Positions 1 through 64,000 of a stretch of DNA of 64,000 nucleotides are shown here, in pieces; the first letter of the stretch is position 1; every line of letters begins with the position of its first letter. The notes under the pieces were generated by a model. It had not been told where the DNA came from, ran no database searches, and was given only the letters and a program-made list of their open reading frames with translations. A program made the position numbers and the translations under genes. This stretch comes from Candidatus Poribacteria bacterium (GTDB lineage Bacteria > Poribacteria > WGA-4E > PCPOR2b): NCBI GenBank assembly GCA_965208675.1, contig OZ242351.1, forward strand, positions 1,248,001 to 1,312,000, in the 5' to 3' direction.

Positions 1-408
1 GATAAATCCCTCTTTTATCTCGGCGGCATTGATACGCTCAGGGGATATCGCTACCAGGACCTAATCGGTACGCGTATGGGACTAATGAATTTTGAGATTC
101 GAATCCCATTCATTGACGAGCTGAGGTTTGGTTGGCCCTTCCCATGGGCAATCAGCGGGATTCGTGGTATTGCTTTCTCTGATTTTGGCACTGTTTGGTC
201 GGAGGCGCTCCACCACGACAATCCATATCACGTCTTTCATAAGGAGAATAACCGCTATCGCCTTGATGATGTCAAAGGTTCTGTTGGCATTGGACTCCGA
301 TTACAGCTTGGGTTCTTCTCTCTTGATTTCGATGTAGCGCGTCGAACCGACCTCGCCGAGATTAATCCGGACACAATGTTCCACTTTGGACTAAGCCAAG
401 CCTTTTGA
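1..408 (+). CDS. Omp85/BamA-TamA family outer membrane protein, C-terminal part (5' truncated by the window edge)
   Basis: Frame is open from base 1 (DKSLFYLGGIDTLRGY...). It carries the Omp85 LRGY motif, alternating beta-strands and a terminal Phe (FHFGLSQAF). Confidence 0.8.
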   Translation, partial: DKSLFYLGGIDTLRGYRYQDLIGTRMGLMNFEIRIPFIDELRFGWPFPWAISGIRGIAFSDFGTVWSEALHHDNPYHVFHKENNRYRLDDVKGSVGIGLRLQLGFFSLDFDVARRTDLAEINPDTMFHFGLSQAF

Positions 409-516
409 ATTTTGGAAAATGCAATAAGTATTATTAATATGTGAAAAATTGAACATATCTGCGTTCCGAGCGATTTGAACAGGAACAAGACTTGTCCCTG
501 CATTGAAGCAACCCTT

Positions 517-542
517 GTAGAGGCAACCCATGCGGTTGCCCT
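517..542 (+). repeat. GTAG-type REP-like palindrome
   Basis: GTAG followed by GGCAACC-catgc-GGTTGCC (perfect 7-bp stem) in an intergenic region, with degenerate relatives nearby (about 478-610). Confidence 0.5.
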
Positions 543-805
543 GCTGTAGATCGGCCGTCTCGCGAGACTTGTGCAAATCCGCGCCGGCTGGGAGAAGAAG
601 CCACACCTACTATTGTTGAATTGGGTATTAGGCGAAACAACCAATCGTATGTTGAATTGGCAACGCCAAAATGTCAACACGCCCTAGTTTAGACATCATC
701 TTCACCTAAAAGACTCGAAAAGTTCACAACCCCTTTGAACCTCCGGAGGGAAATCACATTGCGAATTCACAGTTCGCGTTAGCCATTAACTGAAGGTAGG
801 TACGC

Positions 806-3800
806 ATGCACTCACGTTTTAAACGACTCATTGTTCTCGCTGCGGTATTAGCGGTCATCGTCAGCATTATCGCAATTTTCGTCAATATTTACCCCAATGT
901 ACTTTGGTTTAATATGGTCGGCTACGTTTCAGTCTTTACGGAAATTCTATTGGCGAAAGTTGCATTGGGCGCTGCCGTCGGGGGGCTATTTCTGGTCATC
1001 CTTCTCGTCAACCTCTATCTGATTTGGCGTTTCACTCCCTCGCAACTAAGCCCCACCCTTCTTGAATCAATCCCAATCAGCGGCGAATTCGATTTCGATC
1101 TGCGCAAAATGATTTACGTAGTGTTGGCGCTTCTCGCCATTGCATTTAGCGCACTCATGGGATACACAGCGGCAGATCGCTGGGAAATCGCACTTCGATA
1201 TTTCAAAGCAGACGACCTCGCCTTTCAATCGGCTAGCCGCTTATCCGAAACTGTTGAACGCGGCAACACTGATGTTTTAATTTCTCAGTTGGATGTCGAA
1301 GCCAAGGGATTAAAGATAGGAGATAAGGTTGTTATTGAGCAGGAAAATCAAAGCCACGAAGCAAATGTCAATTCTATTAACAGCGCTGGCAACGGTAGAA
1401 GCAAGATTACGTTGAGCCGTCCTCTCGATTTCACCACGACGGAAAAAGCCGTGTTAACCGCGGCTGCCCGCGATCCAATCTTCGACAAAAACGTGAGTTA
1501 TTACGTTTTCAGAATGCCGTTTGAACGCTTTATTTGCGGCAATTTAGTTGGACTGTTTCTGCTAATGACAATCTTTTCCGCTGTGCTCTACTTTTTCCAC
1601 GGCTCTTTAATTGGCGATAATAATCGCTTCGATCCGCCGCAGCGTGTGAAGACACACCTCTTTGTGTTAGTCGGCATTACACTGCTGACTCGCGCTTGGA
1701 ATTACCGCTTTACAATGTTTGACCTGCTCTACGCTACCAACGATGTTGTCCGCGGCGGCGGCGGATATGCAGCCATCCAAGCGCGGTTGCTTGTACTGGA
1801 AATTTTGCTGGCGCTCTCAATCATCTGTGCCATAGTGTTCCTAATCAGCATCTTCTTGCGGCGAATCTCACCCGCTGTCGGTGGTGTTGTAATCCTATTG
1901 ATTGTTGGCTTCTTTGGTCAGGTCTATCCTAGGCTCATTCAAAGGCTCAAGGTCGAACCCAATAAACAGGAGCTTGAATCCAAATACATAAACTTTAACA
2001 TAAAGGCAACTTTATTCGCTTATGATTTGGAAGATAACACCGTGACGGAAGAAGAATATCCCTTGACCGGCGAGTTATCCTACGAGCAGATTACGAATGA
2101 GGAAAATTCCGCAGTCGTAAACAGCGTACGGCTTTGGGATTGGCGTCCGCTCAGGCGTACATTTCGTCAATTACAAGAACTGCGTCGTCAGTATGATTTT
2201 GCCGACGTAGACATTGACCGCTACCCAATGGAAGACGGCGAAGCGCGCCAGGTGATGCTCTCTACACGTGAGTTGGATTTGAACGAACTTCGAAATGAAG
2301 ATTGGTATAAGCGGACCTACGTCTATACTCACGGTTATGGCGCCGTGATGAGCCCCGTCAATGAGATCGATGACGGAAAACCCAAAATGTACATTGAGGA
2401 CATCCCAGTCAATTATGCAGCCGAATGGACGGATAATCGGTTTAATGCCGCGCCAGGACCGCGTATATACTACGGAGAACTCACACCGCATTACGCAATC
2501 GTCCATCCAGGGCGTGATGACAAACTGGAGTTTGATTACCCTGAACAGGGGCAGGGCTATGCCAAATATTCGTACACTGGACAGGGCGGGGTTCAACTCG
2601 CATCATTCTTGCGCAGGTTCGTTTACATGCTGAAATTTAACAATGAGCTAAATTTCATCCTATCGAGAGAAATTACATCTACTAGTCGGGTGCTCTATCA
2701 TCGAAACATACAAGAGCGTGTTCAAAAAATTGCACCGTTCTTACGATTCGATAAAGACCCCTATGCGGTTATTCACAACGGCAGGCTTATCTGGATGATC
2801 GACGCATACACGACAACGAGACGTTATCCGTATTCCGCCCCCATGCCGGATGTGGTGCGGGCAACTATTGCGGAACGGCAGGGAAGACGCGCGGCAAGCC
2901 GAATCGTCGGCAGCGAACAACCGTGGGATGGAAATTATATTCGAAATGCCGTAAAGGTGACTGTGGACGCCTACGATGGCACTGTGGATTTCTATCTCAT
3001 GAAGCGCGAAAACGACCCCATCGTAGAGTGCTACAACCGTATTTTCCCCAATCTCTTCAAACCATTTGACGACATGCCCGAAGATCTCAAAAGCCACATC
3101 CGCTATCCAACCACAATGTTCCTCATTCAAGCTCGGATGTATCAGGATTATCACATGAAAGACCCAACGACCTTCTATGCACAAGAAGACCCCTGGGAAA
3201 TCGGTAAAGAGGTTTACGACACGACTGAACGCCCCCGTAATCAGCCTATTGCGCCGCCCAGTCCCTTCCCGACCCAACAAGTGAGCCCACAGCCGCTCTT
3301 GACAAATGAACAAGAAGTCGCACCCTATTACGTTGTAATAAAACTGCCGGGCGAAGAACAGGCGGAATTCATGCTCATGCTTCCTTTCACCCCAAAGAGC
3401 AAGTTAAATCTCACCGCTTGGCTCGCTGCAAGATGCGATTTGCCGCAATACGGCCAACTGCTCGTTTATCGTTTTCCAAAAGGAAAACTTGCCCCTGGAC
3501 CAATGCAGGTCGAAAATTTCATTACCCAAAAACCTGAAATTTCCGAACAGATTAGCTTATGGAATAGGGAAGGATCGCGCGTGTTGCGTGGAAATTTGTT
3601 AATTATCCCCATGCACAACGCCCTATTGTACGTAGAGCCAATCTACATTCAATCGGAGAATGAGGATTCGGCAATACCTGAACTCCGTCGTGTCGTCATC
3701 GGCTATAAAGAAAACGTCGTCTGGGGCGCGAGTTTTGACGAAGCCTTGGTCAAGATGTTTGGAAGAACCGCGGCAGCGGGCGTCCCCCCGGCGGCGGAAC

Positions 3801-4006
3801 TCGAAACTGTCGAACAGAAAAAAGACGTAGAGCAAGTAATCGCCCACGCCTCAAATCAAATCTCAATTTCCGAACTGGCGAAAGATGCAAACCGATACTT
3901 TGAACGGGCCGAAGCAGCGAGAAGAGCGGGGAAGTGGGATGAATACGGGCGTTTTCACAATCTGCTGGAGCAGACATTGAAGCAGTTGGACGAAAACGCA
4001 AATTAG
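806..4006 (+). CDS. UPF0182 family membrane protein
   Basis: N-terminal multi-TM region plus the motifs DPIF, RLWD, DVDIDRY, YTHGYG, PRIYYGE, NYIRNAVKVTVDAYDG, RGNLL and LYVEPIY. Confidence 0.93.
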   Translation: MHSRFKRLIVLAAVLAVIVSIIAIFVNIYPNVLWFNMVGYVSVFTEILLAKVALGAAVGGLFLVILLVNLYLIWRFTPSQLSPTLLESIPISGEFDFDLRKMIYVVLALLAIAFSALMGYTAADRWEIALRYFKADDLAFQSASRLSETVERGNTDVLISQLDVEAKGLKIGDKVVIEQENQSHEANVNSINSAGNGRSKITLSRPLDFTTTEKAVLTAAARDPIFDKNVSYYVFRMPFERFICGNLVGLFLLMTIFSAVLYFFHGSLIGDNNRFDPPQRVKTHLFVLVGITLLTRAWNYRFTMFDLLYATNDVVRGGGGYAAIQARLLVLEILLALSIICAIVFLISIFLRRISPAVGGVVILLIVGFFGQVYPRLIQRLKVEPNKQELESKYINFNIKATLFAYDLEDNTVTEEEYPLTGELSYEQITNEENSAVVNSVRLWDWRPLRRTFRQLQELRRQYDFADVDIDRYPMEDGEARQVMLSTRELDLNELRNEDWYKRTYVYTHGYGAVMSPVNEIDDGKPKMYIEDIPVNYAAEWTDNRFNAAPGPRIYYGELTPHYAIVHPGRDDKLEFDYPEQGQGYAKYSYTGQGGVQLASFLRRFVYMLKFNNELNFILSREITSTSRVLYHRNIQERVQKIAPFLRFDKDPYAVIHNGRLIWMIDAYTTTRRYPYSAPMPDVVRATIAERQGRRAASRIVGSEQPWDGNYIRNAVKVTVDAYDGTVDFYLMKRENDPIVECYNRIFPNLFKPFDDMPEDLKSHIRYPTTMFLIQARMYQDYHMKDPTTFYAQEDPWEIGKEVYDTTERPRNQPIAPPSPFPTQQVSPQPLLTNEQEVAPYYVVIKLPGEEQAEFMLMLPFTPKSKLNLTAWLAARCDLPQYGQLLVYRFPKGKLAPGPMQVENFITQKPEISEQISLWNREGSRVLRGNLLIIPMHNALLYVEPIYIQSENEDSAIPELRRVVIGYKENVVWGASFDEALVKMFGRTAAAGVPPAAELETVEQKKDVEQVIAHASNQISISELAKDANRYFERAEAARRAGKWDEYGRFHNLLEQTLKQLDENAN

Positions 4007-4036
4007 CAACCAACAACTAACACGGAGGTGACTCAA

Positions 4037-4291
4037 ATGGGACTCGACTGGAAACCGCGTCACCGGGATTTAGTCATTGGCGGCATTCCTTGGCTTGCCC
4101 GAATCACGGATAAAGCGCGCGCCAAATTGAACGGGACTATCGGCGACTACATTTACCCGTGACCAATGGATCAATCAGTATTCCTGGAGGAATACAAGCT
4201 CACAGGCGACGAGTTTATTGAAATCGTAAAAAATAATCCGTCAGACGATGACATGATTGCTGCGATTCGTTCGCTGGCGAAAGAACAATAA
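4037..4291 (+). CDS. DUF5069-like small protein with in-frame TGA (4160-4162); candidate selenoprotein, 84 aa
   Basis: Strong RBS GGAGGTG (4024-4030) and ATG at 4037. Translation: MGLDWKPRHRDLVIGGIPWLARITDKARAKLNGTIGDYIYP-U-PMDQSVFLEEYKLTGDEFIEIVKNNPSDDDMIAAIRSLAKEQ. It matches the DUF5069 pattern (R..DKARA...GT.G.Y.YPCP.D) on both sides of the TGA. Confidence 0.8.
4178..4195 (+). promoter_or_regulatory. Putative bacterial SECIS hairpin
   Basis: GTATTCC-TGGA-GGAATAC is a perfect 7-bp stem. The apical loop has G at position 2 and starts 22 nt after the in-frame TGA. Confidence 0.65.
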
Positions 4292-4342
4292 TTCGAGTTG
4301 TTATCGTAACAAGTGCATTACTCATGTTGGAGATGTCTTTAA

Positions 4343-5407
4343 TTGAATCTGGCAGACTACCGAAATCAGATCGATCAACTTGATGATCAAATCTTGGATC
4401 TCTTGCTTCAACGCGCGCGAATTGCCAAAAAGGTAGGAGACTTCAAAGAAAGCGCAAACACGGGGACTGTGTATGCGCCGCACCGTGAAAAAGAGATTCT
4501 GACTCGGTTGAAGGCGCGCAACAGGGATGGATTTCCACCCATTGCCCTTGAGAAAATTTATAAAGAGATTATTTCGGCTTGCAGATTTTTAGAAAAGCCA
4601 TTGCGCATTGCATACCTCGGCCCCGTTGGTAGTTTTGGGCATGCAGCCAGCCTGCGCCATTTTGGCGGCTCGGCAAATTTCATTCCGCAATCGCCTCAAA
4701 CCGATATCTTCGTAGAGGTCGAAGCTAGCAGGGCCGATTACGGAGTGGTTGCAATCGAAAATTCCACATACGGTAGTGTGCGCGACGTTTTGGAAATGTT
4801 CCAGCACTCGCAGTTGCAAATTTGCGCCGAAATCTTCCTGCCAATTGATCACAACCTGCTCTCAAATTCTCCACTGAACGAAGTCGTTAAAGTCTACTCA
4901 CATCCGCAACCCTTTGCGCAATGCAGAAAATGGCTTCATCAAAACTTGGAAGGTGTTCAACAAATTGAAGTCGCAAGTACGTCTGAGGCCGCGCGAATAG
5001 CCGCCGACCAACACGGTGCCGCGGCAATCGCTAGCAAGCTGGCAGCGGAAATCTATGATTTGCCTATTTCCAACCCGTCAATCATGGACGACCCAAGTAA
5101 CACAACCCGCTTCCTTGTTATTGGATGGCACGCCGCGGAAAGAAGCGGAAACGACCGGACATCAATCCTTTTCGCTATTAAAGACAAAGTCGGTGCGCTC
5201 TATGAAGTCCTCAGTGTCTTGGAGCGCAAAGGTATCAATATGAGTCGGATTGAATCCTTGCCCGCCCGAACAAAAGCTTGGGAGTACGTTTTCTTTGTTG
5301 ATTTTGATGGGCACCCCGAAGATGAAAACGTCCGAACCGCTCTAGACGAGATTGAAGAGCTATGCGTGCTCGCAAAAATCCTTGGGGTTTATCCGTGTGC
5401 TTCCTAG
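4343..5407 (+). CDS. pheA: Bifunctional chorismate mutase/prephenate dehydratase
   Basis: N-terminal CM domain (RNQIDQLDDQILDLL..R), AYLGP.GS, IENSTYG, SHPQ, NTTRF, and a C-terminal ACT domain (IES.P...WEYVFFVD). Confidence 0.95.
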   Translation: MNLADYRNQIDQLDDQILDLLLQRARIAKKVGDFKESANTGTVYAPHREKEILTRLKARNRDGFPPIALEKIYKEIISACRFLEKPLRIAYLGPVGSFGHAASLRHFGGSANFIPQSPQTDIFVEVEASRADYGVVAIENSTYGSVRDVLEMFQHSQLQICAEIFLPIDHNLLSNSPLNEVVKVYSHPQPFAQCRKWLHQNLEGVQQIEVASTSEAARIAADQHGAAAIASKLAAEIYDLPISNPSIMDDPSNTTRFLVIGWHAAERSGNDRTSILFAIKDKVGALYEVLSVLERKGINMSRIESLPARTKAWEYVFFVDFDGHPEDENVRTALDEIEELCVLAKILGVYPCAS

Positions 5408-5416
5408 GTTGGTAAA

Positions 5417-6481
5417 TTATCTATACCATATGACAACCGAAATCAGGTTCACAAAACTATGTGTAATGATCGCAGGAATAATTGACTTCGTTCTAACAGA
5501 CAGCGCGGCGTAGGTTAGACCCATAACAAATATTGGGATGAATCGTAGTACGGACCCATGGAGAAGAGCAAACAAAAGAGAACTCAACAAAAGCCCCTTC
5601 TGATTCCCGAATCGATCGGACAAGGCGCTGTACATTATCCCTCGGAATAAAATTTCCTCGCCGACCGGCGTCAGAACAAGTAATACAAAACCCATGAGCA
5701 CCACAGAGGCGTCACGAAGATGTTCTGGCATGCCGGTCGCTTGGCGCTCTTCTTCCATCTTTATTAGAGATTCTACCGCACTGGACGATATTATGCCGTT
5801 TAATCCGGTTATCACCTGCATTCCGGCTTCTGAGATCAACACCAAAACCGGACCAAGTAGAAAGGGTAAACCGAATATCTTAATATCGCCGCTGAATCTC
5901 AGCCCAACGGCGGCAAGTGGTCTACGATAACGCACGGTCACACAATGGAGGCATAACCAAATCAGAACATTCCGTACAATCAGCTCAATAATCCAAACGT
6001 GAGAAGGTGGAAGCGTCAATATATATGAAGCGATGTCTTGTGGCTCCAATAACTTCTCCGCACCCTCCGAAAACCCAATCGCCGCAAACAGGGCAAAATT
6101 GTGAACCAATAGAGCGGCCAAGATGATAACAATTGCGTCTGATGGCTCAAAATACCCGTGTAACTTCGATATTGTTTCCTCTACGGTGTAAGACCGATTA
6201 CAGTATCTACACTGGCGCGTGGTGGCGCGGTTTTTTCGATGACAATCGCGGCATGTCCAAATAAGTTCTGGAGGTCGATTCCAAAAATATAGCGGGAAAA
6301 ACGCCTCTGGGACGAAAAGGACGCCTAAAATCCATAGCATCGACCGCTCCCGAAGCTTGATATCGCGGTACGTCCAAAGCGCCAAACCGACATGAATTAG
6401 CATCCGAACCAATAGCCCGATTATCTCCAACAAATCACGCACTCCCGCCAATGATTGAGCGTCGCGCATAGTAGCACGCAC
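5417..6481 (-). CDS. CPBP (Abi/CAAX type II) intramembrane protease with an N-terminal zinc-ribbon module
   Basis: EEILFRG, FALLH and H..VN motifs; CRDC...CRYC near the N-terminus. True start is probably near 6433 (TTG) given the promoter at 6468-6497. Confidence 0.85.
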   Translation of the reverse strand: MRATMRDAQSLAGVRDLLEIIGLLVRMLIHVGLALWTYRDIKLRERSMLWILGVLFVPEAFFPLYFWNRPPELIWTCRDCHRKNRATTRQCRYCNRSYTVEETISKLHGYFEPSDAIVIILAALLVHNFALFAAIGFSEGAEKLLEPQDIASYILTLPPSHVWIIELIVRNVLIWLCLHCVTVRYRRPLAAVGLRFSGDIKIFGLPFLLGPVLVLISEAGMQVITGLNGIISSSAVESLIKMEEERQATGMPEHLRDASVVLMGFVLLVLTPVGEEILFRGIMYSALSDRFGNQKGLLLSSLLFALLHGSVLRFIPIFVMGLTYAALSVRTKSIIPAIITHSFVNLISVVIWYR

Positions 6482-6497
6482 ATGTCTTTTTTGTCAA
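6468..6497 (-). promoter_or_regulatory. Sigma70-type promoter for the CPBP gene
   Basis: TTGACA-18 nt-TACTAT on the minus strand. Confidence 0.5.
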
Positions 6498-6668
6498 CCG
6501 CCTTCACGTTTCCAATCGCCCAGTTTCTATGTAACTTTCTACGCTGTACCTCCACAAATCGTCGTCGTATGACGCATACCGGTTCAGTTTCTGGCACCAG
6601 TCGTCAATCAGCAGTGCGGTCGGCACTTGAACTGTCCGCGGAACGAAAAAATAGGGCAAAAAAAGGGT

Positions 6669-7793
6669 ATGAGCCTAACAGAGCAAATTAAAGATTTCGC
6701 GCAAAAACTTGGATTCAGTCTTGTCGGTATTGCCCCGGCGGAACCCAGCCAAACAATCGATCGCTACGAGAGGTGGTTGGAGAGCGGTTACGGCGGGGAA
6801 ATGCGTTATCTCGAAAGACATTCGCCGTTGAAACAGAATGTTCGGAATCTACTACCGGAAGCCAAATCAATCATAACGTTAGGATTCAATTACTATACTA
6901 TCGATCCACCCGCATCGCTCGCTGACGATTCATCCCGGGGGCAAATTTCCCGATATGCGTGGGGAACGGATTACCACGATATTATTCAAAAGAAACTTCG
7001 TCGGTTGGCGCAGTTCATTAAAGCGGCTGCACAGGAACAGGTTAAAAGCAGAGTCTATGTCGATTCGGGCCCAATTCTTGAGCGCGAATACGCGCAGAAA
7101 GCGGGAATCGGTTGGATCGGCAAAAACACTAACTTGATTAACTGGCAATCGGGATCGTGGTATTTTCTTGCAGAACTGCTCGTCAGCGTCGCATTGGACC
7201 ATGATTACCTGCCGCCGCGCGGCGATTGCGGTACATGCACACTCTGTATCGAAGCATGCCCAACGGACGCCATTATTTCGCCAAATCTCCTCGATTCCCG
7301 CCTCTGCATCTCATACCTCACCATTGAATTAAAAGGCAGCATCCCTCGAAATCTGCGGCCGCAAATGGAAAACTTAATCTTCGGCTGCGACATCTGCCAA
7401 GAAGTTTGCCCGTGGAACAGCAAAGCAAAACCTACACAGGAACGCGGTTTTTACCCGCGGAAGGGCAACCTTGCGCCCAAACTGATTTCGCTTATCAACA
7501 TGACCCAAGAGGAGTTTAGCAAACGCTTCAAGAACAGCCCAATTAAGCGAGCTAAGCGGAAGGGGTTTTTACGGAATGTCGCCGTCGCGCTAGGGAATTG
7601 GAAGAGTCGTGCGGCGGTGCCTGCTCTCAAAACCGCACTGAACGACGATGAACCGTTGGTGCGTGCACATGCCGCGTGGGCGCTCGGACAAATCAACGTT
7701 AAATCCGCCAAAACGGCATTACGGGAACGGATAAAAGTGGAATCAAAAACAGCCGTCATTGACGAAATTAACGACGCCCTGCGCGTAAGTTGA
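6669..7793 (+). CDS. queG: tRNA epoxyqueuosine(34) reductase
   Basis: SRYAWG.DYH, VDSGP.LER, GWIGKN, CGTCTLCIEACP, GCDICQEVCPWN and a C-terminal HEAT repeat. ATG at 6669 taken as start. Confidence 0.95.
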   Translation: MSLTEQIKDFAQKLGFSLVGIAPAEPSQTIDRYERWLESGYGGEMRYLERHSPLKQNVRNLLPEAKSIITLGFNYYTIDPPASLADDSSRGQISRYAWGTDYHDIIQKKLRRLAQFIKAAAQEQVKSRVYVDSGPILEREYAQKAGIGWIGKNTNLINWQSGSWYFLAELLVSVALDHDYLPPRGDCGTCTLCIEACPTDAIISPNLLDSRLCISYLTIELKGSIPRNLRPQMENLIFGCDICQEVCPWNSKAKPTQERGFYPRKGNLAPKLISLINMTQEEFSKRFKNSPIKRAKRKGFLRNVAVALGNWKSRAAVPALKTALNDDEPLVRAHAAWALGQINVKSAKTALRERIKVESKTAVIDEINDALRVS

Positions 7794-7808
7794 CCGCCCA
7801 AGCCGACA

Positions 7809-7856
7809 CAAAAAACCGCAGGAAGCGGCATTATACGTACTCGTTCTCCCTGCGGT
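7809..7856 (-). terminator. Probable intrinsic terminator of the tRNA operon
   Basis: ACCGCAGG/CCTGCGGT inverted repeat followed by a T-run on the minus strand; the loop is long. Confidence 0.45.
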
Positions 7857-7891
7857 GTAGAAGGATTATCGCACTCAACAGTTGTGTGTGA

Positions 7892-7963
7892 TGCCGGTGC
7901 GGAGAGTTGAACTCCGGACAACACGATTATGAGTCGTGTGCTCTACCACTGAGCTACACCGGC
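7892..7963 (-). tRNA. tRNA-Met (CAT), elongator type (Ile2 not fully excluded)
   Basis: Reverse complement GCCGGTGTAGCTCAGTGGTAGAGCACACGACTCATAATCGTGTTGTCCGGAGTTCAACTCTCCGCACCGGCA folds as a cloverleaf. No encoded CCA. Confidence 0.9.
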
Positions 7964-7969
7964 GGTGTG

Positions 7970-8005
7970 AAAAAAGGGAAACGCGCACATAGAGCGCATT
8001 TCCCT
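7970..8005 (-). terminator. Terminator-like hairpin between tRNA-fMet and tRNA-Met
   Basis: AGGGAAATGCGC...GCGCGTTTCCCT followed by TTTTT on the minus strand. Confidence 0.55.
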
Positions 8006-8010
8006 CAAAA

Positions 8011-8085
<75 letters not shown>

Positions 8086-8107
8086 CAAGTGTCGCGAAGG
8101 ACACATA

Positions 8108-8192
8108 TGGGCGAGGAGGGATTCGAACCCTCACACCCGGTTATGGGCGATGGATTTTAAGTCCATTGTGTCTGCCATTCCACCACTCGCCC
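8108..8192 (-). tRNA. tRNA-Leu (TAA)
   Basis: GGGCGAGTGGTGGAATGGCAGACACAATGGACTTAAAATCCAT..., long variable arm, GGTTCGAATCC T-arm. No encoded CCA. Confidence 0.93.
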
Positions 8193-8241
8193 GCTGGCGC
8201 AAGGGCACATAAACGCTGCTCCCCCGATGCTGCCATGATAT

Positions 8242-8271
8242 ATTGTAATCTAATGCCCTCTGATTTGTCAA
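8242..8271 (-). promoter_or_regulatory. Sigma70 promoter of the tRNA operon
   Basis: TTGACA-18 nt-TACAAT about 50 nt upstream of tRNA-Leu. Confidence 0.6.
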
Positions 8272-8505
8272 GCCTTAATTTGTTTGAGTCCGTCGGTCAT
8301 TTCGATATTGTGAAAACGGCAAACTTTGACAGGTGAATCCATTTACCGTTCCCACCCTCGCCAGTTGGCAATCTCTCCAGGCCAACCGTCTAGCTTGTAT
8401 GTTAAATCCCGCCGAGATTTGCAATCCAACTCGCCGCCTCAAAGTTCAAATGTGAATTACTGCAGACATGAGCGGTCATCCAAAAGCAAATTCGAAATAT
8501 AACTA

Positions 8506-9321
8506 TCATGAGCCCGTGCTGTGATAGTGCAGCATTCCGATGCGCCAGAGTGCATAACAACAAAGCAACATCGCGACCGCAACGGCCGGGGCGCCGAATT
8601 GAAAGTATGCAGGCATACCCAAGAATTGGTCTTTTCCCAGTAGATTCAGCGCGGGATAATATGTCACAAATGCCACGGGAAGAATGAATGTCAAAAGCAG
8701 TCGCACAGCGAGAGGATAAATCGAGATGGGAAACGTGGCAGCCTCTTTGCTTGCGGTGATGAGGATATCGGTGAGTTTACCGGATTTTGTGGCTAATAGC
8801 GCGACGGATGCGCTGACAAGCATAAATGCAAACATGATTATGCCGCCGCTTACAACAGTGATGATTGTAAATAAACCGCGTGCGACCGTCAACCGAATCT
8901 GCGCCATGTGAAAAGCGGCGCCGAATATTACAATACTCGTCAACAACCGTGACGCATGATGGAGTTCCACCCGGCTAGCGAGGACGTAAAATAAGGGTGG
9001 AACCGGTTTAATCAATACAGTGTCCAAATCGCCGCGAACGACATATCGGTCGAAATCGTCCAATTGATTCCCCACTATTTTCATCAAAGCGAACGCTAAC
9101 GACGCTAAGCTGTATAGAAACATGATATCGGGCAAAGCCCATCCGTTTACCGTGCGAAACTTCGTGAATAAGACGCCGAGTAAGCCTATCAGACACGCTT
9201 CCCCGGCAACGACCGCTGCGCACATGAGACCGAAAGACAGCCTGTATTGAAGTCTAGACCGCACATATGCACCGGCGAGAAGCAGATAAAGTCTGCTGTA
9301 ACGCACTATCGGGTTGCTCAT
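8506..9321 (-). CDS. ABC-2 family (DUF990-like) exporter permease
   Basis: Multi-TM; G.LD..L.KP, FPISIYP and C-terminal HYHSTGS typical of this family. Confidence 0.88.
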   Translation of the reverse strand: MSNPIVRYSRLYLLLAGAYVRSRLQYRLSFGLMCAAVVAGEACLIGLLGVLFTKFRTVNGWALPDIMFLYSLASLAFALMKIVGNQLDDFDRYVVRGDLDTVLIKPVPPLFYVLASRVELHHASRLLTSIVIFGAAFHMAQIRLTVARGLFTIITVVSGGIIMFAFMLVSASVALLATKSGKLTDILITASKEAATFPISIYPLAVRLLLTFILPVAFVTYYPALNLLGKDQFLGMPAYFQFGAPAVAVAMLLCCYALWRIGMLHYHSTGS

Positions 9322-9322
9322 T

Positions 9323-10120
9323 TTATCCGCCTTGAATCACCAATTTTCGCAGGGCGGCTAGGTAGGCAAATCGTCCAAGCCCCATTAACGCAACTGTCCA
9401 GAATAGTTGAATTAGGAGCACAACTATCACAGCGTTTCCAGTAATTCCGCCAACATAGATTGCTGTCGGAGAATAGATTATCGCTTGGAAGGGCAAATAC
9501 TCAGCCATTTTGGCTAGAAGGGCGGGATAATGCTCCAAAGGGAGAAAGTAGCCCGAAAAAAACCAGGAAACGCCCCATATCACGGCGAAATAGATACCGC
9601 GTATTTCAACCACCCAGAATGCAAGAATCCCAATGAGAAATTCAATGTTGAACAAGATGACGAATCCCAACATCACACTGACTATAAACGCCCCCACGGT
9701 CAATATAGAGCCGGGCAGCAAAAGACTCAAACCGCCATAAAACAACAAGAGTTTTGGAAGCATGTTGAATAGCACTGTGTGAAATGAAGTTCCCACCCCC
9801 GTGGCAAGCAGCATTAACTGAAAGTCAACCGGCTTCATCAAATCGGTTACGACTTCGCCGGTGCGAACCTTTTCTTCTATGACTCGTGCAATCCGTAACG
9901 TAAAGTGAAAAGACAATAGCGTTTGCGACACAACGATGTACGTCAGAATACGAGTAAGGTCGTACCCTGCTACGGCGGACTTCCCGATGTAGAGTGCCTT
10001 CCAAAGATACACATAGATTAGCATGAACAACACATTGATAAACAACTCAACCCACAGCTCAAATCGATAGGTCAGCGTTCTCTGAAAGGCGTTTGCAGCA
10101 AAAGCCAGGTATTTTCGCAC
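9323..10120 (-). CDS. ABC-2 family (DUF990-like) exporter permease
   Basis: Multi-TM; G.V..DLMKP, LPF..I.Y.P and C-terminal LVIQGG. Confidence 0.88.
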   Translation of the reverse strand: MRKYLAFAANAFQRTLTYRFELWVELFINVLFMLIYVYLWKALYIGKSAVAGYDLTRILTYIVVSQTLLSFHFTLRIARVIEEKVRTGEVVTDLMKPVDFQLMLLATGVGTSFHTVLFNMLPKLLLFYGGLSLLLPGSILTVGAFIVSVMLGFVILFNIEFLIGILAFWVVEIRGIYFAVIWGVSWFFSGYFLPLEHYPALLAKMAEYLPFQAIIYSPTAIYVGGITGNAVIVVLLIQLFWTVALMGLGRFAYLAALRKLVIQGG

Positions 10121-10130
10121 GATGAGTCCT

Positions 10131-11108
10131 TCAAATTGCCATGCCGGTCTGATAGATTTGCCTCACAATTTCCTCAATTTCCGGCTCGGAAATCGTTAAA
10201 TCCTGAATTTCATACTGCGCCGTCACTCGCGTCATGACTTCGGAAGCTGAGATAGTGTCCCTGTCAAACGCGAGCCAGATACGATTTCCCTCTCGTCGAA
10301 TTACATCCACATTCTCAATCTGAATTTCAAGATAGGCTTGTGCGAGGTCCACGATGAGCATCCGCGTTCTGCCGTAGCGCTGTTTCAATGCCTCGATACC
10401 ACCATCATAGATGATGCGGCCGGTGTCAATTATCATCAGCCGTTGACAGATCTTTTCCACGTCATTGAGGTCATGTGTTGTCAGAATCACCGTCACCTTC
10501 CGTTCAGCGTTAACCCGTTGGAGAAATTGGCGAACCTGTTCTTTGGCAACTACGTCTAAACCGATGGTAGGTTCGTCCAAAAAAAGAATTTCGGGGTTAT
10601 GCAATAGGGCGGCGGTCAGGTCGCATCGCATCCGTTCACCGAGGCTCAATGTCCGGACCGGCATAGATGTTAGATGATCCAGTTGTAACAATTCGCTGAA
10701 AAACGCCAGATTTTGCTTGTATGTATGCTGGGGAATCTCGTAGATGTGCTTAAGCAGTTCGAAAGAGTCCATCACGGGCAAATCCCACCAGAGTTGGGTT
10801 CGTTGTCCAAACACCACGCCGATTCGCCGCGTGTACTCTCTTCGATGCTGATGCGGCGTCAATCCCATGACATCAACCTTTCCCGACGTCGGCACGAGAA
10901 TCCCAGTCAGCATTTTGATAGTCGTAGACTTCCCCGCACCGTTGGCGCCGATGTATCCCACCAATTCTCCGCGTTGCAGGGCGAAATTCACATCGTCGAC
11001 TGCCTGGATAATACGGTGTGTCCGCGAAAACAGGCCGCGCCAAAATCCGACCGGGCGTTCGCGTACCTTGAATTGTTTGCAGAGGTGTTCAACCTTGATG
11101 ATGGACAT
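10131..11108 (-). CDS. ABC exporter ATP-binding subunit
   Basis: Walker A GANGAGKST, FGQRTQLWWDLP, LSLGE signature, LFLDEPT. Confidence 0.93.
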   Translation of the reverse strand: MSIIKVEHLCKQFKVRERPVGFWRGLFSRTHRIIQAVDDVNFALQRGELVGYIGANGAGKSTTIKMLTGILVPTSGKVDVMGLTPHQHRREYTRRIGVVFGQRTQLWWDLPVMDSFELLKHIYEIPQHTYKQNLAFFSELLQLDHLTSMPVRTLSLGERMRCDLTAALLHNPEILFLDEPTIGLDVVAKEQVRQFLQRVNAERKVTVILTTHDLNDVEKICQRLMIIDTGRIIYDGGIEALKQRYGRTRMLIVDLAQAYLEIQIENVDVIRREGNRIWLAFDRDTISASEVMTRVTAQYEIQDLTISEPEIEEIVRQIYQTGMAI

Positions 11109-11495
11109 ATTCGCGCAGGGCAGGAGGGTGTCTGTGCCCGAATTATACCAATTGTGGGAAATTGGGAAGGCTTTAAGCTAATGTGGGGGAGGGTATTGTG
11201 CTGACCAATGGTTGCTTAGCATGTCACTCACCGCGCCCGCGACGGGTCGGTTACGATGGGTAGTAAGAACATCTACCGTGGTCGGAAACAGTTTAATCGG
11301 AACTCGGGTTACGCCTGAATCACGGACCTGGCGTCTAGCCAAACCGCCCTGCAGCTTAACGGGACGGCGAATGGTTGTGGCGCACCAAACAGGTTAATCT
11401 ACCATTATCAACGGATATTCCGTTGCCCTTTGATTGGGAAAGATTCGACGTGGACAAGCCGCGCCGGTGCCATCCGCCCCAAAAAGAAGTGGGCA

Positions 11496-12224
11496 TTAGT
11501 GGCCGCCCACTTTGCCAATCTCGATTTCAATTTCGTCTCGATTTCGGATACGTTCTATCATGCCGTCCCTAATGTTGACGACCCGATCAGATACGTCGAG
11601 CATTTTTGGGTCGTGCGTCGCCGAAATCACGGTCACTTTGTGCCGAACATTGAGCTCTTTGATCAGATTAATAATTTCACGGCCCGTTGTCATATCTAAA
11701 TTCGCAGTAGGTTCGTCCGCCAGAATTATCGTGGGGTCATTTGCGAGCGCCCTAGCGATCGCCACGCGCTGGCATTGTCCGCCCGACAACTCATCCGGTC
11801 TGTGGTGGGTTCGATCGCCCAATCCAACCATCGTGAGGAGTTCCGTGCCCTTGTCGTTCCGTTCGCTCACCGATAACCCCGCGAATATCATCGGCAAGGT
11901 CACGTTTTCTAACGCCGTCATCACATACAGCAGGTTGTAGTTTTGAAAGATGTATCCAACACGGTGGCAACGGAACCAAGCAATTTGAGACATACTCAAT
12001 TGTGACATGTTCTGGCGGTCAATGTAGATACTTCCCCCCGTCGGGTGATCCAAAGCACCGATCATGTTGAACAGCGTAGACTTTCCTGATCCAGAAGGCC
12101 CCATCAGTGAAATGTACTCTCCTCGTACGATTTCTAAATTGACCCCGTTTAGCGCCTTTACTACATTGCTACCCATCCGATACTCTTTGATAACCTCTTC
12201 AGCCCTAACTACAATGTCTGCCAT
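11496..12224 (-). CDS. ABC transporter ATP-binding protein (LolD/MacB-like)
   Basis: GPSGSGKST, LSGGQ and LADEPTANLD. Start reassigned to the ATG at 12224, which follows a GGAGGA RBS. Confidence 0.92.
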   Translation of the reverse strand: MADIVVRAEEVIKEYRMGSNVVKALNGVNLEIVRGEYISLMGPSGSGKSTLFNMIGALDHPTGGSIYIDRQNMSQLSMSQIAWFRCHRVGYIFQNYNLLYVMTALENVTLPMIFAGLSVSERNDKGTELLTMVGLGDRTHHRPDELSGGQCQRVAIARALANDPTIILADEPTANLDMTTGREIINLIKELNVRHKVTVISATHDPKMLDVSDRVVNIRDGMIERIRNRDEIEIEIGKVGGH

Positions 12225-12237
12225 GAATCCTCCCAAA

Positions 12238-12924
12238 TTAGACCTCAGTCCGCATCGCTTCGGCAGGAGGCAGTTTCGCAGCGCGCCACGCCGGAAACGC
12301 TGCGCCAATGACCGCTAAAATCATGCCGAGCACACAGCCGCCAAGAATAATCAGTAGTACGCCGTATCTAACAGCACCATCGTCACCAACCGCTGGTAAA
12401 AACGGGAAATAAAAGAATACATCCAACCCGAAATCTTTGAGATTCAGTAGAATCGATCCAATGCAGCCAATCAAAGCGCCGACAACCGCGCCAGCTAGTC
12501 CTTGGAATCCCGATTCTAACAAAAACAACCTGACCACGAAACGGTCTAATGCGCCGAGGCACTTCATCGTACCAATTTCTCGGAATCGCTCCGTGACTGC
12601 CATCAGCATTGAGTTCGCAATTCCGACTACACAGACAATTAAGGACATCAGGATTAGCCACCTATCTTTGATTGAAATTCCGCCCGTCGACTCTTCTTCC
12701 TCAAAACTGGCTATCTGGTCGGTGCGGCCGCTCGATTTCATCGCCTCGCCAATTTCGCTATTTGTCCAGACTGATACGAGAAAGGCAATCCCCAAAGTAA
12801 TGCCCGCTGTCGTGATAATCGAACGCCAAAAACGGATCATCAGACTCTGAAAACTGATACGCACCGACTCTACGAACGGGAGTTCAATTTGCTGTTCAAT
12901 TTGACCCTGGTCGTGTTGTACCAA
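12238..12924 (-). CDS. FtsX/MacB-like permease, minimal form lacking a large periplasmic domain
   Basis: GIANSMLMAVTERFREIGTMKCLGA and PAWRAAKLPPAEAMR motifs. TTG start at 12924 follows a GGAGGT RBS. Confidence 0.85.
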   Translation of the reverse strand: MVQHDQGQIEQQIELPFVESVRISFQSLMIRFWRSIITTAGITLGIAFLVSVWTNSEIGEAMKSSGRTDQIASFEEEESTGGISIKDRWLILMSLIVCVVGIANSMLMAVTERFREIGTMKCLGALDRFVVRLFLLESGFQGLAGAVVGALIGCIGSILLNLKDFGLDVFFYFPFLPAVGDDGAVRYGVLLIILGGCVLGMILAVIGAAFPAWRAAKLPPAEAMRTEV

Positions 12925-12959
12925 ACTGTTTACCTCCAGATTCCTAAACTCTCGACTGC

Positions 12960-12988
12960 ATTTTATCACGCCAAGAAAATAAAGTCAA
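12960..12988 (-). promoter_or_regulatory. Sigma70 promoter
   Basis: TTGACT-17 nt-TAAAAT (with TG at the extended position) upstream of the permease. Confidence 0.6.
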
Positions 12989-13183
12989 GCCTTGCAACCC
13001 ATTCTCGCCAAACTTAGGCGTCGAAGAAAGGGCATTTGGCCTTAGTACCAAAATTTCACTAGCCATGGCTGCAATGACAGTAATTCAATCGCTGTTGAAA
13101 TCTTTCCAAAATAATCCCAGAGCCCGATGGCGACTGCGTACTGTCCCCCACATTAAGCCAAATAGGCTAGATGTCCAACGCAG

Positions 13184-14725
13184 TCACCGTCTCCAGAAAC
13201 TGCGATCCAAACTCCGGTATTGAATCGCCTCTGAAGTGTGCTCAGCCTCTATGGTGGAGCTTTCGGCGAGATCCGCAATCGTGCGCGCCACCTTCAATAC
13301 TCGATCGTACGCACGTGCACTGAGTCCAAGCTGAGTGATTGCCACGCGCAGCAATTCCTGTGCGTCAGGCTGCATCTGACAGTATTCGCGGATATGCCGC
13401 GTTTCCATATTTGCGTTACAGAAAATTTTAGTGTCCGAAAATCGCTCCTGCTGAATGCCCCGCGCAGCCTGCACTCGTTTACGAATGGCTGTAGAGGCTT
13501 CCCCCGTAAAATCGCTGGACAAATCCTTGTATTTAACCGCAGGCACCTCTACCTGCAAATCTATTCTGTCCAACAGTGGTCCAGAGATTCGAGATACGTA
13601 GCTCTGGATCTGAGTCGGTGTACATCGGCAATTCCGGGTAGGATCGCCGAAGAAACCGCAGGGACATGGGTTCATCGAAGCCACAAGCATAAAATTGGCG
13701 GGATAGGTGTAGGAGGCAGCCGCGCGGGAAATTGTCACTTGCAAGTCCTCAAGCGGTTGACGCATGGCTTCAAGTACGTTTTTCCGGAATTCAGGGAGCT
13801 CGTCGAGAAAAAGCACGCCGTTATGCGAAAGACTCACTTCGCCTGGGCGAGGATATCTGCCGCCGCCGATAAGCCCTGCATCGGAAATCGTATGATGCGG
13901 CGACCGGCATGGGCGCGTTGCGATTAAGGGTACATCACCATGAAGCATGCCTACAATACTATGTATCTTCGTCGTTTCGAGTGCTTCTTCAAGCGTCATA
14001 TCCGGCAATATCGTCGGAATCCGTCTGGCGACCATCGTTTTGCCGGAACCCGGCGGGCCAATCATAATCAGATTGTGTCCGCCCGATGTCGCAACTTCAA
14101 TGGCTCGTTTGACATGCTCCTGGCCCTTGACATCTGAGAAGTCGATTGTATACTCCGCAAACTGGTCAAATGCATCCTGAATATTGTACTCGAAAGGCTG
14201 AATGGTTTGCTCGGCATTTAAGAAATCAACCGCCTCTCGTAGAGATTCTACAGGATAAATATCTAATCCATCAACAATCGCCGCTTCCTTGGCATTCGAT
14301 TTCGGCAGGATAACGCCTTTGTACTGATTCTCCTTGGCTGCAACTGCAACCGGTAGACACCCGTGAACGGATCTGACACTTCCATCAAGTGCCAACTCCC
14401 CTAACATCAATGTATGCTCAATGAAATCCGTCCGAACTTGCCCAGTTGCTGCAATGACGCCGACAGCCATTGGAAGATCGAACGCCGACCCCTCTTTCCG
14501 TACATCCGCGGGGGCAAGATTTGCGGTTATTCGGCTGCTCGGGAAATAAAACCCTGAATTCTTGATTGCCGCGGTAACCCGTTCGCGGCTTTCTTTAACG
14601 GCGTTGTCTGGAAGTCCAACCGTGGCGAATGCTGGCAAGCCGTCAGAGATGTCAATCTCCACTTTGACGATATATGCATCAATCCCCATCAGTGCACTAC
14701 TAAGAACGCTCGCAAGCATATGCAT
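13184..14725 (-). CDS. comM: YifB/ComM Mg-chelatase-like AAA+ ATPase
   Basis: VGLPD.AVKES, NLAPAD, GPPGSGKT, R.PHH, GVLFLDELPEF, SGPLLDRID and LSARAY. Confidence 0.93.
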   Translation of the reverse strand: MHMLASVLSSALMGIDAYIVKVEIDISDGLPAFATVGLPDNAVKESRERVTAAIKNSGFYFPSSRITANLAPADVRKEGSAFDLPMAVGVIAATGQVRTDFIEHTLMLGELALDGSVRSVHGCLPVAVAAKENQYKGVILPKSNAKEAAIVDGLDIYPVESLREAVDFLNAEQTIQPFEYNIQDAFDQFAEYTIDFSDVKGQEHVKRAIEVATSGGHNLIMIGPPGSGKTMVARRIPTILPDMTLEEALETTKIHSIVGMLHGDVPLIATRPCRSPHHTISDAGLIGGGRYPRPGEVSLSHNGVLFLDELPEFRKNVLEAMRQPLEDLQVTISRAAASYTYPANFMLVASMNPCPCGFFGDPTRNCRCTPTQIQSYVSRISGPLLDRIDLQVEVPAVKYKDLSSDFTGEASTAIRKRVQAARGIQQERFSDTKIFCNANMETRHIREYCQMQPDAQELLRVAITQLGLSARAYDRVLKVARTIADLAESSTIEAEHTSEAIQYRSLDRSFWRR

Positions 14726-15023
14726 GTCCTCAAAATTGTGTTCTACGTACTTCTAAACGTATGAATGCTTATCGTGTATTATACTATAGCATAGCTTTCA
14801 GCGGAACGCAATCCCATAATGATCGAAACGAAATTTCTCCTGAACTCTATCAATTGAACCATTTCACAGCTTTGCGTCAAAATTGATTGTTTGCAATAAA
14901 TCCGTAAATTGACCGGGACTTGTCGAAATGAGAGTTGCGCGGAATGATGGGATTGATGCGTTACCTCTGTTGAGATGGTAAATTACCTCCATTGTTGTCT
15001 CGTTACTTTCGCGAGAATTTCAG

Positions 15024-15053
15024 TTGATAAAGCGGCGAAGGATATGATATAAT
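15024..15053 (+). promoter_or_regulatory. Sigma70 promoter of the rpsF operon
   Basis: TTGATA-18 nt-TATAAT with an extended TGn -10. Confidence 0.7.
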
Positions 15054-15060
15054 TTAAAAT

Positions 15061-15160
15061 CTTTGCTCCATAATTTTGCGGATTCAAGTCGGTCAGAATT
15101 CGTTGTGTTTACCGGTAAATTCCGTTCTGATATGGAGCCATAGGGCCAAAAAGGGAGGCA
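15061..15160 (+). ncRNA. Putative rpsF leader (S6:S18-binding cis-regulatory RNA)
   Basis: GCTCCATA (15065-72) pairs with TATGGAGC (15131-38), followed by CCA..CCA-AAAAGGGAGG overlapping the SD. The layout resembles the known S6:S18 leader. Confidence 0.55.
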
Positions 15161-15166
15161 AAAATA

Positions 15167-15523
15167 TTGCGTCATTACGAAACGATTTTTATTGTTAATC
15201 CAGATCTTGAAGAAAACGAGACCAACAACGTCATCAACGGCGTCAAAACGGCCATTGAAACTAACGGCGGTAGAATTTTAACAACAGATTTATGGGGCAA
15301 GCGCAGGCTTGCTTATCCGATTAAACGCCACAAAGACGGTTACTATGCGTTATTGGTTTTTGAGAGCGATCCTAAATTTGTACGCGAACTTAATACATAC
15401 TACCGGATCGCGGAACCGATCATTAAGTATATGGTAGTGAATTTTGAAGGGGAAATCAGTGAAAGCCAAGAGGATGTCCCGGTATCAAAGGGCAATGAGG
15501 ACGCTGACGAGTCTAGGGAGTAA
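15167..15523 (+). CDS. rpsF: 30S ribosomal protein S6
   Basis: RHYETIFI.NP and WGKRRLAYPI...GYY. Confidence 0.96.
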   Translation: MRHYETIFIVNPDLEENETNNVINGVKTAIETNGGRILTTDLWGKRRLAYPIKRHKDGYYALLVFESDPKFVRELNTYYRIAEPIIKYMVVNFEGEISESQEDVPVSKGNEDADESRE

Positions 15524-15589
15524 GCTCACTGATGAAAGCCGAGCTTGAGACACTGTGTGACATCAAATCGGCGTGAAGGAGAAAAAATA

Positions 15590-16018
15590 ATGGCGAGTTA
15601 CAACAAGGTTATTCTGATGGGGAACCTTACGCGTGATCCGGAATTGAAGTACCTTCCGAGTGGCACCGCAGTCGCTAGATTGGGTTTGGCGGTGAATCGC
15701 ACTTATACGGATCGTCAGTCCGGTGAAAAAAAAGAGGAGGTCTGTTTTGTGGATCTCAGTGCTTTTGCACGGACCGCTGAAGTTATGAACGAATATCTTC
15801 AAAAAGGCAATCCCGTTTTTATTGAGGGACGGCTTCAATTCCAGCAGTGGGAAACCGACGACGGTCAAAGGCGAAGCAAACACGAGGTCATAGTTGAGCG
15901 GTTTGAGTTTGTGGGTGGTCGTCAAGGCGATCAGGACTCGCTCCGTGATGAGGGCGCGGGATACGCTAGCCCTACTGAAGCATCGCCTACAAATACAGAA
16001 GATGACATTCCGTTTTAA
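15590..16018 (+). CDS. ssb: Single-stranded DNA-binding protein
   Basis: NKVILMGNLTRDPE and C-terminal DDIPF. Start ATG 15590 follows AAGGAG. Confidence 0.97.
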   Translation: MASYNKVILMGNLTRDPELKYLPSGTAVARLGLAVNRTYTDRQSGEKKEEVCFVDLSAFARTAEVMNEYLQKGNPVFIEGRLQFQQWETDDGQRRSKHEVIVERFEFVGGRQGDQDSLRDEGAGYASPTEASPTNTEDDIPF

Positions 16019-16051
16019 CAACCCAAAGGAAAATATTCCCGGAAATCACAG

Positions 16052-16082
16052 AAAAAGCGGGTGAAATTCACGCCCGCTTTTT
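16052..16082 (+). terminator. Intrinsic (bidirectional-type) terminator after ssb
   Basis: AAAAAGCGGGTG...CGCCCGCTTTTT. Confidence 0.7.
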
Positions 16083-16233
16083 CCACGTCTATTCATTAAC
16101 AATTTCCCGAATTCAATTAAAGTCGCCGGCTTCTCGGATTCTCACATTAAACGGCGAGTAAAAGTTAATCTTAAGGAAGGAGAAGCGGTAGCCTCTCACG
16201 TTTAATGCGGAGAGACTTCACCGCGATTGTATT

Positions 16234-16470
16234 ATGGAGAATGGTCCACGCAGGACATTTTCGGTTCGGCGAAAACGCTGCCGGCTATGTGCAGAAAAGC
16301 TAAAATTCATTGATTACAAAAATGTTACGCTGCTGAGGAATTTTATTACAGAGCGCGGAAAGATTATCCCGCGGCGCGTTGTTGGGAACTGCGCAAAGCA
16401 CCAAAGACAGGTCAACCGGGCAATTAAGCGGGCTCGTAACATTGCGCTTGTGCCTTTTACCCGACAGTAA
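16234..16470 (+). CDS. rpsR: 30S ribosomal protein S18 (Zn-binding form)
   Basis: RKRCRLC, IDYKN..LL..FI.ERGKI.PRR..G.CAKHQR. Confidence 0.97.
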
Positions 16471-16660
16471 TCCGTAGTTGAATATTCGCAATGCGGTTGG
16501 GTTCTACATTAGCGTCTATTTCCGATAGTTTAGCCTGTTTCGACCGGCGGGTATATCGGCGTTGTTATTGCGCGTCAGTAGACGCGCAGTCAACCCGGCC
16601 AAAGCTGAGGTATATTTTTTGAAAAACACAGATATCATGCTAAATTGAGGTAGAAATTCC

Positions 16661-17107
16661 ATGGAGATTATTCTAAGGCACACCGTTGAAGGACTCGGCA
16701 AAGAAGGGGCGGTATTAAACGTTGCTGACGGTTACGCACGCAACTATCTGATTCCAAAGCAACTCGCTGTTCTGGCAACAGAAAAGAACCGGCGTCTGCT
16801 AGAACATGAGCGGCGTGTATTAACCGTTAAGCACATCAAAGGAAAGCAAGAGGCCGAAAAACTGGCAGCTCAAATCGCAGATACGTCATGTACAATCCAA
16901 AGGCGGGCAGGCGAAGGTGATCGGCTCTTTGGGTCTGTAACCGCCGCGGATCTCGCCGAAGCGCTTGCCGCGCAATCTGTTGAAATCGATCGCCGTCAGA
17001 TTGAACTTGAAGCGCCCATTAGGGATCTTGGAGTTTTCATGGTTCCCATCCGACTTCATTCAGATGTCATCGCTAACCTTCAAGTTTTCGTTGTTCGTGA
17101 AGAGTAG
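16661..17107 (+). CDS. rplI: 50S ribosomal protein L9
   Basis: LG..G....VADGYARNYLIP and RLFGSVT. Confidence 0.97.
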   Translation: MEIILRHTVEGLGKEGAVLNVADGYARNYLIPKQLAVLATEKNRRLLEHERRVLTVKHIKGKQEAEKLAAQIADTSCTIQRRAGEGDRLFGSVTAADLAEALAAQSVEIDRRQIELEAPIRDLGVFMVPIRLHSDVIANLQVFVVREE

Positions 17108-17251
17108 TTTGTTAATCGAAAATAGAGATAATCTTAATCGCCGCCGCACACCTACGATGTTCGTCAGATTCATCAATGCACACTAATACACTGCGACAGG
17201 TTTTGGCAAAAGGTCGGATACCCATTACAAGCCCCATTTTACTATTGAGCC

Positions 17252-18583
17252 GTGCAATCCGAACCCAGAGACACACTTCATGATAAAGAAGCTGAACAGG
17301 CTGTTCTCGGCGCAATGATGACCGACCGAGCAGTTATTCCGCGTGTTGTGTCAGCGCTCGGCCACACGGCGGAACCCTTTTTCACAACAGATCATCAGCT
17401 TATCTACGCGGCGATTCATTCGAGCTACGAGCGTCATAATCAGGTCGATCCACTACTCGTCGCAAATGAACTTGAAAAAATAGATCAACTGAATCGGGCC
17501 GGCGGTGCGGTTTACCTTTACGACCTTCAGGCGCAGATCGTCGAAACTGAAAGCACTGAACTGTATGCGCAGATTGTAAAAGAAAAGTGGATGCGGCGCC
17601 AGTTGGTTCGCGCTGGGCAGCAGATCGACGCACTCGCTAACGATCAAGAACGGGAACTCAACGATGTTTTAAGCCAAGCGCAAGAGGAAGTGTTTCGTCT
17701 CAGTCATGCCGATGCCAGACGCGGCTCGATGTCGATTGCACCGCTTGTTAAGCAAACCCTTGAGGAAATTGAAAGCCTATATCATAAAGAAGAACAGATT
17801 CTCGGCGTGTCCACAGGCTTCTTTAATCTTGACGTAATGACATCAGGATTGCAGCCCGGTGATTTGAGTATTATTGCAGCGCGCCCCAGTATGGGCAAGT
17901 CAACTCTCGTGTTGAACATTGCTCAAAACATTGCCAGAAATAATCTGCCGGTCTTAATCTTTAGCCTTGAAATGCCTGCAAGGCACGTGGTGATGCGGAT
18001 GCTCGCTGCAGAAACAGGAATTGATTTTGGCCGCATCCGCACCGGTAAACTGACCGATGAACACTGGGAATCCTTGACACAAGGAACAAGCAGCTTAATC
18101 TCCGTTCCGATTTTCATCAACGATGCGCGAGGCTTGACTGTACATGAATTGCGCGCCGAAGGGAGAAGGTTAAAGGGCGAACGCGAAGATCTCGCAGTTA
18201 TAATCGTGGACTACTTGCAGTTGCTCAGCGGCACTAGTAAATACCACGGACGAGTCGAAGAAATTTCTGATATTTCACGCTCCCTCAAAACTCTCGCTTG
18301 GGAGTTAAACGTTCCGATTGTAGCATGTTCCCAACTCAGCCGTGAAGTCGAAAGGCGGCCGGATAAACGGCCTCAACTCTCCGATTTAAGGGAATCCGGC
18401 GCTATAGAGCAAGATGCCGACGTAGTCGCCTTTTTGTACAGGGAAGATTATTATGATGACCAGACCGAAGAGGACCAAGGGCTGGCTGATTTGATAATTA
18501 AAAAACAGCGAAATGGACCAACCGGTACGATTCAACTGGAATTCCATAAGAGGCTGATGCGATTCGCCGATATTCCTGCTTAA
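17252..18583 (+). CDS. dnaB: Replicative DNA helicase
   Basis: EAEQAVLG, AARPSMGKS, FSLEM, VDYLQL, SQLSR, DLRESGAIEQDAD and KQRNGPTG. No intein. Confidence 0.97.
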   Translation: MQSEPRDTLHDKEAEQAVLGAMMTDRAVIPRVVSALGHTAEPFFTTDHQLIYAAIHSSYERHNQVDPLLVANELEKIDQLNRAGGAVYLYDLQAQIVETESTELYAQIVKEKWMRRQLVRAGQQIDALANDQERELNDVLSQAQEEVFRLSHADARRGSMSIAPLVKQTLEEIESLYHKEEQILGVSTGFFNLDVMTSGLQPGDLSIIAARPSMGKSTLVLNIAQNIARNNLPVLIFSLEMPARHVVMRMLAAETGIDFGRIRTGKLTDEHWESLTQGTSSLISVPIFINDARGLTVHELRAEGRRLKGEREDLAVIIVDYLQLLSGTSKYHGRVEEISDISRSLKTLAWELNVPIVACSQLSREVERRPDKRPQLSDLRESGAIEQDADVVAFLYREDYYDDQTEEDQGLADLIIKKQRNGPTGTIQLEFHKRLMRFADIPA

Positions 18584-18678
18584 GGCGATTGACGGCTTTC
18601 GGTACACTTAAAATTTGGGAAAATCAATGCTCCACAATCTAATATTGTTGTAAACTAAAGATTTTTCATTTTAACTTT

Positions 18679-19533
18679 ATGGCTTCAATGGGCAATGACG
18701 AGGAACAATCAATCCCGACCCAACCGCATCGCCGCTCGGATTCAGTCCGTGTTGTAGATTTTGCCGGTGGTTGGATATTGAAGAAGTTACATGGAATTGG
18801 CGGCGCAGTTACATTTGTCTGTTCAATCCTTTCTCTAATTTTCAGACGCCCGTTTCAATTCAACCTGCTTGTTCGACAGTTACTGTTGGTTGGCGTAAAC
18901 TCTCTGCCGGTTGTGTTGGTCTCTGGAATCTTCACGGGAATGGTATTGGCAACGCAGGGATATCACCAACTGAAGGACCTTTCAGCGGAAGGCTCTGTCG
19001 GAAGATTTGTCAGCGTATCGGTAGTCAAAGAGCTAGGCCCCATGGTTACAGCCTTCATCTTGGCAGGCCGCATAGGCGCCTCAATCACGGCAGAACTTGG
19101 CACAATGAAGGTGACCGAGCAGATTGATGCGTTAGAAGTAATGGCGACTAGCCCGGTAAAATACCTCGTTGTACCGCGGTTCCTAGCCTGTGCAATAATG
19201 CTTCCACTCCTGACGACGTTCTCGATTGTCTTCGGGATTGCAGGAGGCTATTTCACATCCGTTTACATCTTGCCCTTCAAAATGAACGGCCGCTTTTTTT
19301 TGGAGCAGGCTAGTACTTACATTTTCATAAGCAGTGTTGTTGTTAGCCTCATCAAATCTTCAACCTTCGGAATGGCAATCGCGTCCGTAGGATGTTATAA
19401 AGGATTCACAATATCTTCTGCCGGCGGTGCAGAGGGTGTCGGTAAAGCCACAACAGGCTCAGCGGTCACTTCTCTGATTGCCATTTTAATCTTGGACTTC
19501 GTTCTGAATCATGTGCTCTATACAATCTGGTGA
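18679..19533 (+). CDS. mlaE: MlaE-family lipid asymmetry ABC permease
   Basis: ELGP..TA...AGR.GA.I.AELGTMKVTEQIDALEVM and GAEGVGKATT. Confidence 0.92.
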   Translation: MASMGNDEEQSIPTQPHRRSDSVRVVDFAGGWILKKLHGIGGAVTFVCSILSLIFRRPFQFNLLVRQLLLVGVNSLPVVLVSGIFTGMVLATQGYHQLKDLSAEGSVGRFVSVSVVKELGPMVTAFILAGRIGASITAELGTMKVTEQIDALEVMATSPVKYLVVPRFLACAIMLPLLTTFSIVFGIAGGYFTSVYILPFKMNGRFFLEQASTYIFISSVVVSLIKSSTFGMAIASVGCYKGFTISSAGGAEGVGKATTGSAVTSLIAILILDFVLNHVLYTIW

Positions 19534-19604
19534 ATCCCATCGTTGCGAGGTGTTTTGAGCGGCATGAGGTTTCCAACCCCGCGGCGGATTCAGGAAGTTG
19601 TTGA

Positions 19605-20318
19605 ATGATCCACGTTGAAAATCTGTGGAAACACTTTGGAGACAAAGCAGTCCTCAAGGGTTTGAACCTTCACATCCCTCGCGGCGAAACGTCAATCGTA
19701 ATTGGAAGAAGTGGATGTGGGAAAAGTGTTTTGCTCAAGCTGGTTACTGGGCTGATGCAGCCTGATGGTGGGGAAATCCGAATTGATGGTGAGGCAATCT
19801 CCAGCGTCAAAGATTTAAATCGGATTCGCCGAAAAATTGGCATGCTTTTCCAATCGGCGGCGTTGTTTGATTCGATGACGGTTGAGGAAAATGTTGGCTT
19901 CATGTTGTCTCAACATACAAATCTCAGCAAACGCGAAATTGAGGGAATTGTCGCGGAAAAGCTCCAGTTGGTCGATCTTGACGGCGTTCAGAAGCTGAGA
20001 CCTGCAGAACTGAGTGGGGGCATGCGAAAACGCGTCGGGCTTGCACGAGCCATCGCGTTCAATCCGGAGGTGATTCTATATGATGAGCCGACGACCGGTT
20101 TAGACCCTATAACGGGGTCAGAAATCAATCGGTTAATTCGCAATCTCCACGCGAAACTAAAGGTCACGTCGGTTGTTGTAACCCATGACATGGATAGCGC
20201 CTTCTCAGTTGGTACAAGGATGGCAATGATACACGCGGGACAAGTTATTGCATCCGGTTCTCTCGATGAAATCCGGAGGATTGATAATGCGATTCTCCAA
20301 CAGTTTATTTCTGAGTGA
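19605..20318 (+). CDS. mlaF: MlaF-family ABC ATPase
   Basis: GRSGCGKS, FQSAALFDSM, LSGGMRKRV and LYDEPT.GLDP; lies between mlaE and the MCE gene. Confidence 0.92.
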   Translation: MIHVENLWKHFGDKAVLKGLNLHIPRGETSIVIGRSGCGKSVLLKLVTGLMQPDGGEIRIDGEAISSVKDLNRIRRKIGMLFQSAALFDSMTVEENVGFMLSQHTNLSKREIEGIVAEKLQLVDLDGVQKLRPAELSGGMRKRVGLARAIAFNPEVILYDEPTTGLDPITGSEINRLIRNLHAKLKVTSVVVTHDMDSAFSVGTRMAMIHAGQVIASGSLDEIRRIDNAILQQFISE

Positions 20319-21910
20319 CGGCGGCGGTTAGTCAAAAGGGGGCATTGGTGGCAAAGTGGAATGAGCAAGTTAAAGTGGGGCTCGTGGCTGTTATCGGCTT
20401 AGCTTTACTTGTCGTTCTGCTGTTCAATGCATCGAATTGGCCGTGGAGTGTAAGTGGTGACGTTTTGCAGGTTCATTTTGGCGCTGTAAACGACCTGCAC
20501 CTAGGCGCTGGAGTTCAATTGTCAGGCGTAAAGGTTGGAAAAGTCACGGGGATAGAACTTAAAGCGGACGAAAATATAATTGACGTTCAATTTCGCGTCA
20601 AGGACGGATTTCGGCGGTTACGCAAAGGTTGTAGAGTCAGGATTGGGACAATCGGATTTGTAGGTGAAACCTACATTGACATTACAAACGGTCCTGTGGG
20701 GAATCCGCCCCTACAGCCGGACGACCTCCCTTTGGTCGGCGAAGACCCAAAGAGCATCGTAGACCTCCTTGAAATCGCCGAGCAAGCTGTCACGCAAGCG
20801 GCTCAGGTTGCCCAGTCCGCAAATGCACTAATAGCTTCGAACCACATCGGCGTCAGTGAGGGAATCAAAGAAGTACGCGAATTGGTTGTACAAACCGGCG
20901 CCGCCTTAGAGTCGGTCGTCAGAAACACCGAAAAATCCGTCGACACCCTAACTAGGCTTGCGTCCGATAACGACTCGCGTTTGCAACAGGTTTTTAATCA
21001 AATGAACCGGTTGCTTGAAAAGTTGGAAAGCGATGCTTCAGCGCTCAGCAATGATGCGGGAGAGATTACACAGTCCGTAAGTGGTTTTATCGGCCGCAAC
21101 TCGGAGACGGTCGATGAGATTGTTAGTGATTTACACGTGAGTGCTTCCAATTTTCGAGAAATGTCCCAATCGCTGCACACGGATGTCGCCGCCCTAAAAT
21201 CTGAGATGTCGAATCTCATTCTCAAGAGTGAGGAAATTATTGACGCCGAATCACCTAAAATCGGCCGGCTGCTAGAAAACCTTACTGCCGTCTCCGCGGA
21301 TTTGGCTGGATTGCGCGAAAACTTCGCCCAATTACTGGACAAAGTGCAAAGTGGGGAGGGCAGCGTTGCTGCCTTAATTAACACGCCCGATACACACAAT
21401 AAAGCACAAGATGTGCTGCAATCGGCGGATGAAACATTCGGTGAGGTTAAAGAACTAATCCAGACGTTTAATGAAAAATCAGAGAGTTTTAAGTTTCCCG
21501 ATGTAGCTTGGGATTACGAACTCCGATCTGTGAACCTGGAGGAACGCCTCCATAACGAGTTGGCGGTTTTGTTATTGCCCGCACATAATCAGCGGTACCG
21601 ATTCGGCTTTGGCATCCGCGAGGAAGAATTGAAGTTTGAACTTCAATTCGGTTATGATTTCAACAACCATTTAAGCGGTCGTTTGGGGTTCATGCGTTCA
21701 ACACCCGGATTGGGAATCGATTTATGGCTGCTTTCGAAGAAACTCGGTGTCACAATAGAAGCGGCTCGATTGACGAGCGGTCGGCCCGAAGTGGATACGG
21801 AACTGTCGTGGAGGGTATTTCCCCATGGACACGTTATCATCGGCGCGGAAAACTTAATCGATGATATCCGTTACACAGCCGGATTTCGGCTGGCAGCAAA
21901 AAATTGGTAA
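20315..21910 (+). CDS. mlaD: MCE/MlaD protein with a long helical stalk and C-terminal beta-barrel-like domain
   Basis: N-terminal TM, MCE domain (G..V.LSGVKVGKV, GE.YI.I..G), about 250 aa of heptad-like helix, and an amphipathic beta C-terminus ending in W. Alternative start GTG at 20348. Confidence 0.85.
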   Translation: MTAAVSQKGALVAKWNEQVKVGLVAVIGLALLVVLLFNASNWPWSVSGDVLQVHFGAVNDLHLGAGVQLSGVKVGKVTGIELKADENIIDVQFRVKDGFRRLRKGCRVRIGTIGFVGETYIDITNGPVGNPPLQPDDLPLVGEDPKSIVDLLEIAEQAVTQAAQVAQSANALIASNHIGVSEGIKEVRELVVQTGAALESVVRNTEKSVDTLTRLASDNDSRLQQVFNQMNRLLEKLESDASALSNDAGEITQSVSGFIGRNSETVDEIVSDLHVSASNFREMSQSLHTDVAALKSEMSNLILKSEEIIDAESPKIGRLLENLTAVSADLAGLRENFAQLLDKVQSGEGSVAALINTPDTHNKAQDVLQSADETFGEVKELIQTFNEKSESFKFPDVAWDYELRSVNLEERLHNELAVLLLPAHNQRYRFGFGIREEELKFELQFGYDFNNHLSGRLGFMRSTPGLGIDLWLLSKKLGVTIEAARLTSGRPEVDTELSWRVFPHGHVIIGAENLIDDIRYTAGFRLAAKNW

Positions 21911-21975
21911 CCTACAGACTAGAGGTTCAATGCCAATAGCCGTTTAACATTATTCCTCCCCTAATAATCGTTAAA

Positions 21976-23340
21976 ATGTCAAAAGAACGTCGCCAGTTCG
22001 TTTGTCGCGAATGTGGTTACAGTTCAGCAAAATGGCTCGGGCGCTGTCCGGCATGTGAACAGTGGAACTCCTTGGTTGAAGAAGTTCAGAGTTTCACACC
22101 GAAAAAAACATCACGACGGCATCTAGGTCAGCCGGCGAGCCTTCCAGAGCCGATTACACAAATCACGGCTAGCGACGCTGACCGCCTCCACTCCGGCATC
22201 GCGGAATTCGATCGGGTACTTGGCGGGGGGTTTGTGCCTGGTTCGGTCGTCCTCCTCGGCGGAGATCCGGGTATCGGAAAATCCACGCTCCTGTTGCAAA
22301 CAAGTAACGCCCTTAGCAGTACCTATGGGAGTGTACTCTATGTCTCTGGCGAAGAGTCGGTGACACAGATGAAATTGAGGGCAAATCGTCTAGGCATTAA
22401 TTCTGATTCGCTGTACGTTATTTGTGAAAACAATCTTGAACAAATTGAAGCGCATGTTGCGTCGCTTCAACCTCATATTGTCATTATCGATTCTATTCAA
22501 TCCGTTTACGTTCCAGAAATTCAAGCAGCACCGGGTAGTATTACTCAGGTTCGTGAGAGTGCGGTCCAACTGCTGATTACCGCTAAGAACAAAAATGTCC
22601 CAATCGTGCTGGTTGGGCATGTGACAAAAGAGGGGGCTTTAGCGGGACCTCGCGTTCTTGAGCACATGGTTGACACAGTTCTATATTTTGAAGGCGAAAG
22701 CCGTCTCATTTACCGTGTGCTGCGGGCTGTCAAAAACCGATTTGGATCTACCAACGAAATCGGAATCTTCGAGATGTTGAGCAACGATCTTGTTGAAGTC
22801 AAAAATCCGTCAGCCATGTTCATTGGCGAACGGCAAGAGAATATCTCTGGATCGGTCGTCGTATCGACCATGGAGGGAACGCGCCCTTTACTTTTGGAAC
22901 TTCAAGCTCTGGTTTCGCCGGCTAGCTCTGGAATTCCGCGCAATACCGCGGCAGGCGTGGATCGGCATCGCATTGCGCTGCTCCTCGCTGTACTTCAGAA
23001 ACGTGCCGGGGTTGACATTGGCGGGTCAGATGTCTTTGTCAATATTACCGGCGGTATGCGGTTGGATGAACCGGGGATTGATCTCGGCACAGCCATAGCC
23101 ATTACATCAAACCACCGAGATATTGCCGTCGACCCGCGTACCGTTGTCATCGGTGAGGTCGGATTGGGTGGAGAAGTTCGTCCTGTTAATCATATTGAAA
23201 AGCGGTTGAGCGAAGCAGCAAAGTTGGGATTCAATCGGGCGATATTCCCCGAATACAATCGCAATAACCTGGATTTGAAGCAAGATATTAACTTAGTTGG
23301 AGTGAAGAATCTTCATGGCGCACTCAGCGAGTTACTATAA
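21976..23340 (+). CDS. radA: DNA repair protein RadA/Sms
   Basis: C4 zinc finger, GDPGIGKSTL, KNRFG and a Lon-like C-terminal domain. Confidence 0.97.
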   Translation: MSKERRQFVCRECGYSSAKWLGRCPACEQWNSLVEEVQSFTPKKTSRRHLGQPASLPEPITQITASDADRLHSGIAEFDRVLGGGFVPGSVVLLGGDPGIGKSTLLLQTSNALSSTYGSVLYVSGEESVTQMKLRANRLGINSDSLYVICENNLEQIEAHVASLQPHIVIIDSIQSVYVPEIQAAPGSITQVRESAVQLLITAKNKNVPIVLVGHVTKEGALAGPRVLEHMVDTVLYFEGESRLIYRVLRAVKNRFGSTNEIGIFEMLSNDLVEVKNPSAMFIGERQENISGSVVVSTMEGTRPLLLELQALVSPASSGIPRNTAAGVDRHRIALLLAVLQKRAGVDIGGSDVFVNITGGMRLDEPGIDLGTAIAITSNHRDIAVDPRTVVIGEVGLGGEVRPVNHIEKRLSEAAKLGFNRAIFPEYNRNNLDLKQDINLVGVKNLHGALSELL

Positions 23341-23366
23341 TCAAAATTATAATCATATGAAAGTGG

Positions 23367-24413
23367 GTGACTCCGATGCAAATTTGGTTCATCCGGGCTT
23401 CCTTTATTTTATTTGGTGCAATTTTTGGCTTTATCACAGGAGATTGGGAGGGCTGCGGAACAGCGCTCGTCCTAGCCTCCATCTTAGTCGGCGCCGAATC
23501 ATTAATACGGCGGCCAATGTTACGGGATCTGTTCGCTTGCTTGGTCGGATTGGTTTTTGGGTTGATTGTGGCTGCTCTGATTATTTACATTGTTTCCCAA
23601 ACAACCAATATCACAAACTTAGTCAAAGCCTGCATAACGCTCTTATTCGCTTATGCGGGAATAATGATAATCTATCGAAGGCGGGAAGCTTTTGGTTTAT
23701 TTTCCCTGACAGCACAGGGCTTACAATCTACTTCCCCGGCTTTCAAAATTTTGGACACGAGTGTTATCATTGATGGGCGAATTCGCGACATCTGCGAAAC
23801 GGGGTTTATTGATGGCATCGTTGTGGTTCCGAGATTTGTACTCAATGAATTGCAGCACATTGCCGACTCTCCCGATCCCCTTCGCCGGAACAAGGGCAGA
23901 CGGGGTTTCGAGATTCTGGAAGACCTACAGCAGAATCCAAAAATCAATGTCGAGATGACGGAGGACGATTTCCCCGATGTGGCAGAAGTCGACGCAAAAT
24001 TAATCCATCTTGCCCGCAAAATACAGGCGAAAATTATTACGAACGACTTCAATTTAAATAAGGTCGCAGAACTACAAGGTGTAACCGTTCTCAACATCAA
24101 TGTGCTCGCAAATGCTATACGGCCGATTGTTGTCGCTGGCGAAGTAATCAAGGTGCGAGTAATTCGCGAGGGCAAAGAACCAAATCAAGGCGTCGGTTAT
24201 CTTGACGACGGTACGATGGTTATTGTCGAAAACGGCAAGCACTATATTGGGCAGACCGTTGAAGTGGTCATCACACAGGCACTGCAAACGAGTGCAGGCC
24301 GCATGATTTTTAGCCGCCGTAAACTCGGTGAAACGGATCGTGATGAATCGGAAGGTGAGCGTTCTTATTCCCGCAGCTGGCAGCGGAAGCCGGATGGGAC
24401 ATCGTCTTATTAG
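23367..24413 (+). CDS. PIN/TRAM domain membrane protein (YacL family)
   Basis: KILDTSVIIDGRI, ELQ.IADS, TND.NL.KVA and QGVGYLDDGTM. Confidence 0.92.
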   Translation: MTPMQIWFIRASFILFGAIFGFITGDWEGCGTALVLASILVGAESLIRRPMLRDLFACLVGLVFGLIVAALIIYIVSQTTNITNLVKACITLLFAYAGIMIIYRRREAFGLFSLTAQGLQSTSPAFKILDTSVIIDGRIRDICETGFIDGIVVVPRFVLNELQHIADSPDPLRRNKGRRGFEILEDLQQNPKINVEMTEDDFPDVAEVDAKLIHLARKIQAKIITNDFNLNKVAELQGVTVLNINVLANAIRPIVVAGEVIKVRVIREGKEPNQGVGYLDDGTMVIVENGKHYIGQTVEVVITQALQTSAGRMIFSRRKLGETDRDESEGERSYSRSWQRKPDGTSSY

Positions 24414-25545
24414 AAAACCGTATTTACAACTACACGGTAAACCGATTCTCGCGCATACCATTAGTGTTTTCGATAATAACCCTGTCGTAGACTCGATATT
24501 TGTCATCGTCAATGATTCGGATCTTGAGTTGTGTGAATCAATGTCGATAAAGCCGTACGGCTTCCGAAAAGTGGCGAATCTAATCCCCGGCGGAGAAACT
24601 CGTCAAGATTCTGTTTTCAATGGCTTGCGGTTGCTTCCTAGTGATACAGATTTTGTAATTGTACATGACGGCGTCCGCCCTTTTGTCACCGGCGACTTAA
24701 TTGACTCTTGTCTTGAAGCGGTGGAGGAATGGGGGGCGGCGGTTGCCGCTGTTCCGGTCCAAGATACTATCAAGGTCGCTGATACGGACGGGTTTATTGT
24801 TGACACCCCAAACCGCAGCAAACTTTGGGCGGTGCAGACCCCTCAAGGCTTCAGGAGAGATGTGCTAATGGAAGCGCACCAACAGGCGCGGCAGACAGGG
24901 TTGCGTGCAACTGATGATGCCGCGCTCGTTGAACAACTCGGTCGCAGAATCAAGTTGATAACGGGAAATCATCGTAACCTAAAGATTACAACCGCGGAAG
25001 ATCTTCTCATCGCTGAAGCTTTTTGCACCGGTGAAAATTCAAAGTTCGCTGACCATATTCAACTTAAAAATATGCGTGTCGGAATTGGATACGATGTCCA
25101 CCGGCTGGTGGAAAATCAAAAGCTGGTTTTAGGTGGAGTTCAGATTCCTTATGCAAAAGGACTCTTGGGACACTCCGACGCTGATGTATTGACACACGCG
25201 GTTTGCGACGCAATATTGGGAGCGGCAGGCCTAGGTGATATTGGCGTACACTTTCCCGATACGGACGAAGCATACGCGGATGTCAATAGCCTTGTATTGT
25301 TGAAACACGTCAAGACACTCGTTGAACGGGACTATTCTTTCTTAAATGTGGACAGCACTATTATCGCGCAACGTCCAAAGCTTGCCGCTTACATTCCAAA
25401 AATGCGTCAGCAACTCGCTGATACGTTGTCCGTACCCGTAGATCGAATCAACATAAAAGCCACTACATCAGAAGGGCTCGGATTCATTGGCAAGGAAAAA
25501 GCGATTGCCGCGCAAGCGATTGTCAGCTTAGACGTTAGGCATTAG
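24343..25545 (+). CDS. ispDF: Fused IspD/IspF (MEP pathway)
   Basis: AAGSGSRMG, GGETRQDS, VHDGVRP and QTPQ, then from 25072 MRVGIGYDVH, GHSDADV and GDIG.HFP in the same frame. Confidence 0.93.
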   Translation: MNRKVSVLIPAAGSGSRMGHRLIRKPYLQLHGKPILAHTISVFDNNPVVDSIFVIVNDSDLELCESMSIKPYGFRKVANLIPGGETRQDSVFNGLRLLPSDTDFVIVHDGVRPFVTGDLIDSCLEAVEEWGAAVAAVPVQDTIKVADTDGFIVDTPNRSKLWAVQTPQGFRRDVLMEAHQQARQTGLRATDDAALVEQLGRRIKLITGNHRNLKITTAEDLLIAEAFCTGENSKFADHIQLKNMRVGIGYDVHRLVENQKLVLGGVQIPYAKGLLGHSDADVLTHAVCDAILGAAGLGDIGVHFPDTDEAYADVNSLVLLKHVKTLVERDYSFLNVDSTIIAQRPKLAAYIPKMRQQLADTLSVPVDRINIKATTSEGLGFIGKEKAIAAQAIVSLDVRH

Positions 25546-25614
25546 GTTTCGGATATGATTTCGCATATTTCCAATGCTTGGCACGATAAAACGCACCTCT
25601 AAATTGGAAAAACA

Positions 25615-27075
25615 TTGGCATTAAGAATTTATAACTCTCTCACGAGACGGTTGGAAGAATTTACCCCATTGCAAGAGGGAAAGGTGCGGATGTATACCTG
25701 CGGTCCTACCGTCTACGATTACTTTCACATCGGTAACGCTCGCACATTCCTCGTTTCTGACGTTGTGCGCCGCTATCTCGAATTTCAGGGCTACCAAGTC
25801 AAACTAGTTCAGAACATCACCGACATTGACGATAAAATTATCAATCGCGCAAACAAATCTGGAATTGATGCGAAACAGCTTTCCCAGAAATATGCCGCTG
25901 CGTATTTTGAAGATTCGCAGCGCCTTGGGATTCGTCCTGCAGATGTTCATCCTCGAGCAACCGATCATGTGCCCGAAATTCTTGAATTGCTTCAGACGTT
26001 GATTGACAAAGGTGCGGCGTATGAACGCAGCGGAGATTTGTATTACCGCATCAACCGTTTCCCAAACTACGGCAAACTTTCAAACCGCGATGTTAACGAC
26101 GTGCGCGCCGGTGCCAGAGTCGCGGTGAACGAACAAAAAGAAGATCCGCGCGATTTCGATCTCTGGAAGACGGCTAAACCCGGTGAACCGTCGTGGGAAA
26201 GCCCCTGGGGACGGGGACGGCCGGGATGGCATATCGAGTGCTCGGCAATGGCAATGAAGCATCTCGGTGAAACATTAGACATTCACGCCGGAGGGCAAGA
26301 CCTCCAATTTCCCCATCACGAAAATGAGATTGCCCAGAGCGAATTGGCTACGGGAAAGCCGTTTGCCCGGTATTGGATGCATGTCGCATTCTTGCGAACC
26401 GGAGGAAGGAGAATGGGAAAGTCCGAGCAGAATTTTATCCTAGTGCGCGACGCCCTTCAAGATTACGCTCCCGAAGCAATCCGCCATTTCTTAATCTCTG
26501 CTCAATACCGCCATCCACTTGATTTCAATGACACCAGCTTAAAGGAATCGAGCAGCGCCATCCGGCGGTTGGACAACTGTCTGCGGGAGTTACGGCAATA
26601 CCAAGACTACCACGGGGATAAATCTCTTGATGGAGATGAACGCAGCCACGATGAAACCGCTTTGATTGAATCCGTCGATACTATGTGTCATGAATTTAAA
26701 GTCGCAATGGATGATGATTTTAACACTGCCGGAGCAATAGGCGCGATTTTCAAATTCGTCGGAGACGTCAACCCCTTTCTAGCAGCAAAAGAGCCCCACC
26801 CATCGTATCTGATGAACACGGTGCTTGGAAACGCCTACCGTAAGCTCGCCGAATTGTGCGGTGTGTTGGGATTAAATGTCCAGAAATCCGCTGCCCGCGG
26901 CGACCATCCCGGGTTGGTTGGCCACTTGATGGATCTCATTTTGGAGGTGCGTCAAGAGGCACGGATGCGTAAAGATTGGGAAGTATCGGATAAAATCCGC
27001 GACCGGTTAAAGCAATTGAATATTGAGCTGAAGGACTCTCGATTGGGAACTACCTGGCAACAAAACGATGCATGA
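25615..27075 (+). CDS. cysS: Cysteine--tRNA ligase
   Basis: YTCGPTVY, HIGN, GRPGWHIECSAM and FPHHENE; the KMSKS motif appears as RMGKS. Confidence 0.96.
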   Translation: MALRIYNSLTRRLEEFTPLQEGKVRMYTCGPTVYDYFHIGNARTFLVSDVVRRYLEFQGYQVKLVQNITDIDDKIINRANKSGIDAKQLSQKYAAAYFEDSQRLGIRPADVHPRATDHVPEILELLQTLIDKGAAYERSGDLYYRINRFPNYGKLSNRDVNDVRAGARVAVNEQKEDPRDFDLWKTAKPGEPSWESPWGRGRPGWHIECSAMAMKHLGETLDIHAGGQDLQFPHHENEIAQSELATGKPFARYWMHVAFLRTGGRRMGKSEQNFILVRDALQDYAPEAIRHFLISAQYRHPLDFNDTSLKESSSAIRRLDNCLRELRQYQDYHGDKSLDGDERSHDETALIESVDTMCHEFKVAMDDDFNTAGAIGAIFKFVGDVNPFLAAKEPHPSYLMNTVLGNAYRKLAELCGVLGLNVQKSAARGDHPGLVGHLMDLILEVRQEARMRKDWEVSDKIRDRLKQLNIELKDSRLGTTWQQNDA

Positions 27076-27116
27076 ATTACTAACCCACACCAATTTCACA
27101 AGGAGCGTGATAACAA

Positions 27117-27737
27117 ATGTACCGCTTTATACCCATATTGTTGGTTTGTCTAACTGGCTGCAATATTGCTAGCAAGCTCGTGTCCAAGCAAGAACTCAGC
27201 GAAAATTATGCGCTGATGGAAGGGGTTAGGGCAACAACCCCTGAAATGATAGACGGCAACTTGAGGACAGTCGGAGAAGCTGCATTGCCTGAAGGCGCAG
27301 AAGGTGCTTTCGGTATGTCTCCTGCTACTGAAGCGCTCATTACCCTGCCCGAAAAAAAGGTCATAAGCCGAATGGTAATCCATTCGAAGAACTTGAAGCA
27401 GTTTGACGTATGGGCGGATAAGGGAAACAGCGATTGGGTAGTGCTTAAAGAGGTCAAGGGCACTAAAACAAACCCAATAGTGCTATCAGGGCTACGGGCG
27501 CATTTTCCTACTGACAGAATCCGAATCCGTGTGTTAGGTACAACGGATGACGCCGAACTCCGGCGCCGAGAGAGAGCACGAGGCGGCTTTCAGGCCGTGG
27601 GCTTCGGTTACAGCCGCGCACCGGGTAAGTTTTATGAGATTGAACTCTACGGTTACAGGTCATCGGAGGATGCCGAAATGAAACAGGAAGTAGAAAAGCG
27701 GGAACAGGAACTGGATGACCTATTGGAATTAAAGTAA
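27117..27737 (+). CDS. Hypothetical lipoprotein, discoidin/galactose-binding-like fold predicted
   Basis: Lipobox LTGC and RBS AAGGAG; DGNLRTVGE...EIELY resembles F5/8-type domains. Paralog of the next gene. Confidence 0.6.
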   Translation: MYRFIPILLVCLTGCNIASKLVSKQELSENYALMEGVRATTPEMIDGNLRTVGEAALPEGAEGAFGMSPATEALITLPEKKVISRMVIHSKNLKQFDVWADKGNSDWVVLKEVKGTKTNPIVLSGLRAHFPTDRIRIRVLGTTDDAELRRRERARGGFQAVGFGYSRAPGKFYEIELYGYRSSEDAEMKQEVEKREQELDDLLELK

Positions 27738-27848
27738 CTCGAAAATTCCACCTCAACTCTCTCTTTATATTACGGTACAATATTTTTAAAATAGATGCTC
27801 TGCTTTTGCAGAAAGCAATCCGCAATAAAACTAGAATAGGAGGACAAC

Positions 27849-28439
27849 ATGCGATACGCCGCGTATACACTGATAATTCTGACAATGGTTTCATGCATCG
27901 GTTGTTTGGCCTCGTCCACCTCATCCATCAGATGGAGCGAGAACATCGCTATCTCAGCAACGGCGGACGATCCGAAGCTGAATGACGGTAACCTCTATAC
28001 AGTTGGCGAAACAAGCCCGATTAGGGATGATCCGAACAACCCGGACTCATACAAAGAAGCTGACGAATACAGCCAGGCTGTAATTCAATGGGGCAGACCC
28101 CAACAGGTCCAACGCATCATTATCATTGCAAGGGAAGGGCAACTGGAGTTTTTCGAAATCCAGTACGAGGACGAAATCGGGAAATGGAAGACTGTCAGAA
28201 GTGTCAGGGATCACTTGAGACCGGAATACAAATATACCAGCAAGGAACCAATCACGACTCGCAAAGTCCGCTTAAAAGTCCCGCGCAGATGGGATTCTCG
28301 CCGAGTGGGGGGTGAGAAACGACGAACGGTAACGGATGGCGGCGCGCCGGTTGTACGAAATCGAAAGATTCAAGAGATTGAAGTCTATTATGCGCTGCCG
28401 CCGGCAGAACCAGTTGTTCCCGAAACATCTGACCAGTGA
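27849..28439 (+). CDS. Hypothetical lipoprotein, paralog of the upstream gene
   Basis: Lipobox-like IGC and RBS AGGAGG; SENIA..AT..PKLNDGNLYTVGE...EIEVY. Confidence 0.6.
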   Translation: MRYAAYTLIILTMVSCIGCLASSTSSIRWSENIAISATADDPKLNDGNLYTVGETSPIRDDPNNPDSYKEADEYSQAVIQWGRPQQVQRIIIIAREGQLEFFEIQYEDEIGKWKTVRSVRDHLRPEYKYTSKEPITTRKVRLKVPRRWDSRRVGGEKRRTVTDGGAPVVRNRKIQEIEVYYALPPAEPVVPETSDQ

Positions 28440-28448
28440 GAACCGTAG

Positions 28449-29648
28449 ATGATGTTATCTGATGAAGTGAAGAACTTGATTCATCTCAACATCATCCCCG
28501 GTGTTGGGAGTCAATCAATTCGATGTCTGATGGCGGCGTTTGGATCCGCGGAGAGGGCTTTAACGGCAACATCGGAGGAATTGGTTCAGATAGAGGGGCT
28601 TACGCGTAATGCGCGCCAACGACTAGTCAACGGCAGGTCGCACGTCTCTTTGAATCGGGAACTTGAACTCATTCAATCCCATCAGTGTCACATCGTTACA
28701 TACGAGGATGAAGCTTATCCACCCCTTCTCAAACAGATTAGCGACCCGCCGCTGGTACTTTATGTCAAACGGCGGATGCCTCCGCAAGACGCACTGAGCA
28801 TAGCAATTGTGGGGTCGCGGAGTCCAACACATTATGGCAAAACCACCTGTCAGCAACTTAGCCGGCAGCTTGCAGCGCGGGGAGTCACCATTGTCAGCGG
28901 GTTTGCGCGAGGCATAGATACCGTTGCGCACCGCGGCGCACTAGAAGCGGGCGGCCGTACAATTGCTGTCATGGGAAATGGGTTGCATCATGTATACCCG
29001 GAGGAAAATCGGCATCTCGCTGATGAAATTCTTGAATCGGGCGGCGCACTTATTTCTGAATTCCCGATGACCGTGCCGCCAATGGGAACAAACTTCCCGC
29101 TTCGAAATCGCGTTATCAGCGGCTTGACGTCCGGAACTCTCGTTGTCGAAGCCTCTGAACGCAGCGGTTCTCTGATTACCGCCCGGCTTGCCGCCGAACA
29201 AGGGCGCGAAGTATTCGCCGTGCCAGGACAAATCTTTTCAAAACTCTCTCAAGGCACGCACAAACTTATCAATCAAGGAGCCACCCTCATACACTCCGTT
29301 GACGACCTCTTTGATGAACTGCCTCAGACCTTTACAGGATTGGCAGCCCCATCATCCGCGGCCTCTCAGCCCCATGAGCAACATCCGCTCCCCGATTCAA
29401 CAATCAGCCATTCCCGCCAATTGACGCTAGATAATTTGCCGCAGGCGGAGGACAAGCCTGCGCCGTCTGTACAACTGACACCGGATGAAGACGTAGTTCT
29501 CTCGGTGATAGATGCGTCCACCTCACACATTGATCAGATTGTCCGAACAGCACAGCTCCCCATTAACCGAGTGTCCAGTGTTCTCCTCACCCTTGAACTG
29601 AAAGGTATTGTCGAACAGTTGCCGGGCAAACATTTTGCGAAAAAATAA
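28449..29648 (+). CDS. dprA: DNA-processing protein DprA
   Basis: AIVGSR, IVSGFARGID, ISEFP, FP.RNRVISG, SGSLITA and a C-terminal winged helix. Confidence 0.95.
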   Translation: MMLSDEVKNLIHLNIIPGVGSQSIRCLMAAFGSAERALTATSEELVQIEGLTRNARQRLVNGRSHVSLNRELELIQSHQCHIVTYEDEAYPPLLKQISDPPLVLYVKRRMPPQDALSIAIVGSRSPTHYGKTTCQQLSRQLAARGVTIVSGFARGIDTVAHRGALEAGGRTIAVMGNGLHHVYPEENRHLADEILESGGALISEFPMTVPPMGTNFPLRNRVISGLTSGTLVVEASERSGSLITARLAAEQGREVFAVPGQIFSKLSQGTHKLINQGATLIHSVDDLFDELPQTFTGLAAPSSAASQPHEQHPLPDSTISHSRQLTLDNLPQAEDKPAPSVQLTPDEDVVLSVIDASTSHIDQIVRTAQLPINRVSSVLLTLELKGIVEQLPGKHFAKK

Positions 29649-29660
29649 GAGATTGACACT

Positions 29661-30632
29661 ATGCGTTCGAAAAATTTGGACTTTGAAAAACCGCTCATCG
29701 AGTTAGGTCAACACATAGAACAACTGAAATCATTCGCCGAAGAAAATCCGGAATCGAGTATTGCTGAAAACATAAAAGCGCTCGAAGCCGATGCCGATCG
29801 ATTTACCCGGCACACCTTTCAAAAGTTGACCCGGTGGGATAAGGTTTGGCTGGCGCGGCACGAAGAACGTCCGCAAACGCCAATATACATCAATGCGCTC
29901 TTCGATGATCCCATTGAACTCCACGGAGACAAGCTGTTTGACGACGATCAAGCGTTAAATGGCGGTCTGGCTTGGTTCGACGGGCGTCCAATTGTCTACC
30001 TGGCGCATCAGAAGGGAAAGAACCTGAAAGAGCGGCAAGCTGTCAATTTTGGAATGCCGCACCCGGAAGGTTATCGAAAGGCACGGCGGTTGATGAAATT
30101 TGCGGAAAAGTTCAACCGGCCGATAATCAGCTTTGTCGACACGCCCGCGGCGCATTTTGATAGAGACTCGGAAGAGCGTGGACAAGCCATGGCAATTGCC
30201 GAAAATTTGGCAGAGATGTCGCGTTTGCAGGTCCCAATGGTTGTTGTTCTGATTGGCGAAGGAGGCAGCGGCGGCGCGTTAGCCATCGCAATGGGCGATC
30301 GTGTGCTCATGATGGAATACGCCATTTATTGTGTAGCCCCTCCGGAGGCGTGTAGCAGTATCGTGTGGAAGGACGATGGCACACACGCGCCGCAAGCCGC
30401 AGAAGCGCTAAAACCCACAGCTGTGGATCTGCTCGAATTCGGAATCATTGATGGAATAATTCGCGAGCCGCTCGGCGGAGCGCATCGAGATTTTCCGCTG
30501 GCTGCCAAGCGCGTCAAATCTGCAATTCGAAAACACCTGAAAGAATTGATGCAACTCGATCGAGATGTGTTGCTTCAACAGCGAAGTGAACGCTACCGGA
30601 GAATAGGAATCTACGGTGAAGAAAATTTGTGA
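29661..30632 (+). CDS. accA: Acetyl-CoA carboxylase carboxyltransferase alpha subunit
   Basis: LDFEKP, ELHGD, NFGMPHPEGYRKA.RLM, IGEGGSGGALA and EPLGGAHR. Confidence 0.93.
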   Translation: MRSKNLDFEKPLIELGQHIEQLKSFAEENPESSIAENIKALEADADRFTRHTFQKLTRWDKVWLARHEERPQTPIYINALFDDPIELHGDKLFDDDQALNGGLAWFDGRPIVYLAHQKGKNLKERQAVNFGMPHPEGYRKARRLMKFAEKFNRPIISFVDTPAAHFDRDSEERGQAMAIAENLAEMSRLQVPMVVVLIGEGGSGGALAIAMGDRVLMMEYAIYCVAPPEACSSIVWKDDGTHAPQAAEALKPTAVDLLEFGIIDGIIREPLGGAHRDFPLAAKRVKSAIRKHLKELMQLDRDVLLQQRSERYRRIGIYGEENL

Positions 30633-30655
30633 ATGGTGAATAAGGCGGGTGTCAA

Positions 30656-32125
30656 GTGTCGCGCTTAAGGACGGCCTATCAATCGTTAATTGTCTCCCTA
30701 CTAATTCATGCGCTAATCGCCTTCGTCTTGGGGGTGTTCTTGATAACTCGGACGCGCGCGTTTCGCGATCTCATTGACGCCAGCATTCTACAACCCGCCG
30801 AACCTCCCAAGCCGATGATCCGCAAGCCGATACTTAAACCAGCGGTAAAGCCTATTGTTCCCGTTCAATCAATAATAGTTGTCGACCAAATTCAAACTAC
30901 ACCACGCGTCACAACATCGGTAAGCCATGAAAGCCACCGCGTTACCGCCGAACAAACGGTTGCATTTTCGAATCGCCGCTTAAAGCTGAATTTAACGGCA
31001 ACTCCACAAACACCAAGCGTTGTAAACTCCAATCAACCGACTTCCCATGTAATCACCCACGTGAACCTCCCCATCGCCGACTCGCAGGGTGCGTCGGCTT
31101 TTTCCCCATCTGTTTCGCCGGGAGGCGGTAGCGCAAACCGGTTTAGCCGACGCGGGATTCATTCTGCACATCACGGCATTCCAATCGGACAGAATTCTCG
31201 CCGCATGGCATCCGGTATAAAATCCATAGTCAATGCTACTGGAGCCGAACCGTCCGCACTAAATGCTTTAAACCGCGAGATTCAATTGGGAAATCAACTC
31301 ATGGTGCCACTTAAGGCGAACGAATTAGGTGCTCGAATTTACACCGACCCCCACACTGGTATGCCTACCGGCTATTTCCATATCTGCTACGTCCGTTTTC
31401 GTCAGCGTGGCATGAATGAATTTTTTGAAGTTGACCCGACCGCACTTTACTTTTTGGTGAGATGGATGACGCAAAGCACACACATCAAAGGTCGAATCGC
31501 CGGTCGAACGCTTTTTCTTGATGACCCCGGAATTCATGAATCGCCTATGCTCTATATGAATGGCACCCGTGCAGCTCGCCTACTGCCTGCGGAAAAATGG
31601 AACCTCAGACGTTATATCGTTGAGAAAGGCGGCTTCATCTTTGTTGACGACGATATGGGGCAAGGTAGCGCATCCGTACGGGCATTTGCGCGTTCATTGC
31701 GCGCCCAATTTCGAGAGATTATCCTCGGCGCTGGTGGTAGAGAACTCATGAAGATTCCAAACGATCATCCAATCTGGAATGAACCGTTTAAGCTCGGCGG
31801 GCAACCTGCAAGTCCCAATCCTTACAGCCGGCCGACCCTTCCGATGACCGCGTTTGAACTGAATGGACGCCTCTCCGTTGTCATCAGTTATGACGATTAT
31901 AACAACGGATGGGAAGCTCCCGGCAGGGGTATGGGCGGGATTGATTTTGTGCCCTCAATCTTACGCATGGGTGCAAATTTTATGTTCTATGCTGGAACAC
32001 ACGGAAAGATAAGCGATTACAAGCACTATATTCCGCCCGGTAAGTGGAAAAATGATGATGCCCTGGAAAAGGTGCCGACGCGGGCACCCCAAGCCGCTTC
32101 CATTTCATCGTTAGGTCTTCAATAG
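30656..32125 (+). CDS. Membrane-anchored protein with a C-terminal DUF4159-like domain
   Basis: N-terminal TM (SLLIH), Pro-rich linker; P.LY..G, LRRYI.EKGGFIFVDD, IP.DHPI and RMG.N...Y. Confidence 0.7.
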   Translation: MSRLRTAYQSLIVSLLIHALIAFVLGVFLITRTRAFRDLIDASILQPAEPPKPMIRKPILKPAVKPIVPVQSIIVVDQIQTTPRVTTSVSHESHRVTAEQTVAFSNRRLKLNLTATPQTPSVVNSNQPTSHVITHVNLPIADSQGASAFSPSVSPGGGSANRFSRRGIHSAHHGIPIGQNSRRMASGIKSIVNATGAEPSALNALNREIQLGNQLMVPLKANELGARIYTDPHTGMPTGYFHICYVRFRQRGMNEFFEVDPTALYFLVRWMTQSTHIKGRIAGRTLFLDDPGIHESPMLYMNGTRAARLLPAEKWNLRRYIVEKGGFIFVDDDMGQGSASVRAFARSLRAQFREIILGAGGRELMKIPNDHPIWNEPFKLGGQPASPNPYSRPTLPMTAFELNGRLSVVISYDDYNNGWEAPGRGMGGIDFVPSILRMGANFMFYAGTHGKISDYKHYIPPGKWKNDDALEKVPTRAPQAASISSLGLQ

Positions 32126-32238
32126 TAAATCCCCGAGCATTGTGCCATGAACGTATTCGCGCTCGACATCCTTGCTCGTGTAAACTTTCCACATCGTTTT
32201 CCAGATTGACTCTTTAGAACGCTAAAAGAAGGCTAAAG

Positions 32239-34017
32239 ATGCGCATTCGCACCCGACTTATCTGGAATTATATTGCCATTGTGCTGGTAATTTTGCCGGC
32301 AATATCGCTATACCTAAATCATGCGCTCAAACAGATGCTGGATAAAAGAATCACCGACGAATTGAGAGTTCAAGTAAATTTGACGCGTGAGATTCTGATT
32401 AAAACGCTACCCAGAACACTTGATTACAACACAATAGATGGGCTTCTGGATAAACTCGGTGAGGCCGCCGCCGCGCGGCTTACCTTCATCGGGATTGATG
32501 GAACTGTGTGGGGGGACACTGAACGGGATGGCATTTCTTTGCGGGAAATGGACAATCACCTAAATCGACCGGAGGTACAAGATGCCGTAAATAGTGGAAG
32601 TGGCGTTGCCGATCGACACAGCACTACTATTGAAACCTCTCTGCGTTATTATGCATTGCCGGTCTTTCGCGGAACGGAGTTAATTGGCATCTGCCGGGCG
32701 GCATTGCCTATGCGTGACGTCAATGCTGCAATTTCCCGTTTTACCCGTGTCGTGGTAATGGCATGCGGCGCCGGCTTAATTGCCGTAATTCTTTGGAGTA
32801 TCGTGTCCACAGGACGAACCGCGAAACCCATACAGGAGCTAGTTCAAACTGCGAAAGCTATTTCGAAAGGCGATGTCACTGCGCGAGTCGGAACATCAAC
32901 ATCAGGTGAGCTCGCTCAACTGTACCGCCATTTCAATCAGATGGCGCATCGCGTTGAAACGCAAATCAATGAACTCTCTCAAGAGCGGAATCGGTTCGAT
33001 GCCATTTTGTCCAATATGATTGAGGGTGTCCTGCTCATTGGACCGCGGTTTGACATCACCTACGCAAATCCGGCCGCATCAGAATTGTTGAATCTACCCG
33101 ATGATTCTGAGGGTCGTAACTTGGTTGAGGCCTTTCGCAATCCGGATCTGCAACACCTATTAGAACAGGGCAGAGACACAAAATCCCATAAGATGGCGGA
33201 GATTCGATGGATTACCGGGATTGAAGGTCGCGACGCTGAGATTACCGTAGCACCCATTACCGACCGGACAAGTACGAAACTCGGATACGTTGTTGTTCTC
33301 CACGACGTGAGCCAGATACGACGTCTTGAACGCACGAGATCGGATTTCGTCACCAATGTCTCCCACGAACTCCGCACTCCCTTGACATCCATCCAGGGTT
33401 ATGTAGAAACACTTCTCAACGGGGATATTAAGGATTCACCCACCAGCCAGCGTTTTCTAGCTAAGATTTTACACCAGTCATCGCAAGTCTCACGGTTAAT
33501 ATCCGATTTACTGGATTTATCCCGCCTCGAGTCAGGTGCGGTCCAACTCAAATTAGAACAGTGCACTCTCATAAATTTTCAATATACGCTTTTGGACATC
33601 TTTGAACCCGCGTTGGAAGAATCGAATTTAACGCTTACTTGCAACATTCCTGCGGACCTGCCAACATTACTTGTGGATAAACGACGGTTGGAACAAGTGT
33701 TAATCAACCTGATTGACAACGCCATCAAATATACACCTAAGGGCGGCTGTATCAACGTATCCGCGGAAGCAAACGCATCGGAGGTGCTGGTGCACGTGCG
33801 GGACACCGGAATTGGCATTCCATCAGATGCGCTTCCACGAATCTTTGAACGGTTTTACCGCGTCGACAAGGGTCGTTCCAGCGAGATGGAGGGAACAGGA
33901 TTGGGGCTTTCAATTTCCAAACATATTTTGTTGCAGCATCACGGTCGAATCTGGGCGGAGAGCAACCTCGGCGCAGGCACAGTGTTTCATTTCGCTTTGC
34001 CTTTGCAAAACGGCTAA
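32239..34017 (+). CDS. phoR: Phosphate regulon sensor histidine kinase
   Basis: HAMP and PAS domains, FVTNVSHELRTPLTSI.GY.ETL, RIFERFYRVDK.RS; adjacent to the pst genes. Confidence 0.9.
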   Translation: MRIRTRLIWNYIAIVLVILPAISLYLNHALKQMLDKRITDELRVQVNLTREILIKTLPRTLDYNTIDGLLDKLGEAAAARLTFIGIDGTVWGDTERDGISLREMDNHLNRPEVQDAVNSGSGVADRHSTTIETSLRYYALPVFRGTELIGICRAALPMRDVNAAISRFTRVVVMACGAGLIAVILWSIVSTGRTAKPIQELVQTAKAISKGDVTARVGTSTSGELAQLYRHFNQMAHRVETQINELSQERNRFDAILSNMIEGVLLIGPRFDITYANPAASELLNLPDDSEGRNLVEAFRNPDLQHLLEQGRDTKSHKMAEIRWITGIEGRDAEITVAPITDRTSTKLGYVVVLHDVSQIRRLERTRSDFVTNVSHELRTPLTSIQGYVETLLNGDIKDSPTSQRFLAKILHQSSQVSRLISDLLDLSRLESGAVQLKLEQCTLINFQYTLLDIFEPALEESNLTLTCNIPADLPTLLVDKRRLEQVLINLIDNAIKYTPKGGCINVSAEANASEVLVHVRDTGIGIPSDALPRIFERFYRVDKGRSSEMEGTGLGLSISKHILLQHHGRIWAESNLGAGTVFHFALPLQNG

Positions 34018-34122
34018 TTTTGCCGCAATCCGCTGCACCTGTCTGAATATCTAATTGACTTGAAGGTGCCAGCTATTGAAAACCGCTTTCTGACGCACAG
34101 GAAGAACGGAGGGATTAATGAT

Positions 34123-34809
34123 ATGGCGATGAAAATCCTAATTGTGGAAGATGACCGTAACATCTCCGAACTACTCACAAGTCATTTTGACAGGGCGGGA
34201 TTCGAAACAGAGGCGGTTTACGACGGGGAAAACGCTCTCTTGAAAGCAGGAAAAACGCAGCCGAATCTAATCATTTTGGATCTACTGCTACCGGAGGTGG
34301 ATGGGATTGAGGTCTGCCGCATGTTGAAACGCAATCCGGAGACGCAACGGATTCCGGTTGTGATGCTTACAGCCAAAGGAGAGGAGGTAGATCGGATTGT
34401 TGGGCTTGAATTGGGAGCGGACGATTACATCACCAAACCCTTCAGTCCGAGAGAACTTGTGCTGCGGGTTCAAGCCATACTTCGCCGCATTACCGGCAAT
34501 CGAAACGAATCAGCCGCCTCAAAGCTCCGGCTCAACGGATTAACAATCGATCTGGAGAAGCATCAAGCCTTCAGTCAAGAGCGGTCAATTGATTTGACAT
34601 CGACTGAATTCAAGATGCTGACGTTATTCGCCGGTTCACCGGGGCGTGTATTTACACGGAACATTCTGATTGATGTAGTTTGGGGACAGGAGTACTACGG
34701 CGTGGATCGCACGATTGACACGCATATCAGCCGCCTAAGACGCAAGCTAGGCGGATTTGGCGATTTAATCGAAACCGTGCACGGCGTGGGATATCGATTT
34801 AAAACGTAG
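34123..34809 (+). CDS. phoB: OmpR-family response regulator PhoB/PhoP
   Basis: ILIVEDD, LDL.LP, GADDYITKPFSPREL and a winged helix RTIDTHI.RLR.KL. Start ATG 34123 follows GGAGG. Confidence 0.88.
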   Translation: MAMKILIVEDDRNISELLTSHFDRAGFETEAVYDGENALLKAGKTQPNLIILDLLLPEVDGIEVCRMLKRNPETQRIPVVMLTAKGEEVDRIVGLELGADDYITKPFSPRELVLRVQAILRRITGNRNESAASKLRLNGLTIDLEKHQAFSQERSIDLTSTEFKMLTLFAGSPGRVFTRNILIDVVWGQEYYGVDRTIDTHISRLRRKLGGFGDLIETVHGVGYRFKT

Positions 34810-34821
34810 CGTCCGCGAGAG

Positions 34822-35502
34822 CTATTCCGTTTTGTCTTTAAGTTTCGACGCACGCGGATGCCGAATCACATCGCCTTCAACCAAATAGTACACCTCTTCG
34901 CCAATATTTGCCGCCAAATCGCCAATCCGCTCCATATGTCGGAAGAGCAGTAACGTGCTGATGCCAGGCCGGATGAGTTCAGGCCGCTCAATCATATAGG
35001 TCAGCAACTCGCGCAAAGTCTGGTCGTAGATGGCGTCAACCTGCTTATCTCGTTCCCGCACCTCCTGCGCTAAGACTGCGTCGCGGTTTACAAATGCGTC
35101 GAGACAGTCTTTCACCATTTCCTGGACAATTCCCGCGACGCGCGGCAAGTCTATAAACGGTTTAACCGGCGCATGTTCCATTAATTCAAGGCATCGCTGC
35201 GCGATATCGACCGCCTTGTCTGCCATCCGCTCAAGGTCGCGGTTTATCTTCATCGCCATCGTGAGAAAACGGACATCTGACGCCGCGGGCTGGTGGAGGG
35301 CAATGAGTTGAATGCAGTATTCTTCAATTTCATTCTCAAGCGCATCGGCTTCGTCATCATGGTCAATGACCTCCTGCGCAAGCTCCCCGTTGCGGTTGAG
35401 AACAGACTCGACCGCCCGGTGTAGCATATCTTCCGCAAGGCCCCCGAGCCGGAGCAGTTTCTGTTGAAGTTCTCTTAATTCGAGTTCAAAACGCCGCTGC
35501 AT
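34822..35502 (-). CDS. phoU: Phosphate signalling protein PhoU
   Basis: QPAASD.R, DLERMAD and ERIGD.A.NI.E. Confidence 0.95.
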   Translation of the reverse strand: MQRRFELELRELQQKLLRLGGLAEDMLHRAVESVLNRNGELAQEVIDHDDEADALENEIEEYCIQLIALHQPAASDVRFLTMAMKINRDLERMADKAVDIAQRCLELMEHAPVKPFIDLPRVAGIVQEMVKDCLDAFVNRDAVLAQEVRERDKQVDAIYDQTLRELLTYMIERPELIRPGISTLLLFRHMERIGDLAANIGEEVYYLVEGDVIRHPRASKLKDKTE

Positions 35503-35653
35503 CGTAACACCTCCCTTTGCCGGATGATGCTAATTCACGCAACCCTTTCATCAAAATATTTCAGGGCTTATCACGTGCCTAAGGAATCGGTAACACATTC
35601 GTGATGGACCGCCGTTCGGGCTGCTTGCTCGCCAAAAAAACATTCAACGTCCA

Positions 35654-36433
35654 TTAACCAAACTTGCCTGTGATGTAAGCCTCTGTCCTTGAGTCTCCCG
35701 GATTGGTAAATATCTTTTCTGTCGCATCAAACTCAATCATCTCGCCGAGATAGAGAAAAGCGGTAAAATCCGAGACGCGCGCCGCCTGCTGCATGTTGTG
35801 CGTGACGATTAGCACCGTATAGTTGTCTTTCAGTTCCAGTATCAACTCCTCAATTTTGCCCGTCGCAATTGGATCGAGCGCCGAACACGGTTCATCCAGC
35901 AACAACACCTCCGGCTCAATGGCAAGTGTCCTTGCAATGCAAAGCCGCTGTTGTTGTCCACCGGAAAGGGCGTACGCGTTGTCTTTGAGCTTGCTCTCAA
36001 CCTCATCCCAAAGCGCAGCCTTCTTCAGACTCTCTTCAACTATCGTATCAAGCTCAAGACGATTGCGAATCCCCGAAATTCTAGGGCCGTAAGCCACATT
36101 TTCGTAGATTGATTTTGGAAACGGGTTTTGCTTTTGAAAGACCATTCCGAGCCGCAAACGCACCTCTACCGGATCAATTGCGGGAGAGTATAAATCCTCG
36201 CCCTCCAACTGGATTTGTCCCTCGAGATTAAAAGAAGGGATGAAGTCGTTCATGCGGTTGAAACACCGGATGAGCGTACTCTTGCCGCATCCGGACGGAC
36301 CAATCAACGCGGTCACTTTGTAACGTTCAATTTCAAATGATATATCTTTCAGCGCCTGTGTGGTGCCATACCAAGCGTTGACATTCTGCACATTCAAGAT
36401 GGTATCTACTTTGTCGGGTTGCCTGTCGTTCAT
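35654..36433 (-). CDS. pstB: Phosphate ABC transporter ATPase
   Basis: [31 protein letters not shown] and YITGKFG. Confidence 0.96.
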
Positions 36434-36439
36434 CGTTCC

Positions 36440-37318
36440 TCACAAATACTGTTTCTGAAAACGGTTGCGCAAAAAGATAGCGAGTGCATTCAAAAGGAGC
36501 GTCGCCGCCAACAGGACCACGATTCCTGCTGCCGCATTGGTAAGAAATTCTTTCTGCGGTTTGTCAACCCAATTGAAAATCTGAATGGGCAAAACCGTAA
36601 ATCGGGAGAGTAATCCGCCGGGCGGATGCGTGACGAACGTCAGTGCCCCGATCATAATCAATGGAGCCGTCTCACCAATAGCACGGGAAATGGCAAGGAT
36701 TATGCCGGTGAGAATCCCCGGAAATGCCATGGGCAAGACATGGTGGCTTGTAGTCTGCCAACGCGAGGCGCCTAATGCGTACGCCGCTTCGCGAATCGTA
36801 GACGGTACCGACCGAATCGCCTCGCGAGCCGATATTATGATAATCGGAAGTACCAGTAACGCCAATGTTAACGCCCCCGCTAGAAGGCTCTTATCTAACC
36901 GCATTGCCCTAACAAACAGCCCCAATCCTAAAAGCCCGTAGATAATCGAAGGCACCCCTGCTAAATTTGCAACATTTACTTCAATGATGCGGCTAATCCG
37001 GCTGGATTGATTCGTATATTCTTCTAGGTAGATTGCTGCGCCCACACCTAGAGGCACCGCAATTAACGCCGTTAGGATTATTAGGTATACACTCCCGGCC
37101 AGCGCAGACAAAATCCCGGCTAGCTCGGGTTTTCGGGAAGGAAAGTTCGTCAAAAATTCCCAACTGAGTCGTGGAACTCCGTCGATTAACGCATCAAGCA
37201 GCAACGCTCCCAAGGTGATAAGCGCAATCAATACGCCAATTGCCGCAGCAAGTTGAAAAATTCGATCGTTCCACTTTTGTCGGACCAGTAACGTCTTGAG
37301 TCGCGTTTTCGATATCAT
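36440..37318 (-). CDS. pstA: Phosphate ABC transporter permease
   Basis: [22 protein letters not shown] and SRAIGETAP. Confidence 0.95.
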
Positions 37319-38277
37319 TCGTACCTCTCCCTGAAGCGCTGACGCATCCGGTCGCCGACGATGTTGAGTACGAACGTTGACAAAAACAACACCATACCCA
37401 CCGCAAAAATCGTGCGGTATTCGAGCGTGCCGCTCGGCGTGTCGCCAAAACTGACTTCAACAATGAAAGCGGTCATCGTCTCAATGGCAACCAGTGGATT
37501 AAACGTGAAAGTAGGTTTCTTGCCCGCGGCAATCGTGACCAACATCGTCTCACCAATAGCGCGGGAAACCGCGATAACAATTGACGCCGTGATGCCGGAG
37601 AACGCCGCTGGAACGACAACCCGCCATGCTACCTGAAGGCGCGAAGACCCTAACGCATAGGCTGCATCACGCAAACTGCGGGGCACTGCGTACATCGCAT
37701 CCTCGCTGAGCGAGGAGACTAACGGGAGTATCATAATGCCCATTACAATACCGGGCGAGAGCGCGTTAAACGGCTCAAGGGAAGGAATCAGACGCTGTAA
37801 GAGCGGCGTGACAAATAGCAGGGCAAAGTAGCCATAGACAATTGTGGGAACGCCGGCTAATATCTCCAAGATGGGTTTCAACACGCGCCGCAGTCTATCC
37901 GGGGCATATTCGCTCAAAAAAATCGCCGTCAACAGCCCCAAGGGTACCGCGGTGAGCACGGCGATTAGCGATATTAAGGCAGTTCCTGACAGAAGCGGCA
38001 GCACTCCAAAGCTTTTGTTGGCGAATGCAGGAGTCCACACTGTACCGGTTAGGAATTCAAAGACCGAAACCTCTTTAAAAAAGGTGAGTGTCTCAAACAA
38101 GAGCACGCCGATGATGCCAACGGTCGTTAGGACAGAGAGCAGGCCACACGCCAAAAGGCTAAATTCAATGATTCGCTCAATGATTCGAGTTATCTTTTTC
38201 TGCTTCTTTTTCATAGGAATCGGTAATCGAGATTCTGGCGTTCCATGAAAAACATGATAAACCCCCTCGCCGTTCAA
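37315..38277 (-). CDS. pstC: Phosphate ABC transporter permease
   Basis: [13 protein letters not shown] and SRAIGETM; true start may be the ATG at 38214. Confidence 0.95.
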
Positions 38278-38298
38278 CCGCGGGATGCTGAGAACCCC

Positions 38299-39306
38299 TT
38301 AATTAATATCGCCACGGAGAACTTCATCAATCGAAACTCCCACTGTCGATCCTTTACCGCCAAAGACTGAACCGGTGACGCGCTTTCGAAAACGGTCCAA
38401 GGTGAGTTGGTATGTCTCGTCAGGAAGCGGAATGTAGTCAACTTCCTCCGTCAAAGTTTTCGCGTGCTTCAGGTAAAACTCAACGAATTTTTCAACTTCA
38501 GGACGATCGGCGGACTGCTTGCTGACGTAGATGAAAATTGGCCGCGAGAGCGGCTGATAGGTCGCATTTTTGACTGTCTCAAGCGATGGAGCGATAGGAC
38601 CGTCGCCGTTGTCCGTTTTCTCATCATCAATGGGAACCAGCTTCAGAATATCCCGGTTCGCTTCGTAGTAGGCGAGTCCAAAGACACCGAGCGCGTATCG
38701 ATCTCGGGCTACTGCCTGCACAAGTACATTGTCATTTTCGCTAGCGACAAAATCGCCGCGGCTCGCCCCTTCTTCACCGCAGACAGCTTTCGTAAAGTAG
38801 TCATAGGAACCAGAATCCACCCCCGGACCAGCCAGCGAGATCTTCTTGTTGGGCCATTCGGGCCGAATTTGATTCCAATGTAAAATTTCTCCCTGTGCGT
38901 CCGGCTCCCAAAGCTTTTTCAGTTCCACAACAGTCATGTCATCCACCCAACCATTTTGCGGGTTGACTGTAACCGCTAGACCGTCGAACGCCACCGGCAA
39001 CTCGATGTATTCGATGCCGTTCTTCTTGCACAATTCAACCTCCGTGGGTTTGATGGGCCGCGACGCATTGGTCACGTCTGTTTCGCCGCGCCCGAATTGC
39101 TTAAATCCGCCGCCGGTTCCGGAGATGCCAACAATTACTCTGAGTTCGCGATTTTCCTTCTGGAACTCCTCAGCCACTGCTTCAGTGATTGGATAGACGG
39201 TGCTCGATCCATCCACTTCAATCAACAAGGATTCGTCGCCGCAGCCGCTGTTTAACGCGCTCAATAGGAGCGCAAGTGGGCCGAACAAAATTAATTTTTT
39301 AAACAT
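38299..39306 (-). CDS. pstS: Phosphate-binding lipoprotein
   Basis: Lipobox [25 protein letters not shown] and YQPLSRP. Confidence 0.95.
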
Positions 39307-39436
39307 AATGAACCACTCACCTCTCTTCCACCGGATAATTCCGCCGAATAAGTGTTTTGTTCCAAGAATAGTTAGGAGGTTCTCGTCTCCCTGAAAATCG
39401 GTTTGCGTATAACCGCCGTTTGATGAACGCTTTTTA

Positions 39437-39470
39437 AGTCTAACACTCAGATGTTACAAATATATGACAT
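39437..39470 (-). promoter_or_regulatory. Pho box and -10 element of the pstS promoter
   Basis: Minus strand ATGTCAT-ATAT-TTGTAAC (two half-sites at 11-nt period, 39453-39470), exactly 10 nt upstream of a TAGACT -10. Confidence 0.75.
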
Positions 39471-39588
39471 TTCTGCAAATCTGAAAATAAAATTAGGGCG
39501 ACTCCGTTAAAGCCGTTAATCGTACCACAAACACCACGCAACGCAAACATGAACTTACCTGCCTAAAACTCTGTAAGGGTTTCATGAA

Positions 39589-40389
39589 CTAACCCATACA
39601 TATCCCGCCATCCACGTGGATGCTCTGACCGGTGATGTTCCTCGCCTCCTCCGATGCCAAAAACACCACCAAGTTGCCGATGTCCTCCGGCGTCTGCTCG
39701 CGTTGTAGGGGCGTGTTATGCTTTACCCACTCCTCAAACAGCTCACGCGGCGCAAGATTTGCATACGCTGGATTGCCGCGAGTTATGAGCGGTGCGAGCT
39801 TCTGCCAGAAGGCGGTCCAAACCAAACCCGGACAGACCGCATTGACATTGATGTTATACGCTCCCAAATCTTTTGCTACTAGCCGCGTCAGGTTCAACAA
39901 GGCGTTCTTTGCAGCCGCATACGCCGGCGCAATCTGTGGATCTCGCTTCGCTGCAATGGAAGAGATGTTGATTATCTTCCCATACTTCCGATCCATCATA
40001 TGCGCCGCAACGGCTTTGCAGAGGAAAAACGGCCCCTTTACGTTTACCGCATAGTTGTCGTCCCAGTCCGCTTCTGTCTGGTTCGTGAAAGGAAGCCCCA
40101 ACTGCTCACCAAAATGTCCCGCGTTATTAACGAGAATGTCTACAACCCCGAACGCTTCTAACGCCGAATCTACCAGATTCTGGCAGTCCTCCTCGTTCGT
40201 CACATCTGTCCGAACTGCTAGTCCACGCTGTCCCATCGCTTCTAATGTCTCGACACATCCCTTCGCAGCATCTAAATTCATGTCAGACGCTACCACATCC
40301 GCACCTTCCCTTGCGAGGCATGCACAAATCCCGCGCCCCATTCCGCCGCCGGCACCAGTCACGATAGCAATTTTGCCCTTCAATCGCAT
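39589..40389 (-). CDS. Short-chain dehydrogenase/reductase (SDR)
   Basis: TGAGGGMG, NNAG, YAAAK, NAVCPG and ITGQ.IHVDGG. Confidence 0.93.
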   Translation of the reverse strand: MRLKGKIAIVTGAGGGMGRGICACLAREGADVVASDMNLDAAKGCVETLEAMGQRGLAVRTDVTNEEDCQNLVDSALEAFGVVDILVNNAGHFGEQLGLPFTNQTEADWDDNYAVNVKGPFFLCKAVAAHMMDRKYGKIINISSIAAKRDPQIAPAYAAAKNALLNLTRLVAKDLGAYNINVNAVCPGLVWTAFWQKLAPLITRGNPAYANLAPRELFEEWVKHNTPLQREQTPEDIGNLVVFLASEEARNITGQSIHVDGGICMG

Positions 40390-40877
40390 CTAAAACTCCT
40401 TTCCATGATAGGAGAAAAACACGTTATCCTCTAAAGACGCGCCTAGTTGCCGCATCTCTTCAATTTGGGACATTTACCGAACGACTTGAAGTATTGATTC
40501 ATTCACAGCACGAACCGTTCTGCTCTATTTGCCCTCTGTTTTGCCCACTTCTTCTCCCTTTGTTGTGTCAATCTGTCAGCGTTACTGCTGCGCAGTGAGA
40601 ATTAAATTGGTCGCTTGTTATCCGCAACTTGTACCTACCCAAATGATATGCACGCGAAATCCTAGGATTATCATCCAATCTATGATTATACATCATTTAA
40701 ACCCTAAGTGACAATTGGGAATTTTCGGCAATTCACAGTTTAATCACCAATGTTCGGTATTATTCTATAAACCCACAAACATCGATTTGTGACACTTGTG
40801 CTACGAAGTTGTATCACTCTTGCAACAGGTTGCCCTTATGCGGTTTTCATCTTCCTATCTCCCACTGAATTGTAGCG

Positions 40878-40939
40878 TTGGCATCTGAATTGCTACCTAT
40901 ATTTTTTAACTTGGCATATGAGGGTTGCTATGATATACT
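40878..40939 (+). promoter_or_regulatory. Candidate sigma54 (-24/-12) site followed by a sigma70 promoter
   Basis: TTGGCATCTGAATTGCT (GG-N10-GC) at 40878-40894; TTGGCA-17 nt-TATACT at 40911-40939. Confidence 0.45.
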
Positions 40940-40981
40940 CTCAAAAATCGTACACAAACTATAGTGAAAGGAATGAGCGCC

Positions 40982-41548
40982 ATGAAGAACCTTGCTCTGA
41001 CAGCCGCATTGCTATTGGCTGTGCTGATTGCGGCAGGGTGTTACACCCAAGTCGGTTACTATGAATCCCGTTTCGAAAAACCATCAGCGTACCGCCAGCA
41101 CAAAAAGGACTCGGAGGAGCAATCCAAACACGATAAGCGGGCGCGCCTAGAATCGAAACCCGAAGAGGGAGTAGAACGCGAAGATACTGACGCGGATCGT
41201 GTGCACGTAGAGGAAGATGAAGGATATTACGGACGCCGCAAACCCGCATATAGCAGATACCCGCGTTATCACAGACCCTACTATCGTTATCACAGACCTT
41301 TCTATTACGATTACTACTATCCACCTACATATCGGTATTACCCGTATTATCCGTATTATTCTTATGGAGGCTATTACAGTTTTTATCCATATCGCCCCTA
41401 TAGGTATAGCGGTTATCATCGGCATTACGGTGGAAAATACGGTCGCCATCATCGTTATGGCGGGACTCGCTCAAGCCGCACCTACAAAAATCGTGACGCG
41501 CATCACGGAAAAAAACGTTCACGGCAGTACCGCGGCAGATCGCATTGA
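40982..41548 (+). CDS. Lipoprotein with a Tyr/Arg/His/Gly-rich low-complexity C-terminus
   Basis: Lipobox AAGC-Y; RYHRPYY/RYHRPFY repeats and YYPYYPYY. Confidence 0.7.
   Translation: MKNLALTAALLLAVLIAAGCYTQVGYYESRFEKPSAYRQHKKDSEEQSKHDKRARLESKPEEGVEREDTDADRVHVEEDEGYYGRRKPAYSRYPRYHRPYYRYHRPFYYDYYYPPTYRYYPYYPYYSYGGYYSFYPYRPYRYSGYHRHYGGKYGRHHRYGGTRSSRTYKNRDAHHGKKRSRQYRGRSH
41264..41305 (+). repeat. 21-nt tandem repeat (2 copies) within the Tyr-rich lipoprotein
   Basis: CGTTATCACAGACCctactat followed by CGTTATCACAGACCtttctat. Confidence 0.8.
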
Positions 41549-41645
41549 ATGCTGATTTCATGAGCCTTGCCAATATCAGAAGTGAAAAATCTGCATCACA
41601 ACACCTAACGATAGTTGCGACAAATTGACAGGAGGCATGAATCCG

Positions 41646-42938
41646 ATGAGAAGGACGATTAAACGCACCACCATTTTGAGTTTCACACTACTCGGTCTTA
41701 CAATGTGGGGAATCGTAGCAGTCGCACAAACCGAAGAAATTGCCGTCGGCAACACATTCGGGCTTGGCGCAAGAGCAATGGGTATGGGCGGCACGTTCGT
41801 AAGTATCGCCGATGATTTTACAACGCTGTACTGGAATCCCGCAGGCCTTGCTCAGATACGGAAATTCGAGCTGTTTTCTAGTTTCTCGCACAACGAAATG
41901 GACACTGAAACTCAGTTTGCACAAGCGAGAGAAACAACAGATGCTGGCAGATCAAAAACTCGACCAAATTCAATCGGCCTGGTCTATCCGTTATACACAA
42001 CCCGTGGCGGCATGGCAATAGCAATAGGATATAACCGCCCTCAAAACTTCGATTCGCGCATTGTGGTTAAAGGATTAGACCCCTCTAATGACCCTGTCTT
42101 CGGCGGCTTTGATGTCGATGAATCAAACAGCTATAAAGGGGGAATCGGCATCTGGAGTTTAGGTACAGGCGTCTATGTGTCTGAGAATATCATTCTTGGC
42201 GGTGCGTTGGACTACTGGTATGGCAAAAGCCTTAACGAATTAGACAGCAACGCCGCCGATGTCAACGGCATCGACATGGAAATTGCACGCATGGAGTTTC
42301 TCGACACCGTCGATCGGGAGTATGCTGGATTGGGTGCTAGAGTTGGCGCATTAGCCCATTTAAGTGAGCAAGTGACGCTCGGCTTGACGGCGATCTTTCC
42401 AATGAACCTAGAAATCTACGAATTTTGGAGTCAAGGAACTATCGTATCGTTTGATGACGGTGAACAGGAAAGCGATTATACCGAGGGTGATATTGAGTAC
42501 AATATCGAACGCCCCATTGAGTTTAACACCGGAATCGCCGTCAAACTTTTGGAAAAACGTTTAACTCTCGCCGCCGATGTCCAGTTTTCGGATTGGACGC
42601 AAACTGTTTACAATCCGCCTCCGGCGGAAGATATTTCCAGCGGCTATTTTGAGGAACTGTATGATAGCACTTTCCAAGTTCGCGCGGGTGCAGAGTATCA
42701 TGTATCGGAAATTGACACCCGGTTCCGCGCCGGTTTTGTCCACGATCCCATCCCTTATCGTGGAAAAGACATTGAAAGCGATCGAAATTTCCTAACCCTT
42801 GGTGTTGGAAAGATTTTTGACCAAACTGTCAAAATTGATGCTGCTTATATGCTCGGTTCATGGCAGCAATCGGATGGGACATTGTCAGAAAAGCGCACCG
42901 ACCATCGTATTTTCGTGTCCGCTGCATATCGGTACTGA
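41646..42938 (+). CDS. OmpP1/FadL-family outer membrane beta-barrel transporter
   Basis: Signal peptide, GARAMGMGG..V..ADD.T.LYWNPAGL and a terminal aromatic residue (AYRY). Start uncertain (41625-41646). Confidence 0.85.
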   Translation: MRRTIKRTTILSFTLLGLTMWGIVAVAQTEEIAVGNTFGLGARAMGMGGTFVSIADDFTTLYWNPAGLAQIRKFELFSSFSHNEMDTETQFAQARETTDAGRSKTRPNSIGLVYPLYTTRGGMAIAIGYNRPQNFDSRIVVKGLDPSNDPVFGGFDVDESNSYKGGIGIWSLGTGVYVSENIILGGALDYWYGKSLNELDSNAADVNGIDMEIARMEFLDTVDREYAGLGARVGALAHLSEQVTLGLTAIFPMNLEIYEFWSQGTIVSFDDGEQESDYTEGDIEYNIERPIEFNTGIAVKLLEKRLTLAADVQFSDWTQTVYNPPPAEDISSGYFEELYDSTFQVRAGAEYHVSEIDTRFRAGFVHDPIPYRGKDIESDRNFLTLGVGKIFDQTVKIDAAYMLGSWQQSDGTLSEKRTDHRIFVSAAYRY

Positions 42939-43227
42939 ACTGTTTCGTAACGCACAACTTCCAGATTAACAAACCGATGCGCGAAGAATTCCGCAGTTTT
43001 TGGTGCACTGCACCGCCGGAAGTCATACCTGCGTCACCGCAATCTTAACCTCATTCTTGGTCGGGTTGGCTTATATCCGCCGCTTAATTTTTACGCCAAA
43101 ATTCATTGCACTCGCCGCTCATGATTGTGATGTAATAGACGTAATCACGCAAGAGTGGCGTACCTAGATCGAAATTGATAATATTCACGCTATCGTGCCG
43201 ATAGGGACGAAAATCGGAGGCAAAGTA

Positions 43228-43899
43228 ATGCGTACCAAATGTTTCTATTTCTATTTGCCCATGCTCATGTTAATGGCTTGGCTCTTGTCAGCGTGTGCGG
43301 CTAAAGTCATGGATAATTCTCAACTCCAGTACATCGCTCCCGAATTTACAGAAAATTCCCTGCCCGACCATGGTCTGAGCCTACTTCCCATCGTCGCTGG
43401 CAATGGGCAAGAAGGGTTGCGCAGACCGCTAGGGGCAAAGCTTGATTTAAATCTGACAAATCAATTGCCTCAAGGAAAATTCATCGCGACAATTCCAACG
43501 CTTGACTTGATTAACGAAGCGAATCTGACGGAAGCCTACGCGCAGATGATCGATGATTATGCCCGTGCTGCGATTCTCAACAAGAAAACACTTCGCCAGA
43601 TTGGCGAGGCGACAGGAATTCGTTACCTCTTGCACGTGAAGCTATTGGATCAATCCCACACGGAAACCGTCGGTCCCGCTCTCTTATCCGACGAAATTAT
43701 CAACGTGCAAATTCGGAACGTAAGTATATTCGGACAAGTGTGGGACTGCGATTTAGGTGATATTGTGTGGGAGGGTACGGGAGAGGCTACGGTGCGAACT
43801 GAGGTTGAAGTTCAGTATCTAAAGCATTCCATCAATGACTTGGTCAACATAGCGGCGCGTTCATTTCTAAACAATCTACCCGGAATTAAAATTTCATAA
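43228..43899 (+). CDS. Hypothetical lipoprotein (possibly LpoB/CsgG/DUF799-like fold)
   Basis: RBS GGAGG, lipobox LSAC; L..IG...G..YLL and D...G.IVW.G patterns. Confidence 0.6.
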   Translation: MRTKCFYFYLPMLMLMAWLLSACAAKVMDNSQLQYIAPEFTENSLPDHGLSLLPIVAGNGQEGLRRPLGAKLDLNLTNQLPQGKFIATIPTLDLINEANLTEAYAQMIDDYARAAILNKKTLRQIGEATGIRYLLHVKLLDQSHTETVGPALLSDEIINVQIRNVSIFGQVWDCDLGDIVWEGTGEATVRTEVEVQYLKHSINDLVNIAARSFLNNLPGIKIS

Positions 43900-44236
43900 G
43901 CCAAATTGATGTGCGTTTGACTAGGCAGGGCACCATCGTAGGCTTCTGATTTTTCACGTCCTCCCCGTAGACAGACATTTTTGGTTTGCCTTGTGCGGCC
44001 AACCTCAATTCACATCACAAGTTATCGGTCCCGTTCATGGCGAGCTAGGTGGCATTAGACGCGTTGTGTTGGGTTACACTTGCTCACTCACCTCGTTGAC
44101 CCTCATCGCTGTTTCAAAAATGGGAGTTATGTCCGCTGGCTGTAGTTCGTCCAATGTCTTTATTCTGTATAACTGAATTTGCTTAATTGATTGCCTTGAA
44201 TCACATCTCGCCAGCTATTGGGGGTTTTTGGTTGGA

Positions 44237-46000
44237 CTATTGAACGACTGGCAGCCAAGAACGGGACCAAGTGCCGTGGGCGCCAGCCGTCGCGTAGTCG
44301 GTCAGGTGAATCTCCGTCCCATCCGTAGCCGTCGTCTTGAATAAGGTCAACGGTTGAAACCGGTCGCTGCATGCCGCGGGGTTTAACTCTAGCTTGCCAA
44401 AATCCAACGTCGGCATGTCATCCGGTTCAATGGAGTTGTGCTTTTGGTCAAATGCCAATAATAGGGGACCTCTGTAAAGGGATGCGTTATGATTGACGTA
44501 TGCATCGCCCCGAAGCAGGCGTAGATTAAAGTCTAACTCCACATCAATGCAATCCTTCATTTTCCATTTTCTGTCCAGTTTGAGGTAAACCCCCGGTCGG
44601 ACATCACCGACGGGGTTGCCGTTCAAAGACACCTTCGTTTTCATTGACCAAGCAGGTATTCGCAAGTAAATAGGAGTTTTTTGCGCGCTGTCTGGTTCCA
44701 CTTCTATGCGAACCGTCGGCTCGGCCGGATATCTCGTCTGTTGCCTAAAAATCCACTTTGAAGTCGTGTTTAAATTTACATCAATCGCGCCCGGACCGTA
44801 ATAGTTCAAATATAGTCCCTGCTGGTCGTCCCCCAAAATCGCCCATTCGGAAAGCATACCTAAACTCCGGGGACCGTTTACCGCACAGCAATTTAACTCC
44901 GGCGAACCGCACGCCGAATGAACATCTGCCAAATGATGGAATGAGGCGAGCCGCTTGCCATCCATCGGCGTATCGTACGTCCACCAGCGGCCGCTGGGGT
45001 GCTGGGAGCCTAGCATAGCGTTCCATGTGGCGTTTTCGATGGCGTCGGCGATTTTGCAGTCCGGACTGAATCGCAGCGCGTCAATACTGTACGCAATCCA
45101 AGCCACTGTGCAGCAAGTTTCAATCGCGCCCGGCATAAATGGATTGCCGGCCGCCTGCTCGCCCACAGAAAAACTGCCGGCGTTGTGAACATCCGTCTTG
45201 AGGATACTGTGCCAATAGTGTACTTGTGCCTGCTTGTACGTCTCATCACCGGTAATCCGGTAGAGCTCGCTCAATCCTTGCAGCGCATGAAGAATTTCCC
45301 AACGGTGGGAACCGGTTTGGTAAAAGTCTACACCCTCCATCGCCTGATGGTAGTAGCCGCGCCCGCCCAGCTTTTCCCAGAAAGTTTGAATATGTTGTAT
45401 GCCTTGGAGGTAGAGATCGGTACCAGTTTCTTGGTAGAGAAGCCCCAAAGCGTGAATAATCGACGTGTTAATTTCCGGTCCCGGTGTATCATGAAATCCC
45501 TTTTCCCCGGCTAGTAAACCGCTGCAGATTAAGTCCGCTGCGCGCAGCGCGCAATCCAATGCGGCTTGGTCGCCAGTTTCGCGGTGCCACATATAAAGAC
45601 CCAAGATGCAATGATAATGCGCCCAGATATCCCAATGCGCAAAAAGCCGCTCATGTTTGTAGTAGACCCCCAAGTATCCGTCCTCGTCTTGCGTGGAGAT
45701 AAAATCTTCGACGAGTTCGCCGATAAAGGGACGCAACTTGGGATCGTCCGTCATGCGCATGGCCTGTACGGCGGAAATCAAATACTTCCCCCACAAAGAC
45801 CCCGAATCTATGGTGACTTTCGGTTTGGGCGCACGGTCGCGCATGCGAAACATCTCCAGAAGGCCGGGGTTCACTTCTGGGCAAGGATACAGCCAATTGT
45901 CCAGATTGGCTTGGATTCGCCGCCCCATCTCACCTTCCAAACGCAAAAATAACTGCGGCTGATGCAATTCGGAAATTTGAGGGTTCTCGGTAACATTCAT
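44237..46000 (-). CDS. Glycoside hydrolase family 127-like (beta-L-arabinofuranosidase-type)
   Basis: Q..DGYL, L.ELYRITGD..Y, IETCC, NCC.VNG.R, Q.T.YP, LRIPAW and RGPL.LA. Confidence 0.88.
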   Translation of the reverse strand: MNVTENPQISELHQPQLFLRLEGEMGRRIQANLDNWLYPCPEVNPGLLEMFRMRDRAPKPKVTIDSGSLWGKYLISAVQAMRMTDDPKLRPFIGELVEDFISTQDEDGYLGVYYKHERLFAHWDIWAHYHCILGLYMWHRETGDQAALDCALRAADLICSGLLAGEKGFHDTPGPEINTSIIHALGLLYQETGTDLYLQGIQHIQTFWEKLGGRGYYHQAMEGVDFYQTGSHRWEILHALQGLSELYRITGDETYKQAQVHYWHSILKTDVHNAGSFSVGEQAAGNPFMPGAIETCCTVAWIAYSIDALRFSPDCKIADAIENATWNAMLGSQHPSGRWWTYDTPMDGKRLASFHHLADVHSACGSPELNCCAVNGPRSLGMLSEWAILGDDQQGLYLNYYGPGAIDVNLNTTSKWIFRQQTRYPAEPTVRIEVEPDSAQKTPIYLRIPAWSMKTKVSLNGNPVGDVRPGVYLKLDRKWKMKDCIDVELDFNLRLLRGDAYVNHNASLYRGPLLLAFDQKHNSIEPDDMPTLDFGKLELNPAACSDRFQPLTLFKTTATDGTEIHLTDYATAGAHGTWSRSWLPVVQ

Positions 46001-46089
46001 CGGGTTTCCTTTGAGTCGTCCTTATTCTTTTGATTTTGGTTCCTCATTCGCAATTACCGGGTAACAGGTGAACCGCTCATCCTAAATTT

Positions 46090-46900
46090 CATAGTTAAGT
46101 TTAATCCAGAATATCGAGCCGCAAAACTCACCGGTCCATGTGCTTTCCCAGTCGATAAAGTATGAATTTGGCGAATAATCCCTTTGATGTGTTCACCCCA
46201 TGAAATGGCTATGCTCCCGCCGGTATGTGCCCATTTGTCGGGAATCAGATCCTAAGCGTTTGACACAGCCGTCAAATATCATTCTATGCCGGTTGCTCTA
46301 TACAAATCCAAATACTTTTCAAACGCGGTAATTTCATAGCAGTGCGCTGGCGGCGCTTATAAATTGCCCTATCGTCATTTACGATTAACTGATTCAGCCA
46401 CCAATCTTCTTGGTAATACTGTTGAACCACGTCAAGTTCCCGCTTCGGCCCTTTGATGTAAGACACATCCTTGTATTGGGTATTATCCCTTGGTAACCGA
46501 GAGTCAAATCTTTAACTTCCGGGAGATATTCGCATGCGTTAAACTAGTTCTGATGTGCTCGAATTAGTGGCAAGGCTTTTTCGCTTTCGCCGATAATCGC
46601 TTCGATGAGCCAGTGAGTTACCCGCGACCTAACATAGTTCGGGTTCCCACCAACGGCAGTCTCAGTCTCTTTGTACGCCATCATAAACCCATTCGCCTGC
46701 TTACATTCATCAATTCCGTCGACAACCCGGTCCATCATGTCTCTTAGATCGGGATTATTTTCCCATATTAGCACATTCCCGCTGCCCATGAGAAACAGCC
46801 CGCCAATGAACCGTACAGAAGCGGTGGGGCATGCTCCCAGCCCCTGCTGCGCCCCGGTGGATTCAAATCATCAACCCGTTGTCTGAAACAGCACAGAATG
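46090..46900 (-). pseudogene. Degraded GH127-like glycoside hydrolase fragment
   Basis: Stitching frames gives GWE..GSLAG/LFLMGSGN..VVDGIDECKQANGFMMAY..HQN*FN..YQEDWW../HCYEITAFEKYLDLYRATG*YL..NA*DL..WAHTGGSIAI../GEFCGSIFWIKLN. There are several frameshifts and stops (46544, 46279, 46252). Confidence 0.75.
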
Positions 46901-47088
46901 TCATCAACAGGGTACGTCTTTTGTGGGTACTGGACATTATTATCAAAAACAGTCTTTAATATCTAGCCGGTTAGTTCGACGCCAGACGTTGGCGTGACAA
47001 TCAACAGTTCCACAAGTAACCAAAGTGAAGAGAGTCCGGTTCGTTGTCTTTTTACCCCACTCCAATCGACAAAACCAACGTTATTGGC

Positions 47089-47943
47089 TTAACGGGTCAC
47101 TTTGAGTGCACCCCAAAATGTTGCAAGTTTACTTGTAGGTTCAACAACAGCAAGCATATCGCTAATCGGATGGTCCATTAACTCTTCGATTTCTGGTACA
47201 TCCAGTTCCTTGCTGAAGATAGCCATCTCGTCCATCGTGCCATTGAAAAACTCAAACATCAACGGCTCGTTCCCGCCGCAACACTCGTGTACATTCCCTA
47301 AAGCCCCAAAGACGATGGGCCAGTCGATTCCGGAGATGTCCTTATCGCCGGAGATATCCCTTTCCCCATCCAATTTCGCGTCCACATAAATTTTGGCTTC
47401 AAGCGTATCCAAATTAAATACATGAACAACGTGATGCCATTTGTTGTCAGCTACGTTGGTCGCAGATTGAAGTGCCCAGCCCGGCGCAACATTGTCCACG
47501 GCTTCAGAAAAAGGTCTGCCGCCAACAATCGCAGCATGCCACCCTTGTGTCCATCCGCTTGAACCTTTCTCTATTGTCCGGCCTTTCCCCGATCTCATGG
47601 TCGTTTTAACCCAGTAAGCAACGCTCAAAGCCGTGCCAGGCTTGCCGAGCGCGTCATGTTTGTCATTCGTGCCGACAAGCACAAACCATTTCTTGCCTGC
47701 ATTGAATTCCAAGCCCATACCAAACTTGCCTTCGACCCACGCGTCATCGTGGGGTTTCCCGTCCCATTCGGGCCCAACGCTTAGGGTACCGTGTAAACGC
47801 CCAGCCAGATCCGTGACTCTGCTGCCGCGCCCTTCATCAGCCGGCCAATATCCTACGACATCTCCGCTTTCAAACGCAAAGGCGGAGAATGTCAAGAAAA
47901 AAACAGCCAATCCGAGCAGCCATAAATGTAGCTTGGTGTACAT
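47089..47943 (-). CDS. Secreted LamG/concanavalin A-like jelly-roll protein
   Basis: Signal peptide, YW..DEG.G, WVEGKFG..LEF, WHHVV, IYVD and G.MDE.AIF; C-terminal VEPTSKLATFWGALK. Confidence 0.85.
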   Translation of the reverse strand: MYTKLHLWLLGLAVFFLTFSAFAFESGDVVGYWPADEGRGSRVTDLAGRLHGTLSVGPEWDGKPHDDAWVEGKFGMGLEFNAGKKWFVLVGTNDKHDALGKPGTALSVAYWVKTTMRSGKGRTIEKGSSGWTQGWHAAIVGGRPFSEAVDNVAPGWALQSATNVADNKWHHVVHVFNLDTLEAKIYVDAKLDGERDISGDKDISGIDWPIVFGALGNVHECCGGNEPLMFEFFNGTMDEMAIFSKELDVPEIEELMDHPISDMLAVVEPTSKLATFWGALKVTR

Positions 47944-48406
47944 GTCATTTCCTCCCGAAATTGGATTAGTCTTTCAGTTTCGCATTAGTAAAATCCTCTG
48001 CATCCCGATACCTATTGTCTCAAGAATTCGGACGCTAATGTGTCGCGCGCCAAGACATTGTTGAAGCCAAAAGGTACATATCACATGAACATTTCAAAAC
48101 CCAAGTTGAATAGTACCCACGAGTCATCGTATCACTTTTTGGGGCGCGGTGTCAAACCATTTCAATCCCTTCATTTCCCCTCATAAACATACCAGCGTTT
48201 CAGAGGAGCGGGGATTTCGATTTCACGAAAAGAGATGCGCTCCTGTCACATATATCGGAATTTAGGCGGATTTAGGAAAATCGCGGGGATAAACGATTCC
48301 GATGGAACTGCACGTCGTTATTCAAACGCCGCCCGGCCAGTCCGGCAATTAAGGATTATAGTCAGATTGAAGGTTCAATCAACACCATCAAATTGCTCCA
48401 AATCCT

Positions 48407-49150
48407 TCATGTCGCGGTTTTAATCTCTCCCCATATCGTTGTAAGATTGCCATCAGGTTGGACCTGTAACGCATCTTTTAAAAATAGTATCTCGTCAGCA
48501 ATCTGAAGGTCATCGAAGTACACATCTGCACCGGGACTTTCCCATTTGCCAACCTGCCGAAAATAATGCCCTCCGCCCTTCATCTTGTCGCCTAATGCAC
48601 CGCCGCGGTTCTTGATAAAGGACGTGTCCTCAAAGACGATTACCGGTTCTTCTCCTTCGGCTTCAACGTAACAGTCAAAAGTCTGGTTCTTCAAGTTAAT
48701 CTCCGTTTTTAACCGGTACCATGTGCGGGGTTCCAAGTTTACGGGTTTCGCAGGCTGAGGAAATCCGTTAATCGCATAAACCATCAGATTGTCTGCGCGG
48801 ATTCCGATATGCGGGCCAACCCATCCCCAAACGTCGTTTGTCCAAACATGAATGTGGTGTAGATGCGGATCGCCCCTGAGGGTGCCATCGACGTAAAACC
48901 AGATTGCATCATCGATTCGGTCCTTTTTTGGCAGATTTAGTGGCACCCGTGCACTGGGAACTCCAACACCTTCCCCAGTGCTCAAAATGCTGTGTTTTCC
49001 ACTATGGGCTTTTTTATCGGAAATTGCCATACCCTGAAATGCCCAGTCGGCTGCGCCGTCTTCAAAATCCTGCTCATAAAATACCTCAACGCCGCTAAGT
49101 GTCGCGGGAATTAACATTCCAAACATCAACAACAGCACAACTCTCTTCAT
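48407..49150 (-). CDS. Secreted jelly-roll-like hypothetical protein with the same C-terminal motif
   Basis: Signal peptide, QDFEDG, AHSGKHS, WY.L..E and VYFDDL.I; C-terminal VQPDGNLTTIWGEIK. Confidence 0.75.
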   Translation of the reverse strand: MKRVVLLLMFGMLIPATLSGVEVFYEQDFEDGAADWAFQGMAISDKKAHSGKHSILSTGEGVGVPSARVPLNLPKKDRIDDAIWFYVDGTLRGDPHLHHIHVWTNDVWGWVGPHIGIRADNLMVYAINGFPQPAKPVNLEPRTWYRLKTEINLKNQTFDCYVEAEGEEPVIVFEDTSFIKNRGGALGDKMKGGGHYFRQVGKWESPGADVYFDDLQIADEILFLKDALQVQPDGNLTTIWGEIKTAT

Positions 49151-49324
49151 CGAAGATTCCTCCTTCTTAGAATGTTCGGAAATTCTGAAGCTTTGAGTAT
49201 TTTACCACAAGCAAATCGTCTTTATTTGCAAAATCATATTTCCTGCGTTTTTCTACGGTTGGCTAAGGTTTACACATACCGTAGCGTTCTTTATGCGATG
49301 TTGCCTGCAATCGCGTCTTCCGGG

Positions 49325-50488
49325 TTAATCGTCAATTGTTAGTGTTTCAATGTTATTCAATGCTTGTTCTAAGAGCGAATCAGTTTCTAGATTTTTCTCT
49401 GCTTCCCTCACTGACTCAATTGAAGCGTTGGTCGCGGGATGATCGGGTACGAAAAGTGAGCAGCAATCGTCGTGCGGCAGCGTAGATATTTCAAACGTCT
49501 CTATCCGCTGAGCGAGGCGGATTATCTCCTCCTTGTCATCTCCGATGAGTGGGCGTAGGATCGGTAACTCAACTGCATCTTCGATGGCTCTGAGATTCCC
49601 AAGTGTTTGTGAAGCGACCTGTCCAAGGCTCTCCCCCGTGACTAAGGCATCCGCTTTCACAGCCTTTGCAATCCGCTGCGCAATCCGTGCCATGTACCGC
49701 CGGTAAAGAATTACCCGAAATGGGGCTGGGGTTTTAGTCACAATTTCGCGCTGAATGTCTGCAAACGGCACCAGATAAACAACTGTGCGATAATTCCAAA
49801 TCGCCAAAAACTGAGCGAGCGCCTTTACCTTTTCGAGTGAGGCTTTGTCCGTATAAGGATAACTGAAGAAGTGAATATGGCTGACTTTCGCACCGCGTCT
49901 CATCATTCGCCATGCCGCTATGGGCGAATCAATTCCCCCCGAGAGCATCACAAGCACCTTTCCGCTAACGCCGACCGGTAACCCGCCAATTCCCTGAATC
50001 TTCTCCGCACAGATATACGCGGCTTTTTCAACTACCTCAATATGACACAATAATTCCGGATCGCGCATGTTCGCACGTGCGCCGGTATGTTCTATCAGGT
50101 AACCCCCCACCGCAGCACTTATTTCTGGTGAAGTCATCGGAAAATCCTTGTTCGCACGCTTGGTTTCAACCTTAAGCGTCTTAAACGCCTTGTCCCGTAC
50201 CCACTCGAGCGCAGCAGTCTGGATTGCCTCAATGTTCTGTTCGGTGACACAAGCAAGCGCGTAATGGGCAATCCCCATGACTTTTCCCAACTTTTCCCGA
50301 ATCGCCGTAACGTCACTTTCTGGTTGGATTGTGACCAGTATCCGCCCGTATATGCGTTTTACATCCGCGCAACCCATACCCTTTAGTGAACGCCTGATGT
50401 TTTGAACCAGCTTATTTTCAAAGAAAGATCTGTTCTTCCCTTTTAGTCCGACTTCTCCGTAGTGAACAAGAAACACCCTATCCATCAT
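49325..50488 (-). CDS. thiI: tRNA 4-thiouridine(8) synthase (short form, no rhodanese domain)
   Basis: HYGE..LKGKNR..FE, THUMP domain, GGLPVG, LSGGIDS, TGESLGQVASQT and DDCC. Confidence 0.95.
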   Translation of the reverse strand: MMDRVFLVHYGEVGLKGKNRSFFENKLVQNIRRSLKGMGCADVKRIYGRILVTIQPESDVTAIREKLGKVMGIAHYALACVTEQNIEAIQTAALEWVRDKAFKTLKVETKRANKDFPMTSPEISAAVGGYLIEHTGARANMRDPELLCHIEVVEKAAYICAEKIQGIGGLPVGVSGKVLVMLSGGIDSPIAAWRMMRRGAKVSHIHFFSYPYTDKASLEKVKALAQFLAIWNYRTVVYLVPFADIQREIVTKTPAPFRVILYRRYMARIAQRIAKAVKADALVTGESLGQVASQTLGNLRAIEDAVELPILRPLIGDDKEEIIRLAQRIETFEISTLPHDDCCSLFVPDHPATNASIESVREAEKNLETDSLLEQALNNIETLTIDD

Positions 50489-50513
50489 TTACACCCTTTA
50501 TTTCCCGTCCCGC

Positions 50514-50567
50514 CGTAGGCAAGGCTCCTTACTCCACTACACACCGTAGGCGGGGCATCCTGCCACG
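50514..50567 (+). repeat. Two CCGTAGGC-headed REP-like palindromes
   Basis: CCGTAGGC at about 50513 and 50544, each followed by an imperfect GC-rich hairpin, in the rtcA-thiI gap. Confidence 0.45.
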
Positions 50568-50573
50568 ATACTC

Positions 50574-51620
50574 TCATAGTGGGCGCGTCATAACCCTACC
50601 CCGCTCTCCCTCTGTACCCTCGATTTCAAATCGATCGGGCAAAAACTGCTGAACCAACCAAATATTCGTCGTGACATGCCGCGAAATTTGCGAAGTGGTA
50701 AAACAAGTTTCACCCGCGGAAAGCGCCATGGGTAAGATGAGTTGATCCGAAAGGTGCCCGTCAATCGCCGCTCCCGATTCCAAGTAATCAATCAGAGCCA
50801 GACAGGCTTCATCGGCGACCTGTTCGGCAGGTTTGCCGCGTTGCCCCAGTGCGGAAAATCCAGCTTGCGCATGCTCAAATTCCGCATTTAGAAAAACTAG
50901 CGTTCCCTGGCCGATTGATTTTCCCTCTACCAGGTCAATAGAAATACGCCGGGCGAATGGCGCTAAGCGTGCCATACACCGATCCCGCTGGCGGATCGCA
51001 ATGCGCCTCGGAAGACTAGAAACGGCGGATATTCCCCGTATTGATTTCAACGCGCCCCGCTCACTCAGTTTTACGCCGTTCCAGTTGGAGACAGGTTGAA
51101 CGTGTCCAGTTGCTTCTCCTCCCCCTTTTGGATACCAGCCCCACCGTTTCAACCTCAAGGAGCCTTGAAATCCAAACTTCGCCAGCGTAGGTATGAAAAT
51201 CGTCTGAACGTAATGAGTGTTTGGACTGTAAGGTACATGCGTCCCACCGCGCAGCGTCACGGTTGACGGTGCATCAGCGTATGTAAGCGGAAGGGCAATG
51301 GACTGAAAGACCAGCGATAGCGCCCCGGCGCTTGGACGGACATCAGCCACATTAAAGCTGTAGTTGCCTGCGCGAATCCGCTGCGGAACAAAGGTTAATG
51401 TTTGCGAACCAAGCGTATCGCCAGCCACTTCGGCGTTTGTGATTGCCGTCACCGCATTGACCGTGGTGAGATGTTGTGCCGCCAGACCCGGTTTTTTGCG
51501 TCTCGAACGGATTTTCGTCAAACGGATGGGCTGTCCGAGAATCGCCGACAAACTCAGGCTCGATCGCAAAATCTGTCCGCCGCCTTCGCCGTAATCGCCA
51601 TCAATTTCGAGAAATCTCAT
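50574..51620 (-). CDS. rtcA: RNA 3'-terminal phosphate cyclase
   Basis: IDG..GEGGGQILR, R.KPGLAAQH, GGTHV..SP, G.YPKGGG and D.HL.DQL. Confidence 0.95.
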   Translation of the reverse strand: MRFLEIDGDYGEGGGQILRSSLSLSAILGQPIRLTKIRSRRKKPGLAAQHLTTVNAVTAITNAEVAGDTLGSQTLTFVPQRIRAGNYSFNVADVRPSAGALSLVFQSIALPLTYADAPSTVTLRGGTHVPYSPNTHYVQTIFIPTLAKFGFQGSLRLKRWGWYPKGGGEATGHVQPVSNWNGVKLSERGALKSIRGISAVSSLPRRIAIRQRDRCMARLAPFARRISIDLVEGKSIGQGTLVFLNAEFEHAQAGFSALGQRGKPAEQVADEACLALIDYLESGAAIDGHLSDQLILPMALSAGETCFTTSQISRHVTTNIWLVQQFLPDRFEIEGTEGERGRVMTRPL

Positions 51621-54286
51621 GAAGAATTGCCGATAATGTCCTGATGCCCCAGCGCTTCTGCCAGTGTATGCTTAATTGCTGCAATCCGATCGGGCGATGT
51701 AGTTTTTGTTCCATCTTCCTCCGTAACGTAGAACGAATCGATTGCAGTAAATGCTCTAGTCGTAACCTTAGCCAAGCGAATGCCCAAACCTAGTTTATAA
51801 AATACATTTGAAATCGTGTAAAGTAAGCCGAGCCGATCCGGCACACGAATATCGACAATGATGGCATAATCCGAGCTCGTACTGTCAATCCGAATTTCTG
51901 AAGGGCTGCTGCGGCGCTGCAGATGCGCCGGAAAACTGGAATCACCCCGCTCTTTAAGCAGTGCTTCTACAGCTTTCTCTCCTCTCCAAACGGTTCTTAA
52001 AGTTTCCGCAAATTGATTACACTGATTTAAAGAAATCCCTCGCAGAGAGATGTCTCTCATAGCATCATCAGAACGCCCAACCGCTACATTGAGCATATCA
52101 ATAACAATCCCATCTTTTCGTGTGTTGACCACAGCGCTCAAGATGCTTATATCTTCGGCTGCGAGAACGCCAGTAATTCCCCGAAATATGCCTCGGGCAT
52201 CACGCGTGCAAATTCCGATTTGCGTGTAGGTTTCCATTTCTTCAAAACAGGAAACTGGAACCGGATTTGATTTCAATTGGTCAACCAACTGAATCTGTTT
52301 GCCTATTGAATCCAGATTCTGCGAAATTAACTCCTGCTCGGGCATCATCTTAAAGTGTTCCACAATGTCGGCCTCACTGACGGTTCCGCCGATAAACCGC
52401 ATGACCTGATCCTTCAAATCATCCAACTTTAACGAATCTTGTTTGCCTTCCAAATGTTTCAAAGTCCGCGTATATAACTTTGACAGCAGCGTCGAATTCC
52501 ATTCGTTCCAGATGGACGGATTCACTGCTCGCATGTCGGCAAACGTCAGGAGGTAAAGCATCTTCAAATGCTCTTCATCTCCCACCAATCCAGCAAATCG
52601 TTCAATCTCTGTCGGATCGTCCACATCGCGCTGTTGTGCTGTGTAGCTCATTTCTCGATGCCGAAAAATCAGAAACAACACCATCTCTTGGTCAACATCG
52701 TTGAGCCCCAACCGGTTCAGTGCACCCTTTGCCATCTCAACACTGCGGACATCGTGTCCTCCTATTGGACCATCAACCCCTTTTCCTACATCGTGCAATA
52801 AGAGCGCCAACCGTAACAATGCCGGTTTCTTCAACCCGTTCAAAATATCCAGCAAGGCATTTCCACCCTTTAAGTCCCTCAACACGCCTTCATCAAGATT
52901 TTCAATTGCATACATCGTGTGCTCATCCACAGTATATTGATGATACCGATCAAATCGAATCAGCGACCGAACCTTTCCAAACTCAGGCAGGTAAGAATCC
53001 AACACTTGCCAGCGGTGCATCCGGCGCAGCACCTCGGCAACAGCTGTCGGATAACTTAGAATTGAAAGGAAACACTTTGCGTTTTCCAATAGACGGCGAA
53101 ACTCCTCATCAATGAGATTTAGGTTGGCTGCAATCTGTTGACGAATAACGGCGCTAATTCGCCGATTGAATTGTTGACGATGTACAAACACCTTCATCAT
53201 TCGACTCGGGTCGTTCGAAAAATCCGATTGACCGGGCTGGAAACCTATCTCGTTACGCACGATGGCAAATCCGTCAGGTAGCCGTTTCGTCAGCATACGA
53301 TTCATTAGCCGAAATAGCTTGGATTCGTTATATTTCACCCGGTCTATAATCAACTTTGCAAATTCAAACAGGTGCTCAGCATGAAGATAGTAATCTCGCA
53401 TAAGATCTTCTTCAGCTAGTGTGTGATCTTTATCCTTGTAGCCCAAATTTTTTGCGACGGTTTCTTGGACCTCAAACGTCAGTTGATCGTTCCTTCTCTG
53501 ATTGACGTAATGGAGCTCATTGCGCAATCGCCAAAGAAAATCGAGCGAATTTTCACACGCATCTGATTCCGTCTGGAGAATCATGCCCCGGTTGGCGAGA
53601 CCCGGTAAATCTTTAATCCCATATCGAACAGCCGCAATCCAAATAGCTGTGTGAAAATCTCTAAGTCCGCCGACACTCTCCTTAATATTTGGTTCTTGTA
53701 GATAAATCGAGGCGCCGTAAGATTCATGGCGTTTGTTCCATTCCTGGATTTTCTGCGCGATAAACTTTCCAACCCGCCTCTTAAAAAAATGCTTTGATGT
53801 GTGAACCTGAAATTTACGGTAAATCGGCCTTGACCCTACGATATAGCGCGCATCCAGCATTGATGTCTTTGAAAAAATGTCCTCGTACGTTGCACGGATA
53901 CACTCTTTAATAGATCGGCAGCTATGTCCAACCTCAAATCCCGCATCCCATAGTACCGTAATCAACTGGGACGCAAACGGTTGTATTTCCTTAGCGTTCA
54001 TACGCGAGGCATCATATACCAACATTATGTCAATATCTGAATATGGATTCAATTCTTCTCGTCCATACCCTCCCAATGCAAGAATCGCAAGGTAAGGTTC
54101 TTCAGGTAAAATTTTACTTTGAGTTGCCGCATGATAGATGCGTTGGATTACGTTATCGGTGAGCCGCGTGTATTCCTCGACAATCTCTTTGCCGCCGATC
54201 CCAAAACGATGGCGTGAGTAGATACGTTCGCGCTCTTTAGCGCAAAAATCCTTCAAATCTTCAACATGAGCACGATCCTGTTGCAT
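51617..54286 (-). CDS. glnD: [Protein-PII] uridylyltransferase/uridylyl-removing enzyme
   Basis: ALGGYGREEL.PYSDID, EPNIKES.GGLRD, YHQYTVDEH, LLHDVGKG and two ACT domains (DRLGLL). Confidence 0.95.
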   Translation of the reverse strand: MQQDRAHVEDLKDFCAKERERIYSRHRFGIGGKEIVEEYTRLTDNVIQRIYHAATQSKILPEEPYLAILALGGYGREELNPYSDIDIMLVYDASRMNAKEIQPFASQLITVLWDAGFEVGHSCRSIKECIRATYEDIFSKTSMLDARYIVGSRPIYRKFQVHTSKHFFKRRVGKFIAQKIQEWNKRHESYGASIYLQEPNIKESVGGLRDFHTAIWIAAVRYGIKDLPGLANRGMILQTESDACENSLDFLWRLRNELHYVNQRRNDQLTFEVQETVAKNLGYKDKDHTLAEEDLMRDYYLHAEHLFEFAKLIIDRVKYNESKLFRLMNRMLTKRLPDGFAIVRNEIGFQPGQSDFSNDPSRMMKVFVHRQQFNRRISAVIRQQIAANLNLIDEEFRRLLENAKCFLSILSYPTAVAEVLRRMHRWQVLDSYLPEFGKVRSLIRFDRYHQYTVDEHTMYAIENLDEGVLRDLKGGNALLDILNGLKKPALLRLALLLHDVGKGVDGPIGGHDVRSVEMAKGALNRLGLNDVDQEMVLFLIFRHREMSYTAQQRDVDDPTEIERFAGLVGDEEHLKMLYLLTFADMRAVNPSIWNEWNSTLLSKLYTRTLKHLEGKQDSLKLDDLKDQVMRFIGGTVSEADIVEHFKMMPEQELISQNLDSIGKQIQLVDQLKSNPVPVSCFEEMETYTQIGICTRDARGIFRGITGVLAAEDISILSAVVNTRKDGIVIDMLNVAVGRSDDAMRDISLRGISLNQCNQFAETLRTVWRGEKAVEALLKERGDSSFPAHLQRRSSPSEIRIDSTSSDYAIIVDIRVPDRLGLLYTISNVFYKLGLGIRLAKVTTRAFTAIDSFYVTEEDGTKTTSPDRIAAIKHTLAEALGHQDIIGNSS

Positions 54287-54372
54287 TTACTTTCTCCAAT
54301 TGATATTATCCAAGTGTGTGGCAACAACGTCCGTGGGAGAGGCTCACTAACCGCAATGCCCCGACGCGCAAG

Positions 54373-55728
54373 CTACCAACCAAATAAAATAAGGATAAAC
54401 ATGAGGACTGGCAATAAAACAAATAGAATCTTTACTTCGACCAAATATCTCTGATAGCGTAATGAACCTGAATCTTTTTCCTCAAACCGGTCAATTAACT
54501 CAATGCGCCGATGGATCGAAGGATGTGTGTGGAAAATTTCGAAAACTCGTTGAATCGAATACGGAACAAAATTTAAGCGAGAGAGCCGGTTGAGCGCGGA
54601 TTTGAATGCCTCTGGGTTGCCGGTAAGCGCCACTGCATAAAGATCCGCTTGGTGTTCAAATCGTCTCGAAAGGTAACCAAATAAGAGGACAAAGTAAAGA
54701 AAAAGGAAGACGATTGCCTCGATTGATGTCAGGATGGCGGATTCAGGTAAGAGCGACAAAATCGGTCCGCCAACGTAGATAGAAAAGATTGCATATCCGA
54801 GAAAATATGTCATCGAAAAGATGAAATAGGTTGGGATATGATTGTAACGAACATGCCCAAACTCATGCGCAACAATGGTTTCAATCTCTTCATCGGAAAA
54901 ATAGGTCAATAACGCATCGGTCAAGAAAATTTGGCGCCACCATCGGACGATTCCAGCGACTGCCGCATTCGCAATGGACAATGACCCTGTTTGCCAAACA
55001 ACTATCTTTTTGTACCTGATTTTACCCTGTACCGCGAGACGGTCGATCTTTTCTTTTAAGCTCATGTCAGCTAGCGGGGACATTTTACCGATTCGGCTCA
55101 CCAATAGCGGCGCGTAGATGTACATAAGCAGAACAAGAAGCGCCATAAGGGCTAAAAATAGATAGGTATGTTCGACAAAGAATCGCTCCGTTTCCGGGAA
55201 GCCGTCAATCAAATCAAGCAGTATAAAATAGATCAATAAAGGCAGCAGCGGAAATATCAAGAATTTAAAGTGGACGTTTAGAAACTCAAACCTTTTCGCT
55301 GTACTGCGGCGCGCGCTACGGTCAATCTCATAAAGTGCTAGACGAATAAGCATCAACCCGGTGATAAGGGGAAGAATCGAGAAGGCATGGCGAATGAGGG
55401 GCAAATTGACGAAGTGTAAGGTTTGATGGACGAGAACCGGAAAATTCAAGATGTAAATGTTACAGACAAAACCGGCGAGGCCCAAAAGGTCGAATCCAAT
55501 CGCCGCCTGACCAATGCGAAAACGTCGGTGCAAAAAATCAGCTGAATTGCTAGCAAAAGTTTTAGTGGTATACCTTCCAAGTAAATATAAAATAACAGAT
55601 GGCGTAACGGTCGCCGCTGCGGTAAACAGGAGAATAAGGCTGCGATAAATCTCACTGTCATTTTTTGTAGGTTCGAAGGAGAATAGAAAGATAAATCCAG
55701 CGATTAGAATAAGGCTAATCTGCCTCAC
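54373..55728 (-). CDS. M48 (Ste24/HtpX-like) membrane zinc metallopeptidase
   Basis: Multi-TM; NAA..G, AHEFGH, SRRFEHQAD and HTHPS...RI. Confidence 0.9.
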   Translation of the reverse strand: MRQISLILIAGFIFLFSFEPTKNDSEIYRSLILLFTAAATVTPSVILYLLGRYTTKTFASNSADFLHRRFRIGQAAIGFDLLGLAGFVCNIYILNFPVLVHQTLHFVNLPLIRHAFSILPLITGLMLIRLALYEIDRSARRSTAKRFEFLNVHFKFLIFPLLPLLIYFILLDLIDGFPETERFFVEHTYLFLALMALLVLLMYIYAPLLVSRIGKMSPLADMSLKEKIDRLAVQGKIRYKKIVVWQTGSLSIANAAVAGIVRWWRQIFLTDALLTYFSDEEIETIVAHEFGHVRYNHIPTYFIFSMTYFLGYAIFSIYVGGPILSLLPESAILTSIEAIVFLFLYFVLLFGYLSRRFEHQADLYAVALTGNPEAFKSALNRLSRLNFVPYSIQRVFEIFHTHPSIHRRIELIDRFEEKDSGSLRYQRYLVEVKILFVLLPVLMFILILFGW

Positions 55729-55836
55729 TTTGTATCCCTTCCAACTTGCGCATTCTCTTCTTGTCTGTGTAAATACATTTCGGCGTAACCGGCGAAATTT
55801 TTGGGCGGAGAGATTTGAATCGCCGAACGGCTGGAA

Positions 55837-56148
55837 TTAAATACTCATCTGTATCTCTTTGGATTTTGCCATCGCTTCCTCCGCTTCGGGAATCATGCCC
55901 TTGCGTTGATAACAGACGGATAAACTCGTGTAATTCAAAGGATCATTCGGATTAACTTCGATCGATTTCTTAATCGCTTCAATCGCATCGTCGTACCTAC
56001 CCATTCGCTCATAAGTGTGTCCGAGGCCAACGTACCCATCCGCATAATCCGGGTACTGATTGATGAGTTCATTGAACGCGTCAATAGCCGCGTCGAGTTC
56101 GTTATTACCAAAATGGGATAGCGCTCGGTCGTAAAGTTCCTCTTTCAA
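55837..56148 (-). CDS. Small tetratricopeptide-repeat protein
   Basis: Two to three TPR units; RBS AGGAG and a TTG start. Confidence 0.85.
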   Translation of the reverse strand: MKEELYDRALSHFGNNELDAAIDAFNELINQYPDYADGYVGLGHTYERMGRYDDAIEAIKKSIEVNPNDPLNYTSLSVCYQRKGMIPEAEEAMAKSKEIQMSI

Positions 56149-56343
56149 CAGAAATCTCCTCTCTTTTCCTATTTATAATGGTCATCTAGGTAGCATGTGA
56201 ACACTCGAAACGCTTTACGCTTGCGAACCTGCCAAGCGCAATGTTATCAGAGGCGAAGGGCTTCTAGATTCTACTTCAGCAGCGCAGGATTTCATTCGGG
56301 AGAAGTGTGTCGTATCGTTCGGTAGACCACGTAAATCCATCTT

Positions 56344-56374
56344 GAAATCGAGTTTTTCACAAAAACTCGATTTC
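56344..56374. repeat. Perfect 14-bp inverted repeat
   Basis: GAAATCGAGTTTTT-cac-AAAAACTCGATTTC. Confidence 0.85.
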
Positions 56375-56425
56375 TTTAACGGTGCAGCATGGAAAATCAA
56401 TATTTGAGTTGATTTTATCACGGCT

Positions 56426-56506
56426 ATTCTAACAGAAGCCTAGCGTAAAAGTCAACGCCAAAACCTGCCGATTTCGTTTGACTGTCTACCGTGTGATTGG
56501 TATAAT
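56426..56506. promoter_or_regulatory. Divergent sigma70 promoters
   Basis: Minus strand TTGACT-18-TAGAAT (56455 to 56426); plus strand TTGACT-17-TATAAT (56478-56506). Confidence 0.65.
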
Positions 56507-56520
56507 TATGTCGATCCAAA

Positions 56521-57075
56521 ATGGGCGCATTCTATATGATCTCGATTGTACGATATTCGATAACATCCGGTGTTGTCTTTCTAATTGTCATGACCTACTG
56601 TGGTTGCGGAACGTCCAATCCAGTTGCAATCATTGAGACCGACAAAGGGAATATTGCTGTCGAACTTCTCAATGACGCAGCACCCCAAACGGTCGAAAAC
56701 TTTATAATCCTCATTCAGCAGGGGTTCTATGATGGACTCACATTTCATCGGCATGAACCCGGGTTTGTGATACAAGGAGGCGATCCGAAGGGTGATGGGA
56801 CGGGCGGCCCGCCGTGGAAAATCCCCGGAGAGTTTCAAATCCCTGAACTTCGTGAGAAAATGCCCAGGCACGACAAGGGTGTCGTCGCAATGGCGAGAAC
56901 CGCCAATCCCGATTCCGCCGGAAGCCAGTTCTACATCTGCCTGAATCCAGATCCCAATCGCTATCGTCACCTTGAAGGCAAATACACAACTTTTGGACGT
57001 GTAATTGAAGGTTTGGAGGTAGTTGTTCTGCTGCGGAAGGGAGATAAGATGAATCGCATAAAACTGAAGCGTTAG
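56521..57075 (+). CDS. Cyclophilin-type peptidyl-prolyl cis-trans isomerase, probably exported
   Basis: AP.TVENF, GFYDGLTFHR, FVIQGGDP, AMAR...PDSAGSQFYI and YT.FG.V. Confidence 0.93.
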   Translation: MGAFYMISIVRYSITSGVVFLIVMTYCGCGTSNPVAIIETDKGNIAVELLNDAAPQTVENFIILIQQGFYDGLTFHRHEPGFVIQGGDPKGDGTGGPPWKIPGEFQIPELREKMPRHDKGVVAMARTANPDSAGSQFYICLNPDPNRYRHLEGKYTTFGRVIEGLEVVVLLRKGDKMNRIKLKR

Positions 57076-57208
57076 CACGCCAATTTAACCTACGGCATGA
57101 GATGTCGTTCGAAATTAAATGTTGTGCGCCCTAATCGCGGGCCGCAAAAATTTAGGGTTAGCTATTCCTAACGTTCAATACCTGCTTTAGAAAGGACTCT
57201 AATTTCGC

Positions 57209-58270
57209 ATGGAAGATTGGAAACAACTGGTGCGGAATGCCGTCAATACGCCCGAAAAACTTGCCGCTATCTTTGATGTTGACCTTGAAGAAATGCGACG
57301 GGTTCACGAAGTGTTCCCAATTCGCATCAATCCCTACTATCTGAGTCTGATTGAGAAACCCGGTGACCCAATCTGGAAGCAGGTTGTGCCCGATTCGAAG
57401 GAACTCATCAGAACGGGCGTTGAAGAGGATGACCCTCTCCATGAAGAGGACGATAGTGAAGTCCCCAACGTTACCCATCGATATCCGGACCGCGCCCTGT
57501 TTTATGTCAACTACATGTGTCCAATCTACTGCCGCTTTTGTACACGGAAACGCAAGGTTGGTGACCCAGGATCCATTCCTGATGGAAGTATTGAGATGGG
57601 CTTGCAGTATCTCCGCGAACATACCGAGGTGCGCGATGTGATTATATCCGGCGGCGATCCGCTCATGTTGACTGATCGCAAAATCGAATACGTCGTGGGT
57701 GGACTTCGAGCTATCGAACACATTGAGATAATTCGTATCGGCACCCGAGTGCCGGTGACATTACCGCAGCGCATCACGCCCAAACTATGCGAGATCCTCA
57801 AAAAACACCATCCCTTCTACATCAACACACACTTTAACCACCCTCGTGAAATCACGCCAGAAACCACGGAAGCGTGCGCAAGGTTAGCCGATGCCGGAAT
57901 ACCGCTCGGCAATCAGTGCGTGCTGCTGCGGGGCGTCAACGACGATCCGGCAGTCATGGTCGAGCTGATGAAGAAACTCCTCAAAATCCGTGTGAAGCCT
58001 TACTATATCTATCAGGCGGATCTCGTGTATGGCACCGATCACTTCCGTACATCTGTTAAAAAGGGGCTTGAGATTGTCGCCGCCTTACGCGGTCATATCT
58101 CTGGGTTAGGTGTGCCGCATTATGTCATTGATGCACCCGGCGGCGGCGGAAAAATTGCGCTTGTTCCCAATTCAATTGTGTCGTTCGACGATGAAGAAAT
58201 CAAACTCAGGAACTACGAAGGCAACGTATATGGTTACCCAAGTATGCCGTTCTACGACGAGGACTGGTAA
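57209..58270 (+). CDS. KamA-family radical SAM aminomutase (lysine 2,3-aminomutase-like)
   Basis: HRYPDR, CPIYCRFCTRKR, SGGDPL, HFNHP.E, VLLRGVND and DAPGGGGK. Confidence 0.92.
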   Translation: MEDWKQLVRNAVNTPEKLAAIFDVDLEEMRRVHEVFPIRINPYYLSLIEKPGDPIWKQVVPDSKELIRTGVEEDDPLHEEDDSEVPNVTHRYPDRALFYVNYMCPIYCRFCTRKRKVGDPGSIPDGSIEMGLQYLREHTEVRDVIISGGDPLMLTDRKIEYVVGGLRAIEHIEIIRIGTRVPVTLPQRITPKLCEILKKHHPFYINTHFNHPREITPETTEACARLADAGIPLGNQCVLLRGVNDDPAVMVELMKKLLKIRVKPYYIYQADLVYGTDHFRTSVKKGLEIVAALRGHISGLGVPHYVIDAPGGGGKIALVPNSIVSFDDEEIKLRNYEGNVYGYPSMPFYDEDW

Positions 58271-58430
58271 AGCCTTATCCACAACTAACGCACATAAGCA
58301 ATGAAGGGCATGGGAGAGATTCACCACGAAAAGAAATCATACAGTTACTGTCCGAACACCAGCATGGCGGCAATGCTCGTACTCATATCGGTTTTGTGTG
58401 GATACGTGATGACTTTAGGAGTAGACTGTC

Positions 58431-60050
58431 GTGACTAAACTGCACATTCGACCGATGGTCATCATTATTCGCGACGGCTGGGGATGCAATCCCTATCCGG
58501 AATGGAACAAAGCAAACGCCGTTTATCTCGCCAAAACACCGGTCGAGAATCAGCTAATGAGGGAATATCCGCACACGTTGATACACACCTCAGGCGAACA
58601 TGTCGGCGTGCCGCCCGGCGTAATCGGAAATAGCGAGGTGGGTCACCTGAACATCGCCGCCGGGCGGGTCGTCAGTCAGGAAATTTTGCGAATCAACGAG
58701 ATGGTCCGCTCCGGCGAGTTCTCAAAAAACAAAACCTTGATCGCGGCAATGAACCGCGTCAAAAAACACGGTAGTTGCCTGCACCTCATAGGGCTGGCAA
58801 GCAACGCTAGTGTGCATAGCACAATCGAGCACCTTTTCGGGCTCCTCGCGTTAGCAAAAGAAACAGGCATTTCAGCTAATCGCGTGTTTGTTCACAACTT
58901 TGCCGATGGGCGAGACTGCCCCCCGACTAGCGGCATTGACTTCTGCAGACAGATCGAGGCAAAACTGAAGGAAATTGGCGTTGGACGAATTGCTTCGGTT
59001 GTTGGTAGATACTACGCCATGGATCGCGACGACCGCTGGGAACGTGTGGAACAGGCTTACCGCCTTCTGACTGAGAGCCGCGGACGTCGAGTCAGCACTG
59101 CGGTCGAAGCCTATCAACACTACTACGACCATCCAACTGAGACAAATCTAAGTGGGGATGAATTCATCGAACCGACAGTGGTTACAGACAATCACGGTCA
59201 GCCCCTGCCTAGTGTCTGTGATGGAGATGCCGTTATCTTTTACAACTTCCGCGGCGACAGGCCGCGTGAAATCTGTAAAGCGTTCTGCCTCTCGGAGTTC
59301 CCGTTTGAAGGCGTCGGAAAAGATGGCGTGGTTCGGAAAATGGGATTTGAACGTAAGAAGAAGCCGGAAATCGAGTTCGTTACAATGACCCAATACGAAG
59401 AAGGGCTCCCGGTTTCGGTGGCGCTGCCAAAACCGCCCAAGATGAAAAACATTCTGGGCGCGTACACGAGTAAACTTGGATTGGCGCAGTTTCGTTGCGC
59501 CGAAACAGAGAAATTCCCTCACGTCACATTGATGTTTAACGACTACCGTGACGAACCATTCGATCGGGAAGATCGGAAACTCATTCCATCGCCGCGGAAT
59601 GTCTCGACCTACGATCAAAAACCCGAAATGTCAGCGCCTGAAGTGACTGAAGAGGTGCTTCGCCGCATTGCGTCGGATAAATACGACTTAATCATTCTCA
59701 ACTATGCAAATGGCGATATGGTCGGTCATACAGGATCGCTGCCTGCCGCAATAAAAGCGGTGGAAACAGTAGACACATGCGTCGGCGAGGTGATTCGCGC
59801 GGTAATGGCGAAACGCGGTGCCTTAATCGTGACTGCCGATCACGGCAACTGCGAACAGATGGTCGATCCCGTCACCGGTGCACCCCATACCGCGCATACA
59901 ATGTACGATGTCGCCCTCAGCGTTGTCGATAATCGCTTTAAGGGACGCCCATTGAGGACTGGCGGTCGGCTTGCGGATATTGCTCCCACCGCTTTAAGAT
60001 TGCTCGGTTTGGATAAACCCGCTGAGATGACCGGGCAATCGCTTATCTGA
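58431..60050 (+). CDS. gpmI: 2,3-bisphosphoglycerate-independent phosphoglycerate mutase
   Basis: DGWG, GNSEVGH, GRYYAMDRD, NFRGDR, AETEK, DMVGHTG and TADHGN. Confidence 0.96.
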   Translation: MTKLHIRPMVIIIRDGWGCNPYPEWNKANAVYLAKTPVENQLMREYPHTLIHTSGEHVGVPPGVIGNSEVGHLNIAAGRVVSQEILRINEMVRSGEFSKNKTLIAAMNRVKKHGSCLHLIGLASNASVHSTIEHLFGLLALAKETGISANRVFVHNFADGRDCPPTSGIDFCRQIEAKLKEIGVGRIASVVGRYYAMDRDDRWERVEQAYRLLTESRGRRVSTAVEAYQHYYDHPTETNLSGDEFIEPTVVTDNHGQPLPSVCDGDAVIFYNFRGDRPREICKAFCLSEFPFEGVGKDGVVRKMGFERKKKPEIEFVTMTQYEEGLPVSVALPKPPKMKNILGAYTSKLGLAQFRCAETEKFPHVTLMFNDYRDEPFDREDRKLIPSPRNVSTYDQKPEMSAPEVTEEVLRRIASDKYDLIILNYANGDMVGHTGSLPAAIKAVETVDTCVGEVIRAVMAKRGALIVTADHGNCEQMVDPVTGAPHTAHTMYDVALSVVDNRFKGRPLRTGGRLADIAPTALRLLGLDKPAEMTGQSLI

Positions 60051-60107
60051 TGTTTCTTGCCGCCGTATATCACCCACCATTAATCCTTATGCCAATCAGT
60101 TCGCAGA

Positions 60108-61187
60108 GTGCGCAAAAACATGATGCACATCCCGCTTATCACAACCACCGGACGCACAGATTCAAACCCTGGAGACACCTTCATCGGCGTAGGGCTTCAA
60201 TATCTCTTCGAACAGGTGTTGGGTCCCCAAGTTTGGTTGCTGATTGACCGCTTTAACCCAACCGGCTTCCGGAAACACGAAGATTTGGTCCGCAAGTCAC
60301 CGTTTCTCGTCTATGGTGGAATGCCGCAATACAATAATTACGACGACTGGAAACACTGGTACGACGATGCCATGTGGCGCGATTTTATCGTTCGCTGGAG
60401 GCTGAAAATCTTTACTATGGCGGGAGGTGCCGGTTTTTCACACCCAAACATAAGCATCAGCGAATATGTCGCACACTGTATCCGGAGCAAAAAAACACAG
60501 CGAATTATTCGGCAGCGTGTCGGTCCAAGTCTATGCTTCACCGTGCGAGATGCGTATGCCCACGCCTTACTGAACGCCTTTAACATTCCCAATACTTACC
60601 TGCCGTGTCCGTCGATTTGGGCAGCCAAGATGTGGCAGATAGAACCGATGAAAGTCCGGCCGTACCTGCTGTTGGTGCCGCCAGCGCTTCGCCATGCCCC
60701 AAAGCGGGCTGATGGAAAACGCATCCATCGCCGTAAAAAGCGGCAACTGTTCGCATCGCAGTGGCGCAGCTTTTATACAGCGCTCAAAGAGAACGGTCAC
60801 AACGTAAAGGCAATCTGTCACGGCTATAACGAATATACCGCCCTACGTGATGCCATTCCCCCCGACGATCTCTGGTACCACGGTGATTGCTACACGCTGT
60901 TGCGGCAATACTCCTTCGCCCATACCGTTGTTTCTGCGCGGCTTCACGGCGGTCTCCCCGCTTTTGGTATTGACGGAACACGGGTATTGAATTTATCTGT
61001 AGATGTTCGCGGTACGGCTGTTCAGGTGCTTCCCAAAATTCAAAACCTCCAGGTCGGCAATGCCAGCCCCGATGCCGTTCTAACCGCAATCGCCAAACTT
61101 GAACCCTCGGAATCGGCGGATCTCCACTCTTGGGAAAAGAAGTATCAGGAAGTTATTCGGACCGCACTGCCGAACAAATTCGAGTAG
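60108..61187 (+). CDS. Polysaccharide pyruvyl transferase-like protein
   Basis: NPGD..I, TVRD, LPCP and VVSARLHG motifs. Confidence 0.7.
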   Translation: MRKNMMHIPLITTTGRTDSNPGDTFIGVGLQYLFEQVLGPQVWLLIDRFNPTGFRKHEDLVRKSPFLVYGGMPQYNNYDDWKHWYDDAMWRDFIVRWRLKIFTMAGGAGFSHPNISISEYVAHCIRSKKTQRIIRQRVGPSLCFTVRDAYAHALLNAFNIPNTYLPCPSIWAAKMWQIEPMKVRPYLLLVPPALRHAPKRADGKRIHRRKKRQLFASQWRSFYTALKENGHNVKAICHGYNEYTALRDAIPPDDLWYHGDCYTLLRQYSFAHTVVSARLHGGLPAFGIDGTRVLNLSVDVRGTAVQVLPKIQNLQVGNASPDAVLTAIAKLEPSESADLHSWEKKYQEVIRTALPNKFE

Positions 61188-61413
61188 CTAACATCTTCGA
61201 CCCGCCTCCCAATTATCCATGTTCCCTCGTGCGCTCTTTTTTTGATTACTTGACCAAATACCCACTTGATAACATGCGTATACTTATGATATAATTCCCA
61301 GTTATACTGGTATTATGCGCACAATAATAGGATTTTTCTAGAACGCTCGCCCTAAATTGGCATTTTCGAAAACGGATGAAGACAGTAATACCCATTCCTA
61401 AAGGAAAGATAAT

Positions 61414-62151
61414 ATGTTAAAAGACGCCCAAGACGCCTACGGGCACCTGATTTTGGATTATTATAACGGTCAGGAGACTATCGAAATTGTGGAGCGGGAT
61501 GACGGTTTCATCGGCGCCAGCCGGTTGGGCCCCTTGACCTATCTCGCTGAATTTGATGACTGGGCGGAACACCAACAAGTCGCAATGGCACATGTCACCG
61601 GACGCGTTTTAGATATCGGCTGCGGCGCGGGGCGGCACGCTATCTATCTTCAGGAGCGTGGATTTGATGTATTAGGCGTTGACAATTCACCTTTAGCCAT
61701 TCAAGTTTGCCGGCAACGCGGGCTAAAAAACGCTGTTGTGGCGCCAATTACCCGACTAAATTCCCAAATGGGCACCTTCGACACGCTCCTCATGATGGGA
61801 CACAATTTCGGCTTGGTCGGCAGTATTACACGGGCAAGATGGTTGTTGAAAAGGTTCCATAAAATGACTAGTTCAGCAGCAAAGATTATTGCTGACACAC
61901 AGAACGCATATCAATCAACAGTACCGTGCCATTTAGCCTACCACCAATTCAACCGGGACAGGGGGCGGATGGGAGGTCAACTCAGAATACGCGTAAGATA
62001 CAGGCAATACGCTACGCCGTGGTTCGATATCCTCTACGTTTCAAAACCAGAAATGGAGCAAATTCTACACGGAACCGGCTGGACGGTTGAACGCTACATT
62101 GATGCAACCGACTCAACCCCAACCTACATCGCTATCTTGGTAAAGTCCTAA
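61414..62151 (+). CDS. Class I SAM-dependent methyltransferase
   Basis: RVLDIGCGAGRH, GVD.S and FDT.LMMG.N.G; upstream TTGATA-18-TATAAT promoter at 61266-61295. Confidence 0.9.
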   Translation: MLKDAQDAYGHLILDYYNGQETIEIVERDDGFIGASRLGPLTYLAEFDDWAEHQQVAMAHVTGRVLDIGCGAGRHAIYLQERGFDVLGVDNSPLAIQVCRQRGLKNAVVAPITRLNSQMGTFDTLLMMGHNFGLVGSITRARWLLKRFHKMTSSAAKIIADTQNAYQSTVPCHLAYHQFNRDRGRMGGQLRIRVRYRQYATPWFDILYVSKPEMEQILHGTGWTVERYIDATDSTPTYIAILVKS

Positions 62152-62263
62152 ATGCGAGGACTCTCCAACCACATAGGAATTCCCAAATCCAATAGGTTCT
62201 TCATAATTGAATGTGGCAATGATTTTACTTAGGACTTGCGCAATGAAGCAGTAAGAAAAACCT

Positions 62264-62288
62264 GTAGGAGCGATCTCCGAATCGCGAC
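62264..62288 (+). repeat. GTAG-type REP-like palindrome
   Basis: GTAGGA-GCGAT-ctccga-ATCGC in an intergenic region. Confidence 0.4.
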
Positions 62289-62729
62289 CATTTCACTCGA
62301 AAATTACGTACTCATACAGATTACCTGAAATTATTTGCTCTGCTAAGTGTCGAGTTAATTCTGTTGTGCACAATTTTTGGTCACATGAACTATACCGAGC
62401 CAATTCTCGCAGGCCCCTCGGTATTTGGAAATGTCAAGCAGTTGAATCTAAATGCATGCATCGAAGCATCCAAAACTACATCCGGTATCATTGCAATTAG
62501 TTCAAACGCATAAGGCAAACCCCTGTTTCTGTAGCAAGTTTCATTACCAAACCTGACATTAAAGCCCCAATCTAAAGCACTTGTTGCAAAGTGCGCAAGT
62601 CATTTTTTCGCTAATCAATGAGAAAGAACCTATTAAAAAGACGTGTCGTTATTCGATCTGCCCGATGAGAGGCTGAATGATTGCGTTTATTGGGAAAATG
62701 AACTCATTTTTAACAGGAGGAAATTAACA

Positions 62730-63389
62730 TTGGTGAAGAAAATCTGTTGCGTGTTGTCAATCGTAGTCATGCAATTGGGTTGCGGAAGTACCCATCATTA
62801 TGTCGTAGTTTCTCGCGAGGTTCCGGAATCGCCAACATTCACGGTCGTACCTGCGAACTTTCAGATGAAAGAGGTCACATTCGCACATGATGTAGAAAGC
62901 GCCATCATTGCCGCGGGCGTTAAAGTAGCTCGGTATTCTCCTCCCGCCGCGACTGAAGTGACGAAAGAAGCGACACTCGGTGAAAACAAATCAGCCAAAT
63001 TTTTCGAAACTTACGACAACGAAGCGGAGGCCAGAGCGGCCGGCAAAAGCGGATCTGCGAGGGTTACAAAAACCTACTTTGAACTCGAAGGCGGCACTCG
63101 CGCCGATTATTACGTAGAAACCTACGCTTACCGGCGACAAATAAAGATCTCTAATGGCAAGGAGGTCTTAACTGTCTTCGATGCCAAGCCGCTTGGCGGT
63201 ATTGAGCGGGTTGCTATTGGCAATGTTACCGTGTCCACTAACGCGTGGCAATTAAAGATGCATGCAGTTTTGTCAAACATGGGTATTCCTGTAACATCCT
63301 TCGAATCATATGCACAAATTTATACAACGCGACCTGCCACCCGACCTGCCAGAAGAAAGCCTACTCGGTCGGACAGAATTAGGAGGTGA
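62730..63389 (+). CDS. Hypothetical lipoprotein
   Basis: RBS AGGAGG, TTG start at 62730, signal peptide with lipobox LGC, basic C-terminal tail. Confidence 0.6.
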   Translation: MVKKICCVLSIVVMQLGCGSTHHYVVVSREVPESPTFTVVPANFQMKEVTFAHDVESAIIAAGVKVARYSPPAATEVTKEATLGENKSAKFFETYDNEAEARAAGKSGSARVTKTYFELEGGTRADYYVETYAYRRQIKISNGKEVLTVFDAKPLGGIERVAIGNVTVSTNAWQLKMHAVLSNMGIPVTSFESYAQIYTTRPATRPARRKPTRSDRIRR

Positions 63390-64000
63390 CTCTTAGGACG
63401 ATGTTGTGCCGGTGCGAAGTAGCGATACTAAACCTCCCATCCTTTATGATTTTCTATTTCTGTCACACGTAGATTTCAGTTGGATGGAGATTGGGTGCTT
63501 ACTTACTACTGATTCAGGTGGTTCTTAAAGGTATAGGAACATCCGAGATTTGGATTTCTAAGGGCGAGGTTATGTCCAATAATGAGGCAATAGAATTGGG
63601 TGCACGCATGTTATTCTTCTCTGATGCTAGGAAGCTAGCGATGAGCTTATCAATCGTATCCTACGCATTTGAAGAAGTCCGTTTGCGCGGACTATAGATG
63701 TATCAGGATTACGCATAATATAGTTCTGCTAAAAATTTGCAATGCTACAGGTGGGCAACAAAGTATGGTTGGCAAAATAGACACATAATTTCCGTGTCCA
63801 ATTTAAGAAAAGAAACTCAACTATATTAAACAGCGAACAACCATTTTAGCGGGAGACGGTGTCTGTGAACATCGCGAGCAAATCTATGACTTTGGCCATG
63901 GCGTAAAACCGATCTTGGGGTTTATGCACAAACAATTGGCATTCAATTACAGGATTCTAAATGTAAATTGAGAACCTCGCAAGACAATCCATCCGGACAC

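What the first reader, a model, noticed from the sequence alone, without database searches (positions are those of the whole stretch)
4037..4291. Hidden DUF5069-like selenoprotein candidate: in-frame UGA at the conserved Cys plus a SECIS-like hairpin
Seen directly: a strong SD (GGAGGTG), ATG at 4037, 41 codons, TGA at 4160, then 42 more sense codons to TAA at 4289-4291. This fills the UPF0182-pheA gap, and the ORF track misses it because both halves are under 60 aa. A perfect stem GTATTCC/GGAATAC with a UGGA loop has its loop starting 22 nt after the UGA. From recalled family knowledge: the protein matches the DUF5069 pattern LxR.xDKARA...GTxGxYxY-P-C-P-x-D, with UGA exactly where Cys lies, and similarity continues after it. 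Established: bacterial SECIS elements are coding-region hairpins just 3' of the UGA with a G early in the apical loop. Inference: this is a Sec-containing member of a domain of unknown function that I do not know as an established selenoprotein family. It has no other Cys, implying a single catalytic redox residue and giving the family a functional clue.
Basis: partly seen in the sequence, partly recalled or inferred. Interest (0 to 1): 0.92.

Follow-up and report, generated by a model that had tools for sequence, protein, structure and literature searches.

The report
New selenoprotein in the DUF5069 family
A small gene that gene callers miss in a sponge-associated Poribacteria genome encodes a selenocysteine-containing member of an uncharacterised protein family, which marks the matching cysteine in its many relatives as the likely active site.

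Summary
Window 4037-4291 (+) is an 84-codon gene with one in-frame TGA at codon 42. Read through, it scores as Pfam DUF5069 (56 bits, cut-off 27).

- **Sec/Cys pairing:** the TGA aligns with a Cys in 38 of 55 close database homologues and in the only solved relative, 3omd.
- **Sec machinery:** the complete 4.9-Mb genome has selA, selB, tRNA-Sec and selD. At least six other genes carry in-frame TGAs, and TGA is otherwise a normal stop.
- **Conservation:** the TGA is present in 140 of the 145 sampled Poribacteria genomes that have the gene. Codon-position diversity is the same on both sides of it.
- **SECIS candidate:** a hairpin (core GUUCC-UGGA-GGAAC) starts its loop 18-22 nt after the UGA. 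Its synonymous sites are almost frozen. It is missing from the six Poribacteria Cys forms examined. It shows compensatory changes in divergent metagenomic TGA forms.
- **Weak point:** the hairpin alone is only -4.2 to -6.6 kcal/mol.
- **Prior description:** the family is not among the 119 prokaryotic selenoprotein families tabulated in a 2026 review, and no held paper mentions DUF5069 or PF16798.
- **Open questions:** the biochemical function is unknown. The fold is helical, not thioredoxin-like, with a single Sec. No selenium incorporation has been shown.

It is a new member of a known kind.

The parts
4024..4030 (+). Shine-Dalgarno-like GGAGGTG, 6 nt before the start codon
   Evidence: Read directly from the sequence.
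4037..4291 (+). 84-codon short-form DUF5069 gene, with UGA at codon 42 read as selenocysteine and TAA as the stop
   Evidence: Translation. Pfam PF16798, 56.1 bits. Orthologues in 61 of 61 relatives. Equal third-position diversity on both sides of the UGA, 0.481 against 0.485.
4160..4162 (+). In-frame TGA, the proposed Sec codon (residue 42)
   Evidence: It aligns with Cys in homologues and in 3omd. It is conserved in 140 of 145 gene-bearing Poribacteria genomes. Contigs from four studies show no variant there.
4178..4195 (+). Candidate bacterial SECIS hairpin: stem 4178-4184 paired with 4189-4195, loop UGGA at 4185-4188
   Evidence: The 5-bp core has 0 of 300 cells broken in 60 orthologues. 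Synonymous sites are nearly frozen. Covariation is seen across lineages. The hairpin is missing from the six Poribacteria Cys forms examined.
806..4006 (+). Upstream neighbour, a UPF0182-family gene (context only). It ends 30 nt before the start codon.
   Evidence: Pfam PF03699, 815.9 bits. A UPF0182-like ORF lies upstream on the same strand in 26 of 30 TGA-form loci.
4343..5407 (+). Downstream neighbour, pheA-type chorismate mutase/prephenate dehydratase (context only)
   Evidence: Pfam CM_2, PDT and ACT. This neighbour is not conserved in other genera, where a WD40 protein follows instead.

Best explanation
Window 4037-4291 encodes an 84-residue cytoplasmic protein, a short form of the DUF5069 family. 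Codon 42 (UGA) is decoded as selenocysteine.

The proposed mechanism is inferred from the established bacterial pathway. The ribosome reaches UGA42. SelB carrying Sec-tRNA(Sec) is recruited by a small hairpin inside the coding region (core GUUCC-UGGA-GGAAC, extended to 7 bp in this genome), whose loop starts 22 nt after the UGA. Sec is inserted and translation continues for 42 more codons.

In the model, Sec42 sits in the conserved Y-x-Y-P-U-P-x-D motif at the N-terminal end of helix 2 of a small, non-thioredoxin fold (a beta-hairpin plus four helices). It replaces the Cys that most family members carry. Sec42 is therefore most likely the protein's single nucleophilic or redox-active residue. 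The substrate and partner are unknown.

Shown here:
- the gene and its family;
- the Sec/Cys pairing;
- the Sec machinery;
- conservation of the UGA and of downstream coding;
- conservation and covariation of the hairpin.

Inferred:
- actual Sec insertion;
- SelB binding to this hairpin;
- the redox role.
For: 1. **Family and column.** PF16798 scores 56.1 bits against a cut-off of 27. Position 42 is C in 38, 'W' in 11 and end-of-protein in 4 of 55 close homologues. The solved relative 3omd has Cys there.

2. **Sec machinery in a one-contig genome.** selA scores 527 bits, selB 367 bits and tRNA-Sec 77.5 bits, all in one cluster. selD scores 376 bits and has its own in-frame TGA. Four AhpC/TSA genes and one Rdx (SelW-like) gene also carry single in-frame TGAs.

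3. **TGA is otherwise a stop.** It ends 677 of 2005 frames of 300 codons or more.

4. **Conservation.** The TGA is found in 61 of 61 relatives, covering 15 genera and 4 families at 64-99% identity. Across the phylum, 145 of 151 sampled genomes have the gene. Of these, 140 have the TGA and 5, all of one family (f5), have none. In named records, 30 of 80 loci have TGA: 29 titled Poribacteria and 1 titled 'uncultured bacterium'. The other 50 have TGC or TGT.

5. **Translation continues past the UGA.** Diversity at codon positions 1/2/3 is 0.168/0.098/0.481 upstream and 0.124/0.094/0.485 downstream. There is no start codon in the 8 codons after the TGA in 39 of 60 orthologues. The model and the 3omd alignment span both halves.

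6. **Hairpin.** The 5-bp core has 0 of 300 cells broken in 60 orthologues, and the three one-sided changes are all wobble pairs. Synonymous entropy at codons +5 to +9 is 0-0.12 bits, against 1.4-2.1 for Leu elsewhere. Third-position diversity there is 0.020. The hairpin is missing from the five f5 Cys forms and from the Cys-form L112, and present in the f7 TGA form. In a 37-sequence set that includes divergent metagenomic TGA forms, 87.6% of cells pair against 76.3 +/- 1.4 in shuffles. The covariation score is 0.279 against 0.109 +/- 0.016, reached by 0 of 500 shuffles. All slid registers stay at or below 63.7% paired.

7. **Published bSECIS geometry is met.** The criteria come from the review's Fig. 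2 legend. The loop is 4 nt, the stem 7 bp, G is at loop position 2, and the spacing is 22 nt. Across 75 TGA genes the spacing is 19 nt in 66, 18 in 5 and 22 in 4. The genome's other TGA-containing genes have similar small hairpins 17-22 nt after the UGA, for example selD with GAUCC-GGG-GGAUC.

8. **Not an assembly error.** Contigs from four studies cover the gene with no variant at 4160-4162 or 4178-4195, and 19 of 20 variant sites in the CDS are third codon positions.
Against: - **No direct evidence of selenium.** No RNA run is listed and no proteomic data were available.
- **The hairpin alone is weak.** It folds at -6.6 kcal/mol here and -4.2 for the 5-bp core. Only 7 of 75 reach the published limit of -7.5. 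With the 48 nt after the UGA folded and the hairpin enforced, 73 of 75 reach it, but that adds unverified pairs.
- **Folding energy is unremarkable.** The 61-nt region gives z = -0.91.
- **No Rfam family matches**.
- **A generic hairpin search does not discriminate.** A search for any stem of 5 bp or more found chance stems in the GC-rich Cys forms as well.
- **Covariation is limited.** The core 5 bp hardly varies within Poribacteria, so covariation rests on the outer three pairs and on metagenomic sequences of unknown taxonomy. Those sequences are related to each other, which inflates the shuffle statistics.
- **The redox role is not secured.** The wider family has Ser in 21, and other non-Cys residues in 15, of 149 aligned stretches at this column. 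There is no second Cys and no thioredoxin fold. No redox partner appears in the neighbourhood.
Confidence: 0.92

Rival explanations
1. The gene is a nonsense-mutated pseudogene of a Cys-form DUF5069 gene, and the downstream half is no longer translated.
For: Gene callers treat it that way. Four of 55 close database homologues stop just before the column, and 12 representatives in the deep search end at '...YP'.
Against: The TGA is kept in 140 of 145 gene-bearing genomes across several families. Downstream codon-position diversity (0.124/0.094/0.485) equals upstream. Across four independent studies, 19 of 20 variant sites in the CDS are third positions.
Confidence: 0.01
2. UGA42 is read through, but not as Sec. 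Either a near-cognate tRNA inserts Trp or Cys, or the organism reads TGA as a sense codon.
For: Eleven of 55 database homologues show W at this column. I infer that some pipelines translated these contigs under a TGA=Trp code.
Against: TGA ends 677 of 2005 long frames in this genome. The column is Cys, not Trp, in non-TGA homologues. Full Sec machinery is present. A conserved hairpin at SECIS distance tracks the TGA and is missing from the six Poribacteria Cys forms examined.
Confidence: 0.03
3. These are two separate small genes, or termination is followed by re-initiation: a 41-residue peptide plus an independently started C-terminal peptide.
For: In this genus an ATG lies two codons after the TGA.
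Against: There is no ATG, GTG or TTG in the 8 codons after the TGA in 39 of 60 orthologues. One Pfam domain, one confident model (pLDDT 84.8) and the 3omd alignment all span both halves. Cys forms are single uninterrupted ORFs.
Confidence: 0.01
4. Sec is inserted, but the conserved GUUCC-UGGA-GGAAC stretch reflects selection on the peptide F-L-E-E, not on an RNA element. The true SECIS would be something else or larger.
For: The stem codons encode a conserved peptide. The hairpin alone is weak, at -4.2 to -6.6 kcal/mol. Several orthologues can form extra lower stems around it.
Against: Synonymous sites in exactly these codons are nearly invariant, with entropy 0-0.12 bits and third-position diversity 0.020 against 0.48 elsewhere. 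Peptide selection cannot explain that. Cys forms do not keep F-L-E-E. Divergent TGA forms change the amino acids (F-L-E-G, F-L-D-G) while keeping most or all of the pairing.
Confidence: 0.05

Closest known systems
Pfam PF16798 (DUF5069) and its only solved member, PDB 3omd (uncharacterised protein from Leptospirillum rubarum)
   Same: The protein matches the HMM above threshold. The model superposes on 3omd with TM 0.78 (query-normalised), rmsd 1.8 A and 43% identity. 3omd has Cys at the column aligned with Sec42.
   Different: This is a short form of 81-89 residues that covers only profile positions 4-78 of 133. It carries Sec in place of Cys. No function is known for any member. No paper in the held library mentions DUF5069 or PF16798.
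Bacterial selenoproteins with Cys homologues and an in-frame bSECIS, for example selD, AhpC/TSA peroxiredoxins and SelW-like Rdx in this same genome
   Same: It has an in-frame UGA at a Cys-aligned site and a small G-containing hairpin loop 17-22 nt downstream. It relies on the same selA/selB/selC/selD machinery.
   Different: Those families are already listed as selenoproteins (review Table 1). Most have a thioredoxin-like fold or a UxxC/CxxU/TxxU motif. This protein is helical with a lone Sec and no partner Cys.
DUF-type selenoprotein families predicted by computation (DUF523, DUF1858, DUF3179, DUF166, DUF1573) in the 2026 review table
   Same: The kind of evidence is the same: a Sec/Cys pair plus a bSECIS-like hairpin in Sec-using bacteria, with function unknown.
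   Different: They are different families. PF16798 is absent from all 119 rows of that table. The protein matches no NCBIfam model, including the selenoprotein-specific NF04xxxx models.
Escherichia coli fdhF-type SECIS (from recall; the review names the E. coli formate dehydrogenase genes as the best-characterised bSECIS)
   Same: It is a stem-loop just 3' of the UGA inside the coding region, with G near the start of the loop.
   Different: It is much shorter, with a 5-7 bp stem and a 4-nt loop. The E. coli dimensions are recalled and were not checked here.

Membership tests
Pfam PF16798 DUF5069 | The whole-protein HMM score exceeds the gathering cut-off of 27 bits | tested here: met
   56.1 bits, E 5.7e-15, residues 7-82 on profile positions 4-78 of 133. 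The match is to the N-terminal 60% of the profile only, so this is a short form.
Pfam PF16798 DUF5069 | Same fold as the solved member 3omd | tested here: met
   The AF2 model has pLDDT 84.8. Foldseek against 3omd_A gives TMq 0.78, rmsd 1.8 A and 43% identity. No other PDB fold match reaches E 0.001 or better.
Bacterial selenoprotein gene (Sec-decoded UGA) | The in-frame UGA aligns with Cys in homologues (a Sec/Cys pair) | tested here: met
   Cys is found in 38 of 55 close homologues, in 50 of 80 named genomic loci and in 113 of 149 aligned stretches of distant representatives.
Bacterial selenoprotein gene (Sec-decoded UGA) | selA, selB, selC (tRNA-Sec) and selD are present in the genome | tested here: met
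   All four score above their curated cut-offs.
Bacterial selenoprotein gene (Sec-decoded UGA) | The UGA is conserved in orthologues, with coding constraint downstream | tested here: met
   61 of 61 relatives and 140 of 145 across the phylum. Third-position diversity is 0.485 downstream against 0.481 upstream.
Bacterial selenoprotein gene (Sec-decoded UGA) | bSECIS model geometry: apical loop 3-9 nt, upper stem 4-16 bp, G in the first two loop positions, 16-37 nt from UGA to loop (review Fig. 2 legend) | tested here: met
   In the window the loop is UGGA (4 nt, G at position 2), the stem is 7 bp and the spacing is 22 nt. In 75 TGA genes the spacing is 18-22 nt and the stem is 5-7 bp in 74.
Bacterial selenoprotein gene (Sec-decoded UGA) | bSECIS model: minimum free energy of -7.5 kcal/mol or lower | tested here: inconclusive
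   The hairpin alone gives -6.6 in the window and a median of -4.2, and 7 of 75 pass. With the 48 nt after the UGA folded and the hairpin enforced, the window gives -9.6 and 73 of 75 pass. I did not run bSECISearch itself.
Bacterial selenoprotein gene (Sec-decoded UGA) | Selenium is demonstrably incorporated (75Se labelling or mass spectrometry) | not testable with these tools
   No proteomic data were available, and no RNA run is listed.
Any of the 119 catalogued prokaryotic selenoprotein families | The protein matches the Pfam, NCBIfam or CDD identifier listed for a family in Table 1 of PMC13188914 | tested here: not met
   Its only Pfam hit is PF16798, which is not in the table. It has no NCBIfam hit at E up to 1. 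Families listed only by CDD or PANTHER identifiers were not scanned directly.
Thioredoxin-fold redox selenoproteins (UxxC/CxxU) | A thioredoxin-like fold and a second redox Cys two residues from Sec | tested here: not met
   There is no other Cys. The model is a beta-hairpin plus four helices. No thioredoxin-fold match appears in the PDB search.

The most novel reading that the evidence does not exclude
The short-form DUF5069 proteins are a previously unrecognised selenoprotein family that spans several phyla. A single Sec/Cys at a helix N-terminus, in a non-thioredoxin all-helical fold, would act as a lone catalytic selenol. That would make it a new type of redox, persulfide-carrier or selenium-carrier protein, and it would assign an active site to the whole DUF5069 family.

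Its minimal SECIS core (UUCC-UGGA-GGAA, 18-19 nt after the UGA) recurs in most of the divergent TGA lineages found. This would mean that the Sec form and its SECIS either spread together or are very old. It would also mean that the RNA element dictates the F-L-E-E peptide seen only in Sec forms.
Probability: 0.4. Interest if true: 0.75.

Novelty: new member of a known kind. Interest (0 to 1): 0.62.

Why it matters
- **A first functional clue for DUF5069.** The family has a crystal structure but no literature, and it occurs in many phyla. Sec almost always occupies catalytic redox positions, so the aligned Cys becomes the residue to mutate and assay.
- **A new entry for the catalogue.** The family is absent from a 119-family prokaryotic selenoprotein table. 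It is a single-Sec, non-thioredoxin example, whereas most known families are thioredoxin-like.
- **A systematic annotation error.** Databases hold this gene either truncated at 41-46 residues plus spurious N-terminal extensions, or with Trp at the Sec position. Poribacteria selenoproteomes are therefore under-counted.
- **A compact test case for SelB recognition.** The very small, highly conserved hairpin, with natural compensatory variants, suits study of minimal SelB recognition in an uncultured phylum of sponge symbionts.

Tried and rejected
- **Thermodynamic test of the hairpin.** The result was not significant (z = -0.91), so I relied on comparative evidence.
- **Generic search for any stem of 5 bp or more after the codon.** It did not separate Sec forms from Cys forms, because GC-rich Cys genes give chance stems of 5-9 bp. 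I dropped it as a criterion.
- **Rfam scan of 3900-4450 at E up to 1.** No match.
- **Promoter and terminator scan of 3700-4700.** No promoter-like site. One terminator-like site lies on the minus strand inside the UPF0182 gene, which is no more than in shuffles.
- **Gene neighbourhood.** UPF0182 is the only conserved neighbour of the TGA forms, lying upstream in 26 of 30 loci. Cys forms in Chloroflexota sit near NIF3, DUF2344 and GNAT genes. No shared partner or redox enzyme appeared. Many clusters were spurious overlapping ORFs.
- **Domain fusions of distant relatives.** The partners are varied: methyltransferase, AI-2E transporter, dienelactone hydrolase, cupin, DUF2249 and the CO-dehydrogenase flavoprotein C-terminal domain. 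They give no single functional theme.
- **Fold search.** Only 3omd matched, so the fold offers no functional analogy.
- **Paper search for '3OMD'.** It returned only unrelated uses of the abbreviation.
- **Phylum search with the Pfam family.** The listing was filled by full-length paralogues, and the short-form rows were cut off. I repeated the tally with a natural Cys homologue.
- **Sequencing runs.** No RNA holder is listed, so nothing can be said about expression.
- **My own regexes.** They missed L069, L110 and L134, L172 and L175, most loci, and L070 and L072. All except L220 were recovered by eye or by a later script. L081 was left out of A2 and because it contains an N. The script scored L182 in the wrong register. 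By hand it forms a 7-bp stem, CGGUUUC/GAAGCCG, with a 5-nt loop.
- **Complex prediction and the second structure job.** Not used, because I make no binding claim.
- **Supplements are closed.** Table S2 of the deep-Sep paper, and the candidate lists of the groundwater-MAG study mentioned in the review, could contain this family. I could not see them.
Full report
**Observation.**
- GGAGGTG lies at 4024-4030 and ATG at 4037.
- There are 41 sense codons, TGA at 4160-4162, 42 further sense codons, and TAA at 4289-4291.
- GTATTCC (4178-4184) and GGAATAC (4189-4195) form a perfect 7-bp stem around UGGA, and the loop starts 22 nt after the TGA.
- No ORF of 60 aa or more is listed on the + strand between 806-4006 and 4343-5407. 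Pfam identifies these two as UPF0182 and as a chorismate mutase/prephenate dehydratase/ACT protein.
- The readthrough product has no other Cys.

**Family.** The readthrough protein matches Pfam PF16798 (DUF5069) at 56.1 bits against a cut-off of 27. The match covers profile positions 4-78 of 133, so this is a short form. It matches no NCBIfam model at E up to 1.

I found 55 close database homologues.
- 38 have Cys at position 42.
- 11 have Trp. All 11 look like Poribacteria sequences that keep the F-L-E-E motif. I infer these are TGA codons translated under another code by the depositing pipelines.
- 4 end immediately before the column.
- 2 were not parsed by my motif.

Among the 150 best representatives of a deep search, the column is Cys in 113, Ser in 21 and another residue in 15 of 149 aligned stretches. 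Twelve more proteins stop exactly at '...YP'. The only solved relative, 3omd, has Cys there.

**Sec machinery and genetic code.** The genome is one contig of 4.89 Mb, estimated 96% complete.
- selA, selB and tRNA-Sec lie in one cluster, and all score above their curated cut-offs. selD is present and has its own in-frame TGA.
- Four AhpC/TSA genes and one Rdx (SelW-like) gene also have single in-frame TGAs.
- TGA is nevertheless an ordinary stop. It ends 677 of 2005 frames of 300 codons or more.

**Conservation.**
- All 61 of 61 genomes drawn from the same order (15 genera, 4 families, G000 included) have one orthologue with exactly one in-frame TGA, at 64-99% identity. I confirmed the codon position in all 61.
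- In a phylum-wide sample searched with a natural Cys homologue, 145 of 151 genomes have the gene. Of these, 140 carry the TGA: 139 from the window's order plus one from family f7. Five, all of family f5, have no stop. Six genomes gave no match.
- Record titles identify the group as Candidatus Poribacteria. Of 80 named genomic loci, 30 carry TGA (29 titled Poribacteria, 1 titled 'uncultured bacterium'). The other 50 carry TGC or TGT: one Poribacteria record, and the rest Chloroflexota, Limnochordia, Bacillota, Clostridia, Brocadiaceae or unclassified.
- Of 44 metagenome loci found with a truncated homologue, 43 were parsed. Twenty carry TGA and 23 carry Cys codons. The TGA forms include several lineages that differ clearly from the Poribacteria proteins.

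**Translation past the UGA.**
- Across 60 orthologues, diversity at codon positions 1/2/3 is 0.168/0.098/0.481 upstream of the TGA. Downstream, leaving out the hairpin codons, it is 0.124/0.094/0.485.
- There is no ATG, GTG or TTG in the eight codons after the TGA in 39 of 60 orthologues.
- The AlphaFold model (pLDDT 84.8) is a single domain that spans both halves. It has a short beta-hairpin and helices at 20-31, 43-50, 57-66 and 70-83, which places residue 42 at the N-terminal end of helix 2.
- It superposes on 3omd with TM 0.78, normalised to the query.

**Hairpin as the SECIS candidate.**
- In 60 orthologues, RNAalifold predicts a 5-bp stem, GUUCC/GGAAC, with a UGGA loop. None of the 300 cells is broken. 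There are three one-sided changes, all to G-U pairs, and one pair shows A-U in place of G-C in this genus.
- The two outer pairs that make the stem 7 bp long in the window form in only about half of the distinct rows.
- Synonymous entropy at codons +5 to +9 is 0, 0, 0.12, 0 and 0.12 bits. Leu codons elsewhere give 1.4-2.1 and Glu about 1.0. Third-position diversity in these codons is 0.020.
- The hairpin is missing from the five f5 Cys forms and from the Cys-form Poribacteria locus L112. It is present in the f7 TGA form.
- I built a second alignment of 37 sequences: 25 of the 60 rows, picked by eye for distinctness, plus 12 of the 13 unique metagenomic TGA forms (L200 left out). In it the three outer pairs change on both sides (for example G-C 28, C-G 6, A-U 1, G-U 1). 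87.6% of cells pair, against 76.3 +/- 1.4 in shuffles. The covariation score is 0.279 against 0.109 +/- 0.016, and 0 of 500 shuffles reach it. Slid registers reach at most 63.7% paired and 0.127. The sequences are related, so the shuffle counts are not probabilities.
- In some divergent forms the encoded amino acids change (F-L-E-G, F-L-D-G) while most or all of the pairing is kept.

**Published bSECIS criteria.** They come from the review's Fig. 2 legend, read as a passage.
- The window meets loop length (4 nt), stem length (7 bp), G in the first two loop positions, and spacing (22 nt).
- In 75 TGA genes the spacing is 19 nt in 66, 18 in 5 and 22 in 4.
- The energy criterion of -7.5 kcal/mol or lower is not met by the hairpin alone. 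The window gives -6.6, the median is -4.2, and 7 of 75 pass.
- It is met only when the 48 nt after the UGA are folded with the hairpin enforced. The window then gives -9.6, and 73 of 75 pass.
- The six other TGA-containing genes in this genome have comparably small hairpins, with G-containing loops 17-22 nt after the UGA (read by eye).

**Assembly error excluded.** Contigs from four sponge-metagenome studies cover the gene completely. They show no variant at 4160-4162 or 4178-4195. Of 20 variant sites inside the CDS, 19 are third codon positions.

**Function.** It remains unknown.
- The neighbourhood gives no partner.
- Fusions in distant relatives are varied.
- The fold has no characterised relative.
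- The best-supported inference is that residue 42 is the single nucleophilic or redox-active residue. It rests on three things: the known preference of Sec for catalytic redox sites (stated in the review), its position at a helix N-terminus, and its place within the invariant Y-x-Y-P motif.
- The Ser variants in the wider family show that not all DUF5069 proteins work this way.

**Prior knowledge.**
- Full-text searches for 'DUF5069' and 'PF16798' found no paper.
- I read the whole of Table 1 of the 2026 review PMC13188914 (section 7, parts 1 and 2 of 3). It lists 119 prokaryotic selenoprotein families and subfamilies with their domain identifiers, and PF16798 is not among them.
- Of the deep-Sep paper (PMC12013277) I saw passages only. 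Its nine new families do not include DUF5069.
- A search for 'selenoprotein' plus 'Poribacteria' listed one paper, on [NiFe] hydrogenases, which I did not open.
- Supplements were closed, so candidate lists there may contain this family.

**Verdict.** This is a genuine, conserved selenoprotein gene that is not in the current catalogue. It uses the standard bacterial Sec-insertion mechanism with a very small SECIS. It is a new member of a known kind and of moderate to good interest. It gives DUF5069 an experimentally testable active-site residue and exposes a systematic mis-annotation in Poribacteria.

Noticed in passing
L010, L163-L166, L170 (own genome, outside the window: C1:4649539-4650462, 1464681-1465049, 4351412-4351753, 4575962-4576351, 150211-150594, 2490796-2491011): The genome is rich in selenoproteins. 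selD, four AhpC/TSA-family genes and one Rdx (SelW-like) gene each carry one in-frame TGA, followed by a small hairpin 17-22 nt downstream. A full selenoproteome scan of this phylum was not done.
   Followed up: partly
Database proteins P0002-P0021, P0043, P0049, P0050, P0053: Public protein collections hold this gene in two wrong forms. Some have Trp at the Sec position (11 of 55 close homologues). Others are stubs truncated at '...YIYP', some with spurious N-terminal extensions (4 of 55, plus 12 representatives).
   Followed up: partly
L122 and L180 (Cys forms) against L182 (TGA form), just after the Cys/Sec codon: In a lineage that looks Bacillota- or Clostridia-like, the TGA form L182 has the hairpin CGGUUUC-UGGAU-GAAGCCG. 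Its Cys-form relatives keep a similar stem at the same place: CGGUUUUU-GGC-GGAAGCCG, 8 bp including wobbles. This could be a fossil SECIS left by a recent Sec-to-Cys switch, or it could be chance in GC-rich DNA.
   Followed up: no
Relatives' genomes, e.g. G008:C562:23753-24355, G047:C8:484752-487251: Other Poribacteria genera carry extra full-length DUF5069 paralogues in frames of 139-162 aa, and proteins with two or three tandem DUF5069 domains in frames of 285-576 aa. None has an internal stop. The window's own genus (G000-G003) has only the single short TGA form.
   Followed up: no
window 8011-8084 and 8108-8192, minus strand: The weak tRNA-Sec-model hit inside the window (42.5 bits, below the gathering score) is an ordinary long-arm tRNA-Leu(UAA) next to a tRNA-Met(CAU). 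The true tRNA-Sec lies elsewhere, beside selB.
   Followed up: yes
L021 and L024 (same-genus genomes G002, G003), 15 nt upstream of the conserved ATG: Two same-genus orthologues have an extra in-frame upstream ATG that would add five residues. The window's own genome lacks it. The conserved start is the M-G-L-D-W one.
   Followed up: no
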